Source: Candidatus Eiseniibacteriota bacterium
GTDB lineage: Bacteria > Eisenbacteria > RBG-16-71-46
DNA: 64,000 nt
Direction of reading: 5' to 3'
Assembly: GCA_044222065.1 (NCBI GenBank)
Contig: JBGAOA010000017.1
Coordinates: 1 to 64,000 of the forward strand
Below, piece by piece: positions 1 to 64,000 of this stretch (positions within the stretch are counted from its first letter, which is position 1; the number at the start of each line of letters is the position of its first letter). The position numbers and the translations under genes are program-made. The notes beneath the pieces are model-generated. The model worked only from the letters and a program-made list of their open reading frames with translations. It searched no databases and was not told the DNA's origin.

Positions 1-2
1 GC

Positions 3-323
3 GGGCGCTGGTCGCCGCCATCCGTGCCCGCGAGCTTCGACGCGATCGGCCGCCTGTATCACGCCGAGGTCGCGTGGACCGTGAAGCCCGGGCTCGTCGC
101 GCGGATCGGAGGGCTGTTCGACCGCATCACGGTCGCGCGCAGCACGGCGCTCGCCTCGCTCGGCTACGGCACGCGCAACGAGACGCGCGCCTACCTGGGC
201 CTCGCCGCCCGCTTCGGGAACGTCAGCGTGTACGGCGTCGAAGGCGTCGAACTCGACCACGAGCCCTACGATGTCGTGCTCGTCCACGACAAGGGCTTCC
301 TCGGGCTGATGGCGCGGTTCTGA
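3..323 (+). CDS. 3' end of a gene entering from the left; possibly an outer-membrane beta-barrel protein
   Basis: Frame is open from position 3 to TGA 321-323; amphipathic beta-strand-like segments and a C-terminal Phe (GLMARF). Confidence 0.45.
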   Translation, partial: GRWSPPSVPASFDAIGRLYHAEVAWTVKPGLVARIGGLFDRITVARSTALASLGYGTRNETRAYLGLAARFGNVSVYGVEGVELDHEPYDVVLVHDKGFLGLMARF

Positions 324-393
324 AGCGGGGCGCAGCGCCCGCGGGGTCCGCGCCGCCGTTACCTCCCCGCCCCACTCGCGGCGCGCCGCATCC

Positions 394-422
394 TTGCGCC
401 CCTCGGACCCCCTGCGTACTCT
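394..422 (+). promoter_or_regulatory. sigma70-type promoter for first ompA-like gene
   Basis: TTGCGC (394-399)-N17-TACTCT (417-422). Confidence 0.45.
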
Positions 423-499
423 CCCGCGCTGATCCGGGATGCACGCAGGCCCCGTCGCGACGCGGCGCGGGCCCTTTCCACTCGCGACAGGAGACCTCG

Positions 500-2032
500 A
501 TGCGTCTGCGTTTCCGTCTGGCTCCGCTCGCGCTGGCCGCGCTGTTCGCGGCCTCGAGCGCGACGGCCGAGCCCATCGGACGTCACTTCGAGCTGACGCC
601 CTACGCCGGCTTCACCATCTTCGACGCCGACTTCCACTACCCCGGCTTGAACGGCCTCACGGACGACATCTACGCGGGCGGGCGGCTCGGCTGGCAGTAC
701 AACTCGTGGCTCGGCCTCGAAGGCGCGTTCGGCTTCGTCCCGACGGCCGAGGACGTCACCGTGAATCCCGTGGACGTGGACTTCTGGCACGCGAGCGGCG
801 ACCTGATCGTGTCGCCGTGGGCGACGCGCTGGGGCGGGCCGTTCCTGATCGCGGGCCTCGGCTACGGGCAGATGAAGCCCACGAACGACGCGGCCATCAC
901 GAACCCCGAGTTCCAGTTCGGCGACAACATCCCGATGATGCTCGCGAGCGTCGGCGCCGGCGTGCGGCTGTGGATGACCGACGCGGTCGGCGTGCGCTTC
1001 GAGGCGCGCGACCTCTACTGGTGGCGCGACCAGAGCAGCAAGACCGCCTACAACCACATGCTGGTCGGCGGCGGCCTGACGTTCGCGCTCGGCGCGACGC
1101 CGCGCGACACCGACGGCGACGGCGTGCCCGACAAGAAGGACAAGTGCCCCGACACGCCGAAGGGCGCGAAGGTGGACGCGAACGGCTGCCCGCTCGACAC
1201 CGACGGCGACAAGGTCTTCGACGGTCTCGACGCCTGCCCGAACACGCCCGCGGGCTGCACCGTGGACGCGAAGGGCTGCGAGAGCGACTCGGACGGCGAC
1301 AAGGTGTGCGACGGCGTGGACGCGTGCGCCGACACGCCGAAGGGCGCGACCGTGGATGCGAAGGGCTGCCCGAAGGACACGGACGGCGACGGCGTGCTGG
1401 ACGGCATCGACCAGTGCCCGAACACGCCGACGGGTGCCAGGGTGGACGACAAGGGCTGCCCGACCGACCAGGATTCGGACGGCGTCGTGGACGGCCTCGA
1501 TCAGTGCCCCGACACGCCGGCCGGCCTCAAGGTGGACAAGGACGGCTGCCCGATCGAAGTGAGCGAGCGCGAGACCGAGCTGCTCGACACCGGCATGATC
1601 CGGCTCCAGAACGTGAACTTCGAGACGAACAAGAGCGACATCCTGCCCGAGAGCTTCCCGACGCTCGACGCCGTCGGCACGCTGCTGCTGCGCTGGCCGC
1701 AGCTCAAGATCGAGATCGGCGGACACACCGACGCGCGCGGATCGGCGGCGGCGAACCAGAAGCTGTCCGACGCGCGTGCGAAGTCGGTCGAGGCCTACCT
1801 GCTGCAGAAGTTCCCGGGCCTGAAGGACGACCAGTTCACGACCAAGGGCTACGGCGAGGCCAAGCCGATCGCGCCGAACAACGGCGAGGTCAACTGGGCG
1901 AAGAACCGCCGCGTCGAGTTCGTCGTGCTCAACAAAGACGTCCTCAAGAAGGAGATCGAGAGCCGTCGCCTGCTGCAGAAGGACGGCGGCACGTCGCCGG
2001 TCCCGGCCCAGCCGGATTCGTCGAAGAAGTAG
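500..2032 (+). CDS. OmpA-family protein (beta-barrel + 5 thrombospondin type-3 repeats + OmpA C-terminal peptidoglycan-binding domain)
   Basis: GGAG RBS before ATG 500; signal peptide; DxDGDGVxDxxDxCPxTP repeats; GHTD and NRRVEF motifs. Confidence 0.93.
   Translation: MRLRFRLAPLALAALFAASSATAEPIGRHFELTPYAGFTIFDADFHYPGLNGLTDDIYAGGRLGWQYNSWLGLEGAFGFVPTAEDVTVNPVDVDFWHASGDLIVSPWATRWGGPFLIAGLGYGQMKPTNDAAITNPEFQFGDNIPMMLASVGAGVRLWMTDAVGVRFEARDLYWWRDQSSKTAYNHMLVGGGLTFALGATPRDTDGDGVPDKKDKCPDTPKGAKVDANGCPLDTDGDKVFDGLDACPNTPAGCTVDAKGCESDSDGDKVCDGVDACADTPKGATVDAKGCPKDTDGDGVLDGIDQCPNTPTGARVDDKGCPTDQDSDGVVDGLDQCPDTPAGLKVDKDGCPIEVSERETELLDTGMIRLQNVNFETNKSDILPESFPTLDAVGTLLLRWPQLKIEIGGHTDARGSAAANQKLSDARAKSVEAYLLQKFPGLKDDQFTTKGYGEAKPIAPNNGEVNWAKNRRVEFVVLNKDVLKKEIESRRLLQKDGGTSPVPAQPDSSKK
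1106..1555 (+). repeat. Five 90-nt coding repeats (TSP type-3 Ca-binding)
   Basis: 30-aa periodic DxDGD..D.CP.TP.G..VD..GC units. Confidence 0.85.
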
Positions 2033-2051
2033 CCGCTCGATCGCACCGCCT

Positions 2052-2084
2052 CGCGGCCCCGGAGCCTCGCGCTCCGGGGCCGCG
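2052..2084 (+). terminator. GC-rich hairpin, likely intrinsic terminator
   Basis: 14-bp stem CGCGGCCCCGGAGC/GCTCCGGGGCCGCG, 5-nt loop, tail GTCGTTT. Confidence 0.6.
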
Positions 2085-2170
2085 GTCGTTTCCGCACCCG
2101 CGACGAGGGCCGGACGCCCGCCGGACAAGGCCCGGACGACGGCGCGCGCCGAGCGTCCGAGAGTGGGGCC

Positions 2171-3979
2171 ATGCCTTCCGAGGCCGCGAACCCCGCCGCG
2201 CGCTCCGCCGCGCCCGACTCCGCCCACGCGCTCCAGCGCTCGCTGCTCGCGCTCGCGGTCGCGGCGATGGGTGCGGTGGACGTGTTCTCGGCGGCGCTCT
2301 CGCACCCGCCCGAACGCCTGCGCGCGCTCCGCAACCTGCTGCCGACCGACGTCCTCGACTCGAGCCGCACGTTCACGCTGCTCGCGGGCGCGCTGCTGCT
2401 CGTCACGGCGTGGGGCCTTCGGCGCGGCAAGCGCCGTGCGTACGCGAGCGCGCTGTTCCTGTGCGCGCTGTCGGTGCCCGTGAACCTGCTCAAGGCGTTC
2501 GACTTCGAAGAGGCCACGGTCGCGAGCGCACTCATGTTCGCGCTCGGCATGAGCGCCGACGCGTTCCGCGTGAAGAGCCGCGCGCTGTCGCTCGCCACGC
2601 TGCGCTCGCGCGCCCTGTGGGCGGTCGTCGCGCTCGCGCTGTACGCGGTCCTGGGTTCGTGGATCGTGCAGGCCTCGCTCGGCACGCACCCGACGTTCCG
2701 CGCCGCCGCGTCCGAAGCGCTCGCCCGCGCTCTCGGGATCGGCGATGCGCCGGTTCCGCCCGCGCACCTGCCGCACCACGCCGCGCGCATCGCCGTGTGG
2801 TTCGCGAACTCGCTCCCGCTCCTCTCGCTCACGGCACTCGCCTCGCTCGCGATCGCCGCACTCCGGCCGGCGTCGCACCGCGGGCGTCATCGCAGCGAGG
2901 CGCACCGCGTCGAGGCGCTGCTGCGCGCGTACGGCGACTCGTCGGTGGGCTGGTTCGCGCTCGCCGACGACACCGACTACTTCTTCAGCGCGACGGGCCG
3001 CGCGGTGATCCCGTACCGCTTCGAGTCGGACACGCTGCTCGGCATCGGCGATCCGATCGGTCCCGACGAGGAGCTGGGTCCGCTGCTCGAGGCGTTCGAG
3101 CGCTACTGCCGCGAGCGCGACTGGGCGTTCGCGTTCTTCCAGGCGCGGCCCGAGCGGCTCGCGCTCTACGCCGCGCGCGGATGGCGCGCGCTGCACGTCG
3201 GCGAGGACCCCGTGCTCGATCCCGCGGCGTTCACGCTCGAAGGCGGCGCGGTCGCGAACGTGCGCCGTTCGGCGCGCAAGGCCGAGACCGCGGGCGTCGT
3301 CGTGCGCCACTTCCGCGCGGACGCCGCGGCGTGGGATCCCGCGACGCTGCCCGCGGGCTGGACCGAACAGATGCGCGCCGTCGCCGACGAGTGGCTGCGC
3401 GCGCACCACGGCGGCGAGAAGGGCTTCTGCATGGGACGCTTCGATCCGCGCCGGCTCGGCGAGGCGTGGCTCGCGGTCGCGGTGCACGAGGCGAGCGGCC
3501 GCATCGAGGCGTTCGCGACGTGGGTGCCGATCCCCGCGCGGCGCGGCTGGGCGTTCGACCTCACGCGCCGCCGCGACGACGCGATCCCGGGCGTGATGGA
3601 ACTGCTCGTCACGAGCAGCGTTGCCGAGGCGCGCGCGCGCGGCGACGCCGTGCTGTCGCTGTCGCTGTCGGCGCTCGCGAGCGTGGCGTCCGCGCCGGGC
3701 GAGCCCGACGAGTCGCCCGAGGCGCGGCGCGCGCGCGCGTTCCTCACCGAACACCTCGCGCGCTTCTACGACTTCAAGGGTCTCTTTCAGTGGAAGAAGA
3801 AATTCGACCCGCGCTTCGAGGACCGCTACCTCGTGTACCCGTCGCCGTTCGCGCTGCCGCGCGTGGCGCTCGCGCTGATCCGCGCGCAGAGCCCGGGCGG
3901 GCTCGCGTCCTATTTCCGCCGCGAAAACGAGGCGCGCCCCGCCGACGGTGCGCCGCCCGCGACGGTGAGCCCCGCGTGA
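2171..3979 (+). CDS. MprF/LysX-like aminoacyl-lipid synthase (TM region + DUF2156/LPG_synthase_C domain)
   Basis: N-terminal TM helices with GLRRGKRRA; GDPIG, GEKGFCMGRF, DLTRR and FYDFKGLFQWKKKFDPRFEDRYL motifs. Confidence 0.85.
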   Translation: MPSEAANPAARSAAPDSAHALQRSLLALAVAAMGAVDVFSAALSHPPERLRALRNLLPTDVLDSSRTFTLLAGALLLVTAWGLRRGKRRAYASALFLCALSVPVNLLKAFDFEEATVASALMFALGMSADAFRVKSRALSLATLRSRALWAVVALALYAVLGSWIVQASLGTHPTFRAAASEALARALGIGDAPVPPAHLPHHAARIAVWFANSLPLLSLTALASLAIAALRPASHRGRHRSEAHRVEALLRAYGDSSVGWFALADDTDYFFSATGRAVIPYRFESDTLLGIGDPIGPDEELGPLLEAFERYCRERDWAFAFFQARPERLALYAARGWRALHVGEDPVLDPAAFTLEGGAVANVRRSARKAETAGVVVRHFRADAAAWDPATLPAGWTEQMRAVADEWLRAHHGGEKGFCMGRFDPRRLGEAWLAVAVHEASGRIEAFATWVPIPARRGWAFDLTRRRDDAIPGVMELLVTSSVAEARARGDAVLSLSLSALASVASAPGEPDESPEARRARAFLTEHLARFYDFKGLFQWKKKFDPRFEDRYLVYPSPFALPRVALALIRAQSPGGLASYFRRENEARPADGAPPATVSPA

Positions 3980-4848
3980 GACGCGCCGCGCTCGCCGTCG
4001 CGATCGCGCTGCTCGCGGCGGGCGTGCCGCGCGCGCACGCGGCGGCGATCCGCCACGGCGAGAGCCGGCGCTACGAGATCGCCGCGCCGTCGCTCCACGA
4101 CGCGCACCGCGCGGTGCGCGGGTACCTGCCGCCGTCCTACGGCGACGCCGCGAGCGGCGCGCGCCGCTACCCGGTCGTCGTGCTGCTCCACGGCTGGCCC
4201 GGCTCGGACGGCAACTGGCTCTCGATGGGGCACGCGGCCGAGACCGCCGACACGCTCATGTCCCTGGGCCGCGTGCCCGAGGCGATCCTCGTGTTCCCGA
4301 ACGGCGCGGGCGCGGGGCTGCTCGGCCGCTCGCTGTGGATGAACGCGGCGGACGGGCGCTCGCGCCTCGAGGACTTCCTCGCGCGCGACCTGCCGCGCTG
4401 GGTGGACTCGACGTTCCGCACCGACGCGCGCGCCGAACGCCGCGCGCTGATCGGACTCTCGGACGGCGGCACGGCGGCGGCCGTGCAGCTGCTCCGGCAC
4501 GGCGACGTCTACGGCGACGCGGCCGCGCACAGCGCCACGTTCCGCTTGAAGCGTGAGTTCGGCATGGGCGGACTGCTCGGCGACGAGCCCGGCGCGACCC
4601 GCTGGCTCGAGGACTCGAGCCCCGCGGTGCTGATCGAGCGCGGACTCGCGCCGCCCGCGGGTGCGGTGCTGTATTTTGACTGCGGCGCGAACGACGAATC
4701 GCTCGCCGACAACCGCGCGTTCGACCGCGCGCTCACGGCGCGCGGCATCGCGCACGAGTTCCGGGAGTACCCGGGGACGCACGACTGGAGCTACTGGCGC
4801 CGGCACCTCGTCGAGTCGCTCGAGGCCGTGACGGCGCGCTGGAAGTGA
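3976..4848 (+). CDS. Secreted esterase (alpha/beta hydrolase, putative esterase family)
   Basis: GTGA overlap with upstream stop; signal peptide ending AHA; YLPPSY, YPVVVLLHG, GLSDGG nucleophile elbow, DCG, GTHDWSYW. Confidence 0.85.
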   Translation: MRRAALAVAIALLAAGVPRAHAAAIRHGESRRYEIAAPSLHDAHRAVRGYLPPSYGDAASGARRYPVVVLLHGWPGSDGNWLSMGHAAETADTLMSLGRVPEAILVFPNGAGAGLLGRSLWMNAADGRSRLEDFLARDLPRWVDSTFRTDARAERRALIGLSDGGTAAAVQLLRHGDVYGDAAAHSATFRLKREFGMGGLLGDEPGATRWLEDSSPAVLIERGLAPPAGAVLYFDCGANDESLADNRAFDRALTARGIAHEFREYPGTHDWSYWRRHLVESLEAVTARWK

Positions 4849-4864
4849 ACGCGGAGGACGCCGC

Positions 4865-5608
4865 ATGTCCATCGACGGGCCCGAAGACCTCGCCGGCCTG
4901 CGCGCGGCGGGCGCCGTGTGCCGCGCGATGCTCGACGCGATGCGCGCGGGCGTCGCGCCGGGCGTCACGACGGCGGCGCTCAACGCGATCGGCGCGGATG
5001 TGATGCGCGCGCACGGCGCGCGCTCGGCCCCGATGCTCGTCTACGACTTCCCGGCCGAGACGTGCATCAGCGTCAACGACGAGATCGTGCACGGCATCCC
5101 GTCCAAGCGCCGGCTCGCGGCGGGCGACCTCGTGAAGCTCGACGTCACGGTCGAGAAGAACGGCTACATGGCGGACGCCGCGATCACGGTGCCGGTCGGC
5201 CGCGTCTCCTCGCGCGCCCGAGCGCTCGCCGAGACGGCCGAGCGCGCGTTCGCCGCCGCGCTCCGCGCCGCGCGCGCGGGCGGCCGCGTGTACGACATCG
5301 GCGCCGCGGTCGAGGAGGAAGTCGCGCGTCGCCGCTTCCGCGTCGTGCGCTCGCTCACCGGACACGGCATCGGGCGCACGATCCACGAGCCGCCCGACGT
5401 GCCGAATTTCTTCGTGCCGGAAGCCGACGAGCCGCTCACCGAGGGGCTCGTGATCACGATCGAGCCGCTGATCTCGATGGGGAACGGCCAGTCGTTCGAC
5501 GGCGCCGACGGCTGGACGATCCTGACCGCCGACGGCGCGCTCGCCGCCCACCACGAGCACACGCTCGTGATCACGAAGGGCGCGCCCGAAATCCTCACTG
5601 CCGCCTAG
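4865..5608 (+). CDS. map: Type I methionyl aminopeptidase
   Basis: CISVNDEIVHGIP, DLVKLD, GHGIG..IHE, TIEP, AHHEHT metal-binding motifs. Confidence 0.95.
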   Translation: MSIDGPEDLAGLRAAGAVCRAMLDAMRAGVAPGVTTAALNAIGADVMRAHGARSAPMLVYDFPAETCISVNDEIVHGIPSKRRLAAGDLVKLDVTVEKNGYMADAAITVPVGRVSSRARALAETAERAFAAALRAARAGGRVYDIGAAVEEEVARRRFRVVRSLTGHGIGRTIHEPPDVPNFFVPEADEPLTEGLVITIEPLISMGNGQSFDGADGWTILTADGALAAHHEHTLVITKGAPEILTAA

Positions 5609-5658
5609 CCCCTTCCGGCCCCAGGGCCCCGCCGGCCGCCTGCACTCGCCGCCGTTTC

Positions 5659-5687
5659 TTGCCGCGCTCGTCGGGGTCTCCTATCGT
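5659..5687 (+). promoter_or_regulatory. sigma70-type promoter for second ompA-like gene
   Basis: TTGCCG-N17-TATCGT. Confidence 0.45.
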
Positions 5688-5780
5688 CCGCGCACGTCAG
5701 GTCGGCCAGCCGCGCACCTCGCCTCGACATCCTCGCGGTCGGTTTGGTCCAGGAAGACCCTCACCCGGAAGGAGCGACGC

Positions 5781-7283
5781 ATGCGCGCCCGACTGATTCC
5801 AGTGCTCGCCCTCGTGCTTCTCGCCGCACTCGCCCCGGCCGCCGATGCCGGACGCTGGGTGCTCTCGCCGTACGCCGGCTTCCTCAAGCAGGACGGCGAG
5901 TACGGCCACATCGCCACCACGCTCGACGCACTCGAAGCGAAAGACGCCGCGAACTTCGGCGGACGGATCGCGTTCGTGGACAAGGCCAACTTCGGCATCG
6001 AATTCGCCGGCGGCATCACGTCGAGCACGCTCGAGGCGACGACGCCGGCCGTGACCGCCGACCTGTCGTTCTGGTACGCGACGGCGAACATCATCTACAT
6101 GCCCGAACCGCAGTCGTGGGGCGCCCCGTTCCTGAGCACGGGGCTCGGCCTCGGCCACTCCACGGCCGACGGCATCACGCCGGCGAACGCGTTCCAGTAC
6201 CCGTCGGAGGAGAAGGACCAGCTCGATCAGATGCTGTTCGACCTCGCGGGCGGCTGGGTGCTCCCGCTCTCGGGCAAGATGGGCCTGCGCGCCGAAGTGC
6301 GGAACCTGCTCTGGATCCCGCACAACAAGATCGAGTCCGCGCGCCTCAACCACCTGTTGTTCGGCGGCGCGCTGCAGTTCGCCTTCGGCGGCGCCCCTCC
6401 GACGGACTCGGACGGCGACGGCGTGACCGACAAGAAGGACAAGTGCCCCGACACGCCGCGCGGCGCGACCGTGAACGCGACGGGATGCACGAGCGATGCG
6501 GACGGCGACGGCGTCGTGGACGGCATCGACACGTGCCCGAACACGCCGAAGGGCGTGAAGGTGGACGCGAAGGGCTGCCCGATGGACTCGGACGGCGACG
6601 GCGTCTTCGACGGCGTGGACCAGTGCGCCGACACGCCGAAGGGCGCGAAGGTCGACGCGAAGGGCTGCCCGAGCGACGGCGACGGCGACGGCGTGTGGGA
6701 CGGCATCGACCAGTGCCCCGGTACGCCGAAGGGCGCGCTCGTGGACGCGAAGGGATGCCCGACGGACGCCGACGGCGACGGCGTGTTCGACGGCCTCGAC
6801 AAGTGCCCCGGCACCGGCGCGAGCCTGCGCGTGGACGCGGACGGCTGCCCGATCGAGGTGACCGAGCGCGAGACCGAGCTGCTCGACACCGGCATGATCC
6901 GGCTGCAGAACGTGAACTTCGAGACCGGCAAGAGCGACATCCTGCCCGAGAGCTTCCCGACGCTCGACAACGTCGGCCTGCTGCTGCAGCGCTGGCCGCA
7001 GCTCCAGATCGAGATCGGCGGCCACACGGACGCGCGCGGCACCGCGAAGGCGAACCAGGCGCTGTCCGAGGCGCGCGCGCAGTCGGTGCTGACTTACCTC
7101 ACCGGCAAGTACTCCGGCCTGAATGCCGGCCAGTTCACGGTGAAGGGCTACGGTGAGTCGAAGCCGATCGCGCCCAACAACAACGCCGTGAACATGGCGA
7201 AGAACCGCCGCGTCGAGTTCGTGGTGCTGAACAAGGACGTGCTCAAGAAGGAAATCGAGAACCGGAAGCAGCTGCAGAAGTAG
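5781..7283 (+). CDS. OmpA-family protein with 5 TSP type-3 repeats (paralog of 500-2032)
   Basis: AAGGAG RBS, signal peptide, same repeat linker, near-identical OmpA C-terminal domain. Confidence 0.93.
   Translation: MRARLIPVLALVLLAALAPAADAGRWVLSPYAGFLKQDGEYGHIATTLDALEAKDAANFGGRIAFVDKANFGIEFAGGITSSTLEATTPAVTADLSFWYATANIIYMPEPQSWGAPFLSTGLGLGHSTADGITPANAFQYPSEEKDQLDQMLFDLAGGWVLPLSGKMGLRAEVRNLLWIPHNKIESARLNHLLFGGALQFAFGGAPPTDSDGDGVTDKKDKCPDTPRGATVNATGCTSDADGDGVVDGIDTCPNTPKGVKVDAKGCPMDSDGDGVFDGVDQCADTPKGAKVDAKGCPSDGDGDGVWDGIDQCPGTPKGALVDAKGCPTDADGDGVFDGLDKCPGTGASLRVDADGCPIEVTERETELLDTGMIRLQNVNFETGKSDILPESFPTLDNVGLLLQRWPQLQIEIGGHTDARGTAKANQALSEARAQSVLTYLTGKYSGLNAGQFTVKGYGESKPIAPNNNAVNMAKNRRVEFVVLNKDVLKKEIENRKQLQK
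6405..6854 (+). repeat. Five 90-nt coding repeats (TSP type-3)
   Basis: 30-aa DxDGDGV.D..D.CP.TP units. Confidence 0.85.
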
Positions 7284-7307
7284 ACGCGCTTCCGCGTCCG
7301 TCTAACA

Positions 7308-7337
7308 GAAGGCCGGGGTCCGGTGACCCCGGCCTTC
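7308..7337 (+). terminator. Hairpin terminator after second ompA
   Basis: 13-bp stem GAAGGCCGGGGTC/GACCCCGGCCTTC, 4-nt loop. Confidence 0.65.
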
Positions 7338-7420
7338 GTGCTTGGCCCGTGCGCGAGAAGGCCGCGGCGATCGGGTCGTCCACGAGGTGCTGCCCACCCG
7401 CTCCCCTCAGGAGACCCCTC

Positions 7421-9166
7421 ATGAGCACTGTCCGATCGTACCGTCACCGGCGGGCGCTGCGGCTCGCGCTCGCGCTGTTCGCCGCCCTGGCGCTCGCACT
7501 CACCGCGCAGGTCGCCGTCGCGCAACCCACTCCCGCGCAGATGAAGGCGCGCACCGGATGGGCGCCGAAGGACTTCACGGTGCTTCAGGATGGCGACTGG
7601 TTCCACGCCTTCTACATCGAGACCGACACCTCGAACCCCACCGACACCGGCACGCGCCTCGGACACTCGCGGTCGAAGGACCTCTACCACTGGGAGTACC
7701 TCGATTCGGCCTTCGGCCCCGGAACCGCGAACTTCGACAACGACCGCGTGTGGGCGCCGCACCTCGTAAAGGTGGACGGCGTCTTCTACCTGTTCTACAC
7801 GGGCATCTCGCACACCGCCCCGACGCAGAACCACCAGGCGATCGGCGTTGCGACCTCCGCGAACCTGTCCACGTGGGTGCGCTACTCGTCCCCCATCGTG
7901 GATTGCGCCGTCGCCGACATCGCCCAGTGCCTTCCGAACGTCAGCGCCGGCGGACAGCTGCGCGACCCCTTCGCGCTGCGCGATCCGAACAACGCCTCGC
8001 GCTGGCTCGCGTACTACGGAACCGTCGCCGACGGCGGGCTCTACATGACGACCGGCATCGCGCAGACCAGCTCCGCGCTCACGACGGCGCCGTGGACGGA
8101 CCACGTTCCCGCGTGGGTGCCGGAGAGCACCTGGTGGAAGAACCAGGGCGTCGTCGAGTCGCCGCACCTCTTCGACCACGCCGGCCTCTGGTACCTGCTC
8201 TTCACGTCGAACGCCGGCACGAATCCGATCAGCGTCGTGACGAACGCCGTCGCCCCCGTGGACGCCGAAGCGAGCTGGCAGTTCCGAGGTCGGCTGCACG
8301 ACGTGCTGGGGTACAACACGAACACGTGGTTCGCCTCGGAGTACTTCAAGGACTCCGGTGGCCGCGAGTACTTCGGCGTGGTGGCGGACGACACGACGCG
8401 CAGGCTCCAGTTCCGCCAGATCGCGTGGGCCCCGGGCGACTGGAAGTTCTCGCTCCTGTCGCCCTTCCGCGTCAGCGGCCTCGCGTGGCTCGGCGCGTCG
8501 GGCCAGGTGACCGAAGGCGACCCGGCCAACTTCCGCATCGACGCCTGGACGGCCGCCGGCCGCACGGCCCAGCTCGAAGTCACCGAGTACGACTCGGGTC
8601 AGCCCGACCAGGTTCTCAACCCCGCGACGATCGGCCTGCCTTCGAGCGTCGCGCTCTCGGGCGCCTCGACGACGGTCAATTGGAACGCTGCGTGGACCCC
8701 CGACGACGACTCGACTCCGGACCGCATCGAAATCCGGATCCGCGTCGCGGGTGAGCCGTCCGTCCGCACGAACCTGCTGTACATCAACCGGCGCCCCGAC
8801 GGCGATCACGATCCGTTCCTCGACGGCGCGCGCGCGCGGCGCGTCGGCCCGGGCACGACGCCCGAGGCTCTCGCGATCACGGAGCCCGCGCTCCGCACGC
8901 TGCGCGAGACGCCGCTCGGTCCCGGCATCGGCCTGCTCGTGGACATGCCGGAAGAAGCGAATGCGCGACTCGAGGTCTTCGATGCGCAGGGACGGCGCCT
9001 CCGGACGCTCCGCTCCGAGGTCCTGCCGCGCGGCGCTTCCGTCGTGCTGTGGGACGGCCGCGACGACGCCGGCGGTAGCGTCCGCGCGGGCCTCTACTTC
9101 GCGCGACTGCAGACGCTCGGCCGCACGCTCTCGTCCCGCGTGCTCGTCACGCCGACGGTGCGCTGA
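7421..9166 (+). CDS. Secreted five-bladed beta-propeller glycoside hydrolase (GH32/GH43-like) with C-terminal FlgD-Ig-like domain
   Basis: AGGAG RBS; signal peptide; WAPKD, SKDLYHW, WAPH, RDP and ESP motifs; C-terminal VFDAQGRRLRTL...WDGRDDAG..V.AGLYFARL. Confidence 0.75.
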   Translation: MSTVRSYRHRRALRLALALFAALALALTAQVAVAQPTPAQMKARTGWAPKDFTVLQDGDWFHAFYIETDTSNPTDTGTRLGHSRSKDLYHWEYLDSAFGPGTANFDNDRVWAPHLVKVDGVFYLFYTGISHTAPTQNHQAIGVATSANLSTWVRYSSPIVDCAVADIAQCLPNVSAGGQLRDPFALRDPNNASRWLAYYGTVADGGLYMTTGIAQTSSALTTAPWTDHVPAWVPESTWWKNQGVVESPHLFDHAGLWYLLFTSNAGTNPISVVTNAVAPVDAEASWQFRGRLHDVLGYNTNTWFASEYFKDSGGREYFGVVADDTTRRLQFRQIAWAPGDWKFSLLSPFRVSGLAWLGASGQVTEGDPANFRIDAWTAAGRTAQLEVTEYDSGQPDQVLNPATIGLPSSVALSGASTTVNWNAAWTPDDDSTPDRIEIRIRVAGEPSVRTNLLYINRRPDGDHDPFLDGARARRVGPGTTPEALAITEPALRTLRETPLGPGIGLLVDMPEEANARLEVFDAQGRRLRTLRSEVLPRGASVVLWDGRDDAGGSVRAGLYFARLQTLGRTLSSRVLVTPTVR

Positions 9167-9179
9167 TCCGTTTCGACCC

Positions 9180-9214
9180 GCGCCCCGGACCGCGCCGTTC
9201 GCGGTCCGGGGCGC
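9180..9214 (+). terminator. GC-rich hairpin
   Basis: 15-bp stem GCGCCCCGGACCGCG/CGCGGTCCGGGGCGC. Confidence 0.6.
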
Positions 9215-9288
9215 AGTCGTGTGCTAGGCTGCGCGCCTCTTCCCGTGCCCTCCGGCCCCGCGCGCTTCCCGACGTCCGAGGAGTCGCC

Positions 9289-10467
9289 ATGCTCACGACC
9301 ACGCGCCACTTCACCGACGCCGACGTGCGCGAACTCGTCGAAGTTCGCCGCGATCTGCACCAGCATCCCGAGACCGCGTTCACCGAAGTGCGCACGTCCG
9401 GCATCGTCGCGGAGCGCCTGAAGGCGCTCGGCCTCACGCCGCGCACGGGCGTCGGCAAGACCGGCGTGCTCGCGACCGTGCAGGGCGCGCGCCCCGGCAA
9501 GACCGTGCTGCTGCGCGCCGACATGGACGCGCTCCCGATCCACGAGGCGAACGACGTCCCGTACCGCTCGCGCGTGGACGGCAAGATGCACGCGTGCGGG
9601 CACGACTGCCACACGTCCATCCTGCTCGGCCTCGCGAAGCACTTCGTGAAGTCGCGCGCCGACCTCGCAGGCACGATCGTGCTGTGCTTCCAGCCGGCCG
9701 AAGAAGAGGGCGGCGGCGCCGAGGCGATGATCGCCGACGGCGCGCTCGATCACCCGAAGCCCGACGCGGCGTTCGGACTGCACGTGTGGCAGGACTTGGA
9801 CCTCGGCAAGGTCGCCGTCACGCCCGGGCCGTTCATGGCGGCCGTGGACGAGTTCGAGGTGACCGTGCGCGGCAAGGGCGCGCACGCCGCGATGCCGCAC
9901 TTCGGCATCGATCCCGTGCTGTGCCTCTCGCACATGGTCACCGCACTCCAGTCCATCGCGAGCCGCGGCACCGACCCGCTCAAGGAAGTGGTCGTGAGCG
10001 TCACGCAGCTCAAGGCCGGCTCGGCGTTCAACATCATTCCCGAGACGGCGTGGATGAACGGCACGTGCCGCGTGTTCGATCCCGCCGTGTGGGCCGAGCT
10101 GCCGAAGCAGTTCGAGCGCATCTGCCGCGGCATCGCGACGACGTTCGGCTGCGAGGTCGAGATCGAGTACAACCGCTTCAACCGCCCCACGGTGAACGAT
10201 CCCGAGATGGCGAAGATCGCCTTTGCGGCGGCCGCCGACGTCGTCGGCCGCGACCGCGTGCGCGAGGACGTGCGCACGATGGGCGGCGAGGACTTCTCGG
10301 CGTTCCTCCATCGCGTGCCCGGCTGCTTCATTGCGATCGGATCGCGCAACGAGTCGCGCGGACTCGTGTGGGACCACCATCATCCGCGCTTCGACGTGGA
10401 CGAAGGCTGCCTCGAGATCGGCGCCGAAGTCCTGCTCCGCACCGCCCAGAGGTTCCTCGAACGATGA
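9289..10467 (+). CDS. M20D amidohydrolase
   Basis: RRDLHQHPE, LRADMDALP, MHACGHD, FQPAEE, GGEDF, HHPRF motifs. Confidence 0.93.
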   Translation: MLTTTRHFTDADVRELVEVRRDLHQHPETAFTEVRTSGIVAERLKALGLTPRTGVGKTGVLATVQGARPGKTVLLRADMDALPIHEANDVPYRSRVDGKMHACGHDCHTSILLGLAKHFVKSRADLAGTIVLCFQPAEEEGGGAEAMIADGALDHPKPDAAFGLHVWQDLDLGKVAVTPGPFMAAVDEFEVTVRGKGAHAAMPHFGIDPVLCLSHMVTALQSIASRGTDPLKEVVVSVTQLKAGSAFNIIPETAWMNGTCRVFDPAVWAELPKQFERICRGIATTFGCEVEIEYNRFNRPTVNDPEMAKIAFAAAADVVGRDRVREDVRTMGGEDFSAFLHRVPGCFIAIGSRNESRGLVWDHHHPRFDVDEGCLEIGAEVLLRTAQRFLER

Positions 10468-11831
10468 ACGACGCCTTCGCCCGCGCCGCCCGGATTGCAC
10501 GTCACGCGGCGACGTATTCAGCGTTGCTCGCGCTCGGCGCCGCCGCTGCCGGCGCCGAGTGGCTGCGCCCCGATCCCTCGCTGCGCGACGCGCTCGACGC
10601 GCTCAAGTACGCGACGCGCGACACCGTGGGCCACGGCGCCGAACCCGCGCGCCTCGACACGCTCGCGATCGCGCTGCTGCGCGTCGGCCGCACGGACGAC
10701 GCCGCGAAGCTGTTCCGCCGCGTGCTCGAATCGACGCCGGGCGACGACGGCGCCGAGGCCGGACTCGGCAAGCTCGCGCTGTTCGCGGGCCGGCTCGACG
10801 AGGCCGACGCGCTGCTGTCGGCCGCGGACACGACCGACGAGGACGTGCAGCGCGACCGCTTCTGGCTGCGGCTGCGTCGCGAGGACTACGCGGGCGCGGC
10901 GCAGCTCGCCGAGGCGGCCGGGTTCCCGGGACGCACCGAGTCGCTGAACGCGTTCGCCGCCGAGGACGGCCTGTGGCGCATCGCGGACGGCGCGCCCGAA
11001 GGGACGCAGCTCTTCAGCCGCGTGTTCCCGGCGCCGCTCGTCAAGGTGAAGCTCAATGGCCAGAGCGTGCTGATGAGCCTCGACACGGGCGCGAGCGGAC
11101 TGATCGTGGACGAGGGCTGGGCGAAGCGCACCGGCGTGCGCGCCATCGCGGGCGAGTGGCCGTCGGTGTGGAACGGCGCGAGCGTCGTGCTGCGAGGAGC
11201 GCTCGTTCAGCGCTTCGAAATGGCCGGCGTCCGCGTCGAGAACGTGCCGGCCGCGCGCGCGGACCTGTCGCGCTGGAGCCTCGAGGCGAATCCGCAGGGC
11301 GAGAAGATCGCGGGCGTCGTCGGGCTCGCGGTGCTGCGCCGCCTCGGCGCGACGCTGGACTACCAGCGCAACCGGCTCGTGCTGCGCCGCACGCCCGCGC
11401 CGCCCGCGACCGGCGCGACGCGCGTGCCGTTCGAGGTGTGGGGCGAGAACGAGCTGATGGTGCGCGGCAGCGTCGCCGGCGGCCGCAGGATGTGGTTCCT
11501 GCTCGAGACCGGGCTGCTCGGCTGCGGCTTCGCGGCGCCGAGCGAAGTGCTCGACGAGGTGGGCGTGAAGCCCGGCGGCGTGTCGAAGATGGTGAAGAGC
11601 GTCGGCACCGTGATCGCCGGCCGGCCGTGGACGCCCGTGACCGTGCCGACGGTCTCGATCGGCGCCGTCGTCCGCGACCGCGTTCCGGGCTGGTCGGGCG
11701 CGATGGACTCGGGCGAGCTGTGGCGCCACGGCGTGCGGCGCGACGGCATCGTGGCCGGCGAGTTCTTCCGCGGCCGCACGCTCGACTTCGACTGGACGAA
11801 GCGCGAACTCGTGATCGGGGCGAAGCCGTAG
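10464..11831 (+). CDS. TPR-containing protein with two retropepsin-like aspartyl protease domains
   Basis: ATGA overlap; TPR-like helices; LDTGAS...GVVGL first lobe; LETGL...DGIVAG second lobe. Confidence 0.75.
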   Translation: MNDAFARAARIARHAATYSALLALGAAAAGAEWLRPDPSLRDALDALKYATRDTVGHGAEPARLDTLAIALLRVGRTDDAAKLFRRVLESTPGDDGAEAGLGKLALFAGRLDEADALLSAADTTDEDVQRDRFWLRLRREDYAGAAQLAEAAGFPGRTESLNAFAAEDGLWRIADGAPEGTQLFSRVFPAPLVKVKLNGQSVLMSLDTGASGLIVDEGWAKRTGVRAIAGEWPSVWNGASVVLRGALVQRFEMAGVRVENVPAARADLSRWSLEANPQGEKIAGVVGLAVLRRLGATLDYQRNRLVLRRTPAPPATGATRVPFEVWGENELMVRGSVAGGRRMWFLLETGLLGCGFAAPSEVLDEVGVKPGGVSKMVKSVGTVIAGRPWTPVTVPTVSIGAVVRDRVPGWSGAMDSGELWRHGVRRDGIVAGEFFRGRTLDFDWTKRELVIGAKP

Positions 11832-11907
11832 CGACCTCGCCGCGGCCCGCCGGGGTTCCGCTGGAGAAGCCCGGGCGCGCCGAGCGCGAAGCGTCGCGCT
11901 CGGCGCC

Positions 11908-12429
11908 CTAGGGTCGAACCTGGCGTCGCTCGCCGTCCTCGTTCGACGCTTCGCCTTCCGTCTCGGGCCGCTCGGGCGCGGCGTACTGGCCGCCGACCTT
12001 CACGCCCGCGCCGTGCTCGTACACGAGCAGGCCGCCGCGATAGCCGGCCATGCCGACGGCGCTCGCGCCGAAGAGCTGCAGCAGCAGCGCGGCGACGCCG
12101 AGCGATGACGCGAGAGCGCCCTTCGCCGCGGCCGCGGCGCCGCGCACGGCGAGTGCGGCGAGCGACAGGTAGAACGCGATGTTCGCCGCCGCCTCGTGCG
12201 CTTCGATCGGCGCGTGCGGGACGCGGTTCTCGACGCCCTCCTCGGCCTCGGCGCCCGAGCGCAGCGCCACGAACGCTGCGAGCGTGCCGAGCACCAGCAG
12301 CGCGAGCGCCGAGCGGCGCCACCACGCGACGTCCGTGAGGCGGCCGACGAGTTCGAACAACGCGCTCACGAGCAGCAGCGCGATCGGGAAGTGAACGACC
12401 TTGGGATGCAGTGTTCCGAGGAATTCCAT
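11908..12429 (-). CDS. DUF2231-family membrane protein
   Basis: LHPKVVHFPIALL N-terminus; AGYRGGLLVYEHG C-terminus; GGAGG RBS. Confidence 0.85.
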   Translation of the reverse strand: MEFLGTLHPKVVHFPIALLLVSALFELVGRLTDVAWWRRSALALLVLGTLAAFVALRSGAEAEEGVENRVPHAPIEAHEAAANIAFYLSLAALAVRGAAAAAKGALASSLGVAALLLQLFGASAVGMAGYRGGLLVYEHGAGVKVGGQYAAPERPETEGEASNEDGERRQVRP

Positions 12430-12557
12430 GCGACCTCCGCGTGCGGTGACGTCGGCGCGCGCAGACTACGACGCGTTCCGCGCCGCGCAAAGCGCCGGCA
12501 TTCGCCCGCGCCGCGGCGGGCCTCGCGGCCGCGCGAGGGTGGGGCTAGAGTGCGCGC

Positions 12558-13244
12558 ATGACGACGGCCCGCTCCCCCATGGACCGCCCGGCCTTCCGCG
12601 CCTTCGCCTCGCTCGTGACGAGCGGCGTGGACGTGCTGCTGCTGCTGCTCGCGCTCGGAGGCCCCGAGGCGCTGCTCGCGCACCGGCGCGCGCTCGCACT
12701 GCTCGCCGCGTGGACCGCGCTCGGGCTCGTTCTCGCGCTATTGCGGCCCGTGCGATCGAGCGACGTCGTGGACGCCGATGCCGATGCGCGCGGCGTGTTC
12801 GTCGCGCTCGGACTCGTGCCGCTGCTCGTCGCCCCGGTCGCCGCGGTCGGCGAGCGTTTCGGCGTCGGCCCGCTGCCGGGCGGCGAGGCGCTGCGCTGGT
12901 CGGGCGTCGCGCTGTCGGCCTCGGCACTCGCGCTGCGCATCGCCGCGATCGCGCAGCTCGGCGCGCGCTTCGCGCCGATCGCCGCGGTGCAGAGCGAACA
13001 CGCGCTCGAGACGCGCGGCCTCTATTCGCGCATGCGCCACCCGGGCTACCTCGGCTCGTGGCTCACCGCGGTCGGCACGGCGATCGCGTTCGGCAGCGCG
13101 CTCGGATTCGCCCTCCCGCTGCTGCTCGCGCCGCTGTTCGTCACGCGCATCCGGCGCGAAGACGCGCTGCTCGAGCGGCACTTCGGGGACGCCTACCGCG
13201 CGTGGCGGGCGCGCACCTGGGGGATGTTCCCGAAGCCCTTCTGA
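12558..13244 (+). CDS. Isoprenylcysteine carboxyl methyltransferase-family membrane protein
   Basis: H.LETRGLYSRMRHPGYLG, RIRRED..L..HFGDAY.AW motifs. Confidence 0.85.
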   Translation: MTTARSPMDRPAFRAFASLVTSGVDVLLLLLALGGPEALLAHRRALALLAAWTALGLVLALLRPVRSSDVVDADADARGVFVALGLVPLLVAPVAAVGERFGVGPLPGGEALRWSGVALSASALALRIAAIAQLGARFAPIAAVQSEHALETRGLYSRMRHPGYLGSWLTAVGTAIAFGSALGFALPLLLAPLFVTRIRREDALLERHFGDAYRAWRARTWGMFPKPF

Positions 13245-13374
13245 CCCCCGGGCCGCCGCGGGCGCCCCGGCCGTTCGCGGCGCTCGAACCGCCGCGCGTC
13301 CGCACGCGTCCCGAGCGCCCGGAATCGCGTTCGAGCGTTGGCGTGCGCCGCGTGCTCCGCTATGCTGCGCCGCA

Positions 13375-14361
13375 ATGCGAATCGCCTATCACGTCATGTC
13401 CGCGCCCGCGCCGATCGGGCTGCTGTTCCTCGCCGCCTCCGAGCGGGGCTTACGCTACCTCGAGTTCCTGGACCGCCGCGCGATCAAGCGCGTGATCGCC
13501 GCCAAGGACAAGGACCAGCCCGGCGCGACGTGGGTGCCTTCGCTGCTCGATCTGAAGCCCTACGTGGACCAGCTCGAGACGTACTTCCACGGCTCGCTCA
13601 CGCAGTTCGAGCTGCCGCTCGACCCGGTGGGCTCCGAGTTCCAGCTCGCGGTGTGGAAGCGCCTGCTCGAAATCCCGTTCGGCGAGACGCGCACGTACGG
13701 CCAGATCGCGAAGCAGCTCGGCCAGCCCGGCGCCTCGCGCGCCGTGGGGCTCGCGAACAACCAGAACCCGATCGTGATCATCGTGCCCTGCCACCGCGTC
13801 GTCGGCGCCGGGGGCGAACTCACGGGCTACGGCGGCGGCCTGCCGCGCAAGCGCTGGCTGCTCGAGCACGAGGCGAAGTTCAGCCGCGCCGTGCACATGC
13901 CGGGCGAGCTGACCTCCACGCTCTACGTGCCCGAGGACGCGCGCCGCGCGGCCGTGCGCGCGAAGGAAGCGGCCGCACGCGCGGCGGCGGAGCGCGCCGA
14001 GGCCGAGCGCCGGCAGTTGTCGCTGTTCGGCGAGCCCGCGCGCCGCGGCTCGCGCAAGCGCGCGACGGCGGCCGTTCTCGCGACGACCGCGGCTCCCGCC
14101 AGGCCGGCCGCGCCGGCGAAGCCCGCGGCGCCGGCGAAGCGCGCCGCCACGAAGACCGCGACGAAGACGGCGCCCCGCCCGACGGCGAAGCCTGCGACGC
14201 GACCCGCGCGCGCGACGTCCTCGCGCACCGCCTCCCGTCGCACGACTCCCGCACGACGTTCGTCCCCACGCACCCCGCGCCCGGCCCGCTCTGGCGCGCC
14301 CTCGCGCCGCCAGGCCGCGGCTGCGAAATCGAGTGCGCGAACCGGAGCCCGGCGCAGCTAG
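13375..14361 (+). CDS. ogt: Methylated-DNA--protein-cysteine methyltransferase with long basic C-terminal extension
   Basis: GSEFQ..VW, IPFGETRTYG, RAVG.A...NP, IVPCHRVVG active site, GYGGG; about 150 extra C-terminal residues. Confidence 0.9.
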   Translation: MRIAYHVMSAPAPIGLLFLAASERGLRYLEFLDRRAIKRVIAAKDKDQPGATWVPSLLDLKPYVDQLETYFHGSLTQFELPLDPVGSEFQLAVWKRLLEIPFGETRTYGQIAKQLGQPGASRAVGLANNQNPIVIIVPCHRVVGAGGELTGYGGGLPRKRWLLEHEAKFSRAVHMPGELTSTLYVPEDARRAAVRAKEAAARAAAERAEAERRQLSLFGEPARRGSRKRATAAVLATTAAPARPAAPAKPAAPAKRAATKTATKTAPRPTAKPATRPARATSSRTASRRTTPARRSSPRTPRPARSGAPSRRQAAAAKSSARTGARRS

Positions 14362-14385
14362 CAAACCCTCTCGCCGGAGGTTTCC

Positions 14386-15333
14386 GTGTCGTCCCGCATC
14401 GCCCGCTCGCTCGCGATCGCAATCCTGCTGCTCGCCCCGACCGCTCGTGCACACGCCGGACAGGTGCGCATCGACATGAGCGGATTCGCGTTCACGCCGA
14501 ACGCCGTCTCGCTCAACCAGGGCGACCACGTGACGTGGATCTGGCTGAACGCCGGCCACTCCACCACGAGCGGCAGCGGCGGGGTGGCGAACGGCATCTG
14601 GAACAGCGCCTCACAGCTGTCGGCGACCGCCGCCTACACGTGGAAGAGCGATCGCACCGGCACGCTGCCGTTCTTCTGCATTCCGCATGTCTCGTTCGGC
14701 ATGACGGGCACGCTGAGCGTCGGCGCCACGGGCGCCGCGGTCGCGAACCTGCGGATCACCGAGGTGCACTACACCGCCGCCGCCGGCGCCGACCGCATCC
14801 AGATCTCGAACCTCGGCACGGCCGCGGGGGACCTCGCGCGCTACCGGCTCACGACGGCGGCGACGACCGGCGCGACGACCACGACGACGTTCGGCTCGGC
14901 GAACAATCTTCCGGTCCCCGCGGGCGCGAGCGTGACCGTGCACTGGGGCGCGAGCGGCACGAACACCGCGACCGACCTGTTCGTGCCGGGCGTCGCGGAC
15001 CTCGGCAACGCGGGCTCGCTCGGCCTGTACGCGCCGAACACCGTCGTCGCGGGCTTCGACCAGCCGACGCAGATCGTGGACTACGTCGAGTGGGGCGGGA
15101 GCGGACAGGCGAACGAGGCGACGGCGGCGAACGCGACGGCCGGTCTCTGGACCAGCGGCGAAGCCGTCGTGGGGTCGACGTCGGCGGCGCACTCGATCTC
15201 GTTCTGCGGCACCGGCACGCAGCACGGCGCCGCGCAATGGGACGTCTCGACGCCGAACTTCGGCACGACCCCGATCTGCACGACGCCTTCGCTCCGGACG
15301 AGCTGGGGGCGGATCAAGTCGCTCTACCGCTGA
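14386..15333 (+). CDS. Secreted cupredoxin (type-1 Cu) + lamin-tail-like domain protein ending in TSWGRIKSLYR
   Basis: GGAGG RBS; signal peptide; FTP...GD.VTW, H, C-x-P-H-x4-M copper ligands; LRITEVHY..D.IQISN and IVDYVEWG. Confidence 0.75.
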   Translation: MSSRIARSLAIAILLLAPTARAHAGQVRIDMSGFAFTPNAVSLNQGDHVTWIWLNAGHSTTSGSGGVANGIWNSASQLSATAAYTWKSDRTGTLPFFCIPHVSFGMTGTLSVGATGAAVANLRITEVHYTAAAGADRIQISNLGTAAGDLARYRLTTAATTGATTTTTFGSANNLPVPAGASVTVHWGASGTNTATDLFVPGVADLGNAGSLGLYAPNTVVAGFDQPTQIVDYVEWGGSGQANEATAANATAGLWTSGEAVVGSTSAAHSISFCGTGTQHGAAQWDVSTPNFGTTPICTTPSLRTSWGRIKSLYR

Positions 15334-15351
15334 CGCGGCGAACGGCGCGCG

Positions 15352-16353
15352 TCAGCGCGCGAAGTGATCGAAGCCGCGCGGCAGCGACGGCGAGGCCGCT
15401 CCGGCGACGCGACGGCCTTCGCCGGGCGGCGTGATCCGGCCGGCGAACTGCAGCGCGACGCCGTGCTCGGCCGCGAGCGACTCGAGCGCGTCGCGGTGCG
15501 CGGGATCGAGCGCGAGCAGCAGTTCGTAATCGTCGCTCGGATCGAGCCGCAGGGCGGCCGCCGACGTGCCGAGCGCCTCCGCCGCGCGCTCGAGCGGCTC
15601 GTCCGGCGCGAACGCCGCGAGGTCGAGCGCGGCGCCCACGCCGCTCGCATCGCACAGGTGGCCGAGGTCGCCGGCGAGTCCGTCCGAGAGGTCGATCGCC
15701 GCACGAACGCCGCCGCAGGCGGCGAGCGCGCGCGCGAACGCGACGCGCGAAGCGGGCGCGCGCCAGTCCGCGAGGAGGCCGGCGAACCGCGCCTCGCACG
15801 CCGTGGGGCCGAGTCGGTCGAGCAGGCGCTCGACCGCGCCCGCGCGCCCCGGCGAGCCCGTCGCGACGAGCAGGTCGCCCGGCCGCGCGCCCGCGCGCGT
15901 CCACGCGCCGCCGCTCGCGACCGCGCCGACGAGCGTGAGCGCCGCCCACCGTTCGGCGCTCACCGACGAGAGGTTGCCCCCGACGAGCGCCGCGCCGTGC
16001 GCGGCCAGCGCGCGCGACAGCCCCGACTGCAGCGCTTCGAGCTCGCCCGCGTCGTCGTCGGCCGCGGCGCCGAACGCGACGACCGCCCAGCGCGGCTCGG
16101 CCGCCATCGCGGCGAGATCGCTCAGGTTCGCCGCCGCGAGCCGCGCGCCGACCGCCTCGGGCGCGAGCCAGCCGCGCTTCCAGTGACGCCCCTCGACGAA
16201 AGCGTCGGTCGTCAGAACGAGGTCCTCGCCGGGGCCGGGACGCACGATCGCCGCGTCGTCGCCGGCGCCGAGGATCACGTCGCCGCGTGCCGCGCCCGCG
16301 TGGCGCACGAGCCGCGCGATCGCGCCGAACTCGCCCGCCTCACTCAGCCGCAC
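15352..16353 (-). CDS. thiL: Thiamine-monophosphate kinase
   Basis: GEFG.I, GDDAA, TTD..VEG.H, NLSDLAAM, GGN, AIDLSDGL..DL, DYELL. Confidence 0.92.
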   Translation of the reverse strand: MRLSEAGEFGAIARLVRHAGAARGDVILGAGDDAAIVRPGPGEDLVLTTDAFVEGRHWKRGWLAPEAVGARLAAANLSDLAAMAAEPRWAVVAFGAAADDDAGELEALQSGLSRALAAHGAALVGGNLSSVSAERWAALTLVGAVASGGAWTRAGARPGDLLVATGSPGRAGAVERLLDRLGPTACEARFAGLLADWRAPASRVAFARALAACGGVRAAIDLSDGLAGDLGHLCDASGVGAALDLAAFAPDEPLERAAEALGTSAAALRLDPSDDYELLLALDPAHRDALESLAAEHGVALQFAGRITPPGEGRRVAGAASPSLPRGFDHFAR

Positions 16354-17551
16354 GCGCCGCCCCCTTCCGCGCGGCGCCGGCGCCGCACAGCGTCACGAAC
16401 AGCAGCGCCGCGGCGAGCGCGAGCGCCGCATCCACGGCGAACGTGACGCCCGCGCCGAAGCGCTCCCACAGCGCGCCCGCGAGCAGGCTCGCGGGCAGCA
16501 GCGCGATGCCGACGACGGTGTAATAGACGCCGAACGCCGTCGCGCGCCCCGCCTCGCCCGCGAGATCGCTCACGAGCGCGCGCTCCGAGACGTCGAGCAG
16601 CGCGCTGTGCACGCCGAGCAGCGCGAGGGCGCCGATGGCCGCGACGCGCCCGCCGTCGAGCGCGAGCCACAGGTACACGCCGGCGTACAGCAGGTAGGCG
16701 CCCGCGAGCAGCGCGCGCCGGCCGACGCGGTCGGCCACGACGCCGGCCGGATACGACAGCGCCGCGTAGAACAGCTGGTAGCCCGCGTACGCGAGCGGCA
16801 CGGTCGCGACCGCGAGGCCCGAGTCCTTCGCGCGCAGCAGCACGAACGCCATGCTGCTGTTCGCGAGCTGGAACACGCCGTCAGCGATGCAGAACTTCCA
16901 GAACGCGGCCGGCAGCTTCGTGCGCGCGCCACCGGCCGCCGCGGCGTGCGCCGCGGGCCGCGGCGCGCGCACGAAGATCGCGAGCACGACGACGGAGAGC
17001 AGCGCGGGGATCGCGGTGACGAGGAACAGGCGCCGGAACTCGCCCGGCCACGCGGCGAGCAGCGCGAAGGCGAGCACGGGGCCGATCGCGGCGCCGATCG
17101 AATCCATCGCGCGGTGCAGCCCGAACGCGCGCCCGCGCACGCCGGGCGTCACGGAGTCGGCGATGAGCGCGTCGCGCGCCGGGCTGCGGAGCCCCTTGCC
17201 GACGCGGTCGGCGAAGCGCAGCGCGAGCACCGCGGGCCACGTGGCCGCGTACGCGAGCGCGGCCTTCGTCACGCCCGAGATGCCGTAGCCCGCGACGAGG
17301 AACGGCTTGCGTCGGCCGATGCGGTCCGAGAGCCAGCCCGACGACAGGCGCAGGAGCGCCGCGGTGCTCTCGGCCACGCCCTCGATGACGCCCAGGCTCG
17401 CGACCGAGGCGCCGAGCACGCCGGTGACGAACAGCGGCAGCACCGGCAGCATCATCTCGCTCGAGACGTCGTTCAGCAGCGAGACGACGCCGAGCGCGAC
17501 GACGTTGCGCGGCAGGCGTGGAGCCCTCGCGGGCGCGGGCGGCGCGTTCAC
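16340..17551 (-). CDS. MFS transporter
   Basis: GWLSDRIGRRK motif A, DRVGKGLR, about 12 TM segments. Confidence 0.9.
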   Translation of the reverse strand: MNAPPAPARAPRLPRNVVALGVVSLLNDVSSEMMLPVLPLFVTGVLGASVASLGVIEGVAESTAALLRLSSGWLSDRIGRRKPFLVAGYGISGVTKAALAYAATWPAVLALRFADRVGKGLRSPARDALIADSVTPGVRGRAFGLHRAMDSIGAAIGPVLAFALLAAWPGEFRRLFLVTAIPALLSVVVLAIFVRAPRPAAHAAAAGGARTKLPAAFWKFCIADGVFQLANSSMAFVLLRAKDSGLAVATVPLAYAGYQLFYAALSYPAGVVADRVGRRALLAGAYLLYAGVYLWLALDGGRVAAIGALALLGVHSALLDVSERALVSDLAGEAGRATAFGVYYTVVGIALLPASLLAGALWERFGAGVTFAVDAALALAAALLFVTLCGAGAARKGAARAAE

Positions 17552-17609
17552 GCCGCGAGCCTAGCGCGCGCCGCGGACCGGCGGCGAGCCGCGCGCGGCG
17601 CGCGGCCGG

Positions 17610-18989
17610 TCACGGAATCTCGATCTCGTCGAGCGCGCCGAGGCCCTGGAGCGCCGTGCGGGCGACTTCCGGGTTCGAGACCACGAGGATCTGCAGGTCG
17701 TTCACGCAGAAGTAGGACTTCAGCGCGCGACGGACGTCTTCCATCGTCACGGCGCCGACCCGCGCGTCGAACGACTCGATCGTGCCGGGCTCGAGCCCGT
17801 AGAACTCGACGTCGAGCAGCGCTCGGGCGAGGTCGTCCGGCGCCTGCAGGCCGAGCGGGTACTGGCCGACGAGGTAGCGCTTCGCTTTCTCGAGCTCCGC
17901 CTCGCTCGGCCCCTGCTCGACGAGCGTTCCGACCGACCGCAGCACCTCGTCCACGCACTTCCGCAGCGTCGCGTTGCGCGTGAACGTCGTGATCGTGAAC
18001 GCGCCCGTGTTGCGGTGCATGTCGAAGCGGCTGCGGATCGAGTACGTGAGGCCCTGCACGACGCGGATCTCGTTCACGAGCCGCGACGTGAAGCCGCCGC
18101 CGAGGATCGCGTTCGCGACCCGGATCGGGTACTCGTCCGGATGCCCGCGCGGCACCGCGGCGCACGCGAACCGGATCTGCGCCTGCGTCGCCTCGGGCTT
18201 GCGCACGATGCGCACGCGCCGCTCCGCCGCGCGCGCGAGCGGCACGTACGGCACGGCGGCGGACGACTTGGACGGCTTCCAGTCGCGGAACGCGCGCTCG
18301 AGCGCGGCGAGTGTTACGGCCTCGTCCACGTCGCCGACGACGGCGAGCAGCGAGTGGTCGGGCGTGACGTAGCGGCGGTGGAACGCCACGACGTCGTCGC
18401 GCGTCAGCGACTGCACCGACGTTTCGGAGCCGACACCCGGATGCGCGAGCGGGCCCGCGCCGTAGAGGAACGCGGGCAGCGCGTTGTCCGCGATCGCCGC
18501 GGGCTCGGAGCGGTCGCTCGCGATACGGCCGAGCGTCTCGGACTTGCGGCGCTCGAATTCCTCGGGCGCGAACGTGGGCGCCGCGACGACGTCGCGGAAC
18601 AGCTCGAGCCCGATCGCGAAGTCCTTCGTGAGCACCTCGCACGACACCTCGAGCCGTTCGACGCCGGCGCCGGCGTCGAGCACGCCGCCGACGAACGCGA
18701 TGTCCTCGGCGATCGCCTTCGCGTCGCGCGTGCCCGCGCCCTGCGTGAGCAGCGAGGCCGTCAGCTCGGCGAGGCCTTCCTTCCCCGCCGGGTCGTACAC
18801 CGAGCCCGCGCGCGCGACGAGCGCGAGGTCCACGAGCGGCAGGCGCTTCGTCGGCAGGATCACGACCGTGAGTCCGTTCGAGAGCGTCGTCTTCCGGTAC
18901 GGGGGCAGCTTCAGGGGCGCGGCCGCGGCGCTCGAAGCGGCCGAGACGGCGAACGCGAGCGCGAGCGCGACGGCGGCGCGGCGGCTCAC
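17610..18989 (-). CDS. M16 peptidase, non-catalytic subunit
   Basis: TLSNGLTV, GKEGLAELTASLL (no HxxEH), GGGFTSRL..EIR...GLTY; signal peptide; GTGA overlap. Confidence 0.88.
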   Translation of the reverse strand: MSRRAAVALALAFAVSAASSAAAAPLKLPPYRKTTLSNGLTVVILPTKRLPLVDLALVARAGSVYDPAGKEGLAELTASLLTQGAGTRDAKAIAEDIAFVGGVLDAGAGVERLEVSCEVLTKDFAIGLELFRDVVAAPTFAPEEFERRKSETLGRIASDRSEPAAIADNALPAFLYGAGPLAHPGVGSETSVQSLTRDDVVAFHRRYVTPDHSLLAVVGDVDEAVTLAALERAFRDWKPSKSSAAVPYVPLARAAERRVRIVRKPEATQAQIRFACAAVPRGHPDEYPIRVANAILGGGFTSRLVNEIRVVQGLTYSIRSRFDMHRNTGAFTITTFTRNATLRKCVDEVLRSVGTLVEQGPSEAELEKAKRYLVGQYPLGLQAPDDLARALLDVEFYGLEPGTIESFDARVGAVTMEDVRRALKSYFCVNDLQILVVSNPEVARTALQGLGALDEIEIP

Positions 18990-20377
18990 GGTCGCACCTC
19001 GGCGCGCTCGCGCGCTTCGGGGACGAGCGTCACGACCGTGCGGCGCCGCGCGTCGAAGAGCTGCGTCGCGACGCGGCGGCAGTCCTCGGCCGTCACCGCC
19101 CGCACGCGCGCGACGGCGCCGAACATCTGCGCGTAGTCGCCCGACAGGTGCTCGTAGCGGCCGAGCGTGGCGCCCGCGCCGTTGTTCGTCTTGAGCGCGC
19201 GCACGAAGTCGGCCTCGATCTGGTTCTTCGCCTTCTCGAGTTCGCGCGGCGTCGGGCCCGAGGCGGCGAGCGCGGCGAGCACGGAGTCCGCGGCCGCGAG
19301 CGCCTCGGCGGCGCGAACGTCCGGCTGCAGCTCGAGGTACAGCTCGAACAGCCCGGGCTCGAGCCCGGGCTCGCAGTACGCCTCGGCGCCGAGCGCGAGC
19401 GGGCGGTCGTAGACGAGCGCGCGATGGAGCCGCGACGACTCGCCGTCGGCGAGCACGCGCGCGAGCACGCGGGCGGCCGGCGCGTCGGCGCTCTTCACGT
19501 CGGTCGCCTTGTAGCCCACGTCGACGCTCACGTTCTCGGACGGATACCGCACCTCGACGCGGCGCTCGCCGTTCTGCTCCGGCTCGGCGTTCGCGGGCGG
19601 AGCGGCCGGCGCCTGCGAGGGGATGCTCCCGAACGCGCGCTCGATCGACGCGAGCGCCGCCTTCGGTTCGAAGTCGCCGGTGAGGACGAGGATGCAGTTG
19701 TTCGGCGCGTAGTAGGTGCGGAAGTACTCGACGCAGTCCTCGCGCCGGATGCGCTCGAGGTCGCCCATCCAGCCGACGATCGGCCACTGGTAGGGCGATG
19801 CGACGAAGGCGTTCGAGTACAGCGCCTCGTCCAGCATGCCCGGGATGCTGTTGTCGGTGCGCATGCGCCGCTCTTCCTTCACGACCTCGATCTCGCTCTT
19901 CAGCTGGTCGGGCAGCAGCGACAGCGATGCCATGCGGTCGGCGTCGAGGAACAGCAGCGTGTCGAGCCGGTCCGACGAGCAGTTCTCGTAGTAGGCCGTC
20001 ATGTCGCGCGACGTGAACGCGTTCGAGAACCCGCCGTTCGACTCGAGGATGCGGTCGTACTCCTTGGGCGGGACGTTCTTCGAACCGTTGAACATCATGT
20101 GCTCGAAGAAGTGCGAGAGCCCCGTGATGCCCGGGCGTTCGTTGCGCGAGCCGACCTTGTACCACTGCCACAGCGTGATCGAGGGCACGCTGTGGTCCTC
20201 GTGCAGCAGCACCGTGAGTCCGTTCGCGAGCACGTGGCGCTCGACGCGGAACGTCGCGGGCGTGAGCGCCGCCGCGGGCGCCACCGCGGCGGCCGGCGCG
20301 GGCTTGCGCTTCGCGGCGTGGCCCGGAACGGCGACGATCAGCAGCGCGAGCGCCGGGACGAGAGCGAGCTTCGACAT
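18986..20377 (-). CDS. M16 zinc peptidase, catalytic subunit
   Basis: HFFEH inverted zinc motif, NAFTS.D.T.Y, EVVKEERR; signal peptide. Confidence 0.92.
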   Translation of the reverse strand: MSKLALVPALALLIVAVPGHAAKRKPAPAAAVAPAAALTPATFRVERHVLANGLTVLLHEDHSVPSITLWQWYKVGSRNERPGITGLSHFFEHMMFNGSKNVPPKEYDRILESNGGFSNAFTSRDMTAYYENCSSDRLDTLLFLDADRMASLSLLPDQLKSEIEVVKEERRMRTDNSIPGMLDEALYSNAFVASPYQWPIVGWMGDLERIRREDCVEYFRTYYAPNNCILVLTGDFEPKAALASIERAFGSIPSQAPAAPPANAEPEQNGERRVEVRYPSENVSVDVGYKATDVKSADAPAARVLARVLADGESSRLHRALVYDRPLALGAEAYCEPGLEPGLFELYLELQPDVRAAEALAAADSVLAALAASGPTPRELEKAKNQIEADFVRALKTNNGAGATLGRYEHLSGDYAQMFGAVARVRAVTAEDCRRVATQLFDARRRTVVTLVPEARERAEVRP

Positions 20378-20509
20378 GGCGGGTCTCCGGGACGGAAGTC
20401 GGAAAGAGGTGGCGCAGTCTAGGCAGGCCTCAGGCCCTCGGCCAATCCCCCGGGACGTGCGCGGCCGAACGCCGCACGAGGCGCGCGCGATGACGCCGCC
20501 TCCCGGGCG

Positions 20510-20550
20510 TCAAACGGTCGTTTGAAACGGATGTTCGAAGCGCCTAAGGT
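20510..20550 (+). promoter_or_regulatory. PsrA-type TetR operator overlapping a sigma70 promoter
   Basis: Perfect palindrome TCAAACG-GT-CGTTTGA (20510-20525) plus imperfect GAAAC-GGAT-GTTCG; TTGAAA (20522-27)-N17-TAAGGT (20545-50). Confidence 0.75.
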
Positions 20551-20556
20551 GCCGCC

Positions 20557-21225
20557 GTGAGCACGGCCACCGCCTCCTCCGCTCCGACCCGCGAGCGCAT
20601 CCTCGATGCCGCCGAGCGTCTGTTCGCCCAGCACGGCTTCACGGGCACGTCGCTGCGCCGCATCGTGAGCGAGGCCGAGGTGAACCTCGCCGCGGTGAAT
20701 TACCATTTCGGCTCCAAGGAGGCGCTGCTGCGCGCGGTCGTCGCGCGGCTCGTCGAGCCGACGAACGCGGCCCGTCTCGCGCGGCTCGACGCGGTCGAAG
20801 CCGCCGCGGGCGTCGCGCCGGCGCTCGAAGCCGTGCTCGATGCGTTCATCGCGCCGGTCGTCCGGCGCGCGCACGAGCTCGGTCCGCGCGCGGGCATCCT
20901 CGGCATCCTGTTCGGCCGCTCGGGCCACGACTCCCCCGGCGTCGTTCGCGGCATCCTGCGCGAGCAGTTCCAGGTCGTTCGCGACCGCTTCCTCGACGCG
21001 CTCGAACGCGCGCTGCCCGGGGAGCCGAGGGAGCACCTGGCGTGGAAGCTCCACGCGACGATCGGCGCGATGTCGTTCTGCGCGACGAATCCCGGCACCA
21101 ACGCCCTGCTGCCCCCGCTCTTCGACCCCGACGACCACGACCGCTCGATCGAGCGCCTCGTATCGTTCGCCGTTTCCGGATTTCGCGCGCCGTTCGCGGC
21201 GCCCGCCGTGGAGGGCCGTCCATGA
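20557..21225 (+). CDS. TetR-family regulator, PsrA-like
   Basis: TRERILDAAERLFA..G...TSLR.I...A.VNLAAVNYHFGSKE; PsrA-type C-terminus. Confidence 0.9.
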   Translation: MSTATASSAPTRERILDAAERLFAQHGFTGTSLRRIVSEAEVNLAAVNYHFGSKEALLRAVVARLVEPTNAARLARLDAVEAAAGVAPALEAVLDAFIAPVVRRAHELGPRAGILGILFGRSGHDSPGVVRGILREQFQVVRDRFLDALERALPGEPREHLAWKLHATIGAMSFCATNPGTNALLPPLFDPDDHDRSIERLVSFAVSGFRAPFAAPAVEGRP

Positions 21226-22196
21226 TTCCCGCCTCACGCCGTCTCGGTTTCGCCGCCGCGCTCGCGCTGCTCGCGCTCGCCTCCTGCGGAGGGCGCGCCG
21301 GCGGCGTGCGCGGCAGCGGCACGATCGAGATGGACGAGGTGGACGTCGCGTCGATGATCGGCGGGCGCATCGTGTCGCTGCGCGTGGACGAGGGCGACTC
21401 CGTGCGCGCGGGCGACACGCTCGCGGTGCTCGACCGCGGCGAGATCGCCGCGGAGCTCGCGAATCAGGCGGCGCGCGCGCAGAGCGCGACGGCGCAGTAC
21501 CGCGACCTCGCCGCCGGCGCACGGCCGTCCGAGGTGCTCGCCGCGCGCGCCGAGCTCGCCGCGGCGGAGGCGGCGCGCGACCTCGCGGACGCGAACTTCC
21601 AGCGCGCCGAGCGGCTGCTCGCCTCGAACGCCATCTCGCAGGCGGACCACGACCGCGCGAAGAGCGAGCGCGATGCCGCGCGCGCGCGCGTGCGCGCGGC
21701 GCAGGAGAACCTGCGCCTGCGCGAGGAAGGCTACCGGCGCCAGCAGGTCGCGGCCGCGCGCGACGCGGCGGACGCCGCCGTCGCGCAGCTCGCGGGGGCG
21801 CGGAGCCGCGCGGGCGAACTCGTGCTCGTCGCGCCGATGAACGGCGTCGTGCTGCTGCGCAACTACGAACCCGGCGAGGTCGTGCCGGCCGGCGGCGCCG
21901 TGCTGTCGCTCGGCGATCCCTCGAAGCTGTGGATGCGCGTGTACGTCGACGCGCCCCGGCTCGGCGACGTGAAGCTCGGCGCACTCGCGCACGTCACGAC
22001 GGTCGGCGCGCGGAAGCGCGAGTTCCCGGGGCGCGTCGTCGAGATCGCGTCCAAGGCCGAGTTCACGCCGCGCGCCGCGCTCACCGAAGAGGAGCAGGCG
22101 AACCTCGTGTTCGGCGTGAAGATCGCGCTCGATCCCGGCGACGGCACGCTCAAGGCCGGCCTGCCCGCGTCGGCGCGCATCGAGGCGGCGAAATGA
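21222..22196 (+). CDS. HlyD-family efflux periplasmic adaptor (lipoprotein)
   Basis: LASC lipobox, V.EGD.V.AG lipoyl halves, coiled coil, AEFTP motif. Confidence 0.9.
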   Translation: MIPASRRLGFAAALALLALASCGGRAGGVRGSGTIEMDEVDVASMIGGRIVSLRVDEGDSVRAGDTLAVLDRGEIAAELANQAARAQSATAQYRDLAAGARPSEVLAARAELAAAEAARDLADANFQRAERLLASNAISQADHDRAKSERDAARARVRAAQENLRLREEGYRRQQVAAARDAADAAVAQLAGARSRAGELVLVAPMNGVVLLRNYEPGEVVPAGGAVLSLGDPSKLWMRVYVDAPRLGDVKLGALAHVTTVGARKREFPGRVVEIASKAEFTPRAALTEEEQANLVFGVKIALDPGDGTLKAGLPASARIEAAK

Positions 22197-22972
22197 ACGA
22201 GGACGCGCGCTCCGCGGCGGCCCCGCCCGACGGGCCTCCCGGCGAGGACGTTCCGATCCGCGTCTCGCGCCTCGTGCGGCGCTTCGGCGAACTCGTCGCG
22301 GTCGCCGACGTGAGCTTCGACATCCGGCGCGGCGAGATCTTCGGCCTGCTCGGCCCGAACGGCTCGGGCAAGACGACGACGATCCGCATGCTGTGCGGCC
22401 TGCTCGCGCCCACCTCGGGCGCGGCGTGGGTCGCGGGCACCGACGTCGTCGCCGACCCGGACCGCGTGAAGGCGCGCATCGGCTACATGTCGCAGGCGTT
22501 CGGGCTCTATCGCGACCTCACGGTCGAGGAGAACCTGCGCTTCTACGCCGGCGTGTACGACGTCGCCGACGACGAGCGCGAGCGCATCGACTGGGCGCTC
22601 GCCGCGATGCGGATCGAGCACGCGCGCCGCCAGCTCACGGGCACGCTTTCGGGCGGCCAGAAGCAGCGCCTCGCGCTCGGCTGCGCGATCCTGCACCGGC
22701 CGCCCGTCGTGTTCCTGGACGAGCCGACGGCGGGCGTGGACCCCGCCGCGCGCCGGACGTTCTGGGAGATCATCCGCGGGCTCTCGCACGAGGGACAGAC
22801 GATGGTCGTCACGACCCACTACATGGACGAGGCCGAGCGCTTTGACCGGCTCGCGATGATGTCGCGCGGCCACCTCACGGCGATCGGCACGCCCGGCGAG
22901 GTGCGCAACGCGTTCGGCGGCGTCGCGAGCCTCGAGGACGTGTTCGTGCAGCTCCAGGAGCGCGAGTCGTGA
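22193..22972 (+). CDS. ABC transporter ATP-binding protein
   Basis: GPNGSGKTT, LSGGQ, FLDEPT, TTHYMDEA. Confidence 0.93.
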   Translation: MNEDARSAAAPPDGPPGEDVPIRVSRLVRRFGELVAVADVSFDIRRGEIFGLLGPNGSGKTTTIRMLCGLLAPTSGAAWVAGTDVVADPDRVKARIGYMSQAFGLYRDLTVEENLRFYAGVYDVADDERERIDWALAAMRIEHARRQLTGTLSGGQKQRLALGCAILHRPPVVFLDEPTAGVDPAARRTFWEIIRGLSHEGQTMVVTTHYMDEAERFDRLAMMSRGHLTAIGTPGEVRNAFGGVASLEDVFVQLQERES

Positions 22973-24090
22973 TCCCGCGCCGCCTGCGCGCGATGTTCTG
23001 GAAGGAGTTCATCCAGATGCGCCGCGACCGGGCCACGCTGCGGCTCATGCTGTTCGTGCCGGTGATGCAGCTCGTGCTGTTCGGCTACGCGATCCGCACC
23101 GACGTCCGCAACCTGCCGACGGTCGTGTTCGACGCGAGCCGCTCGGCGCAGAGCCGCGCGCTGCTGGACCGCCTCGTCGCGACCGACAACTTCCGCATCC
23201 GCGCCCACGTCGCGTCGTACGCCGACGCCGTGCGCGCGATCGACGCCGGTCGCGCGAAGGCCGCCATCGTGATTCCGCCCGACTACGCGCGGCGTCTGAA
23301 GCGCGCGGCCGGCGCGCAGGTGCAGGTGCTCGTGGACGCGACGGACCCGACGTCTTCGGGCAGCGCGATCGCGGCCGCCCAGCTCGTCGGACAACGCGAG
23401 AACCTGGCGGTGCTCGAGCGCCGCGCCGGCGGCGCCTCGATCGTCGCGCCGGTGGACGTGCGCGTGCGGCCGCTCTACAACCCGGCGCTCCGCAACGCGC
23501 TGTTCATGGTGCCGGGCATCATCGGCGCCCTGCTCTCGAACATGCTGATCATCACGACCGCGATCGCCGTCGTGCGCGAACGCGAGACCGGCACGCTCGA
23601 GCAATTGATCGTCACGCCGCTCACCCGCAGCGAAATCATGCTCGGCAAGATCGCGCCCTACGTGCTCGTCGGCTACGTCCAGATGACCACCGTGCTCATC
23701 GTCGGCTCGCTGCTCTTCCACGTGCCGATCCGCGGCAGCCTCGCGCTCATCTATGCGGTATCGCTGCTGTTCATCACCGCGAACCTCGGGATCGGGCTGT
23801 TCTTCTCGACGGTCGCGCGCACGCAGGCGGCCGCGATGCAGGCCTCGTTCGTCGTGCTGATGCCGAACATCCTCCTCTCGGGCTTCATGTTCCCGCGCGA
23901 GGCCATGCCGGCGTTCGCCTCGGCGATCGGTTTCGGCATTCCGCTCACGTACTACCTGCAGTTCCTGCGCGGCGTCGTGTTGAAGGGCGTCGGCCTCGCG
24001 GAACTGTGGCCGCAGTCGCTCGCGCTCGTGGCCTTCGCCGCGCTGTTCTTCACGCTGAGCGTGCGGCGCTTCCACAAGCAGCTCGACTGA
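22969..24090 (+). CDS. ABC-2 type permease (YbhS/YbhR-like)
   Basis: KEFIQMRRD, VRERETGTLEQL..TP, LSGFMFP. Confidence 0.92.
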   Translation: MIPRRLRAMFWKEFIQMRRDRATLRLMLFVPVMQLVLFGYAIRTDVRNLPTVVFDASRSAQSRALLDRLVATDNFRIRAHVASYADAVRAIDAGRAKAAIVIPPDYARRLKRAAGAQVQVLVDATDPTSSGSAIAAAQLVGQRENLAVLERRAGGASIVAPVDVRVRPLYNPALRNALFMVPGIIGALLSNMLIITTAIAVVRERETGTLEQLIVTPLTRSEIMLGKIAPYVLVGYVQMTTVLIVGSLLFHVPIRGSLALIYAVSLLFITANLGIGLFFSTVARTQAAAMQASFVVLMPNILLSGFMFPREAMPAFASAIGFGIPLTYYLQFLRGVVLKGVGLAELWPQSLALVAFAALFFTLSVRRFHKQLD

Positions 24091-24117
24091 TCCGGGCGCG
24101 TTTGCGAGGCTGGCGCC

Positions 24118-24459
24118 ATGGCGCTTCCCGAACACCTTGCGCGGCTCGCCCGCGACTGCGACATCACCGCGTTCCGCTCGTCCGGCCCCGGCGGCCAGAA
24201 GAAGAACAAGACCGAGTCGAGCGTGCGCGTCGTCCACCGCCCGACCGGCATCACACGCATCGCGACGCGCGGGCGCTCGCAGACGCACAACAAGGAGGAG
24301 GCGCTCGAGCGGCTGTGGCGCGAGCTGCAGCGCCGGGCTCGGCGGCCGAAGGCGCGGGTCGCGACCGCGCCGACGCGCGCGAGCGTCGAGCGCCGGCTCG
24401 CCGAGAAGCGCCGCGCCGCCCGCGTGAAGCGCGAGCGGCGCGCGGACGACGGCGAATAG
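24118..24459 (+). CDS. ArfB-like ribosome-rescue peptidyl-tRNA hydrolase (class I RF GGQ domain)
   Basis: RSSGPGGQKKNKTESSVR..H.PTGI, RSQ..NK, basic tail PK.RVAT.PTRAS.ERRLAEKRR. Confidence 0.82.
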   Translation: MALPEHLARLARDCDITAFRSSGPGGQKKNKTESSVRVVHRPTGITRIATRGRSQTHNKEEALERLWRELQRRARRPKARVATAPTRASVERRLAEKRRAARVKRERRADDGE

Positions 24460-24466
24460 CGGCGCT

Positions 24467-25189
24467 TCAGCTGCGCCCGAAATCCTCGCCCGAGACGTCC
24501 TCGTCGGCGTGGTGCTTGATGATTCGCGCCTCGGCGATGAACACGACCTCCTCGGCGACGTTCGTCGCGAGGTCGGCGACGCGCTCGAGGTTGCGGGCGA
24601 CGAGGATCAGTTCCATCGCGCGCGAGATCGTGGCCGGGTCTTCCATCATGTAGCTCAGCAGCTCGCGGAAGACCTGGCGGTTGAGCTGGTCCACTTCGTC
24701 GTCGCGGCGCACGAGCCGGCGCGCGGTCGCGGCGTCACGGTGGACGAACGCGTCGAGCGCCTCGTGCAGCATCGCGATCGCGAGGTCGGACATCCGCGGG
24801 ATGTCCACGAGCGGCTTGAGCGGCGGCCACGCGTTGAGCCGCAGTGCGCCGCCCGCGATGTTGACGGCGTGGTCGCCGATCCGTTCGAGGTCGTTCGAGA
24901 TCTTGAGCGCCGAAGTGATGAAGCGCAGGTCGCTCGCGAGCGGCTGCTGGAGCGCGAGCAGGCGCACGCAGCGCTCCTCGATCTCGATCTCGAGCCGGTC
25001 GAGCTGCTTGTCGTCCGCGAGGACGTCGTTCGCGAGCGTGGCGTCGCGGCGCGCGAGCGCCTCGACCGACTTGCGAATGATGGTCTCGGCGCGGCCGCCC
25101 ATGAGCAGCAGCTGGTCCTTGAGCTTCTCGAACTCGCGCTCGAAATGACGCTCCATCGTGCGGGCTCCCGCGGCGGGCTCGGACGTCAT
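24467..25189 (-). CDS. phoU: Phosphate signalling protein PhoU
   Basis: [28 protein letters not shown]; alternative start at 25156. Confidence 0.95.
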
Positions 25190-26019
25190 CCGAACCGGCC
25201 CGTGATGTAGTCCTCGGTCACCTTCTTCGCCGGACTCGTGAACAACCGGCGCGTCGCATCGTACTCGACCAGCTCGCCGCTGAGCATGAACGCCGTGCGG
25301 TCCGAGATGCGCGCCGCCTGCTGCATGTTGTGCGTCACGACCACGATCGTGTAGCGCCGCTTGAGCTCGATGACGAGCTCCTCGATGCGCGCCGTGGCCG
25401 TGGGGTCGAGCGCGGAGGCGGGCTCGTCCATGAGCAGCACCTCGGGCTCGACCGCGAGCGCCCGCGCGATGCACAGGCGCTGCTGCTGGCCGCCCGAGAG
25501 CTGAAGCGCCGAGCGGTTGAGCCGCTCGCGCACCTCCTCCCACAGCGCCGCCTGCCGCAGCGCGTGCTCGACGCGCGCCGCGATCTCGCCGCGATCGCGC
25601 AGCCCGAGCATTCGCAGCCCGAACGCGACGTTCTCGGTGATGGACTTCGGGAACGGGTTCGGCCGCTGGAACACCATGCCGACGCGGCGCCGCAGCTCCA
25701 CGACGTCGGTCGAAGGCGCGAGCACCGCGAGGTCGCCGACGGCGATCGCGCCCTCGGTGCGCACGCCGGGGATGAGGTCGTTCATGCGGTTGAACGAGCG
25801 CAGCAGCGTGCTCTTGCCGCACCCCGAGGGCCCGATGATCGCGGTGACGCTGCGTTCCGGGATCTCGAGCGACACCGACTTGAGCGCCGGATGCGCGCCG
25901 TAGAACAGGCTGTAGTCGCGCGCGACGAGATGCGGCTTCGGCGCGGGCGGGCGCTCGCCGGTCTCGGGGCGCGCCTCGGGGCGGACGGCGTCGGTCATCT
26001 CGGGAATCTCCACGGTCAC
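25186..26019 (-). CDS. pstB: Phosphate ABC transporter ATPase
   Basis: [39 protein letters not shown]. Confidence 0.97.
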
Positions 26020-26020
26020 G

Positions 26021-26968
26021 TCAGCTCCTCCCTGAGAGCGCCGCGCGCAGGCGGGCGCGCAGCAGGATCGCGATCAGGTTGAGCGCGAAGGTGAGCAGGA
26101 GGAGCACGAGCACCGTGCCGTAGAGCAGCGGCCGCGTGGCGTCCACGTCGGGCGACTGCGTCGCGAGCACGAACACATGATAGCCGAGCTCCATGAACTG
26201 ATCGGTCGGCGACTGCGGCAGGTACGGCAGGAAGTACGCGGCGCCGGTGAAGAGGATCGGCGCGACCTCTCCCGCGCCGCGCGAGACGGACAGGATTGCG
26301 CCGGTGAGGATGCCCGGGAGGGCCTGCGGCAGCAGCACGTGCCACACCGTCTGCCAGCGCGTCGCGCCGAGCGCGAGCGACGCCTCGCGCATCTCGCGCG
26401 GGACGCCGCGCAGCGCCTCTTCGGTCGTCACGATCACGACCGGAAGGTTGAGCAGCGCGAGCGTGAGCGCGGCCCACACGAGCGCCGGCTGCCCCCACCA
26501 GACGTCGGCGCCGAGGGCGCGGTCGAGGCCGCGGCCGACGAACTGCACGAAGAAGCCGAGCCCGAAGAGCCCGAAGACGATGCTCGGCACGCCGGCGAGG
26601 TTGTGGATCGAGAAGCGCACGAGCCGCGTGAACGCCGAGGCGGGATCCGCGTACTCGTGCAGGTAGATCGCCGCGCCGACGCCGAACGGCACGAGCGCCA
26701 CGATCATCAGCAGGACGAGCGCGAGCGTGCCGAAGATCGCAGGGAAGATGCCGCCGGCCGTCATGCCTTCGCGCGGCGCGGCCGAGAGGAACTCCCACGT
26801 CAGCGTGCCGGCGCCGAACCAGGCGATGTTCCCGACGATCACGGCGACCATCACGACGATGAGCAGCGCCGCGAGGCCCGAGAGCGCCGTGAAGCCGGCG
26901 CCCGGGACGTCGAACGCGCGGCGCGCGCGCGGGGGCGCGAGCGCGGTCGGGAGCGGTGTCGCGCTCAT
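26021..26968 (-). CDS. pstA: Phosphate ABC permease
   Basis: [41 protein letters not shown]. Confidence 0.95.
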
Positions 26969-27921
26969 GCGCCCGCGAGCCTCTTCCGCAGCCGCTCGAC
27001 GAGCGCCGCCGCCACGACGTTGATGAGGAACGTCGTCGTGAACAGGATCGCCCCGAGCAGGAACAGCACGGAGTAGTGCCCGCTGCCGAACACGACTTCG
27101 GCGAGTTCGGCCGCGATGCTCGCGGACAGCGTGCGCACGGAGTCGAGCACGCTCGGCGACGTGATCGCGGCGTTGCCCGAGGCCATGAGCACGATCATCG
27201 TCTCGCCGACGGCGCGCGCGAGGCCGAGCAGCACGCCGGCCGCGACGCCGGCGGACGCGGCGGGCAGCGTGACGTGCCATGCGGTCTGCCACGGGCTCGC
27301 GCCGAGCGCGAGCGACGCCTCGCGGTAGGAGCGCGGCACGGCGCGCAGCGCGTCCTCGCACACGGTGAAGATCGTCGGCACGATTCCGAGCGCGAGCGCG
27401 ATGCCGGCCGTGAGCGCGTTGAGCCGCGAAACGGCGCCCGTGACGGCCTGCACCCAGGACGCGAGCACGATGAGCGCGAAGAACCCGAGCACGACGGAAG
27501 GCACGCCGGCGAGGATCTCGATCGCGGGCTTGAGCGCCTCGCGCAGCCGGGGCGAGGCGAACTCCGAGGCGAACACCGCGGCAAGGACGCCGAGCGGCAC
27601 GGCGAACGCCATCGCGACGACGACGACCTTGAGCGTGCCGACGAGCAGCGGCGCGAGGCCGAACTTGGGCACGCCGCCGACCGGCTGCCACAGGGGCTCC
27701 ACGAAGAAGCCGGCGAGGCCGACCTCGGATCGCACGGCTCGATCGAACAGCAGCGGGCTCGCTTCCCGGAACACGAACACCGCGATGAGCAGCAGCCCTG
27801 CGACCGCGGAGAACGCGCACAACCGCAGCACGACGCCGATGAACGCCTCGCCGAGGCGGCGCGCGCCGCGCCGCGGCAGCGCGGTGCCGCGATCGGAGCC
27901 GATGCCCGAAGGCGCCTTCAT
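26965..27921 (-). CDS. pstC: Phosphate ABC permease
   Basis: [29 protein letters not shown]. Confidence 0.95.
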   Translation of the reverse strand: MKAPSGIGSDRGTALPRRGARRLGEAFIGVVLRLCAFSAVAGLLLIAVFVFREASPLLFDRAVRSEVGLAGFFVEPLWQPVGGVPKFGLAPLLVGTLKVVVVAMAFAVPLGVLAAVFASEFASPRLREALKPAIEILAGVPSVVLGFFALIVLASWVQAVTGAVSRLNALTAGIALALGIVPTIFTVCEDALRAVPRSYREASLALGASPWQTAWHVTLPAASAGVAAGVLLGLARAVGETMIVLMASGNAAITSPSVLDSVRTLSASIAAELAEVVFGSGHYSVLFLLGAILFTTTFLINVVAAALVERLRKRLAGA

Positions 27922-28760
27922 CGCACCGGGTAGTACCCGACCTCCTCGACGAGTTTCTGGCCCGCGTCGGACAGCGCGAAGTCCACGAACTCCTTCGCGA
28001 GGCCCACGGGGGCCGAGCGCGTGTAGAAGTACAGGGGTCGCGAGATCGGGTACTCGCCCGAGAGTACCGATTCGCGCGAGGGGCGGATCGCGGCGCCCGT
28101 CGAATCGCGTCGCACGGCGATCTCCTTCACGCCGGCGGCGTAGGCGGCGCCGCCGTACCCGATGCCGTTCGGCTCCTTCGCGACCGCGTTGACGACCGCG
28201 GCGGTGCCCGGGAGCGTCTGAACGGCCGCGGCGAAGTCGGTTCCTTCGAGCACGTGCTCCTTGAAGTACACGTAGGTGCCCGAGCTGTTCTCGCGCCCGT
28301 AGACGACGATCGGCGCGTCTGCTCCGCCGACCGCCTTCCAGTTCGTGATCGCGCCCGTGTAGATGCCCTTGAGCTGCGCGAACGACAGCTCGGCGACCGG
28401 GCACGCTTCGTTCGCGTAGATCGCGATGCCGTCGCGCGCGACGACGGTCTCGACCGGAGACTGGCCGAAGCGCTTCTCGAGCTGCGCGCGTTCCTCGTCC
28501 TTCATCGCGCGCGAGGCCTGGCAGATGTCCGTCGTGCCGTTGATGAGCGCCGCGATGCCCGTGCCCGAGCCGCCGCCCGTGACCTGCACGGCGCGCCCAG
28601 GGTGCGACGACATGAACGTCTCGGCCCAGCGCTGGCCGATGAGGATCATCGTGTCGGAGCCCTTGATCGTGAGCCCCTTCTCGCGCGGCGCGCCGCATCC
28701 GGCGAGCGCGACGAGGGCGAGCGCGGCGAGCGCGCGAACGACGGGGGACGGAGATCTCAT
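27918..28760 (-). CDS. pstS: Phosphate-binding protein, lipoprotein copy
   Basis: LAGC lipobox; IKGSDTM, GGGSGTG, RENSSGT, YPISRPL. Confidence 0.92.
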   Translation of the reverse strand: MRSPSPVVRALAALALVALAGCGAPREKGLTIKGSDTMILIGQRWAETFMSSHPGRAVQVTGGGSGTGIAALINGTTDICQASRAMKDEERAQLEKRFGQSPVETVVARDGIAIYANEACPVAELSFAQLKGIYTGAITNWKAVGGADAPIVVYGRENSSGTYVYFKEHVLEGTDFAAAVQTLPGTAAVVNAVAKEPNGIGYGGAAYAAGVKEIAVRRDSTGAAIRPSRESVLSGEYPISRPLYFYTRSAPVGLAKEFVDFALSDAGQKLVEEVGYYPVR

Positions 28761-28777
28761 GTGCTGTCCTCCTGCGG

Positions 28778-29626
28778 TCACTTCACCGGGAAGTAGCCGA
28801 CTTGAGTGACGATGCGCTGGCCTTCGGCCGAGAGCACCCAGTCCACGAACGCCTTGACGTCGCCGGCCGGGCGCTGGCGCGTGTAGAAGTAGAGTTCGCG
28901 CGTGATCGGATAGCTGCCGTCGCGCACCGTGGCCTCGCTCGGCGTGATCGCGGGCGCGCGCTCGTCGCGGCGCACCGGCAGTTCGCGCACGCCCTTCGCG
29001 TACGCGGCGCCGCCGTAGCCGATGCCGTTCGGGTCCTTCGACACCGCGTTCACGACCGCGGCCGTGCCGGGCAGCGTCTGCGCCGCGGCCGCGTAGTCGC
29101 GCCCCTGCAGCACGTGATCCTTGAAGTAGACGTACGTGCCGGAGCTGTTCTCGCGCGAGTACAGCACGATGCGCGCGTCGGGCCCGCCGAACGCCTTCCA
29201 GTTCGTCGCCTCGCCGGTGTAGATCGCACGCAGCTGCGCGAGCGACAGGTCCTTCACGGGATTCGACTCGTTCACGTAGATCGAGAGCCCGTCCCGCGCC
29301 ACCGCGATCTCGGTGCCCGTGGTCTGGAAGCGGTCGCGCAGCTTGAGCTTCTCGTCGTCCTTCATCGGGCGCGAGGACGCGCAGACGTCGGTCGTGCCGT
29401 TGATGAGCGCGGCGATGCCCGTGCCGGAGCCGCCGCCCGTCACCTGCACGACCGCGCCGGGATGGGAGGTCATGTAGAGCTCCGCCCAGCGCTGGCCGAG
29501 GATCACCATGGTGTCGGAGCCCTTGATCGTGATGCCGCGGCGGGCGGCGAGCGCGGGCGGAACGAGCGCGAGGGCGAGGACGGCGATCGCGGCCAGTACC
29601 CGGCGCGCGCGCGTGGCGAGGAACAC
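28778..29626 (-). CDS. pstS: Phosphate-binding protein, soluble copy
   Basis: GGAGG RBS, GTG start, ALA signal cleavage; same PstS motifs. Confidence 0.92.
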   Translation of the reverse strand: MFLATRARRVLAAIAVLALALVPPALAARRGITIKGSDTMVILGQRWAELYMTSHPGAVVQVTGGGSGTGIAALINGTTDVCASSRPMKDDEKLKLRDRFQTTGTEIAVARDGLSIYVNESNPVKDLSLAQLRAIYTGEATNWKAFGGPDARIVLYSRENSSGTYVYFKDHVLQGRDYAAAAQTLPGTAAVVNAVSKDPNGIGYGGAAYAKGVRELPVRRDERAPAITPSEATVRDGSYPITRELYFYTRQRPAGDVKAFVDWVLSAEGQRIVTQVGYFPVK

Positions 29627-29634
29627 GTGGCCTC

Positions 29635-30882
29635 CTAGTACTTGTGCTGGACCTGGAGCGTCCAGAGGTTGTCGTTCGGGTCGTACCAGCGTCCGGCGGC
29701 GAATCGCTCCGTCCGGGGCAGGTCGTACGAGAGCGTGATGCGCGTGTAGCCGTCGTAGAACGCGCTGACCCCGGCGCTCCAGCGCTCGAACTGGTCGTGC
29801 GCGACGTCGGTGTTGGGGTCGAAGCGGTCGTAGCGCAGCGCGAATTGTCCGCGGTCGCCGAGGTTCTGCACCCACATCGCGTACCAGCCCTCGGCGCGCG
29901 TCGAGAAGTGATCGGGGTTGGCGCCCGCGCGCAGGACCTTCCCGCTCGCGGGGCTCGCTGGCGTCGTCGTGAGGGCCTTCACCGAATCCGGGTTCACTTC
30001 GTCGCCGCCGTACCACTCGCCCTTGAGCGAGCCGCCGCCGACCGCCGGCAGCTCCCAGTAGGCCTGCGCGTCGAAGCCGATCCGCGACTTGTCCGTGACG
30101 ACGTCGGCGCCGGTGAGCGGCGTGAGCTGGTGTCCGGCGAGGTACGAGGCCGCGACGTCGAAACGGTTCTGCGCCCAGCGACCGCGCGCGACGAAGTCCT
30201 TCGCGCGATCGGGGTCGGCCGTCGGGAAATCGGCGTTCTGGATGCCGGGACCGTTGAAGATGCCGACCGCGGTCTCGACGTGGGGCGTCCAGCGGCTTAC
30301 GAGCTTCGCGCCGCGGTCGCGCTCGCCCGGGAACAGCACGTTCTCGACGCGCGAGCGCTCGGGCAACTCGCGCACGCTCGACGAACGTTCGATCTCGTAG
30401 CCGAAGGGCACCGCCATCTGCCCGATCGAGAGCGCGTGCACATGCTGCGGCGTCCAGCGGTCGAGCAACGTGACGTACGCCTCGAGCAGCCGGAAGTTCA
30501 CGTTCGAACCGCTCGTGGCGCCGTCGAAGTAGAGCACCATCTGCGAGAGCGGGCTCGAGTCGTACGTCAGCTTCAGGCGTCCGCGGCGGATGTAGAAGCG
30601 CTCGTTGTTCGCCGGCGTGACCGTGGGGCCGGAGCCGGTGACCTGGACGCTGTCCGACTTCGCTTCGCCGGTCTCCCAGCGCGCCTGCAGGTACCCCGAG
30701 AGCTTGATCTTCTTCAGCTTGTCGAGATCCGCCTGGAGCGTCTGCATCTGTTCGGTCATCGCATCGAGCCGCGCGGCGTGTTCGGAGTCGGCGACGCCGG
30801 CCGAGTCGGACTGGGCGAAGGCGCGGGGGGCTACGACCACGAGCGCGAGCGCGGCCGTGGCGAGAGCGCGACGGATCTTCAC
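29635..30882 (-). CDS. Phosphate-selective porin (OprO/OprP-like)
   Basis: Signal peptide, short coiled coil, F.IRRGRL, GQM.VPFG.E...SS, ER, RDRG; first gene of pst cluster. Confidence 0.8.
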   Translation of the reverse strand: MKIRRALATAALALVVVAPRAFAQSDSAGVADSEHAARLDAMTEQMQTLQADLDKLKKIKLSGYLQARWETGEAKSDSVQVTGSGPTVTPANNERFYIRRGRLKLTYDSSPLSQMVLYFDGATSGSNVNFRLLEAYVTLLDRWTPQHVHALSIGQMAVPFGYEIERSSSVRELPERSRVENVLFPGERDRGAKLVSRWTPHVETAVGIFNGPGIQNADFPTADPDRAKDFVARGRWAQNRFDVAASYLAGHQLTPLTGADVVTDKSRIGFDAQAYWELPAVGGGSLKGEWYGGDEVNPDSVKALTTTPASPASGKVLRAGANPDHFSTRAEGWYAMWVQNLGDRGQFALRYDRFDPNTDVAHDQFERWSAGVSAFYDGYTRITLSYDLPRTERFAAGRWYDPNDNLWTLQVQHKY

Positions 30883-30953
30883 GAGAGCCTCTCGTCGATT
30901 CGGCCTCGAGCCCGAGCGCGGGTCCCTCCCGACCGGGCTCGACGACCGCGCGC

Positions 30954-30988
30954 AAAATAAGCGGCCACCGTTGCGAAACGGTGGCCGC
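30954..30988 (-). terminator. Intrinsic terminator
   Basis: 12-bp stem GCGGCCACCGTT/AACGGTGGCCGC followed on minus strand by TTATTTT. Confidence 0.75.
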
Positions 30989-31019
30989 CGGATTTCCGCC
31001 GGGTAAATTGCGCGGGCGC

Positions 31020-31355
31020 TCAGCGCTCCCGGCGCTTCTTCCTCGTCTCGAGCGAGCGCGAGCGGGCGCGTTCGACCGCAGCGCCGTAGTCGAGTCCGGC
31101 GGCCGCGACGGCGGCCGACCACGAACCGAACATGCGGCGCGCGCGCGCGTACAGCGCGGGCTGGGTGAGATGGACGCGATACAGGCCGTCACCACGAGTC
31201 GCTGCGTGCTGGATGCGCTCGAGCACGGATTCGCGACTCATGAGAAGCGGGCGGCCCCTCTTACGGCGCGGCGCGATGGAGGGCGCTTCGTTCGCGCCGG
31301 CGGCGTCCATCAGGCCGGCACTGGTTTCCAGGTCGCGTCGGTCGTTGACGTTCAT
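31020..31355 (-). CDS. Small putative DNA-binding protein (AT-hook-like + FGSW..A...AG repeat)
   Basis: GAGG RBS; RKRGRP; LYARARRMFGSWSAAVAAAGLDY; basic tail. Confidence 0.6.
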   Translation of the reverse strand: MNVNDRRDLETSAGLMDAAGANEAPSIAPRRKRGRPLLMSRESVLERIQHAATRGDGLYRVHLTQPALYARARRMFGSWSAAVAAAGLDYGAAVERARSRSLETRKKRRER

Positions 31356-31505
31356 GATTGCCTCGGGGCTGGGACCTCGGTCCGGAGCGAGAGTCATCGC
31401 CGAACTCATCGTGAGTTCGACGACGCGGAGCACGGGGCCCAAGAGGGCCTCGAATTCCGGAGATGTCGCCCGGCCGGAAAAGGTGCGAGGTTTTTCAGAA
31501 ATGCG

Positions 31506-31529
31506 GGGACGCGGTCACCCGAGCGTCCC
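31506..31529 (-). terminator. Hairpin after phoR
   Basis: GGGACGC/GCGTCCC stem followed by CGCATTTCT on minus strand. Confidence 0.4.
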
Positions 31530-31535
31530 GGGCCG

Positions 31536-33326
31536 CTAGGCGTGCGATGTGTCCGAAAGGTCGGACGAGTGCGCGGCGGGAAGCTCGAAGCGGAACGTCG
31601 TTCCGGCTCCCGGGCGGCTGGAAACGTTTACACTGCCGCGGTGCATTTCGACGATCTGCCGGACGATCGAGAGTCCGAGTCCGGTGCCGCCCTTCGCGCG
31701 CGACCGCGCCTTGTCCACGCGGTAGAAGCGCTCGAAGACGCGGCCTTGATCCGCTTCGGGAATGCCCGGGCCGGTGTCCGAGACCTCGCACCAAGCGTGC
31801 GTTCCATCGCCACCGACCCGCACTTCGACGCCGCCCCGATCGGTGTACTTGATCGCGTTGTCGATCAAGTTCGCGACCACCTGCTCCAGTCGCGAGCGAT
31901 CGGCCTCGATCGGCAGCGGCGGGCCCGGTTCGAGTGACAGCGAGAGGCCCGCTCGGTTCGCGCGGTTCTCGAATCCCGAAACCTGCGTCGCGACGAATTC
32001 CCGGAAATCGAAGCGCTCGAGTCGCAGCTGAGCGTCGGGGCGCTCGAGTTCGGCGATCGACAGCAGGTCCTTGAGGAAGCGTTCGAGCCGGACGGCCTGG
32101 TCGTGGATCGCGCGCGCGAACCCCTCCCGCCGCTCGTGGTCCTCGAACGCGCCCTCGAGGAGCGTCTCGGCGTAGCCGCGGATGGACGTGAGCGGCGTCC
32201 GCATCTCGTGCGAGACGTTCGCGACGAAATCCTGTCGCACCCGGTCGAGCTGCTCGATCTCGGAGAGGTCGCGGACGACGAGCAGGACCGCTGCGCTCTC
32301 GCCGGCGCCGAGTGCCGTCGCGGTCGCGTGGACGAGCCGCGGGCGCGGCGACCACAGCCGCAGGTCGTCCTCGACGGCCTCGCCGCTCTCGCGTGCGTCG
32401 CGGAGCAGGTCGTCCAGCTCGGGGATGCGTGCGAACTCGCGGAACGACGCGCCGCGCGCCGCGGGCTGCGGGGCGCCGAGCACGATCGCGAGACTGTGAT
32501 TGCAGTGGATGACGTGGCCGCGCGCGTCCACCAGCGCGACGCCATCGCTCATGCGCGCGAGGATCTGCTCGCGTTCGTCACGCTCGCGCTGCACCTCTTC
32601 GAGCCGCGCCCGGCGCTCTTCCGACATGCGATTGATCGCGCGTCCGAGCCGCCCGATCTCGTCCTCGGGCGATTCGCTCGCGCGCGCCGTCACGCTGCCG
32701 GCGCCGATCTCGCGCGTCACGCGCTCGAGCGCCTGGATCCGGTTCGCGAGCGGTCCGACGACGAGCCACGCGAGCGCGAGGCTGAACCCGAGCGTCACGA
32801 GCGCGCCCGTTCCGAGCAGGCGCAGGGACTCGCCGCGCGGGTCGTGCACGGCCGACAGCGGCTGCGCGGTGCGCACGGCCGCGGCCTCGCGCACGCGCGA
32901 CGGCGCGGCCGCGTACGCGAACGATCCGCCGGCGTCCTCGCCTTCGCGCAACGCCTGGCCCACTCGCCCGGCGAGCGCCGCCGCGACCTCGGGGTCGCGT
33001 GCGAGTCCGGGGCGGCGGTGCGCCGCATCCTCGCCGAGCCGCGAGTCGGCGAGCAGCCGGCCGTCCGCATCGAGCACGGTGACGATGCAGTCGTGCTCCC
33101 CCTCCATGCGCGCCGCGAATTCGGTCCAGCGGCCCGCGAGCGCGAGCGGATGGCTCGACATCTGCGCCGCGATGCGCGTCGCTTCGCGCGCCATCTCGTC
33201 GGCGGCGCGCCGCTCGACCCACCGCTGCTGGTCCCGAAACTGGAACAGCGTGAGGATCGAGAGCGCCGCGAGCACGACGGGCGCGTGCGTGAGCAGCAGA
33301 CGCGTGCGCAGCGAGAGCAGGTTCAT
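31536..33326 (-). CDS. phoR: PhoR-like sensor histidine kinase (HAMP-PAS-HisKA-HATPase)
   Basis: FVANVSHEMRTPLT, NLIDNAIKY, DTGPGI, FERFYRVDKARSR..GGTGLGL. Confidence 0.88.
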   Translation of the reverse strand: MNLLSLRTRLLLTHAPVVLAALSILTLFQFRDQQRWVERRAADEMAREATRIAAQMSSHPLALAGRWTEFAARMEGEHDCIVTVLDADGRLLADSRLGEDAAHRRPGLARDPEVAAALAGRVGQALREGEDAGGSFAYAAAPSRVREAAAVRTAQPLSAVHDPRGESLRLLGTGALVTLGFSLALAWLVVGPLANRIQALERVTREIGAGSVTARASESPEDEIGRLGRAINRMSEERRARLEEVQRERDEREQILARMSDGVALVDARGHVIHCNHSLAIVLGAPQPAARGASFREFARIPELDDLLRDARESGEAVEDDLRLWSPRPRLVHATATALGAGESAAVLLVVRDLSEIEQLDRVRQDFVANVSHEMRTPLTSIRGYAETLLEGAFEDHERREGFARAIHDQAVRLERFLKDLLSIAELERPDAQLRLERFDFREFVATQVSGFENRANRAGLSLSLEPGPPLPIEADRSRLEQVVANLIDNAIKYTDRGGVEVRVGGDGTHAWCEVSDTGPGIPEADQGRVFERFYRVDKARSRAKGGTGLGLSIVRQIVEMHRGSVNVSSRPGAGTTFRFELPAAHSSDLSDTSHA

Positions 33327-33335
33327 GCGCGCAGT

Positions 33336-34022
33336 CTATCGCGACGGCGCGATGAGCTTGTATCCGGCTCCCGTGACGGTCTCGATCACGCGGCTCCGCT
33401 CGCCGAACTTCACGCGCAGGCGGCGGATGTGCACGTCCACGGTGCGAGTCTCGCCGAGGTAGTCGTAGCCCCAGACCTTGCGCAGCAGCTCGTCGCGCGA
33501 CAGGACCCTGCCCGGGTTCTGCGCGAAGAACGCGACGAGGTCGAATTCACGCGGCGTGAGCGTGAGCGGCTTGCCTCGCCAGCTGGCTTCGCGAGCGAGA
33601 GTGTCCACGCGCAGATCTCCGATCTCGACGAGCCCCGCGGGCCGGTGGGGCTTCGAGCGCCGCAGCAGCGACTGCACGCGTGCGACGAGCTCTCGCGGAC
33701 TGAACGGCTTCGTGAGGTAGTCGTCGGCGCCCTGCTCGAAGCCGAGCAGCTTGTCCATCTCGGTCGCGCGCGCGGTCAGGAGCAGCACGGGCAGGTCGCG
33801 CATCGCCGGGTCGGAACGCACCTCGCGCAGGATGTCGAAGCCACTCCGGCCCGGGAGCATCAGGTCGAGCACGACCGCATCCGGCCGCGACGCGAGCAGC
33901 TGCTGCAAACCCGCGTCGCCGTCGGCGGCCGTCGCGACCCGCAGCCCCGCGCGCTCGAGGTTGTACTTCACGAGCTCGCGGATTTCTTTCTCGTCCTCGA
34001 TCACCAGCACGAAGTCGGGCAC
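33336..34022 (-). CDS. phoB: PhoB/PhoP-like OmpR-family response regulator
   Basis: GGAGGA RBS, GTG start; LDLMLPG, GADDY.TKPF, TRTVDVHIRRLR. Confidence 0.88.
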   Translation of the reverse strand: MPDFVLVIEDEKEIRELVKYNLERAGLRVATAADGDAGLQQLLASRPDAVVLDLMLPGRSGFDILREVRSDPAMRDLPVLLLTARATEMDKLLGFEQGADDYLTKPFSPRELVARVQSLLRRSKPHRPAGLVEIGDLRVDTLAREASWRGKPLTLTPREFDLVAFFAQNPGRVLSRDELLRKVWGYDYLGETRTVDVHIRRLRVKFGERSRVIETVTGAGYKLIAPSR

Positions 34023-34042
34023 GCGTCCTCCGAACGCGCGGC

Positions 34043-34106
34043 ATGCTAGTGGCGCCGCTCGAAGCCGGTCAAAAGCGCGTGTGACCAAACGGTGACGCCT
34101 TGTGAC
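34043..34106 (-). promoter_or_regulatory. phoB promoter with PHO-box-like direct repeats
   Basis: TTGACC (34067-72)-N18-TAGCAT (34043-48); three GTCAC repeats at 34081, 34092 and 34102 (11/10-bp spacing). Confidence 0.6.
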
Positions 34107-34242
34107 GAAGCGGATCGCGCCGCTACATTCGGCCGCCCGCGCGTGTCGTGCGCGCCGCACGAATCGCGCCCGAGCGCGCCCTTCGCGCCGCACCGCCGCG
34201 ACGCGGCCTCGTCACACGTCGAGCGAACCGCGGAGCGGCCGA

Positions 34243-35142
34243 ATGACGATCCCCCCACGCATCGGGGCCTTCGAGATTGCGCGACTCGAACCACCGGACC
34301 TTCCGGAGCTGCTCGCGTTCCTCGACGAGGACCCCGTTCAGCGCGTGTTCTGGATCGCGCTCGCGCTGCGCGACTCGCTCGCCCGGCCGCGGGACGAGGC
34401 GTGGGCGGCGCGGCGCGACGGCGCGATCGTCGCCGCCGTGCACCTGTCCGGCGGCTCGGGCGCGATCCTTCCCCTCGGAGACGACGCCGACGCGCTCGAA
34501 CGCCTCGCCGGCCAGGCGTGGGGCCGTCGCACGCTCCTCCCCCGGCGGGCGCAGATCATCGGCCCCCGCGGTGCCGCGTGGTCGTTCGCGCGCGCGTTCG
34601 TCCAGGGCGGGGCGCATCCGCGCATCGCGCGCGAGCAAACCTACTTCGCGGTCGAGCGCGGCGCGCTCGCGCCCGTCGAGCGGCTGCCCTCGCTGCGCGC
34701 GGCGCGTCCGGACGACTTCGCGCTCGTCTACGAGAGCGGCGCCGCGCTGCGCGCCGAGGAGCTCGAGGAGGATCCGCGCGCGGTGGATGCCCAGGCGTAC
34801 GCGCGGCGCGTCGAGGAGGAATGCCGCGACGGGCACACGTTCCTGTGGATCGAGGGCTCCGAGCTGCGCTTTCGCGCGAGCATCAGCGCCGCGACCGCGG
34901 ATGCCGTGCAGATCTCGGGCGTCTACACGCCGCCGGCCCAGCGCCGACGCGGCTACGCGCGCCGCGGTCTCGCGGAGCTTTGCGCGCGGTGGTTCGAGCG
35001 CTCCCGGACGGCGTGCCTGTTCGTGAACGACTTCAACTCGCCCGCGCTCGGGCTCTACCGCGAACTCGGGTTCCGCGCCGTCGGCGCCTGGGGCTCGTAC
35101 TTCTTCGACTCGCTCGAGCCCCGGCCCCCGCTGCGCGCCTGA
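34243..35142 (+). CDS. GNAT acetyltransferase (FR47-like C-terminus)
   Basis: QISGVYTPPAQRRRGYA, LFVNDFNSPA..LY..LGF. Confidence 0.85.
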   Translation: MTIPPRIGAFEIARLEPPDLPELLAFLDEDPVQRVFWIALALRDSLARPRDEAWAARRDGAIVAAVHLSGGSGAILPLGDDADALERLAGQAWGRRTLLPRRAQIIGPRGAAWSFARAFVQGGAHPRIAREQTYFAVERGALAPVERLPSLRAARPDDFALVYESGAALRAEELEEDPRAVDAQAYARRVEEECRDGHTFLWIEGSELRFRASISAATADAVQISGVYTPPAQRRRGYARRGLAELCARWFERSRTACLFVNDFNSPALGLYRELGFRAVGAWGSYFFDSLEPRPPLRA

Positions 35143-35151
35143 GGCGCCGGC

Positions 35152-36042
35152 TCAGGCCCCGAGGCGGCGGACGACGCCCGGCAGGCCGTCCTCGACGCAC
35201 TCCACCTCGCCGGCGGCGTGGCGCTCGACGCGCTCGCGCAGCCATGCCGGCGCGTACGCGTGCGTCAGCCAGAACAGACGCACGTGCCGCCACTCGGGCC
35301 GCGCGCGCTTGAGCGCGAGCGGCAGCGACAGGTCGAGTGAGAAGACGTCGCCCACGATGGCGTCCGGGCGCTCCTCGTCGAGCGCCTCCGAGTAACGTGG
35401 CCGCGCGATGTCGATCGTCACGTCGCCGAGCGCGAGCGTCGCCCCCGCCTCGGGCGCGAGTTCGAACTTGCGGGCGCCGCCCCGCAGGCGCGGCGCGCCG
35501 TCGCGGTACTCCGGGTGGATCGTGATGGGTACGTGCGCGTGCTCGAACCAGGTCGTGAGTTTGTGGCGGTCGGAATTGCTGACGACCACGATCTCGGCGC
35601 CCGAGGCGAGCAAGCGGCGGCCGGCCTCCGCGGCGTCCGCGAGGATGCCGGGCCCGCGGCGCCGCTCCACGCTCGCGACGCCCTCGGCGTGCGCGCGGCT
35701 TCCGAGGGCATCGAGCGAGCCGGCGCTGCGCCCGGCGCCCTCACGCAGCGTTCGCGCGATCGCATCGCGAGATGCGCTCGCTTCGACGTAGTGCATCAGC
35801 GCCGCGTGCGCCGTGAACGGATCTTCGTCGCCGAACGCGCTCAGCCGCCCGTGGTCGAGCCATCCGTAGCGTCGCGGCTCCGCGAGCGCCGCCACGCGCG
35901 CCGAGCGGATCCATGAGTCCGCTGCGGCTTTCTCGCCCGGCGGAACGAGGTCGGCGAGCGCGGCGTCCAACCGCTCGCCCTGGGCGCGGGCCTCGTCGCC
36001 GGGCTGCGTCCAGACGCCGTCGAAGTCGCTGAGGAGTTTCAT
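35152..36042 (-). CDS. HAD-superfamily hydrolase
   Basis: LLSDFDGV motif I, VVSNS motif II, K, VGDVFSLD motif IV. Confidence 0.75.
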   Translation of the reverse strand: MKLLSDFDGVWTQPGDEARAQGERLDAALADLVPPGEKAAADSWIRSARVAALAEPRRYGWLDHGRLSAFGDEDPFTAHAALMHYVEASASRDAIARTLREGAGRSAGSLDALGSRAHAEGVASVERRRGPGILADAAEAGRRLLASGAEIVVVSNSDRHKLTTWFEHAHVPITIHPEYRDGAPRLRGGARKFELAPEAGATLALGDVTIDIARPRYSEALDEERPDAIVGDVFSLDLSLPLALKRARPEWRHVRLFWLTHAYAPAWLRERVERHAAGEVECVEDGLPGVVRRLGA

Positions 36043-36164
36043 CGCGGCTTGCTATCACGCGGCCCGACGCGCGGCAAGCGCGGCTTGACCGCGCGGCGGT
36101 CGTCGGAGACGGTTCGCGCACCGGCGCGCGATGCGGCGTCGCGCCCGGCGGAGAACTCCGCTCG

Positions 36165-36800
36165 ATGCGCGTGTCCACGGCGTCGTTCGCCCCGATCCTG
36201 CTGCTGGCGCTCGTCGCGCCGGCGTTCGCCCAATCGCCCGGACCGATCACCGGCGCGCGCGTGATCGAACCGGAAGCGCGCCTCGCCGGCGCGTACCTCC
36301 TCACGAGCGATCACTCTTTCGGAGCGCTCGCGCAGCTGAGGCTGAGCTACTACCCCGGCGTGGATTTCGGATTCCAGGGCGGGCTCGTGAACCTCGAAGA
36401 GGGCAGCACCGACCGCACGCTCGTCCGCGTCGGTGCCGACGTTCGCGCTGCACTGGCGCGCGCGAGCACGACGGGATTCGACCTCACCGCGGGCGCGGGA
36501 CTCGGCATCGACAGCGGCGACGACGTGAACGCGCTCTCCTTCGGTCCGTTCGTGACGGCCGGCGTCGAACTGCTCGCGGGAGATCGCGCGCGCGTTTCGC
36601 CGTTCGCGACCGTCGGACTCGCGCTCTCGAGGCTGAACGCCGGCGATCGCGACGAATCCGACGTCTCGCTGCCGATCCGCCTCGGCTTCGAAGCGACCCT
36701 CGGCCAGACCGCGAGACTGCTGGCGGAGGCGCGGCTGAACTTCAACGACTCGATCCGCGACGATTTCGAGCTGGTTCTGGGCGGCTCGACGACGTTTTGA
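36165..36800 (+). CDS. Small outer-membrane beta-barrel protein
   Basis: GGAG RBS, signal peptide ending AFA, amphipathic strands, terminal Phe. Confidence 0.65.
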   Translation: MRVSTASFAPILLLALVAPAFAQSPGPITGARVIEPEARLAGAYLLTSDHSFGALAQLRLSYYPGVDFGFQGGLVNLEEGSTDRTLVRVGADVRAALARASTTGFDLTAGAGLGIDSGDDVNALSFGPFVTAGVELLAGDRARVSPFATVGLALSRLNAGDRDESDVSLPIRLGFEATLGQTARLLAEARLNFNDSIRDDFELVLGGSTTF

Positions 36801-36923
36801 GGGCGTGGCGCGGCGTCGGGGCAGACGGAATGCGCGAACTGCCCGGATGTTTAATTTGGGCAACTACTACAAGGCGTTGCAAGTACTTCATTTGAGAAGC
36901 CGAGAATCCTTCCCCATTCCGTC

Positions 36924-36952
36924 TTGTGGCGCCTTGGACCCGGTGCTAGCCT
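36924..36952 (+). promoter_or_regulatory. Putative dnaA promoter
   Basis: TTGTGG-N17-TAGCCT in the AT-richer intergenic region. Confidence 0.4.
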
Positions 36953-37009
36953 ACCCGCCCCTCGGATCGTCGCCCGCGCACGCGCCCGGCGATCGAGCTG
37001 GCAAATCCA

Positions 37010-37285
37010 TCTGAGTCCACAAAATATCAATGGCTTAGCGGGCCGACGCGCGGCGAGCGTCGCGTGATCTTCGCGTCCGCCACGGTTCCTCCACCGACTC
37101 TGTGGAAAGTCGGTGGACGAGCGGAGGTATTTCTCGCGGCAATTCGCCGCAACTCAACCGTTTAGGAAATCGTCCCGCGCTGTGGATAAGTTGCGAGCAC
37201 GGTTTCCACATTGCCCCCCTCCACGAGCCCCGCGACCGCGCCGGTTCTGAGCGACGCGAGATGGCGGGAATTGTGGATAACTCAG
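37010..37285. other. oriC part 1: DnaA-box cluster upstream of dnaA
   Basis: Perfect TGTGGATAA at 37181-89 and 37272-80; variants TGTGGAAAG (37101), GTTTCCACA (37202), GAGTCCACA (37013). Confidence 0.85.
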
Positions 37286-37311
37286 CGACCCTTTCAGCAA
37301 GGAACGTTGAA

Positions 37312-38703
37312 ATGGCCGTCCAGCAAGTGCCGGTCGAAGGCGTCGAGCGCCTCTGGGAGCAGGTGCTCGCCACGGTGCAGGCTCGAATCACGAGCCCCCA
37401 GGCCTTCGAGACGTGGTTCCGGCCGATCGTGCCGCGCGTGATCAACCCCGCGGCGGTCGAGCTCGAGGTTCCCAACGCGTTCTTCGTGGACTGGCTCCAC
37501 GAACACCATCTCCCACTCCTGCAGCAGTGCCTCGCCGACGCTCTCGGAACGCGACCGGAGGTCCGCTTCCAGCCGCGCGAGGCTTCGCCCGTCCCGAGCG
37601 CGCCCGCCCCTGCCGTTCGCGAGCCGGCTCCGGTGCTCGCCGCCTCACCTCCGCGTCCCGCGAAATCGTGGCTCGACAGCCAGCTCAATCCGCGGCTGTC
37701 GTTCGAGACCTATGTCGTGGGGGGCGGCAATCGCTTCACGCACGCCGCCTGCCTCGCCGTCGCCGAGAATCCCGGTCACGCCTACAACCCGCTGTTCATC
37801 TTCGGCGGCTCGGGACTCGGGAAGACTCACTTGCTGCACGCCGTCGGTCACGCGGTGCGCGAGCGCAAGCCCGACGCGCGCGTGACGTACGTTCCGGCCG
37901 AGCGCTTCACGAACGAGCTGATCTTCTCGATCCAGCACGCGCAGACGCTCGCGTTTCGGAACAAGTACCGAAGCGTGGACGTGCTGCTCATCGACGACAT
38001 CCAGTTCCTGGCGGGGAAGGAGGGCACGCAAGAGGAGTTCTTCTACACGTTCAATGCCCTTCGCGATGCGCACAAGCAGATCGTCGTCACCGCCGACAAG
38101 CCGCCGAAGGACATTCCGAAGCTCGAGGAGCGGCTCATTTCGCGCTTCAACCAGGGCCTCGTGACCGACATCAAGCAGCCGGATCTCGAGACCCGGATCG
38201 CGATCCTCCGCGCCCGCTGCGCGCAGGAGGGGGGCGGGTTCCGACTGCCCGACGACGTGCTGCTCCTGATCGCGGACCGGATTCGCACGAACATCCGCGA
38301 CCTCGAGGGCTGCCTCGTGCGCCTCATCGCCGTCGCGTCGCTGACGCAGCAGGAGGTGTCGCTCGAGCTCGCGGAAGAGGTGCTTCAGCACTACGTCGAC
38401 CCCGAGCCCGATCAGACGCATCCGGAACGCATCCTCGCGGCCGTCGCCGAGCGCTTCGGCGTTCGAACGGATGCGCTGTGCGGACAGCGGCGCACGCGCA
38501 GCATCGCGGTGCCGCGGCAGGTCGCGATGTACCTCACTCGACAGCTCACGGAACTCTCGCTCGTCGAGATCGGCCGCTTGTTCGGAGGACGCGACCACAC
38601 GACGGTGATGTACGCCTGCGAGCGCGTGTCGCAGATGATCCGCGAGGACGTCGAGTTCGGAGAGCGCGTCAACGGCCTGATCGCGTCGCTCGCCACAGGC
38701 TGA
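37312..38703 (+). CDS. dnaA: Chromosomal replication initiator
   Basis: YNPLFIFGGSGLGKTHL, LLIDDIQF, NIRDLEG, IGRLFGGRDHTTVMYA. Confidence 0.98.
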   Translation: MAVQQVPVEGVERLWEQVLATVQARITSPQAFETWFRPIVPRVINPAAVELEVPNAFFVDWLHEHHLPLLQQCLADALGTRPEVRFQPREASPVPSAPAPAVREPAPVLAASPPRPAKSWLDSQLNPRLSFETYVVGGGNRFTHAACLAVAENPGHAYNPLFIFGGSGLGKTHLLHAVGHAVRERKPDARVTYVPAERFTNELIFSIQHAQTLAFRNKYRSVDVLLIDDIQFLAGKEGTQEEFFYTFNALRDAHKQIVVTADKPPKDIPKLEERLISRFNQGLVTDIKQPDLETRIAILRARCAQEGGGFRLPDDVLLLIADRIRTNIRDLEGCLVRLIAVASLTQQEVSLELAEEVLQHYVDPEPDQTHPERILAAVAERFGVRTDALCGQRRTRSIAVPRQVAMYLTRQLTELSLVEIGRLFGGRDHTTVMYACERVSQMIREDVEFGERVNGLIASLATG

Positions 38704-38910
38704 CGGTGGAGAAGTTGTGGAGATCGGTGGAGAACCCGCCGCCGGTCTCGCGGGTGTGGATGGGGCGTGGAAAAGCCACGCGATTTCCACAGGGCGCGAG
38801 GGGGTCTTTCGAGGCGAAACCGCGGGGGTTTTTCGAGCGCTCGTCCCGCTTGTTCACAATCCGCACAAGCCCTACGACTACTGCTTTCTTTCTTGTTTAC
38901 TAGCAAACAG
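38704..38910. other. oriC part 2: degenerate DnaA boxes, DnaA-trio-like repeat and AT-rich unwinding element
   Basis: Several (G/T/C)GTGGA.. boxes; TTGTTCACA-ATCCGCACA-AGCCC-TACGACTACTGC-TTTCTTTCTTGTTTA at about 38850-38899. Confidence 0.8.
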
Positions 38911-38940
38911 TTACAGAGCCGTTGAGAACCGGGAAATCGC

Positions 38941-38969
38941 TTGCAGCCCGTGAGGCCCATGCCTATCAT
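38941..38969 (+). promoter_or_regulatory. dnaN promoter
   Basis: TTGCAG-N17-TATCAT. Confidence 0.6.
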
Positions 38970-39062
38970 GCACCGCACCCGATGAACGCCTCCGCGAGCA
39001 CTCTGCCGGACGCTGGAACTTCCGTCCGGACTTCGACTTCCCCCAAGTCTGGGAGCCTAGGT

Positions 39063-40211
39063 ATGGAACTGACGATCCAGCAGGGCGACCTGGCCTACGC
39101 GGTGGGCAAGGCGCTCGGATCGGTTTCGAACAAGAGCCCGCTGCCGCTGCTGAGCTGCGTGCTGATCGAAGCGGATAAAGCGGGACTGCGTGTCACGGGA
39201 ACGGACCTCGACGTGACGACCTCCGTGCTCGTTCCGTGCACGGTCGCGCGCCCCGGGCGGTGCGCCGTCGGCGCGCGGCACTTCAACGAGGTCGTCCGCA
39301 AGCTGCCGAAGGGCGCGCTGACGCTCGCGGTCACGGGCACTCAGTGCGAAGTGCGATATGGCGGCGGTAAGGGGTGGTCGAAGTTCCCGGTGCAGGACCC
39401 GGCAGACTTCCCGCGCGTTCCCGATCTCAAGTCGGAGGCGAAGGCCGTGATTGAGGGCGATGCACTGTCGCGACTCGTCGCGCGCACGAGCTACGCCGCG
39501 TCCACCGAAGAGACGCGCCCGCAGCTCAACGGCGTGCTCGTCCTCGGCAACGACAAGCAACTCACGTTCGTCGCGACCGACGGTCACCGGCTGTCGCGCG
39601 CACAGCGCAAAGGCGCGTTCGGTGCGCTCGGCAAAGACGGCGTCATCGTGCCGACTCGCGCGCTCATGGCCGTGAGCCGCACGGCCGAGGAAGCCACGAG
39701 CCCGATCGAGATCGAGATCGCCGGCGCGCGCAACCAGGCTGGATTCGCGCTGCAGGTCGGCGAGTACCGCGTTCAGATCCTGTCGCGCCTGCTCGAGGGC
39801 CCGTATCCGAACTACGAGCAGGTGATTCCGAAGGACAATCCGCGGGAACTCAAGGTGAAGCGTTCGGATCTCATGGAAGCGATCGACATCGTCGCCTCGC
39901 ACGCGGACAACGTCACGCGACAGGTGCGTTTCTCGCTCAAGGACGGCAAGCTCGGCATCTCGTCCGCGACGGAACTCGGCGCCGGCGATCACCACATCGA
40001 CGCCGCGTGGTCCGGAGACGATCTCGAGATCGGCTACAACGCCAGCTACCTGCTCGAAATCCTGCGCGGCATTCCCACCGAGGACGTTTCGTTCCGCCTC
40101 AAGACGCCGCTCGCGGCTGGAATCGTGGAGCCGGTGGGGGCGCTGCCGCAGGCGGAAGAGGACCTGCTGTCGCTGATCATGCCGCTGCGTCTGCCGGACG
40201 CGGCGAGCTGA
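39063..40211 (+). CDS. dnaN: DNA polymerase III beta clamp
   Basis: GTDL, ETRPQLNGV, VATDGHRL, LLEGPYPNYEQVIP, LIMPLR. Confidence 0.97.
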   Translation: MELTIQQGDLAYAVGKALGSVSNKSPLPLLSCVLIEADKAGLRVTGTDLDVTTSVLVPCTVARPGRCAVGARHFNEVVRKLPKGALTLAVTGTQCEVRYGGGKGWSKFPVQDPADFPRVPDLKSEAKAVIEGDALSRLVARTSYAASTEETRPQLNGVLVLGNDKQLTFVATDGHRLSRAQRKGAFGALGKDGVIVPTRALMAVSRTAEEATSPIEIEIAGARNQAGFALQVGEYRVQILSRLLEGPYPNYEQVIPKDNPRELKVKRSDLMEAIDIVASHADNVTRQVRFSLKDGKLGISSATELGAGDHHIDAAWSGDDLEIGYNASYLLEILRGIPTEDVSFRLKTPLAAGIVEPVGALPQAEEDLLSLIMPLRLPDAAS

Positions 40212-40213
40212 GC

Positions 40214-42456
<2,243 letters not shown>

Positions 42457-43035
42457 ATGCGAATTGCGAGTCGAATCTTCGTCGCCGCGCTCCTCTGCGC
42501 GGCGTTCGCCGGGCCCGCACGGGCCGGCCTTCCGTATCCCGAGTGGAACCTGGCGATCGGCGGAAGCACCGCGATCCTCGGCGACGTGAGCGAGCGCGGC
42601 GTGTCCGCCGCGCTGTCGGCGTTGTGGCGCGTGGACGACAGCGAGCGCATCGTGTTCGGCGCGTCGCTGCTCGCCGACGATCTCGGCTCGCGGGCGTTCG
42701 CGCCGGTGGACACGAGCACGGGCGCGACGCTGGGCCTCGAGGAGCAGCGGCATCGCGCGGTGTACGGCGCGGCGTGGCGTCTCGACCTTCGTCCCTGGGA
42801 GGACCGCGCGTGGCGGCCGTTCGCGAGCGGCACGTGGGGCTGGTCGCGCGTGCGCGACGACGTCCGCGGCCGAACGCTCGCCGACGTGTCGTCGGCGGGA
42901 TTCACGCTCGCCGGCGGCGTGCGCCACTCGATCCGTACGCACGCGACCGCCGGACTCGTCGTTCGCTACCACCGCCTGTTCAACGATCGCGTCGGCCGGT
43001 ACATGAGCGCCGGCATGGAATGGAGCTGGCGCTGA
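42457..43035 (+). CDS. Small outer-membrane beta-barrel-like protein
   Basis: Signal peptide ending ARA; strands RPFASGTWGW, GFTLAGGVRH, SAGMEWSWR. Confidence 0.65.
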   Translation: MRIASRIFVAALLCAAFAGPARAGLPYPEWNLAIGGSTAILGDVSERGVSAALSALWRVDDSERIVFGASLLADDLGSRAFAPVDTSTGATLGLEEQRHRAVYGAAWRLDLRPWEDRAWRPFASGTWGWSRVRDDVRGRTLADVSSAGFTLAGGVRHSIRTHATAGLVVRYHRLFNDRVGRYMSAGMEWSWR

Positions 43036-43085
43036 ACCACGCCCCAATGTGCCGCGCCACGACGGCGTAGGCGAGGGACCGAAAG

Positions 43086-45593
43086 ATGGCACTGAACGAT
43101 CGCTCGAAGATCGTACCGACCAACATCGAAGACGAGATGAAGACCAGCTACATCGACTATTCGATGTCGGTCATCGTCTCGCGCGCGCTGCCCGACGTCC
43201 GCGACGGCCTGAAGCCGTCGCAGCGCCGCATCCTCGTCGCGATGAACGACCTGAACCTGCAGCCCGGCCGCGGCTACCGAAAGTGCGCGAAGATCGCCGG
43301 CGACACGTCGGGCAACTACCACCCGCACGGCGAGCAGGTCGTCTACCCGACGCTCGTGCGACTCGCGCAGGACTGGGTCATGCGCTACCCGCTCGTGGAC
43401 GGCCAGGGCAACTTCGGCTCGATCGACGGCGACGCGCCCGCGGCCATGCGATACACCGAGGCGCGGCTCACCGCGCTCGCGGTCGAGATGCTGAACGACC
43501 TCGAGAAGAACACGGTGGACTTCCGCCCGAACTACGACGAGACGCGCGAAGAGCCGACGGTGCTGCCGGGCGTGGTGCCGAACCTTCTCATCAACGGCTG
43601 CTCGGGCATCGCCGTCGGCATGGCGACGGAAGTGCCGCCGCACAACCTGCGCGAGATCTGCGACGCGATCACCGCGGTGATCGAGAACCCGGAAGTCGCC
43701 CCCGAGGACCTGCTGAAGATCGTCACGGGTCCCGACTTCCCGACCGGCGCGATCATCTACGGCTACCAGGGCATTCGCGACTGCTACCTGACCGGCCGCG
43801 GACTGATCAAGATGCGCGCGCGCGTGCAGGTCGAAGAGGGCCGCGGCGGCCGCATGAGCCTCGTCGCGACCGAGATCCCGTTCCAGGTGAACAAGTCGTC
43901 GCTGCTCGAGCGCATCGCCGACCTCGTCCGCGAGGGCAAGGTCGCGGGCATCAGCGACCTGCGCGACGAGTCCGATCGCGACGGCATGCGGATCGTGATC
44001 GAGCTCAAGAAGGACGCGAATCCGAAGGTCGTGCTGAACCAGCTCTTCGTGCACTCGCCGCTCCAGACGACGTTCGGCGCGATCATGCTCGGCCTCGTGA
44101 AGAACCGCCCGCAGGTGCTCACGCTGCGCGGGCTGATCGACCAGTACATCGAGCACCGCCGCGAGGTCGTGCGGCGTCGCACCGAGTTCGACCTCGCTGA
44201 GGCGGAACGCCGCGCGCACATCCTCGAGGGCCTCAAGATCGCGCTCGATCATCTCGACGCCGTGATCGCGCTGATCCGCGCGTCGAAGGACGTCGAGACC
44301 GCGCGCCAGGGGCTCATGAAGGAGTTCAAGCTCAGCGAGATCCAGTCGAACGCGATCCTCGAGATGCGGCTGCAGCGACTGACCGCGCTCGAGCGCTCGA
44401 AGATCGAGCAGGAGTACCTCGAGGTCATCCAGCTCATCGAACAGCTGCGTTCGATCCTCGCGAGCGAGAAGAAGATGCTCGGCATCATCCGCGACGAGGT
44501 GAAGCGCCTGCGCGACAAGTTCGGCGACGAACGGCGCACGCAGATCGTGGCCGAGGAAGGCGAGATCGGCTACGAGGACACGATCGAGCAGAAGGACATG
44601 GTGATCACGATCTCGCACGCCGGCTACATCAAGCGCCAGGAAGTCACCGCGTACCGCTCGCAGCGGCGCGGCGGCAAGGGCGTCATCGGCGCGCGCACGA
44701 AGGAAGAGGACTTCATCGAGCACCTCTTCATCGCGAACACGCACGCCTACCTGCTGTTCCTGACCGATCGCGGGCGCTGCTACTGGCTCAAGGTGCACGA
44801 GGTCGAGCAGGCGGGCCGCATGGCGAAGGGCCGGCCGCTCGTGAACCACCTCGAGGGCATGAGCCGCGAGGAGCGCGTGCAGGCGGTCGTCGCCGTGAAG
44901 CAGTTCGACGACCAGCACTTCCTCGTGTGCGCGACGAAGAAGGGCCTGATCAAGAAGACGGTGCTGTCGGCGTATGGCAATCCCCGCAAGGGCGGCATCA
45001 ACGCCGTACTGCTCGAAGACGGCGACGCGCTGTTCGAGGCGAACGTCACCGACGGCACGCAGGATCTGATCCTCGCGAAGAAGAAGGGGCTCGCGATCCG
45101 CTTCCACGAGAGCGAGGTCCGGCCGATGGGCCGCACCGCGTACGGCGTGAAGTCGGTCACGCTCGACGATGCCGAGGACGAAGTCGTGAGCATGGTCGGC
45201 GTGAAGCGGCAGGCGACGCTGCTCACCGTGACCGAGAACGGCTACGGCAAGCGCAGCGAGATCTCCGAGTACCGCGTGTCGCATCGCGGCGGCAAGGGCA
45301 TCATCACGATCAAGACGACCGAACGGAACGGCACCGTCGTCGCGGTGAAAGAGGTCGTGGACGGCGACGAACTGATGCTCATGACGAAGGCCGGCCAGAT
45401 GATCCGCATGCCGGTGCGCGGCATCTCCGTGATGGGCCGCAACACGCAGGGCGTGCGCCTGGTGGACTTGAAGCCCGAGGAAGGGCAGCTGCTCCCGGAC
45501 ACGGTCGCGGGCGTCACGCGCGTGGTGAACGAAGACGAAGACGCGGGCGAGGACGGCACGACCGAAGCGCCCGCGGGCGAAACGCAGCACTGA
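43086..45593 (+). CDS. gyrA: DNA gyrase subunit A
   Basis: [24 protein letters not shown], GyrA-box QRRGGKG. Confidence 0.98.
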
Positions 45594-45598
45594 TCCCG

Positions 45599-45627
45599 AC
45601 GCCGCGCGGCGCCACGCCGCGCGGCGT
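45599..45627 (+). terminator. Hairpin after gyrA
   Basis: 12-bp stem ACGCCGCGCGGC/GCCGCGCGGCGT, tail TCGTCGTT. Confidence 0.55.
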
Positions 45628-45641
45628 TCGTCGTTCCTCGC

Positions 45642-45659
45642 TTGTGAAAACATTCACAG
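45642..45659. promoter_or_regulatory. Rex operator
   Basis: TTGTGAA-AACA-TTCACAG, one mismatch from TTGTGAAnnnnTTCACAA, directly upstream of rex. Confidence 0.85.
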
Positions 45660-45691
45660 AGGACGGCGGCCGAAGCGCCGCCGCACGAGGC

Positions 45692-46342
45692 ATGTCGCGC
45701 ATCTCGGAATCCACGGTCCGCCGCCTGTCGCACTACTACCGCGTGCTCGAGGAAGTCGATGTCGAGGGCAAGCGGATGATCTCGTCGCACCGCCTCGCCG
45801 AGCGCGAAGGCGTGACGTCGGCGCAGGTGCGCAAGGACCTGTCGTGCTTCGGCTCGTTCGGCCGCCGCGGGCTCGGTTACAACGTGCAGCACTTGCGCGG
45901 CGAGATCCGCGCGATCCTCGGCCTCGATCGGCGCTGGAAGGTCGGAGTCGTCGGCGCCGGCAACATCGGCGCCGCGCTGCTCGCGTATCGCGGATTCGAG
46001 AAGCAGGGCTTCGACGTGGTCGCCGTGTTCGACAGCGATCCCGAGCGAGTCGGCTCGCTGCTCGGTCCGCACCGCGTGCGCGACGTGGGCGAGCTCCCGG
46101 GTGCGATCGCGGCGGGAGAGGTCGAGATCGGCGTCATCGCGACGCCGCCCGCGGCGGCGCAGGAGGTGGCGGACGCACTCGTCGCCGCCGGCATCAAGGG
46201 CGTCCTGAACTTCGCGCCGCGAAAGCTGTTCGTGCCGAAGGGTATCGCGCTCCGCACCGTCGACATGACGATGGAGTTCGAAACACTGTCGTTCGCGATC
46301 GCCCAGGAGTCCGCGCCGCGCCGCCGGCGCGGGCGCCGCTAG
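45692..46342 (+). CDS. rex: Redox-sensing transcriptional repressor
   Basis: TVRRL..Y, QVRKDLS.FG.FG.RG.GY, VGAGNIG.AL, GIKGVLNFAP. Confidence 0.96.
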   Translation: MSRISESTVRRLSHYYRVLEEVDVEGKRMISSHRLAEREGVTSAQVRKDLSCFGSFGRRGLGYNVQHLRGEIRAILGLDRRWKVGVVGAGNIGAALLAYRGFEKQGFDVVAVFDSDPERVGSLLGPHRVRDVGELPGAIAAGEVEIGVIATPPAAAQEVADALVAAGIKGVLNFAPRKLFVPKGIALRTVDMTMEFETLSFAIAQESAPRRRRGRR

Positions 46343-46386
46343 GACGGCCGCTGGCGCGCCGCGGCGAATGGCCCGCGCTCGTCGCG

Positions 46387-47241
46387 ATGGTGGTCGCGAC
46401 GGCGCTGTGGGGCGCGACCTTCGTCGTGATCCGCGACAGCGTGCGTGCGTTCGATCCGCGCGCGCTCGTCTTCGCGCGCTTCGCGTGCGCCTCCGCGCTG
46501 TTCGGCGTCGTGCTCGCGGTCGTGCGTCCCCGCCCGGGTGCGGGCGAGTCGGCGGGCGGCCTGTTCGCGGGACTCGCCGCGGCGCTCGGATTCCTGCTCC
46601 AGGCGATCGGCCTCGTCTCGACGAGCGCCGGCAGCTCGGCGTTCCTGACGTGCGCGGGCTCGCTGTGCTCGGGATTCCTCGCGTGGCTGCTGCTGCGCGA
46701 GCGGCTCGCGGCGAGCGTCGTCGCCGGCGTGGCGCTCGCCCTCGGAGGCAGTGCGCTGCTCACGCTGCGGGGCGGCGCGGCGATCGGCCCCGGCGACGCG
46801 TGGACGCTCGCGGGGTCGCTCGCGTTCGCGCTCCAGACCGTCGCGCTCGCGCGCTTCTCGCCGCGCGCGAATCCGCTGCGGCTCGCGTTCCTGCAGAGCG
46901 TGGTCGCGGCGCTCGCGCTCGCGCCGTGGGCCCCGGACGCCGTGCGCGCCCTGCGCACGCTCCCGCCCGACGGGCTCGCGCGCTTCGCCTACCTGGTCGT
47001 CGCGGGCAGCGTCGCGGCCCCGCTCGCGCAGGTGTTCGCGCAGCGCACGCTTCCGGCCGGGCGCGTCGGCGTGCTGCTCGCGCTCGAGCCGCTGTTCGCG
47101 CTGGTGTTCGCGCTCACCGTGGGCGACGAGCGCTTCGCGTGGCGGTGGTGGATCGGCGCGGCGCTGATCCTCGCCGGCGTCATCGCCGTCGAGCTGCCGG
47201 CGCTGCGCGCGGAGCCTTCGGCTCGGCGAGCCAGCGGATGA
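46387..47241 (+). CDS. DMT/EamA-family transporter (start may be CTG 46351)
   Basis: LWGATF, RF, LLRER, GDAWTL, LEPLFA; about 10 TM segments. Confidence 0.85.
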   Translation: MVVATALWGATFVVIRDSVRAFDPRALVFARFACASALFGVVLAVVRPRPGAGESAGGLFAGLAAALGFLLQAIGLVSTSAGSSAFLTCAGSLCSGFLAWLLLRERLAASVVAGVALALGGSALLTLRGGAAIGPGDAWTLAGSLAFALQTVALARFSPRANPLRLAFLQSVVAALALAPWAPDAVRALRTLPPDGLARFAYLVVAGSVAAPLAQVFAQRTLPAGRVGVLLALEPLFALVFALTVGDERFAWRWWIGAALILAGVIAVELPALRAEPSARRASG

Positions 47242-48616
47242 GCCGCGGCGCGGCCGTCGCGTCCGAGCGATAGGGCCAGGCGCCGCTGCGGCCGCCCTTC
47301 ACGTCGGCGACGCGCGACGCGCGACGGTCGCCCGCCTGGTAGAACTCGTCGTAGACGTCGAACCATCCGAAGTCCTCGGGCGCCTGCGACCAGAAGATCG
47401 GCATCTGCAGCCGCGCGACGGCGCCGCGAATCGTTCCCCAGGTCGCGGGTGGCGCCACGGGGGAGAGCAGCACGAGCGCGCGGATCCGCGCGTCCTGCTC
47501 CGCGGCGCGCAACGCGGCGCCGACGAGCGGGCCGGTCGCGACGAGCGTGAAGCTCGACGTGTCGGAGCGCGCGCTGCTCGCGAGCGCACGGAGCGCGCTG
47601 CGCACGTCGGCCGCGGTGAGCGCTTCCATCTCGTCTTCGCGCCCCGCCCACGCCTGCGGCAGCGGGCAGGGCGGCGCCACCGACCAGCCCGTGCCGCGCG
47701 GGTCCACGAGGATCGTCGCGTAGCCCGCGGCGCGCAGCGCGCCGGCGAGCGAGTCGCAGGAGGCGAGCGAGTCGCCCGGGCCGCGAAGCCAGACGACCGA
47801 TGGGCGCTTCCCGCGCGACGTCGGCTCGAACACGAATCCGGCGAGCGGGAATCCGTCGCGGGCCGCGAACCGCACGCGATGCCCTTGCGACTTCTCGAAC
47901 AGGGCCGCCTCCGAGCGATCGCGCTTCGCGAGTTCCTGCCCGAGCGATTCGAGGACGCGGTCCTCGGTCATCCCGGTCGTGCGCTGCAGCAGGCGGAAAC
48001 CGTCGGCCTCCTGCCCGCGCGCGGCGACGACGGCCGGCAGCACGAGCTGTAGCGCGCGCTTGCGGTCGCCGGCCTCGAGCCAGGCGCGCGCCATGCGCGT
48101 CCGCCACAGCGGATCGTGGCTCCAGCCGGGGGACAGCGTCGCGAACGCGTCGCGCGCGGCGCCGGGGTTGCCCGCGAGCAGCTCGGACCATGCGAGTCGC
48201 GCGCGCAGGCCTTCCTGCTCCGAGGGACCCGCCTCGCCTCCCGATCGCTGAGCGGCCGCGAGCAGCCGCGCGGCCTCGCGCACGTCGTCCGGGCTCTGCC
48301 GCGCGTACAGCAAGTCCACGAGCGCGAGCGCGTCCGCCAGCGTGCCGCGCAGTTCCCACGCGCGCCGCAGGTAGATCGCCGCCGAGTCGGCGAGGCCCGC
48401 GCGCGCGTAGCTCGCGCCGACGAGCCCCGCGGCCTCGCCGGCGAGCACGGCGTCCGAGTCGGCGAGCCGCTCGACTTCGCCGCGCAGCGTCGCGCGCAGG
48501 GCTCCGGCCGTCGGCTGGCGACGCGCGAGCGCCTGCACGGAATCCGCGGGCGGCGCCGCGAGCGCCGGCGCGGCCGCGACGAGCGCGAGGAGGATCGGGA
48601 GTGCGGCACGCTTCAT
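47180..48616 (-). CDS. Secreted TPR-like + alpha/beta-hydrolase-fold protein, probably non-catalytic
   Basis: Signal peptide; RF.ARDG..LAG, GY.TI.VDPRGTGWS, IRALVLLSP; no GxSxG. Confidence 0.65.
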   Translation of the reverse strand: MKRAALPILLALVAAAPALAAPPADSVQALARRQPTAGALRATLRGEVERLADSDAVLAGEAAGLVGASYARAGLADSAAIYLRRAWELRGTLADALALVDLLYARQSPDDVREAARLLAAAQRSGGEAGPSEQEGLRARLAWSELLAGNPGAARDAFATLSPGWSHDPLWRTRMARAWLEAGDRKRALQLVLPAVVAARGQEADGFRLLQRTTGMTEDRVLESLGQELAKRDRSEAALFEKSQGHRVRFAARDGFPLAGFVFEPTSRGKRPSVVWLRGPGDSLASCDSLAGALRAAGYATILVDPRGTGWSVAPPCPLPQAWAGREDEMEALTAADVRSALRALASSARSDTSSFTLVATGPLVGAALRAAEQDARIRALVLLSPVAPPATWGTIRGAVARLQMPIFWSQAPEDFGWFDVYDEFYQAGDRRASRVADVKGGRSGAWPYRSDATAAPRLIRWLAEPKAPRAAPAARRR

Positions 48617-49356
48617 TTGGAAACTCCGGGTTCGGGTGCGCCGGCGACGGCGAGGAATTCGCGCTCGAGCGTGGACAGCGCGGCATCTGGCGCGTCCGCG
48701 CCCCGGCACGGCAGTTCGCGTGCGACGCGGCCGCGATGGAGGATCACGACGCGCCGGCACAGCCGCTCGAGAGACTCGGTGACGTGGCTCGAGAACAGGA
48801 TCGCGCATCCGTCTGCGGCGAGTGTCCGCAGTTCGTCACGCGCGGCGAGCGCGGCGGCGGCGTCGAGTCCCTCGAGCGCCTCGTCGCACAACAATGCGCG
48901 CGGCCGATGCAGCACCGCGGCCGCGAGCGAGAGCTTCTTGCGCATGCCGTGCGAGAAACGCCGCACGGGCTCGTCCGTGCGGCCTGCGAGCCCGAGCCGC
49001 TCGCACAGCGACTGGGCGCGCTCGCGAGCCGCCGCGGGTTCGAGCCCGCGCACGGCGGCCACGAAGGCGAGGTACTCGTCGGCCGACAGCTCTTCGTAGA
49101 ACGCCGGCTCCTCGGCGGCGAACCCGAGCCGCCGGCGGGCGTCGACGGGGTCCTTCCAGACGTCGGCGCCCGCGACCTCGATCGCGCCCGAATCCGGCGG
49201 CTGGAGCCCGGCCGCGGTCCGCAGCAGCGTGCTCTTGCCCGCGCCGTTGTGGCCGAGCAGCCCGACGATCTCTCCCGCGCCGACGTCGAGCGTCACGCCG
49301 TCGAGCGCGACGACCTCTCCGTAGCGGCGGGTGAGCGAGGCGATGCGCAGCGTCAC
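48613..49356 (-). CDS. ABC transporter ATP-binding protein
   Basis: GHNGAGKST, FSHGMRKKL, CDE, SSH. Confidence 0.9.
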   Translation of the reverse strand: MTLRIASLTRRYGEVVALDGVTLDVGAGEIVGLLGHNGAGKSTLLRTAAGLQPPDSGAIEVAGADVWKDPVDARRRLGFAAEEPAFYEELSADEYLAFVAAVRGLEPAAARERAQSLCERLGLAGRTDEPVRRFSHGMRKKLSLAAAVLHRPRALLCDEALEGLDAAAALAARDELRTLAADGCAILFSSHVTESLERLCRRVVILHRGRVARELPCRGADAPDAALSTLEREFLAVAGAPEPGVSK

Positions 49357-50573
49357 GCGACCTCCGGGTGCGCCCAGCGCGGGACGCGCCGCAGCGAGTG
49401 GATCACGGCGGTGAGCAGCACGATCCAGCCGAGCAGCGGGATCATGAGGCTCGCCGCGACGGCGAGACCGAGCGACAGCGCGTAGAGCCGCTCGGCGTCC
49501 TCGATGCGCGGATGCAGCGTGAGGCCGTAGTTCACGGCGAGCAGTCCGATCGCGAACGTTGCGACGAGCGTCCACGTCGCGAGCACGGCGACGGCCGGCG
49601 CGTGCAGCACGGCGAACGACGGCGCGAGGGCGAGCGTGAGCAGCACGCTCGCGAGCGCGGCCCACGCCGCGCGCGCGCTCCACGCCGTCGAGGGCCGCAG
49701 CGGGAGGGCGCGCGCGACGAGGAACGGATCGGCGGCGGCGAGGGCGAGCAGCCATTCGCCGAAGATCCCGGCCACGACGAGCGCTTCGCCGAGCGCGAGG
49801 AAGTGCACGACCCGCGGCGGCAGCGGCGCGAGCCACACGAGCGGCGTCAGCGCCGCCGCCGCGAGCGCGACGAGGAGCCGCGTGCGTGCGCGTCCGGGAC
49901 GCGTCGAGACGACGAAGTCCTTGCGCATCAGCGCGAGCCACGCGGGCGCGGACGTCCAGCGCGCGGGCGGCGTGCGCCGCTCGCGCCCGCGCCGCGGCGC
50001 CCGCGTCAGCAGCTCGACGAGCGGGTCGCGTCCCCGCACGGCGACGCGCGCGCGTGCGAGGCGCGCTGCGACGGCGCAGGCGAGGCGCGCGCTCTCGATC
50101 AGCAGCCAGACGCAGGCGGCGGCGCCGAGCAGGAGCCACCACGCGGGCAGGAGTCGCACGCCCGCGAGCAGCATCGCGAACGCGGGGACGAGGGCCCAGA
50201 CGGCGTGCGTGGTCGCGAACCACACGAGGTGGCGGTGGATGCGGGAAGCGGGCAGCGGAAGCGCGAGCCACTCGGGGCCCGGGACGTGTCCCGCGAGCGT
50301 CCAGGCGTGCCGGCCGCCGGCGGTGAGGGCACCCGCGAGCGTCACGATCGCGAGCCGGAGCCCGAGGAACGCCGCGCCGCCGCGCAGCCCGTGCGCGCGC
50401 ACTTCGCCGTCGAGGGGCACGCGGGTCTGCCAGAACACGAACGCGCCGACGAGTGCTGCGAGCAGGACGAACTCGAGGCGCAGGACGCCTTCGATCGCGC
50501 CGACGTAGCGGCGCACGAGCTGCCGCTCGAGCGTCGCGAACGCGCGGGCCGGATTCGCGGGGTCGGTGCGCAT
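49353..50573 (-). CDS. Putative ABC exporter permease
   Basis: Multiple TM segments, LALPL, LMRKDF; translationally coupled to the ATPase. Confidence 0.7.
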   Translation of the reverse strand: MRTDPANPARAFATLERQLVRRYVGAIEGVLRLEFVLLAALVGAFVFWQTRVPLDGEVRAHGLRGGAAFLGLRLAIVTLAGALTAGGRHAWTLAGHVPGPEWLALPLPASRIHRHLVWFATTHAVWALVPAFAMLLAGVRLLPAWWLLLGAAACVWLLIESARLACAVAARLARARVAVRGRDPLVELLTRAPRRGRERRTPPARWTSAPAWLALMRKDFVVSTRPGRARTRLLVALAAAALTPLVWLAPLPPRVVHFLALGEALVVAGIFGEWLLALAAADPFLVARALPLRPSTAWSARAAWAALASVLLTLALAPSFAVLHAPAVAVLATWTLVATFAIGLLAVNYGLTLHPRIEDAERLYALSLGLAVAASLMIPLLGWIVLLTAVIHSLRRVPRWAHPEVA

Positions 50574-50634
50574 GGCGGGCGCGGAGTCTATCGCACGCTG
50601 GCCCCGCGCGGCAGCGTTTGGCACCATGCGCCCC

Positions 50635-51552
50635 ATGACCGTCCGTGCGCTCGCCGTCCACGCGCCCGAATACGAATGCGACATCGGGCCCCACCCGTTT
50701 CCGATGGAGAAGTTCCGGCTCCTGCGCGAGCGGCTCCTCGGCTCGGGCGATCTCGCACCCGAGGAGATCGCGGCCGCGCCGGAAGCGACGCGCGCCGAAC
50801 TCGAGCGCGTGCACACGGCGCCCTATCTGGACGACCTCGAGGCGCTGCGCTGGACGCCGCGCACGGCGCGCTCGGAACTGCCGCTCACGGAAGGCATCGC
50901 CCGCGCGTACCGCTACGCCTGCGGCGGCACGATCGTCGCCGCCCGGCTCGCGCTCGCGCACGGCGCCGCAGCGAATCTCGGCGGCGGATTTCACCACGCG
51001 TACGCCGAGCACGGCGAGGGCTTCTGCTACCTGAACGACCTCGCGGTCGCGGCACGCGCGCTGCGCGCCGAGGGCGGCGTGAAGCGCGTGGCGGTCGTGG
51101 ACCTCGACGTGCACCAGGGCAACGGGACCGCGCACGTGTTCGAGTCGGAGCCCGAGGTGTTCACGCTGTCCGTGCACCAGGAGAACAACTACCCGGTGCC
51201 GAAGGAGCGCAGCGACCTCGACGTCGGCCTGCCCGACGGAACCGGGGACGCCGCGTACCTCGAGGCGCTCGATCGCGCGCTCGAAGCCGTGTGGGCGTTC
51301 GCGCCCGAGCTCGTGCTCTACCAGGCCGGCGCCGATCCGTACGCCGACGACCAGCTCGGCGGCCTCGCGCTCACGCTCGCCGGACTCGCGGCGCGCGACG
51401 AGCGCGTGCTGCGCGGCTGCGCGAACCGCGGGGTCCCGGTCGTCGTGACGCTCGGCGGCGGTTACGCGCGCCGCGTCGAGGACACCGTCGCGATCCACGC
51501 CGCGACGTGCCGCCTGGCGTTCGCGATCGCGCGCGCGGGGGCGCGCCGATGA
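50635..51552 (+). CDS. Histone deacetylase-family protein
   Basis: HPFPMEK, GGGFHHA, GFC, DLDVHQGNG, QAGAD, GGGY. Confidence 0.93.
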   Translation: MTVRALAVHAPEYECDIGPHPFPMEKFRLLRERLLGSGDLAPEEIAAAPEATRAELERVHTAPYLDDLEALRWTPRTARSELPLTEGIARAYRYACGGTIVAARLALAHGAAANLGGGFHHAYAEHGEGFCYLNDLAVAARALRAEGGVKRVAVVDLDVHQGNGTAHVFESEPEVFTLSVHQENNYPVPKERSDLDVGLPDGTGDAAYLEALDRALEAVWAFAPELVLYQAGADPYADDQLGGLALTLAGLAARDERVLRGCANRGVPVVVTLGGGYARRVEDTVAIHAATCRLAFAIARAGARR

Positions 51553-52499
51553 TCCGCGCCTGGATCGCGAAGGCTTCGGGATGCCGCGCCGCGGAGGCGG
51601 CGGAAGCGCTCGCGGCGCATCGCGGCGGGGCCGCGGTGTGGATCGACCTCGACTGCGAGGACGAAGCGGCCGCGCGCGGCGTGCTCGAACCGCTCGGCGT
51701 GCACCCGCTCGTGCTCGAGGACATGGTGCTCCAGAGCAACCGGCCCAAGGTGGACAACTACGGCTCGTACCTCTACCTGGTCGTCCACACCGCGCGCTGG
51801 GAGGCCGAGCGCCCCGCGCTCAGGGAGCTGGACCTGGTCATCGGCGAACGCTTCATCGTCACCTACCACGACGGCGAGACGCGCTCCGTCGCGGCCGCGC
51901 GTGAAGTCGTCGCGCGCCGCGCCGAACTGCTGTGGCCGCACCCCGCGAACCTGCTGCACTTCCTGCTCGACGTGCTCGTCGACAACTACCTGCCGATCGC
52001 CGAGCGCATGGCGGACGAACTCGACAAGATCGAGGAGCACCTGCTGGGCGAATCCGAGGGCGATGCGCAGCGGCACGTGCTGCGGCTCAAGCGCGCGATC
52101 GCCTCCCTGCGGCGCATCGTCGGCCCGCAGCGCGACACGGTGCTGGCTCTGACGCGCGACGAGTTCCAGCCGATCCCGGCCGAGATCCGGCCCTACCTGC
52201 GAGACGTCTACGACCGGCTCGCTCGCGTCGGCGACCTGCTGGAATCGTTCCGCGACGAGACCGCCTCGCTGCTCGAACTGCACGTCTCGATCACGTCGAA
52301 TCGCCTGAACGAGGTGATCAAGCGGCTCACGGTGATCGCGACGATCGGGCTGCCGCTCACGGTCGTCACGAGCTACTACGGCATGAACTTCCGTCTGCCG
52401 GAGTACGAGTGGGCGCACTCGGAGTGGTTCGCGGTCGCCCTGCTCGTGGCGACGGGGGCGGCGACCTGGGGATTCCTACGCTGGAAGAAGTGGCTGTAG
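51549..52499 (+). CDS. corA: CorA-family Mg2+/Co2+ transporter
   Basis: WIDL, HPL..ED, RPKVD.Y, YLRDVYD, YGMNF signature. Confidence 0.93.
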   Translation: MIRAWIAKASGCRAAEAAEALAAHRGGAAVWIDLDCEDEAAARGVLEPLGVHPLVLEDMVLQSNRPKVDNYGSYLYLVVHTARWEAERPALRELDLVIGERFIVTYHDGETRSVAAAREVVARRAELLWPHPANLLHFLLDVLVDNYLPIAERMADELDKIEEHLLGESEGDAQRHVLRLKRAIASLRRIVGPQRDTVLALTRDEFQPIPAEIRPYLRDVYDRLARVGDLLESFRDETASLLELHVSITSNRLNEVIKRLTVIATIGLPLTVVTSYYGMNFRLPEYEWAHSEWFAVALLVATGAATWGFLRWKKWL

Positions 52500-52502
52500 G
52501 AA

Positions 52503-52768
52503 TGCGGAGAAGGTCGCTCACCGCGTCGCGTCTTGGACTGCCTTAGTGGAGGAGGGGGCGACACTCCACGACACGCATGACGTCATCACCCTCGGGCGGG
52601 GCGATTCACGTGTCTTGCGACTTTCCTCCCCGCGAGGCCCTCGCGTCGTCCGGCTCACCTCGCTCGTGAAAATCCGAACGTCGCTCGGAACGGGCCACGT
52701 GCAGCGTACGCGACCCCGGGGTTGGGAAACGAAAGCTCCCTGCCAAGGAGATCTTTCTGCCCAGCCGC
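52503..52768 (-). ncRNA. Candidate unannotated structured ncRNA (~265 nt)
   Basis: Own promoter-like element TTGACA-N17-GACACT; at least eight helices, with G-U pairs favouring the minus strand; no credible ORF. Confidence 0.55.
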
Positions 52769-52774
52769 AACGGG

Positions 52775-52803
52775 AGTGTCGTGCCGGGTCCGAGGCCTGT
52801 CAA
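52775..52803 (-). promoter_or_regulatory. sigma70-type promoter for candidate ncRNA
   Basis: TTGACA (52798-803)-N17-GACACT (52775-80). Confidence 0.6.
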
Positions 52804-52831
52804 GACTCGTTCGTCCGAAGCTCGCGCGCTG

Positions 52832-54013
52832 CTAGAACTCCTGCCACAGCGTGCGCATCTCGGGGTCCTTCGGACCGCCGATCACTTCGAGCTTCGCGTC
52901 GTCGTAGTGGACGACTCCCGTCGCGGGCGCGTCGTACGCGAGCCAGACCCACACCATGTAGGTGTCGGGCGGCACGTCCATCTCGAGGGTCGTCTTCGAC
53001 CAGCCGGTCGTCGCTCCGAACTGTTCGCCCTGCGGCACCTGCGCGACGCCGCGCGGCGTGTGGCAGTAGATCTTCGTGTACGTGCTGCTGCGAAGACTGT
53101 CGGTGCGAACCCACGCGGTAAGACGCACGCGCTTGCCGGCGAGCGCGCGGTTCGCGATTCCCTGGCAGATGCCGGTGCGCGACGTCACGTAATCGCCCGC
53201 GCCGCTCTCCATGCGAACGGACTTGCGCCCGTCGTGCGCCGCGGTCGAATCGGACTCGATGCGCATTCCCGGATACGGCGCCATCGAGATCTCCCAGCCC
53301 TGCGTGCCGGATTCGAACCCGCCGTTCGCGAGCAGGTTCTCGCCCGCCCTCGGCGCCTTCGCGGGCCGGGCGGGTTCGAGCGTCACCGAGGCATCGTCGA
53401 GCAGCACCTGGCCGGTGCCGAAGAGGCCGACGCGCACGAACACGACGTTCGTGGTCGGCGGGATGAAGATGCGGACCTCGCGCCGCACCCAGTCGGTTTC
53501 CTGCTCGTCGAACGTGCGGCGTTCCCAGCCGAGCAGCATCGCCGGGTCGGCGCGGCCGGGCAGTCGCAGCAGGTTTGCCGCGCTGTCGCGCGGCACGTTC
53601 CACGTGCCGGCCATCTTGGAGATCGTGTCGCGGTAGGCCTGGGCAAGCAGGTACGCGCGGCCCGTGAGGCCGTTGCTTCGCGTCCACACCGAGAACACGA
53701 GGTCCTTGCCCCACATCTCGCGCGTGACGAGCAGGCGCTGGCTCCAGTTGTGCGCCATATAGAGGAGCGTGCTCACGTTCGCGACGTCGGCGCTGTAACG
53801 CCCGCCGTGCGCGAGCAGCGTGTCACGGCCGAAGAACACGGACGGCAGTCCGGACACCGAGGTGTCCCACGACGCGGGCATCCAGGGATGACCGACCACG
53901 CCGTCTTCGAATCCCGGGTTCGCGAGCAGGTTCCGCGGCGGGGCCGCCGAAGCGGGAAGGGCGAAGCACGCGAGTGCGCACAGCAGCACGAATCGAAGCC
54001 GCAGCAAGGTCAT
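52832..54013 (-). CDS. Secreted protein with two tandem CBM4/9-like (galactose-binding-like) domains
   Basis: Signal peptide; repeated NLLAN(P/G)GFE...W...AH.G..S...W...G.V..DDA units. Confidence 0.7.
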   Translation of the reverse strand: MTLLRLRFVLLCALACFALPASAAPPRNLLANPGFEDGVVGHPWMPASWDTSVSGLPSVFFGRDTLLAHGGRYSADVANVSTLLYMAHNWSQRLLVTREMWGKDLVFSVWTRSNGLTGRAYLLAQAYRDTISKMAGTWNVPRDSAANLLRLPGRADPAMLLGWERRTFDEQETDWVRREVRIFIPPTTNVVFVRVGLFGTGQVLLDDASVTLEPARPAKAPRAGENLLANGGFESGTQGWEISMAPYPGMRIESDSTAAHDGRKSVRMESGAGDYVTSRTGICQGIANRALAGKRVRLTAWVRTDSLRSSTYTKIYCHTPRGVAQVPQGEQFGATTGWSKTTLEMDVPPDTYMVWVWLAYDAPATGVVHYDDAKLEVIGGPKDPEMRTLWQEF

Positions 54014-54064
54014 GCAGGTCCTCGGAAGGTCGTCGGAGGCTCGACAACGTACAGGGGGGCGGTG

Positions 54065-54094
54065 ATTATCCGGAGCCGCGCGCGCGAGGGTCAA
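54065..54094 (-). promoter_or_regulatory. Putative promoter
   Basis: TTGACC-N18-GATAAT. Confidence 0.45.
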
Positions 54095-54176
54095 GCGCGA
54101 ACGCGTGCAGCGACGCCGCGTGGCGCCGCGATCCGGTTCAGACTTGGCAAATCCTCGTGCGGCGAACGGAGGCTCC

Positions 54177-55016
54177 CTGTCCGACTGGCTCTTCACCTCC
54201 GACCTCCACGGGCAGACGGCGCTCTACGAACAGCTGCTCGCGCTCGTCGCGACGCGCAGGCCGCGCGCGCTGATCCTCGGCGGAGACCTCGCGCCGCACG
54301 AATCGGGTCCGGCCGGCGTGCGACGGCAGGCCGTGTTCTTCGACGGGTTCCTCGTCGAGTTCGCTCGCCGCGTGCGCGAGGCGTCGAGGGACACCGCGCT
54401 CGCGCTGCTGATGGGGAACGACGACTGGGCGGCGAACGAGCCGCGGCTCGCGGACGCGCCGGACGGATTGTGGCGCTACCTGCACGACCGCGTGATCGAG
54501 ATCGACGGCGTGACGGTTGCGGGGACCTCGTGGGTGCCCATCACGCCGTTCGGCATGAAGGACTGGGAGCGCTGGGAGGACGGCGGCGACGAGTCGCCGC
54601 CGCGGCTCGCCGGCTGGCGCAGCGGGCCCGAAGGCCTGCGCGAGTTCGCGTTCGACCCCGCGTCGAAGTCGCCGACGATCGCCGAGGCGCTCGAGCCGCT
54701 CGGCCGCGCGCTCGAGCGCGCGCCGCGGGCGATCGTCGTGTCGCACGGACCGCCGCTCGGCACGCAGTGCGATGTCGTCGGGTCGGGAACGCACGTCGGC
54801 TCGCGTGCGCTGCGGCGCTTCGTCGAGCGCCACGCGCCGGCGCTCGTCCTGAGCGGGCACATCCACGAATCACCGCGCGTCACGAACGCATTCCGCGATC
54901 GCATCGGCGACACCGCGATCGTGAACCCGGGGCAGTTCGGGACGTCGCGGCTGTGCGCCGTGTGGTTCGATCCGCGCGACGCCGCCGGCACGCTGCGCCA
55001 CACGGTGTGGGGCTGA
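54177..55016 (+). CDS. Metallophosphoesterase (start CTG 54177 or TTG 54144)
   Basis: SDLHG, GGDL, GNDD, SHGPP, GHIHE, NPG. Confidence 0.88.
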   Translation: MSDWLFTSDLHGQTALYEQLLALVATRRPRALILGGDLAPHESGPAGVRRQAVFFDGFLVEFARRVREASRDTALALLMGNDDWAANEPRLADAPDGLWRYLHDRVIEIDGVTVAGTSWVPITPFGMKDWERWEDGGDESPPRLAGWRSGPEGLREFAFDPASKSPTIAEALEPLGRALERAPRAIVVSHGPPLGTQCDVVGSGTHVGSRALRRFVERHAPALVLSGHIHESPRVTNAFRDRIGDTAIVNPGQFGTSRLCAVWFDPRDAAGTLRHTVWG

Positions 55017-55101
55017 GGGGCCGCGCGGCGCACGGCGTTCGGGCTATGCTCCGCGCGCCGCGGGTGTGCGACCCGCGCGAGCGAGGGAGGCGAGACCATC
55101 C

Positions 55102-55704
55102 ATGGCGAGTGAACTGCTGCGACCCCACGTGATCGGCGTCGTGGACACCGAGACGACGGGCATGAGCCCGGCGAACGGCGCGGCGCTCGTCGAGGTCGCG
55201 CACGTCGAAGTGCGCGCCGGCGAACTCGCCGACGCGTGGTCGTCGCTCGTGAAGCCGGGCCGGCCGATCCCGCCCGATGCGACCGCCGTGCACGGCATCA
55301 CCGACGCGATGGTGGCCGACGCTCCTGCGCCGGCGGCGGTCGCGCAGCGGCTTCGCGCGGCGTGCGGCGATCGCGCGCTCGTGTTCCACAACGCGCCTTT
55401 CGACCTGCCGTTCCTGATCGCGTTGTTCCGCGAGGCCGGCGAACCGCCGCTGCTCAATCCGATCGTGGACACGCTCGGGCTCGCGCGCGGGCTGTTCGGC
55501 ACCGGTAGCAACGCGCTCGGCGCGCTCGCCACGCGTCTCGGCCTGCCGAAAGAGACCGCACACCGCGCTCTCGGGGACGCGCGCACGACCGCGCGGCTGT
55601 TCCTCACGCTCGCGGAGCGCTGGGAGCGCGAGAAGGGCGTGCGCTCGCTCGCGGAACTGGCGGCCGCGAGCCAGGACGTGATGCGGCTGACCGCGCGACG
55701 CTGA
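55102..55704 (+). CDS. DEDDh 3'-5' exonuclease (DnaQ-like)
   Basis: VDTETTG, VHGIT, HNAPFD, DTL, HRALGDA. Confidence 0.92.
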   Translation: MASELLRPHVIGVVDTETTGMSPANGAALVEVAHVEVRAGELADAWSSLVKPGRPIPPDATAVHGITDAMVADAPAPAAVAQRLRAACGDRALVFHNAPFDLPFLIALFREAGEPPLLNPIVDTLGLARGLFGTGSNALGALATRLGLPKETAHRALGDARTTARLFLTLAERWEREKGVRSLAELAAASQDVMRLTARR

Positions 55705-55788
55705 CGCGCGCGCGGGTTTGACACGAGCGCGCGTCGGCGCGATAGATCGCGCGCCTTCGAATCCGCGTGCCGCCCCCGGGAGACCTCG

Positions 55789-56262
55789 ATGCCGCTGCCT
55801 GCCGTTGGTGATCCCGCGCCGGACTTCCGACTCAAGGGTCCGGGCGGTCAGTTCGTTTCGCTGTCGGAATACGCCGGCCGCCGGCCGGTCGTGCTCATCT
55901 TCTACCCGCTCGCCTTCTCGCCGACCTGCGCGCACCAGCTCCCGCAGGTGCAGCAGGACCTGCCGCGCTTCGAAGCCACCGGCGCCGAAGTGCTCGGAGT
56001 CAGCGTGGACAGTCACTGGGCGAACGAGGCGTTCGCGCGATCGCTCGGCCTGTCGTTCCCGCTGCTCTCGGACTTCAAGCGCGAGGCGATGCGTGCGTAC
56101 GGCGTGCTCCTCTCGGAGGCGGGCTACAGCGGCCGCGCGCTGTTCGTGATCGGACGGGACGGCCGGATCGCTTATCACGAGGTCGCGGACAACCCGGGCG
56201 CGATCGACCAGATCCCGAGCAACGAGCGCGCGCTCTCGGCGCTCCAGTCGCTCGCGGGCTGA
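55789..56262 (+). CDS. 1-Cys peroxiredoxin (AhpE-like)
   Basis: VGDPAPDF, FYPLAFSPTC, GVSVDS, FPLLSDF, RALFVI. Confidence 0.9.
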   Translation: MPLPAVGDPAPDFRLKGPGGQFVSLSEYAGRRPVVLIFYPLAFSPTCAHQLPQVQQDLPRFEATGAEVLGVSVDSHWANEAFARSLGLSFPLLSDFKREAMRAYGVLLSEAGYSGRALFVIGRDGRIAYHEVADNPGAIDQIPSNERALSALQSLAG

Positions 56263-56275
56263 CGCGGCGGCGCCG

Positions 56276-57229
56276 TTGCCGCGAACTTCCCGCGCGTCCG
56301 CCGGCGCGGCCGGGCCGGAACTCGCCCGCGCCGTAGGCCGTTCGCGCGCGATGGCGCGCGTGCTCGAAACCGTGGCGCACGTCGCTCCGGGCCGAGCGCC
56401 GGTTCTGATCGAAGGCGAGCGCGGCGTCGGCAAGCGCTGGCTCGCGGTCGCGCTCCACGCCGGGAGCCCTCGCGCTCCGCGGCCGTTCGTCGCGTGCGGC
56501 GGGGAAGGCCTGCCCGAAACGGAACTCGAGAGGGAACTGTTCGGCGATCGCGACCAGTCCGGAGCGATCGAATCGGCCGAAGGCGGAACGCTGCTGGTGG
56601 AGGAGGTCGGGGCGCTGACGCCCGCACTCCAGGCGCGGCTGCTGCGGTTGTCGAGCGACCGCGAGTTCGAACGCGCCGGCGAGTCGGCGCCGCGCCGCGC
56701 CGACGTGCGGCTGCTCGCTTCGTCGTCGTCGCCGCTCGAGCCGGCGGTCGCCGCCGGCCGGTTCCGCGACGACCTCTTCCAGCGCCTCGCGGCGGTGCGC
56801 GTCCGCGTGCCCGCCTTGCGCGAGCGCGCCGAAGACCTGCCGCTGCTCGTGCACGCGCTCCTCGAGGAGATCGGACGCGTCCATCGCCGCACGGGCCGCA
56901 CGCTCACACCCGGCGCGCTCGAAGCGCTCGCGCAGCACGGGTGGCCGGGCAATGTGCGCGAGCTGCGGGGCGTGCTCGAAGGTATGATCGTGTTCGCGGG
57001 ACGCCGGCGCGTGCTCGAACTCGGCGACCTGCCGCCGTCGCTGCGCGCGGTCGGCGGCGAGGCCGGGCGCGTGGACGTGCGCGTCGGCATGACCGTCGAG
57101 GAAGCCGAGCGGCAGCTGATCCTCGCGACGCTCCAGCGGGCCGGCCAGGACAAGCCGCGCGCGGCCGCAATGCTCGGGATCGGGCTTCGCACCCTGTACC
57201 GAAAGCTGCGCCTCTACCACGTCGGTTGA
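56276..57229 (+). CDS. Degenerate NtrC-type AAA+/Fis-HTH regulator
   Basis: GERGVGK, GRFRDDLFQRL, WPGNVREL, C-terminal HTH; GAFTGA loop absent; start uncertain (TTG 56276 or ATG 56351). Confidence 0.8.
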   Translation: MPRTSRASAGAAGPELARAVGRSRAMARVLETVAHVAPGRAPVLIEGERGVGKRWLAVALHAGSPRAPRPFVACGGEGLPETELERELFGDRDQSGAIESAEGGTLLVEEVGALTPALQARLLRLSSDREFERAGESAPRRADVRLLASSSSPLEPAVAAGRFRDDLFQRLAAVRVRVPALRERAEDLPLLVHALLEEIGRVHRRTGRTLTPGALEALAQHGWPGNVRELRGVLEGMIVFAGRRRVLELGDLPPSLRAVGGEAGRVDVRVGMTVEEAERQLILATLQRAGQDKPRAAAMLGIGLRTLYRKLRLYHVG

Positions 57230-57336
57230 GCGCCGGCCGCTCCGGCGGCGTCGGGCGAGCCCGCGCGGCCTTCGGCCTCAACCCGGGCCGGGGACCGGCC
57301 GATGATGCACGCGAACCCCCACGGCCCGAGGAGAGC

Positions 57337-58347
57337 ATGGCGCTGCCGCTTCCCGAAGACGACAATTCGTCCGATCGTCCCGACTGGCTCGTCGGCGCCG
57401 ACGAGGGCCTCGACGCGGAACTCCAGCGCAAGGCCCGCGAAGCCGCGGGGCCACCGCCCGAGATCAAGCTCGTGCGGCCGCAGCTGGACACGACCGGCGG
57501 CTCGAAGGCCGAGGCGCCGAGCGCTCCGACTCCCGCGCCGGCCCTGTCGCGTCCGGCGAGCGATGCTTCCGGGGATCCGCTCGAGCTGACGATGGACCCC
57601 GCGAGCGACGCCGGGACCGGCGGAGCGGAAGCGCCGCGACTCGTCGCGGGCTCGAAGCCGCGCCCGGAGAAGCCGGCCGCGCCCCCGAAGCCCGTCGCGT
57701 GGTCCGCCGCCGCGAGCAGCGTTCCCACGCTGCGCGGCAAGCAGGCGCGCCCGCCGCTGCCCCAGGCTCCCGCGCGCGACTCGGACGGCGACGACGACTT
57801 CGCGCCGCGCCCCGCGCCCGCGCGGCCGCGCGCGATGGACGACGAGCCGCCGGCGCGTTCGCGCGAGCCGATCGAACGCGCCCCGCTCGAAGCCGACGAC
57901 GACGCGTTCCTCGACAACGATCACGATGTCGCGCGCGTCGCGGCGCAGGCGGCGCGCGTCGCCGCCCCGCGCGAGGCGTGGTGGATCGTCGCCGCGGACG
58001 CGCTCCGCACGGACCGCAAGCTGCAGTTCTTGATTGCGCTCCTCGTCGTCGCGTTCGTGACGTACGCCGCGTGGCCGCGCGGCGAGAAGACGCTCGCGAT
58101 CGGAAAGCTCGTGCGCAACGCGGACACGTTCGACGGCCAGCGCGTGTACGTGCGCGGCAAGGTCGGCCAGGTCTTCAGCCTCGGCGGCGGATACGCCTAC
58201 TACCTGCACCAGGGCCGCGACACGATCGTCGTGTTCACCCGCGGCGCGCGCCCCGAATGGCGCTCGACCGCGAAGGTGCACGGCATGGTCTCGACGGGCT
58301 CGCTCGACGGCGTCGCGCGCCCGGCGATCTTCGCCGACCCCGACTGA
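57337..58347 (+). CDS. Hypothetical membrane protein (Pro/Ala-rich N-terminus, one TM helix, OB-fold-like C-terminus)
   Basis: GAGGAG RBS; FDGQRVYVRGKV...YYL.QG..TIVV..V.G.V. Confidence 0.65.
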   Translation: MALPLPEDDNSSDRPDWLVGADEGLDAELQRKAREAAGPPPEIKLVRPQLDTTGGSKAEAPSAPTPAPALSRPASDASGDPLELTMDPASDAGTGGAEAPRLVAGSKPRPEKPAAPPKPVAWSAAASSVPTLRGKQARPPLPQAPARDSDGDDDFAPRPAPARPRAMDDEPPARSREPIERAPLEADDDAFLDNDHDVARVAAQAARVAAPREAWWIVAADALRTDRKLQFLIALLVVAFVTYAAWPRGEKTLAIGKLVRNADTFDGQRVYVRGKVGQVFSLGGGYAYYLHQGRDTIVVFTRGARPEWRSTAKVHGMVSTGSLDGVARPAIFADPD

Positions 58348-58359
58348 CGTTCCGCGCTC

Positions 58360-58394
58360 ACGCGGCCCCGGGCGCTCTCCGCCCGGGGCCGCGT
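58360..58394 (+). terminator. GC-rich hairpin
   Basis: 15-bp stem ACGCGGCCCCGGGCG/CGCCCGGGGCCGCGT. Confidence 0.6.
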
Positions 58395-58669
58395 CGCTTC
58401 TGGCGGCTGGACGGCGAGCCGCCAGTCCCCGCTTGTCATTCCGGCAGAGCGTTTCAGATCGAAGCCCGAGCCCCGTTCCAATCTGCTCCTGTAATTCATT
58501 GAGCCGCAAAAACCTCTGAGATCGCCCCGCGCGCGCTTGCGCGTCCTCCGAGCGCTGCACTAGTTTCCCGCGCATTCGCGGTCTGCAGGGCGTGAGCGCC
58601 TCGCGATGGGGTGCGAGCTCCGGGCCGCAGTTCCCAACCACCACTCAACCGTTTCATTGGGGGTTCGCC

Positions 58670-58963
58670 ATGAACGTCCGTCCTCTCGCCGACCGCATCC
58701 TGGTCCGCCGCATCGAGGAGAAGGAGACCGTCCGGGGCGGGATCATCATTCCCGACACCGCGAAGGAGAAGCCCATGGAGGCCGAAGTCGTCGCGATCGG
58801 CCCCGGCCGCGTGACCGAAGACGGCAAGCGCGTCGCGATGGAAGTGAAGAAGGGCGACCGCGTGCTCATCGGCAAGTACAGCGGCAGCGACGTGAAGATC
58901 GACGGCACCGAGTACGTCATCCTCCGCGAAGACGACGTCCTCGGGATCCTCGGCGACAAGTAA
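58670..58963 (+). CDS. groES: Co-chaperonin
   Basis: [30 protein letters not shown]. Confidence 0.98.
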
Positions 58964-59007
58964 TCGAATCCACGCCCCGCGCCGCGGGGCTCTTCCTTCG
59001 GAGGTAA

Positions 59008-60660
<1,653 letters not shown>

Positions 60661-60730
60661 AAGGCGTTGTTGCACAGAGGCCGACGAGGTGGGAGTACAC
60701 CTGCCGCCACCGCCGTCAGGCGGTGCGAAC

Positions 60731-60960
60731 GGGACCGTCAGAATTTCTGTGTACGGGCGATGGGTTGAACATCGTCGGCTCAGGCGACCTGGAGGCGTTC
60801 GTCGAACAGGATCGCGAATTGTGCCCTGGCCATGGACCATTCCCGGGGCGGCATTCTCCACTCCTGTTCGGCCAGGTTCAAGACCAGGACCAAGAGCTTC
60901 AGCGCGGCATCGTTGGTCGGGAAGTGACCGCGCATTCTGACGGCGCGCCGAAGCTGGTTC
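60731..60960 (-). pseudogene. IS256-family remnant (terminal repeat + C-terminal transposase fragment)
   Basis: GGGACCGTCAGAATTTCTGTGT end at 60731; LRRAVRMRGHFPTNDAALKL...W...PREW..A..QFAILFDER. Confidence 0.8.
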
Positions 60961-61013
60961 GGTTGGCAGAAACGGGCAGGAATCCCCGTTAACACGTCCT
61001 GTGCTAAGCTAGA

Positions 61014-61634
61014 TTATCGGCTCAGCCGCTGCAGCAGCTTCCGTCCGTCTTCGCGCAGCTCACCGGTGGGCCCGACATGTCGGTAGAGCGTCTGCCGGGT
61101 GACGCCGATCTCGCGGCATAGATCGCCGACGTTGGTCTCCTGGTCGGCCATAGCGGCGCAGGCGAGGCGGAGCTTGGCCGGAGTCACTTTGTAGGGCCGC
61201 CCGCCTCGGCGGCCGCGAGCCCTGGCGGCCAGGAGGCCGGCCTTGGTGCGCTCGACAATGAGTTCCCGCTCGAACTCCGCGAGCGCCGCGAAGATGCCGA
61301 ACACCAGCTTGCCCGAGGCCGTCGTGGTGTCGATGGCAGCCCCGTGCCCGGTCAGGATCTTCAGGCCGACGCCGCGCTCGGTGAGGTCGTGGACCAAGTT
61401 CACGAGATGCCGGAGGTCGCGGCCGAGCCGGTCGAGCTTCCATGCCGCCAGCACGTCGCCGCGCCGCAGGGCCTTGAGCGCGGCGGCCAAGCCCGGGCGG
61501 TCGTCGCGCTTGCCCGAGGTGAGATCCTGGTAGAGCTGGTCGGCCTCGACGCCGGCCGCGAGCAGCGCGTCGCGCTGCAGGTCGACGACCTGCGAGCCGT
61601 CGGCCTTCGAGATGCGCATGTAGCCAATCAGCAT
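61014..61634 (-). CDS. Serine resolvase, Tn5053 TniR-like
   Basis: MLIGYMRISKADGSQ..DLQRDAL, WKLDRLGRD, GKLVFGIFAALAEFERE, C-terminal HTH. Confidence 0.93.
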   Translation of the reverse strand: MLIGYMRISKADGSQVVDLQRDALLAAGVEADQLYQDLTSGKRDDRPGLAAALKALRRGDVLAAWKLDRLGRDLRHLVNLVHDLTERGVGLKILTGHGAAIDTTTASGKLVFGIFAALAEFERELIVERTKAGLLAARARGRRGGRPYKVTPAKLRLACAAMADQETNVGDLCREIGVTRQTLYRHVGPTGELREDGRKLLQRLSR

Positions 61635-61722
61635 GTTACGCAGACGAGCGTTTGGGTGACAGAACGAGCGACGGCCTCAGCCGAGCTGCCGAGCGTCATT
61701 TAACGAGTAGCATTATCTACGC
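61635..61722. other. Putative res site
   Basis: Imperfect inverted repeats GTTACG..N..GTGAC and CGTCAT..N..CTACG directly upstream of the resolvase. Confidence 0.45.
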
Positions 61723-61744
61723 TCTGCAAACCTGCCAATCTCTA

Positions 61745-62585
61745 GGTTCTGTTAGAGCTTGAGCCAATCGGCCGCTGCGGCGAGGCAGAGGATGCCGAGG
61801 AAGGAGCGGGCGGTTTTCTCGTAGCGGGTGGCGACGGCGCGCCATTCCTTGAGACGTGCCCAGAGGTTCTCCACGAGGTGGCGATTGTTGTAGATCCAGG
61901 CTGGACAGGCGACGGGCGCATCGGTTCGCCTGGGTGGTATCGCGGGTCGTGCGCCCATGTTCCAAATGCGCTCGCGGAAGGCGTCGGAGGCAAAGCCCCG
62001 GTCCCCGACGATCCATCCTGGCGTGCCTGGCAGGCCGTCGAGCAGGCCCGGAGCCATGGGCAGCTCGTGTGCCTGTCCGGGGGCGAGCGCGAAGGCGATC
62101 GCCCGTCCACGCCCGTCGGCGATCACGCAGGCCTTGGTCCCGTAGCCGCCGCGAGATCGGCCAAGCGCCTCGCGCAGATCCCGCCCCTGGCTGTCGGTCC
62201 CCCTTTTTTCGCACCCGCCGCCTTGTGGTGGGCCCGGACGTTGCTGCCATCGATGAAGGTCATGCCCAAGGCCACGCCACGCTGCTGCACCAGCTCGAGC
62301 AGGCGATCCCATGCGCCTTGCCTCGACCAGCGGATGAACAGCTGCGCCGCCAGCCACCAGGGGCCGAGCTCGGCCGGGATGCTGCGCCACTTGGCGCCAT
62401 TCTGGTGCCGCCAGAATATCGCCGAAATCGTCCGCCGCAGTTCCTTCGGCGGTGTCTTGCCACGCGGGCGCACCTCCTCGATCAACGGCTCCCACACTGC
62501 CCAGGCCGCATCGGAGAAGATCTGGCTTCCGCTTCCATTCGTCATGCCTGCAACATAGGTGGCCTGATCAAGCTCTAACAGGACC
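61745..62585 (-). mobile_element. Complete IS5-family (IS427-like) element
   Basis: 18-bp terminal IRs GGT(T/C)CTGTTAGAGCTTGA; TA duplication in CTAG context; two overlapping ORFs. Confidence 0.9.
61752..62545 (-). CDS. IS5 transposase, probably expressed by -1 frameshift
   Basis: orfA 62123-62545 (WR.IPAELGPW, IDGS.VRAH); orfB (GRSRGG..TK, DRGF, R..VE.LW.RLK..R.VATRYEK); slippery AAAAAAG at 62203-09. Confidence 0.85.
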
Positions 62586-62588
62586 TAG

Positions 62589-64000
62589 CATTACAGTTGC
62601 GGTCTGGACCTGATGTGAGCTTCTCGGGCTGCGGCTTGGTGAGCGCGCCGCCACAACGACCAAGCGATCACGTGAGCGGGTTGAATGTGCCGCTGCGCCA
62701 AGCGCATCGCCACGCGCCGGATCTCTTGTACCGACCAGTGGATCAGAGCGCGGCCTGAGGCGTCCCCGTCCTCGTTTTTGGGGGCGGCATCTGGTTTGCG
62801 CGGTGGCGCACGGCCGCCATCATGGTGAAGGCGAGCATGACAAGCGAGACGTGGCGATGCCAGCCGTGCCATGAGCGTGTCTCGTTGTGCGCCAGCCCGA
62901 GCTCGGTCTTGGCGGTCTCGAACGCGTCCTCGATGGCCCAACGCCGCCCCTCGATGGCCACGAGCGTACCGATCGAGGTGCCGGCCGGGCACCAGGTGGT
63001 GAAGAACGCTAGCTCTCCGTCGGTCAGGCTGCGCCGGATCAGGAGCCCACGCGTCCACAGCCCTGACAAGCTGTCGTCGTACTCGCCTGCTTCGAGGTCG
63101 GCGAGCTCGCAGTAGGCCCACTCATACATGCGCTCACCCTTGGTGCCCGATCCCGCCGAGAGCCGCTGCCAAGCGGACGGGTCGAGCTCCTCGCCGATCT
63201 CTTTGGCCGTGCCAGCAACCTCGGGCTTGCCGATCCAGGAGTTGAACTGATGTGACCCGCTGACCCCCAGCACGTAGCCCTTGCCCACACGGCGCAGCGC
63301 CATCTCGATCTCGCCCACGCCGTAGACGCTGTCGGCGGCCACCCAGGCGAAGGGCACGCCGGCGCGGATGGCTCTTGCGATCATCTCGCGCGCGAGCTGC
63401 GGCTTGGTGGCGAAGGCGATCTCTTCAGGAACATGTGCGGCGGTTCTACGCACTCGATCATCGGTCCAAGTCTTCGGCAAGTAGAGCGCGCGATCGATGA
63501 AGGCATGTCCCTTGCTCGACACATAGGCCGCGAACACGCCGATCTGGCAGTTGGTGATCTTGCCCGCCGACCCCGTGTACTGCCGGGCCACGCCGCATGA
63601 GGCCTTGCCCTGCTTCAGGAACCCCGTCTCGTCTACGACAAGAACCGCATCCGGCTCGGCCAGGGTCTCGAGAGTGTAGTCTCGCACCACGTCGCGCAGA
63701 GCATCAGCGTCCCATGTTGCCCGTCCGAGCAGAGCCTGTTGACGCCAAGGCCCTGGGTCACCCGCGGTTTCCGCTCGCATCCAGCCCGTCTTGCGCCGCT
63801 CAGGGCCGAGCAAAGCATCGACGAACAGACCGGCCGAGGCCGCCATGCGCTCCTGCTGGAAGAGCGGCCTGATGCGACCTTTCACATCCCGCAACGACGA
63901 CGCCCACGCCTCCAGCGTTGCCTCGATCGAACCACCTGCCATCGCCGCCCCCATGATTCCCGAATTATGGGGCCAGTCAGGCAAAATCAGCTCAAAACCG
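62589..64000 (-). mobile_element. IS701-family element (other end beyond window)
   Basis: CTAG-CATTACAG terminus; transposase follows. Confidence 0.85.
62591..63984 (-). CDS. IS701 transposase with frameshifted C-terminus
   Basis: VDETGFLKQG..S.GVARQYTG, ADSVYG, RWAIE..FE.AK.ELGL; C-terminal WSVQEIRR...WSLWRRAHQ lies in another frame after CCCCCAAAAA. Confidence 0.85.

What the first reader, a model, noticed from the sequence alone, without database searches (positions are those of the whole stretch)
52503..52803. Unannotated ~265-nt promoter-driven, multi-domain structured RNA
Seen: a 330-nt gap between convergent genes holds a minus-strand TTGACA-N17-GACACT element (predicted +1 at G52768) with no gene to drive. 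By hand the transcript folds into three parts. (i) A long irregular hairpin at 52720-52766. (ii) A four-way junction closed by CCGG/CCGG (52650-52719) with arms GGUCGCGU/ACGUGGCC, UCCGAGC/GUUCGGA and UUCAC/GUGAG. (iii) A 3' domain GCGGGGAGG-AAA-GUCGC/GCGAC-CUUCUCCGC (52504-52633) enclosing GACACGU/GCGUGUC, AUCGCCC/GGGUGAU and GUGGAG/CUCCAC. G-U pairs mostly favour the minus strand, loop segments GCAG and CUGC could kiss, and CUUGG/CCAAG could pseudoknot. It ends a few nt from the corA stop. I cannot match it to tmRNA, RNase P, SRP, 6S or common riboswitches. Inference: a novel standalone ncRNA or ribozyme class.
Basis: partly seen in the sequence, partly recalled or inferred. Interest (0 to 1): 0.8.

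Follow-up and report, generated by a model that had tools for sequence, protein, structure and literature searches.

The report
New structured RNA gene in Eisenbacteria
The gap between two convergent genes holds a real, separately transcribed, intricately folded non-coding RNA of about 230 bases that is kept in nearly every genome of one clade of the uncultured phylum Eisenbacteria, matches no catalogued RNA family, and has no known function.

Summary
The minus strand of window 52542-52770 encodes a conserved structured RNA. It sits behind a conserved TTGACA-N17-GACACT promoter (52803-52775).

- **Distribution:** a covariance model finds one full-length copy in 82 of 89 genomes of the window's family and in 5 of 6 genomes of a sister family. 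It finds none in the rest of the phylum as sampled. Public record titles name the clade Candidatus Eisenbacteria.
- **Covariation:** across 67 sequences, 94% of cells pair in 51 modelled pairs, against 43-50% in shifted controls. Compensatory changes occur in 37 pairs.
- **Strand:** G-U pairs (288) far outnumber A-C (59), which fixes the minus strand.
- **Known families:** no Rfam family matches the locus, even at E up to 10, in the window or in 16 homologues. The genome's 6S, SRP, RNase P and tmRNA genes lie elsewhere.
- **Expression:** metatranscriptome contigs from three studies cover the RNA.

P2, P4, P6, P7, P8 and the tip of P5 are conserved. The four-way junction and the 3' closing stem are not. 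Instead, the 5' end pairs with 52617-52622 (P1), enclosing two three-way junctions.

Function is unknown. The best guess is a trans-acting RNA that binds a protein or ligand through its invariant loops. I treat it as a new RNA family of moderate to high interest.

The parts
52798..52803 (-). -35 box TTGACA
   Evidence: Read directly. TTGAC[A/G/T] is present in 85 of 85 distinct homologues, 32-37 nt before the RNA start.
52775..52780 (-). -10 box GACACT (family consensus cAnAcT), 17-nt spacer; predicted start near 52768-52770
   Evidence: A at position 2 in 85/85, T at position 6 in 85/85, A at position 4 in 74/85. The start site is inferred, not mapped.
52542..52770 (-). Conserved core of the structured RNA (229 nt)
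   Evidence: Covariance model R1 scores 173.6 bits, E 1.1e-50, full length. It is single copy in the genome.
52763..52768 (-). P1, 5' strand (GCGGCU), pairs with 52617-52622
   Evidence: Six pairs, 99.8% of cells paired, three pairs with compensatory changes. Coordinates.
52617..52622 (-). P1, 3' strand (AGUCGC)
52758..52762 (-). J1/2, near-invariant GGGCA; candidate tertiary partner of the GCCC loop at 52594-52597
   Evidence: Pairable in 98.8% of cells, but neither side varies, so there is no covariation.
52731..52757 (-). P2 hairpin (GAAAG-AU-CUCCUUGGCAGGGAG-CUUUC) with a near-invariant tip
Evidence: Eleven pairs, 96% paired, five with compensatory changes.
52717..52727 (-). P3, 5' strands (52725-52727 and 52717-52720), pairing with 52623-52632
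   Evidence: Helices 3 and 4: 90.5% and 92.1% paired; all four pairs of the inner part show compensatory changes. The outer three pairs are weakly supported.
52623..52632 (-). P3, 3' strands
52692..52716 (-). P4 hairpin; loop ACGCUGC (52701-52707) holds the invariant CGCUGC
   Evidence: Nine pairs, 96.3% paired, eight with compensatory changes.
52637..52691 (-). P5, one long irregular hairpin with a variable stem and an invariant tip UCAC-GAGCGAG-GUGA (loop 52659-52665)
   Evidence: The minimum-energy fold is a single hairpin in 66 of 67 homologues. All four basal pairs show compensatory changes. The L5 AGCG(A) / L4 (U)CGCU kissing contact is possible in 94.7% of cells, without covariation.
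52570..52614 (-). P6-P7 domain: P6 52608-52614 / 52570-52576; P7 52600-52605 / 52585-52590; loop with invariant GCCC (52594-52597)
   Evidence: P6: seven pairs, all with compensatory changes. P7: six pairs, five with compensatory changes.
52546..52569 (-). P8 terminal hairpin (GUGGAG..CUCCAC); family form RGGGG-CCCCC-CCUCY with a C-rich loop
   Evidence: Stem of 6 bp or more in 52 of 85 homologues, against 20% of shuffles. The outer pairs vary in type (AU/UA/GC/GU). No U tract follows.
52454..52541 (-). Non-conserved 3' extension seen in RNA-library contigs. It includes a terminator-like hairpin (52504-52524) and an inverted repeat across the corA stop codon (52472-52479 / 52496-52503)
   Evidence: Contigs of X16 and X18 run to 52453/52455; the X19 contig stops at 52540. 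No conservation is seen beyond the core. The true 3' end is not determined.
52832..54196 (-). Upstream neighbour on the same strand: 454-aa secreted CBM_4_9-like protein
   Evidence: A homologue lies upstream of the RNA in 58 of 63 loci, but in none of the 4 sister-family loci.
51546..52499 (+). Convergent neighbour corA, last gene of a Hist_deacetyl-corA pair
   Evidence: corA is convergent in 36 of 63 loci (270 aa or more aligned). A Hist_deacetyl gene is convergent in 12 others.

Best explanation
Window 52542-52770, minus strand, is a gene for a structured non-coding RNA of a family not yet catalogued. It is confined, as far as sampled, to two sister families of Candidatus Eisenbacteria.

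**Shown**
- It has its own conserved sigma-70-type promoter.
- It is single copy.
- It folds into P1, which encloses two three-way junctions (P1/P2/P3 and P3/P4/P5). These are followed by a P6-P7 hairpin domain and a terminal hairpin P8 with a C-rich loop.
- Stems covary, while loops and junctions (GGGCA, UUGGCA, CGCUGC, GAGCGAG, GCCC, CCCCC) are nearly invariant.
- Sequence of the locus is present in RNA libraries.

**Inferred**
- The RNA acts in trans as a compactly folded molecule.
- The L4-L5 kissing contact and the J1/2-L7 GGGC/GCCC contact would lock the two domains together.
- Its invariant unpaired nucleotides form a specific binding surface for a protein or small ligand, in the manner of orphan housekeeping-type RNAs such as raiA or 6S. 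It is less likely to be a simple base-pairing sRNA.
- The C-rich loops of P7 and P8 may additionally contact G-rich sequences.

I put about 0.9 on 'real, new, independently transcribed structured RNA'. I put about 0.4 on the protein- or ligand-binding trans mechanism specifically.
For: - **Homologues:** DNA search finds matches in 31 of 36 family genomes. The covariance model finds them in 82 of 89 family genomes, and in 42 of 44 of the high-quality ones, one full-length hit each.
- **Covariation:** 34 of 51 pairs are compensatory in 19 sequences. In 67 sequences, 94.0% of cells pair against 43-50% when partners are slid. There, 37 pairs show double changes, and 0 of 500 shuffles reach the observed values.
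- **Strand:** 288 G-U cells against 59 A-C cells.
- **Promoter:** conserved in 85 of 85 distinct homologues.
- **Not coding:** lengths vary continuously (P5 region 55-65 nt) and no frame is kept open.
- **Not a known family:** Rfam gives no hit at gathering thresholds on the whole window. It gives nothing at the locus at E up to 10 in the window or in 16 homologues. 6S, SRP, RNase P and tmRNA lie on other contigs.
- **Independence from neighbours:** the upstream gene differs in the sister family. The downstream gene is corA, a deacetylase or a POT transporter.
- **RNA libraries:** X19 has a 220-nt contig at 52540-52759, depth 29.7, against 2.6 for the contig on the upstream gene. X16 covers 52453-52754 and X18 covers 52455-52753 at depth 145. 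None of the four runs covers the corA body (52200-52434).
- **Tertiary contacts:** the candidates are pairable in 95-99% of cells.
Against: - The function is not shown by anything here.
- Contigs cannot give strand, ends or level. DNA carry-over in the RNA libraries was not excluded by laying a silent stretch.
- The X15 contig (52435-52821) spans the promoter, so read-through from the upstream gene, or DNA, is possible.
- The single-sequence folding energy is not better than shuffles (z = -0.70).
- The proposed tertiary contacts involve invariant bases, so they have no covariation support.
- The covariation counts were made on alignments fitted to the model, which leans towards the structure. 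However, the independent MAFFT/RNAalifold run gave the same helices.
- No partner protein was identified. Hfq and Ro/TROVE were not found in this 94%-complete genome. CsrA is present, but it is also present across the phylum where the RNA is not found.
- Near-universal synteny with the convergent deacetylase-corA pair leaves room for a cis or antisense role.
Confidence: 0.55

Rival explanations
1. It is a base-pairing regulatory sRNA. The conserved C-rich loops (CCCCC in P8, GCCC in P7) pair with G-rich, Shine-Dalgarno-like sequences of target mRNAs, as C-rich motifs do in RsaE/RoxS-type sRNAs. The rest of the fold serves as scaffold and stabiliser.
For: - The P8 loop is all-C in 46 of 85 homologues, with the inner stem RGGG/CCUC conserved.
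- The GCCC loop is invariant.
- It has its own promoter and no same-strand downstream gene in most loci.
- It has a clade-restricted distribution, which is typical of sRNAs.
- The RsaE comparison is recalled from memory, not taken from a call.
Against: - At 229 nt, with eight covarying helices and many invariant junction nucleotides, it is far more elaborate than known seed-plus-terminator sRNAs.
- The sister family lacks the canonical P8.
- Hfq was not found in the genome (the genome is 94% complete).
- No target search was done.
Confidence: 0.2
2. It is a riboswitch-like sensor. The P1-closed 5' domain binds a metabolite or ion and decides whether transcription stops after P8 or reads on as antisense RNA into the convergent deacetylase-corA operon.
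For: - The multi-junction domain closed by P1, with invariant junctions, resembles an aptamer.
- The convergent neighbour is corA in 36 of 63 loci and the deacetylase in 12 more, including in the sister family where the upstream gene differs.
- The model end lies 8-211 nt from the corA stop.
- P8 lacks a U tract.
- RNA contigs of two studies run about 45 nt into corA, while a third stops right after P8.
- Precedents of riboswitch-controlled antisense RNAs are recalled from memory, not from a call.
Against: - In 6 loci a same-strand POT transporter gene follows instead, with its start 180-260 nt away.
- corA itself is dispensable at the locus.
- No alternative anti-terminator pairing was found or tested.
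- Contigs do not show ends reliably.
- No Rfam riboswitch family matches, M-box included.
Confidence: 0.1
3. It is a ribozyme (self-cleaving or otherwise catalytic), the second option in the first reader's interpretation.
For: - Invariant nucleotides are concentrated in junctions and loops, with covarying stems.
- Contigs of two RNA studies end at 52753/52754, inside P2. One carries an Illumina adapter there.
Against: - That end is about 15 nt from the predicted start. Loss of the first 10-20 nt in cDNA libraries is a common artefact (my own knowledge, not a call), and the X19 contig runs past the site to 52759.
- No known self-cleaving class matches.
Confidence: 0.05
4. It is a CsrA-sequestering sponge RNA of the CsrB/RsmZ kind.
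For: - CsrA is encoded in the genome.
- The RNA contains a few conserved GGA-bearing stretches (CAGGGAG, GGGAAGGGAG, and GGAGG in P8).
Against: - CsrA is found in 132 of 151 genomes of the phylum, including families where the RNA was not found (f2 3/3, f11 30/32). There is therefore no co-distribution.
- The GGA motifs are few and mostly inside stems, not repeated in hairpin loops.
Confidence: 0.03
5. It is not a functional RNA: a conserved protein-coding or purely DNA-level element (terminator region, repeat), or chance structure.
For: - The single-sequence energy z-score is -0.70.
- A 65-codon ORF overlaps the locus (52606-52803).
Against: - Compensatory changes occur in 37 of 51 pairs.
- Indels of all lengths occur, and no frame is conserved.
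- It is single copy.
- The conserved promoter lies outside the structure.
Confidence: 0.02

Closest known systems
raiA motif RNA (orphan structured ncRNA of Bacillota and Actinomycetota)
   Same: About 200 nt, transcribed on its own, multi-helix fold with invariant junctions and loops, abundant, and of unknown biochemical function. (Search listing and abstract starts of PMC10861870, PMC12968392 and PMC11706538; the rest is recalled.)
   Different: No sequence or structure match: no Rfam hit of any family at the locus at E up to 10. It occurs in a different phylum, has a much narrower distribution (two families) and a different helix plan.
6S RNA (RF00013)
   Same: Abundant stand-alone RNA of about 200 nt, present once per genome and vertically inherited.
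   Different: The genome's real 6S is on contig 26 (63.9 bits). This RNA is branched (two three-way junctions), not a rod with a central bubble, and does not match RF00013.
RsaE/RoxS-type sRNAs with C-rich loops
   Same: Conserved C-rich hairpin loops that could pair with G-rich ribosome-binding sites (the family features are recalled).
   Different: More than twice as long, with a large covarying 5' domain. No homology was detected. No canonical terminator U tract follows P8.
M-box (ykoK) Mg2+ riboswitch
   Same: A structured RNA of 150-200 nt next to a Mg2+ transporter gene.
   Different: Here corA is convergent, not downstream on the same strand. It is missing from the locus in about a third of genomes. 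There is no Rfam match.

Membership tests
Any Rfam 15 family (4227 models) | Score at or above the family's gathering threshold | tested here: not met
   No hits on the whole 64-kb window. At E up to 10, no hit overlaps the RNA in the window or in 15 of the 16 homologous loci. In L020 one 18.4-bit chance match to a microRNA family overlaps its 3' end.
6S RNA | Match to RF00013; rod-like helix with a central bubble | tested here: not met
   RF00013 hits contig 26 only. The consensus fold here is branched.
SRP RNA / RNase P RNA / tmRNA | Match to RF00169, RF00010 or RF00023 at this locus | tested here: not met
   Each is found above threshold on another contig: C80, C120 and C98.
Cis-acting riboswitch or leader | A gene on the same strand immediately downstream, in most representatives | tested here: not met
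   The downstream gene is convergent in at least 48 of 63 loci (corA 36, deacetylase 12). It is on the same strand in 6 loci only, 180-260 nt away.
CsrB/Rsm sponge RNAs | Many GGA motifs displayed in hairpin loops; presence linked to CsrA | tested here: not met
   GGA motifs are few and mostly in stems. CsrA occurs in 132 of 151 genomes of the phylum, regardless of the RNA.
Intrinsic terminator (for P8) | G+C-rich hairpin followed by a U tract | tested here: not met
   The hairpin is present, but the 8 nt after it are 24% U (158 of 649 bases). Separate terminator-like hairpins follow in several loci.
Sigma-70-type promoter | -35 TTGACA, 16-18 nt spacer, -10 with A2 and T6 | tested here: met
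   Found in 85 of 85 homologues. Activity was not tested.
Self-cleaving ribozymes | Site-specific self-scission | not testable with these tools
   Only the absence of matches to known classes.
Mobile-element or phage RNA | Multiple copies, or presence on viral contigs | tested here: not met
   Single copy in the genome. The family's diagnostic pattern has 0 matches in viral contigs.

The most novel reading that the evidence does not exclude
This is a new class of functional RNA with an activity of its own. It could be a trans-acting ligand sensor that gates antisense read-through into the convergent deacetylase-corA operon, or a new ribozyme or RNP core. It would be specific to an uncultured phylum and abundant in activated-sludge communities.
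Probability: 0.18. Interest if true: 0.85.

Novelty: categorically new. Interest (0 to 1): 0.62.

Why it matters
Complex, covarying bacterial RNAs with invariant junctions have repeatedly turned out to be riboswitches, ribozymes or RNP cores. Orphan classes such as raiA, OLE and ROOL are active research targets.

This one comes from Candidatus Eisenbacteria. No cultured representative or RNA biology of that phylum turned up in the paper library: three searches pairing 'Eisenbacteria' with 'structured RNA', 'ncRNA' or 'riboswitch' returned 0 papers. The supplements of RNA-discovery papers were not searched.

The RNA is short enough (about 230 nt) for in vitro probing, ligand screens and cryo-EM. 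The alignment and model built here (A3, R2) define it well enough to add to Rfam and to annotate in metagenomes.

I chose 'categorically new' in the sense of a new RNA family with no detectable relative. Whether its mode of action is also new is unknown.

Tried and rejected
1. **Single-sequence folding against shuffles**. There was no signal on either strand, and the test is uninformative at 65% G+C.
2. **Generic promoter scan**. It found nothing because the -10 is weak. The one terminator-like hit it reported is simply the tip of P2.
3. **More distant homologues.**
   - Model R1 on the class and model R2 on the phylum gave only 16-20-bit partial hits outside families f1 and f3.
   - With filters off, R2 found nothing above 10.3 bits on 6 loci holding deacetylase-gene matches. 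These came from the three f2 genomes and from G044, the f3 genome that lacks a hit. The fifth genome queried, G018, had no deacetylase match, so nothing was searched there.
4. **Pattern scan of 185,579 species genomes**. It returned 88 stretches, of which 80 were fetched. Of those, 67 are true model hits and 13 are chance matches in other phyla. Four true hits carry non-Eisenbacteria titles.
5. **Viral contigs:** 0 matches.
6. **Partner proteins.** CsrA showed no co-distribution with the RNA. Hfq and TROVE were not found in the genome.
7. **Promoters of other RNA genes.** I looked for the same promoter before the genome's 6S, RNase P, tmRNA and SRP genes. There was no TTGAC within 70 nt of any, so no comparison was possible.
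8. **Earlier findings of this scan:** nothing by place or by sequence.
9. **Weak second hit.** The model's hit at window 45601-45703 (19.2 bits) is treated as noise.
10. **RNA-library cover.** The parts of the stretch without cover (52200-52434) are not used as evidence of silence. I only note that no contig was laid there.
Full report
**What is at the locus**

The window is about 68% G+C. Between corA and a 454-aa ORF lies a 332-nt gap, 52500-52831.
- corA is on the plus strand at 51546-52499 (Pfam CorA, E 1.3e-57). It overlaps by 7 nt a Hist_deacetyl-family gene at 50566-51552 (domain identified in homologues).
- The 454-aa ORF is on the minus strand at 52832-54196. It has a borderline CBM_4_9 domain and a signal-like N-terminus.

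**First tests**

Rfam at gathering thresholds finds nothing in the whole window. A permissive scan of 52300-53000 gives only two chance hits, both outside the element. The minimum-energy fold of the minus strand is no better than dinucleotide shuffles (z = -0.70; plus strand 0.06). On these two tests alone the finding would look weak.

**Homologues change the picture**

- A DNA search of 60 related genomes found matches of 69-93% identity in 31 of 36 genomes of the same family. These belong to many different genera. The own genome has one copy.
- Aligning 20 of them showed an invariant TTGAC box, a variable spacer, and then a block of about 230 nt in which stems change by compensatory substitutions while loops stay fixed.
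- RNAalifold on 19 sequences gave 51 pairs, 34 of them with compensatory changes.
- A covariance model (R1) finds exactly one full-length hit in 82 of 89 family genomes, and in 42 of 44 genomes that are at least 90% complete. One genome has two hits on two contigs.
- In the window the hit is 52542-52770, minus strand, 173.6 bits.

**Distribution**

- In a sample of 151 genomes of the class, which is also the whole phylum as held here, hits are in f1 (56/58) and the sister family f3 (5/6). There are none in f2 (0/3). Other families give only 19-20-bit partial noise.
- A second model that includes f3 sequences (R2) gives the same result: f1 56/59, f3 5/6, f2 0/3, and only 16-18-bit partial hits elsewhere.
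- Searching with filters off next to the deacetylase genes of the three f2 genomes, and of the f3 genome without a hit, gave nothing above 10.3 bits.
- One of the five f3 genomes with a hit (G038) is flagged unpublished. One row of A3 and R2 (L125) is probably the same record. No statement depends on it alone.
- A diagnostic pattern scanned over one genome for each of 185,579 species returned 88 stretches. Of the 80 fetched, 67 are true model hits. By their record titles, most of the 67 are Candidatus Eisenbacteria MAGs; many others are titled only 'bacterium' or 'uncultured bacterium', and four carry other phylum labels. The other 13 fetched stretches, from unrelated phyla, do not match the model.
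- The pattern has no match in viral contigs.

**Structure**

On the 67-sequence model alignment, 94.0% of cells form standard pairs. With the 3' partners slid by 1-3 columns the figure is 43-50%. Compensatory changes occur in 37 of 51 pairs, and none of 500 column shuffles reaches any observed measure. This alignment is fitted to the model, but the helices are the same as in the independent MAFFT/RNAalifold run.

Helices in window coordinates:
- **P1:** 52763-52768 with 52617-52622.
- **P2:** hairpin 52731-52757.
- **P3:** 52717-52727 with 52623-52632.
- **P4:** hairpin 52692-52716, whose loop carries the invariant CGCUGC.
- **P5:** 52637-52691. It is a single long hairpin in 66 of 67 homologues, with a freely varying stem and the invariant tip UCAC-GAGCGAG-GUGA.
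- **P6-P7:** 52570-52614, with an invariant GCCC loop.
- **P8:** 52546-52569.

P8 was missed by the models. An anchored analysis shows a stem of 6 bp or more in 52 of 85 distinct homologues, against 20% of shuffles. Its typical form is RGGGG-CCCCC-CCUCY, with varying outer pairs and no U tract after it.

G-U cells (288) outnumber A-C cells (59), so the minus strand is the folded strand. Lengths vary by single nucleotides and no reading frame is kept.

Two tertiary contacts are possible in nearly all sequences but cannot be tested by covariation, because both sides are invariant:
- J1/2 GGGC with the P7 loop GCCC (98.8% of cells);
- the P4 loop (U)CGCU with the P5 loop AGCG(A) (94.7% of cells).

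- Correct and conserved: the core of hairpin (i), the arms GGUCGCGU/ACGUGGCC and UUCAC/GUGAG, and the three inner hairpins of the 3' domain.
- Not conserved: the CCGG/CCGG closure, the UCCGAGC/GUUCGGA arm, the long 3' closing stem (which uses sequence beyond the conserved core), and the CUUGG/CCAAG pseudoknot.
- The outer UGGG/CCCA pairing holds in 63.5% of cells. A GGG/CCC pairing one register off is possible in 94%, without covariation, and competes with P3 and with the J1/2-L7 contact.
- The suggested GCAG/CUGC loop contact involves invariant bases and remains possible but untested.

**Promoter and ends**

- All 85 distinct homologues have TTGAC[A/G/T] 32-37 nt before the model start. After a spacer of 16-18 nt comes a hexamer with A at position 2 (85/85), A at position 4 (74/85) and T at position 6 (85/85). 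The hexamer was chosen as the best of three spacings.
- This supports a start near 52768-52770, but the start is not mapped.
- After P8 the sequence is not conserved. Several homologues have a separate canonical terminator hairpin a few to 40 nt downstream.
- The window has a weaker terminator-like hairpin at 52504-52524 and an 8-bp inverted repeat across the corA stop codon.

**Expression**

The stretch is held by 14 DNA runs and 6 metatranscriptome runs from sludge, bioreactor, wastewater and biofilm samples. Contigs of four RNA runs, from three studies, were laid:
- **X19:** a 220-nt contig at 52540-52759, depth 29.7, and a separate contig over the upstream gene at depth 2.6.
- **X16:** 52453-52754, depth 15.4.
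- **X18:** 52455-52753, depth 145, with an Illumina adapter joined after 52753.
- **X15:** 52435-52821, depth 7.4, and a contig on the upstream gene at depth 3.4.

No contig was laid on 52200-52434. These are contigs, so they do not give strand, level or true ends, and DNA carry-over was not controlled.

Short contigs confined to the RNA at higher depth than the neighbour are what an abundant discrete transcript would give. Ends about 10-15 nt short of the predicted start are a common cDNA artefact (my own knowledge). The X15 contig crossing the promoter could be read-through or DNA. The 3' end may be heterogeneous: about 52540 in one study and about 52454, roughly 45 nt antisense into corA, in two others. 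This is a weak hint only.

**Genomic context (63 loci)**

- The CBM-like gene lies upstream on the same strand in 58 loci. It is present in none of the 4 f3 loci and is replaced in one f1 locus.
- corA is convergent downstream, with 270 aa or more aligned, in 36 loci. Seven more have partial matches that I did not resolve.
- Of the 20 loci without a corA match, 12 have the Hist_deacetyl gene convergent instead.
- Six more, all of one genus, have a same-strand POT/PTR2 transporter gene whose start lies 180-260 nt after the RNA.
- The last two end at a contig edge.
- The RNA therefore keeps its place beside the 3' end of the deacetylase(-corA) unit across both families, but it depends on neither corA nor the upstream gene.

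**What it is not**

- The genome's 6S, SRP, RNase P and tmRNA genes are found above threshold on other contigs.
- In a permissive Rfam scan of 16 homologous loci, the only overlap with the RNA is one 18.4-bit chance match to a microRNA family at its 3' end in L020.
- It is single copy and not on viral contigs.
- CsrA is encoded in the genome and in 132 of 151 genomes of the phylum, including families without the RNA. The RNA also lacks arrays of loop GGA motifs, so a Csr-type sponge is unlikely.
- Hfq and Ro/TROVE were not found in this 94%-complete genome.

**How it most likely works**

Shown: a conserved promoter, a conserved and covarying multi-junction fold, invariant loops and junctions, single-copy vertical inheritance in a clade, and presence in RNA libraries.

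Inferred: the pattern of variable stems with invariant unpaired nucleotides, plus possible loop-loop and junction-loop contacts, is that of RNAs whose three-dimensional shape is the function. Because most loci have no same-strand gene downstream, I favour a trans-acting RNA that binds a protein or small ligand (about 0.4).

Alternatives, in falling order of probability:
- a base-pairing sRNA that uses the C-rich loops (0.2);
- a ligand sensor that gates antisense read-through into the convergent operon (0.1);
- a ribozyme (0.05);
- a CsrA sponge (0.03);
- a non-functional or coding element (0.02).

**Novelty and literature**

Searches of the paper library for 'Eisenbacteria' with 'structured RNA', 'ncRNA' or 'riboswitch' returned 0 papers. 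A broader search for recent RNA-discovery papers listed none that names this phylum in its title or abstract start (listing only). Supplementary motif lists of those papers were not examined and could in principle hold this motif. The closest analogues in kind are orphan structured RNAs such as raiA (listing and abstract starts only). There is no evidence of homology to any of them.

**Verdict**

This is a real, new family of structured ncRNA with a well-supported secondary structure and promoter and plausible expression. Its distribution is restricted and its function is unknown. Interest: 0.62.

Noticed in passing
window 50566-52499 (+): A Hist_deacetyl-family gene and corA overlap by 7 nt and look like one operon. 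In homologous loci that lack corA, the deacetylase gene directly faces the RNA.
   Followed up: partly
window 52472-52503: An 8-bp perfect inverted repeat (ATTCCTAC / GTAGGAAT, 16-nt loop) spans the corA stop codon. It may be a bidirectional terminator shared by corA and the RNA. RNA-library contigs of two studies run through it.
   Followed up: no
L094, L098, L117, L143: Four MAG records are titled Methylomirabilota, Limnocylindria, Acidiferrales and Verrucomicrobiia. They carry full-length, high-scoring copies of this RNA (146-193 bits), like Eisenbacteria family f1. Their taxonomic labels may be wrong.
   Followed up: no
L018 1541-1813 (= L155): One homologue has an extra hairpin of about 45 nt inserted on the 3' side of P5. 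This shows that the position tolerates insertions.
   Followed up: no
G026 contigs C301 and C136 (L167, L169): One MAG has two near-identical copies of the RNA on two contigs. This is more likely strain duplication in the bin (contamination 4%) than a true second gene.
   Followed up: no
L045, L049, L051, L059, L004, L076: In one genus a POT/PTR2 peptide transporter gene is inserted on the RNA's strand between the RNA and its usual convergent neighbour.
   Followed up: partly
window 52753-52754: RNA-library contigs of two studies end here, inside P2, and one is joined to an Illumina adapter. This is probably loss of the cDNA 5' end rather than a processing site, but it was not resolved.
   Followed up: no
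window 52579-52586 (J7/6): The window's copy lacks the otherwise well-conserved CCCUCUCG segment between P7 and P6; it reads GACGUCAUG instead. It also scores lower than most family members (173.6 bits against about 200).
   Followed up: no
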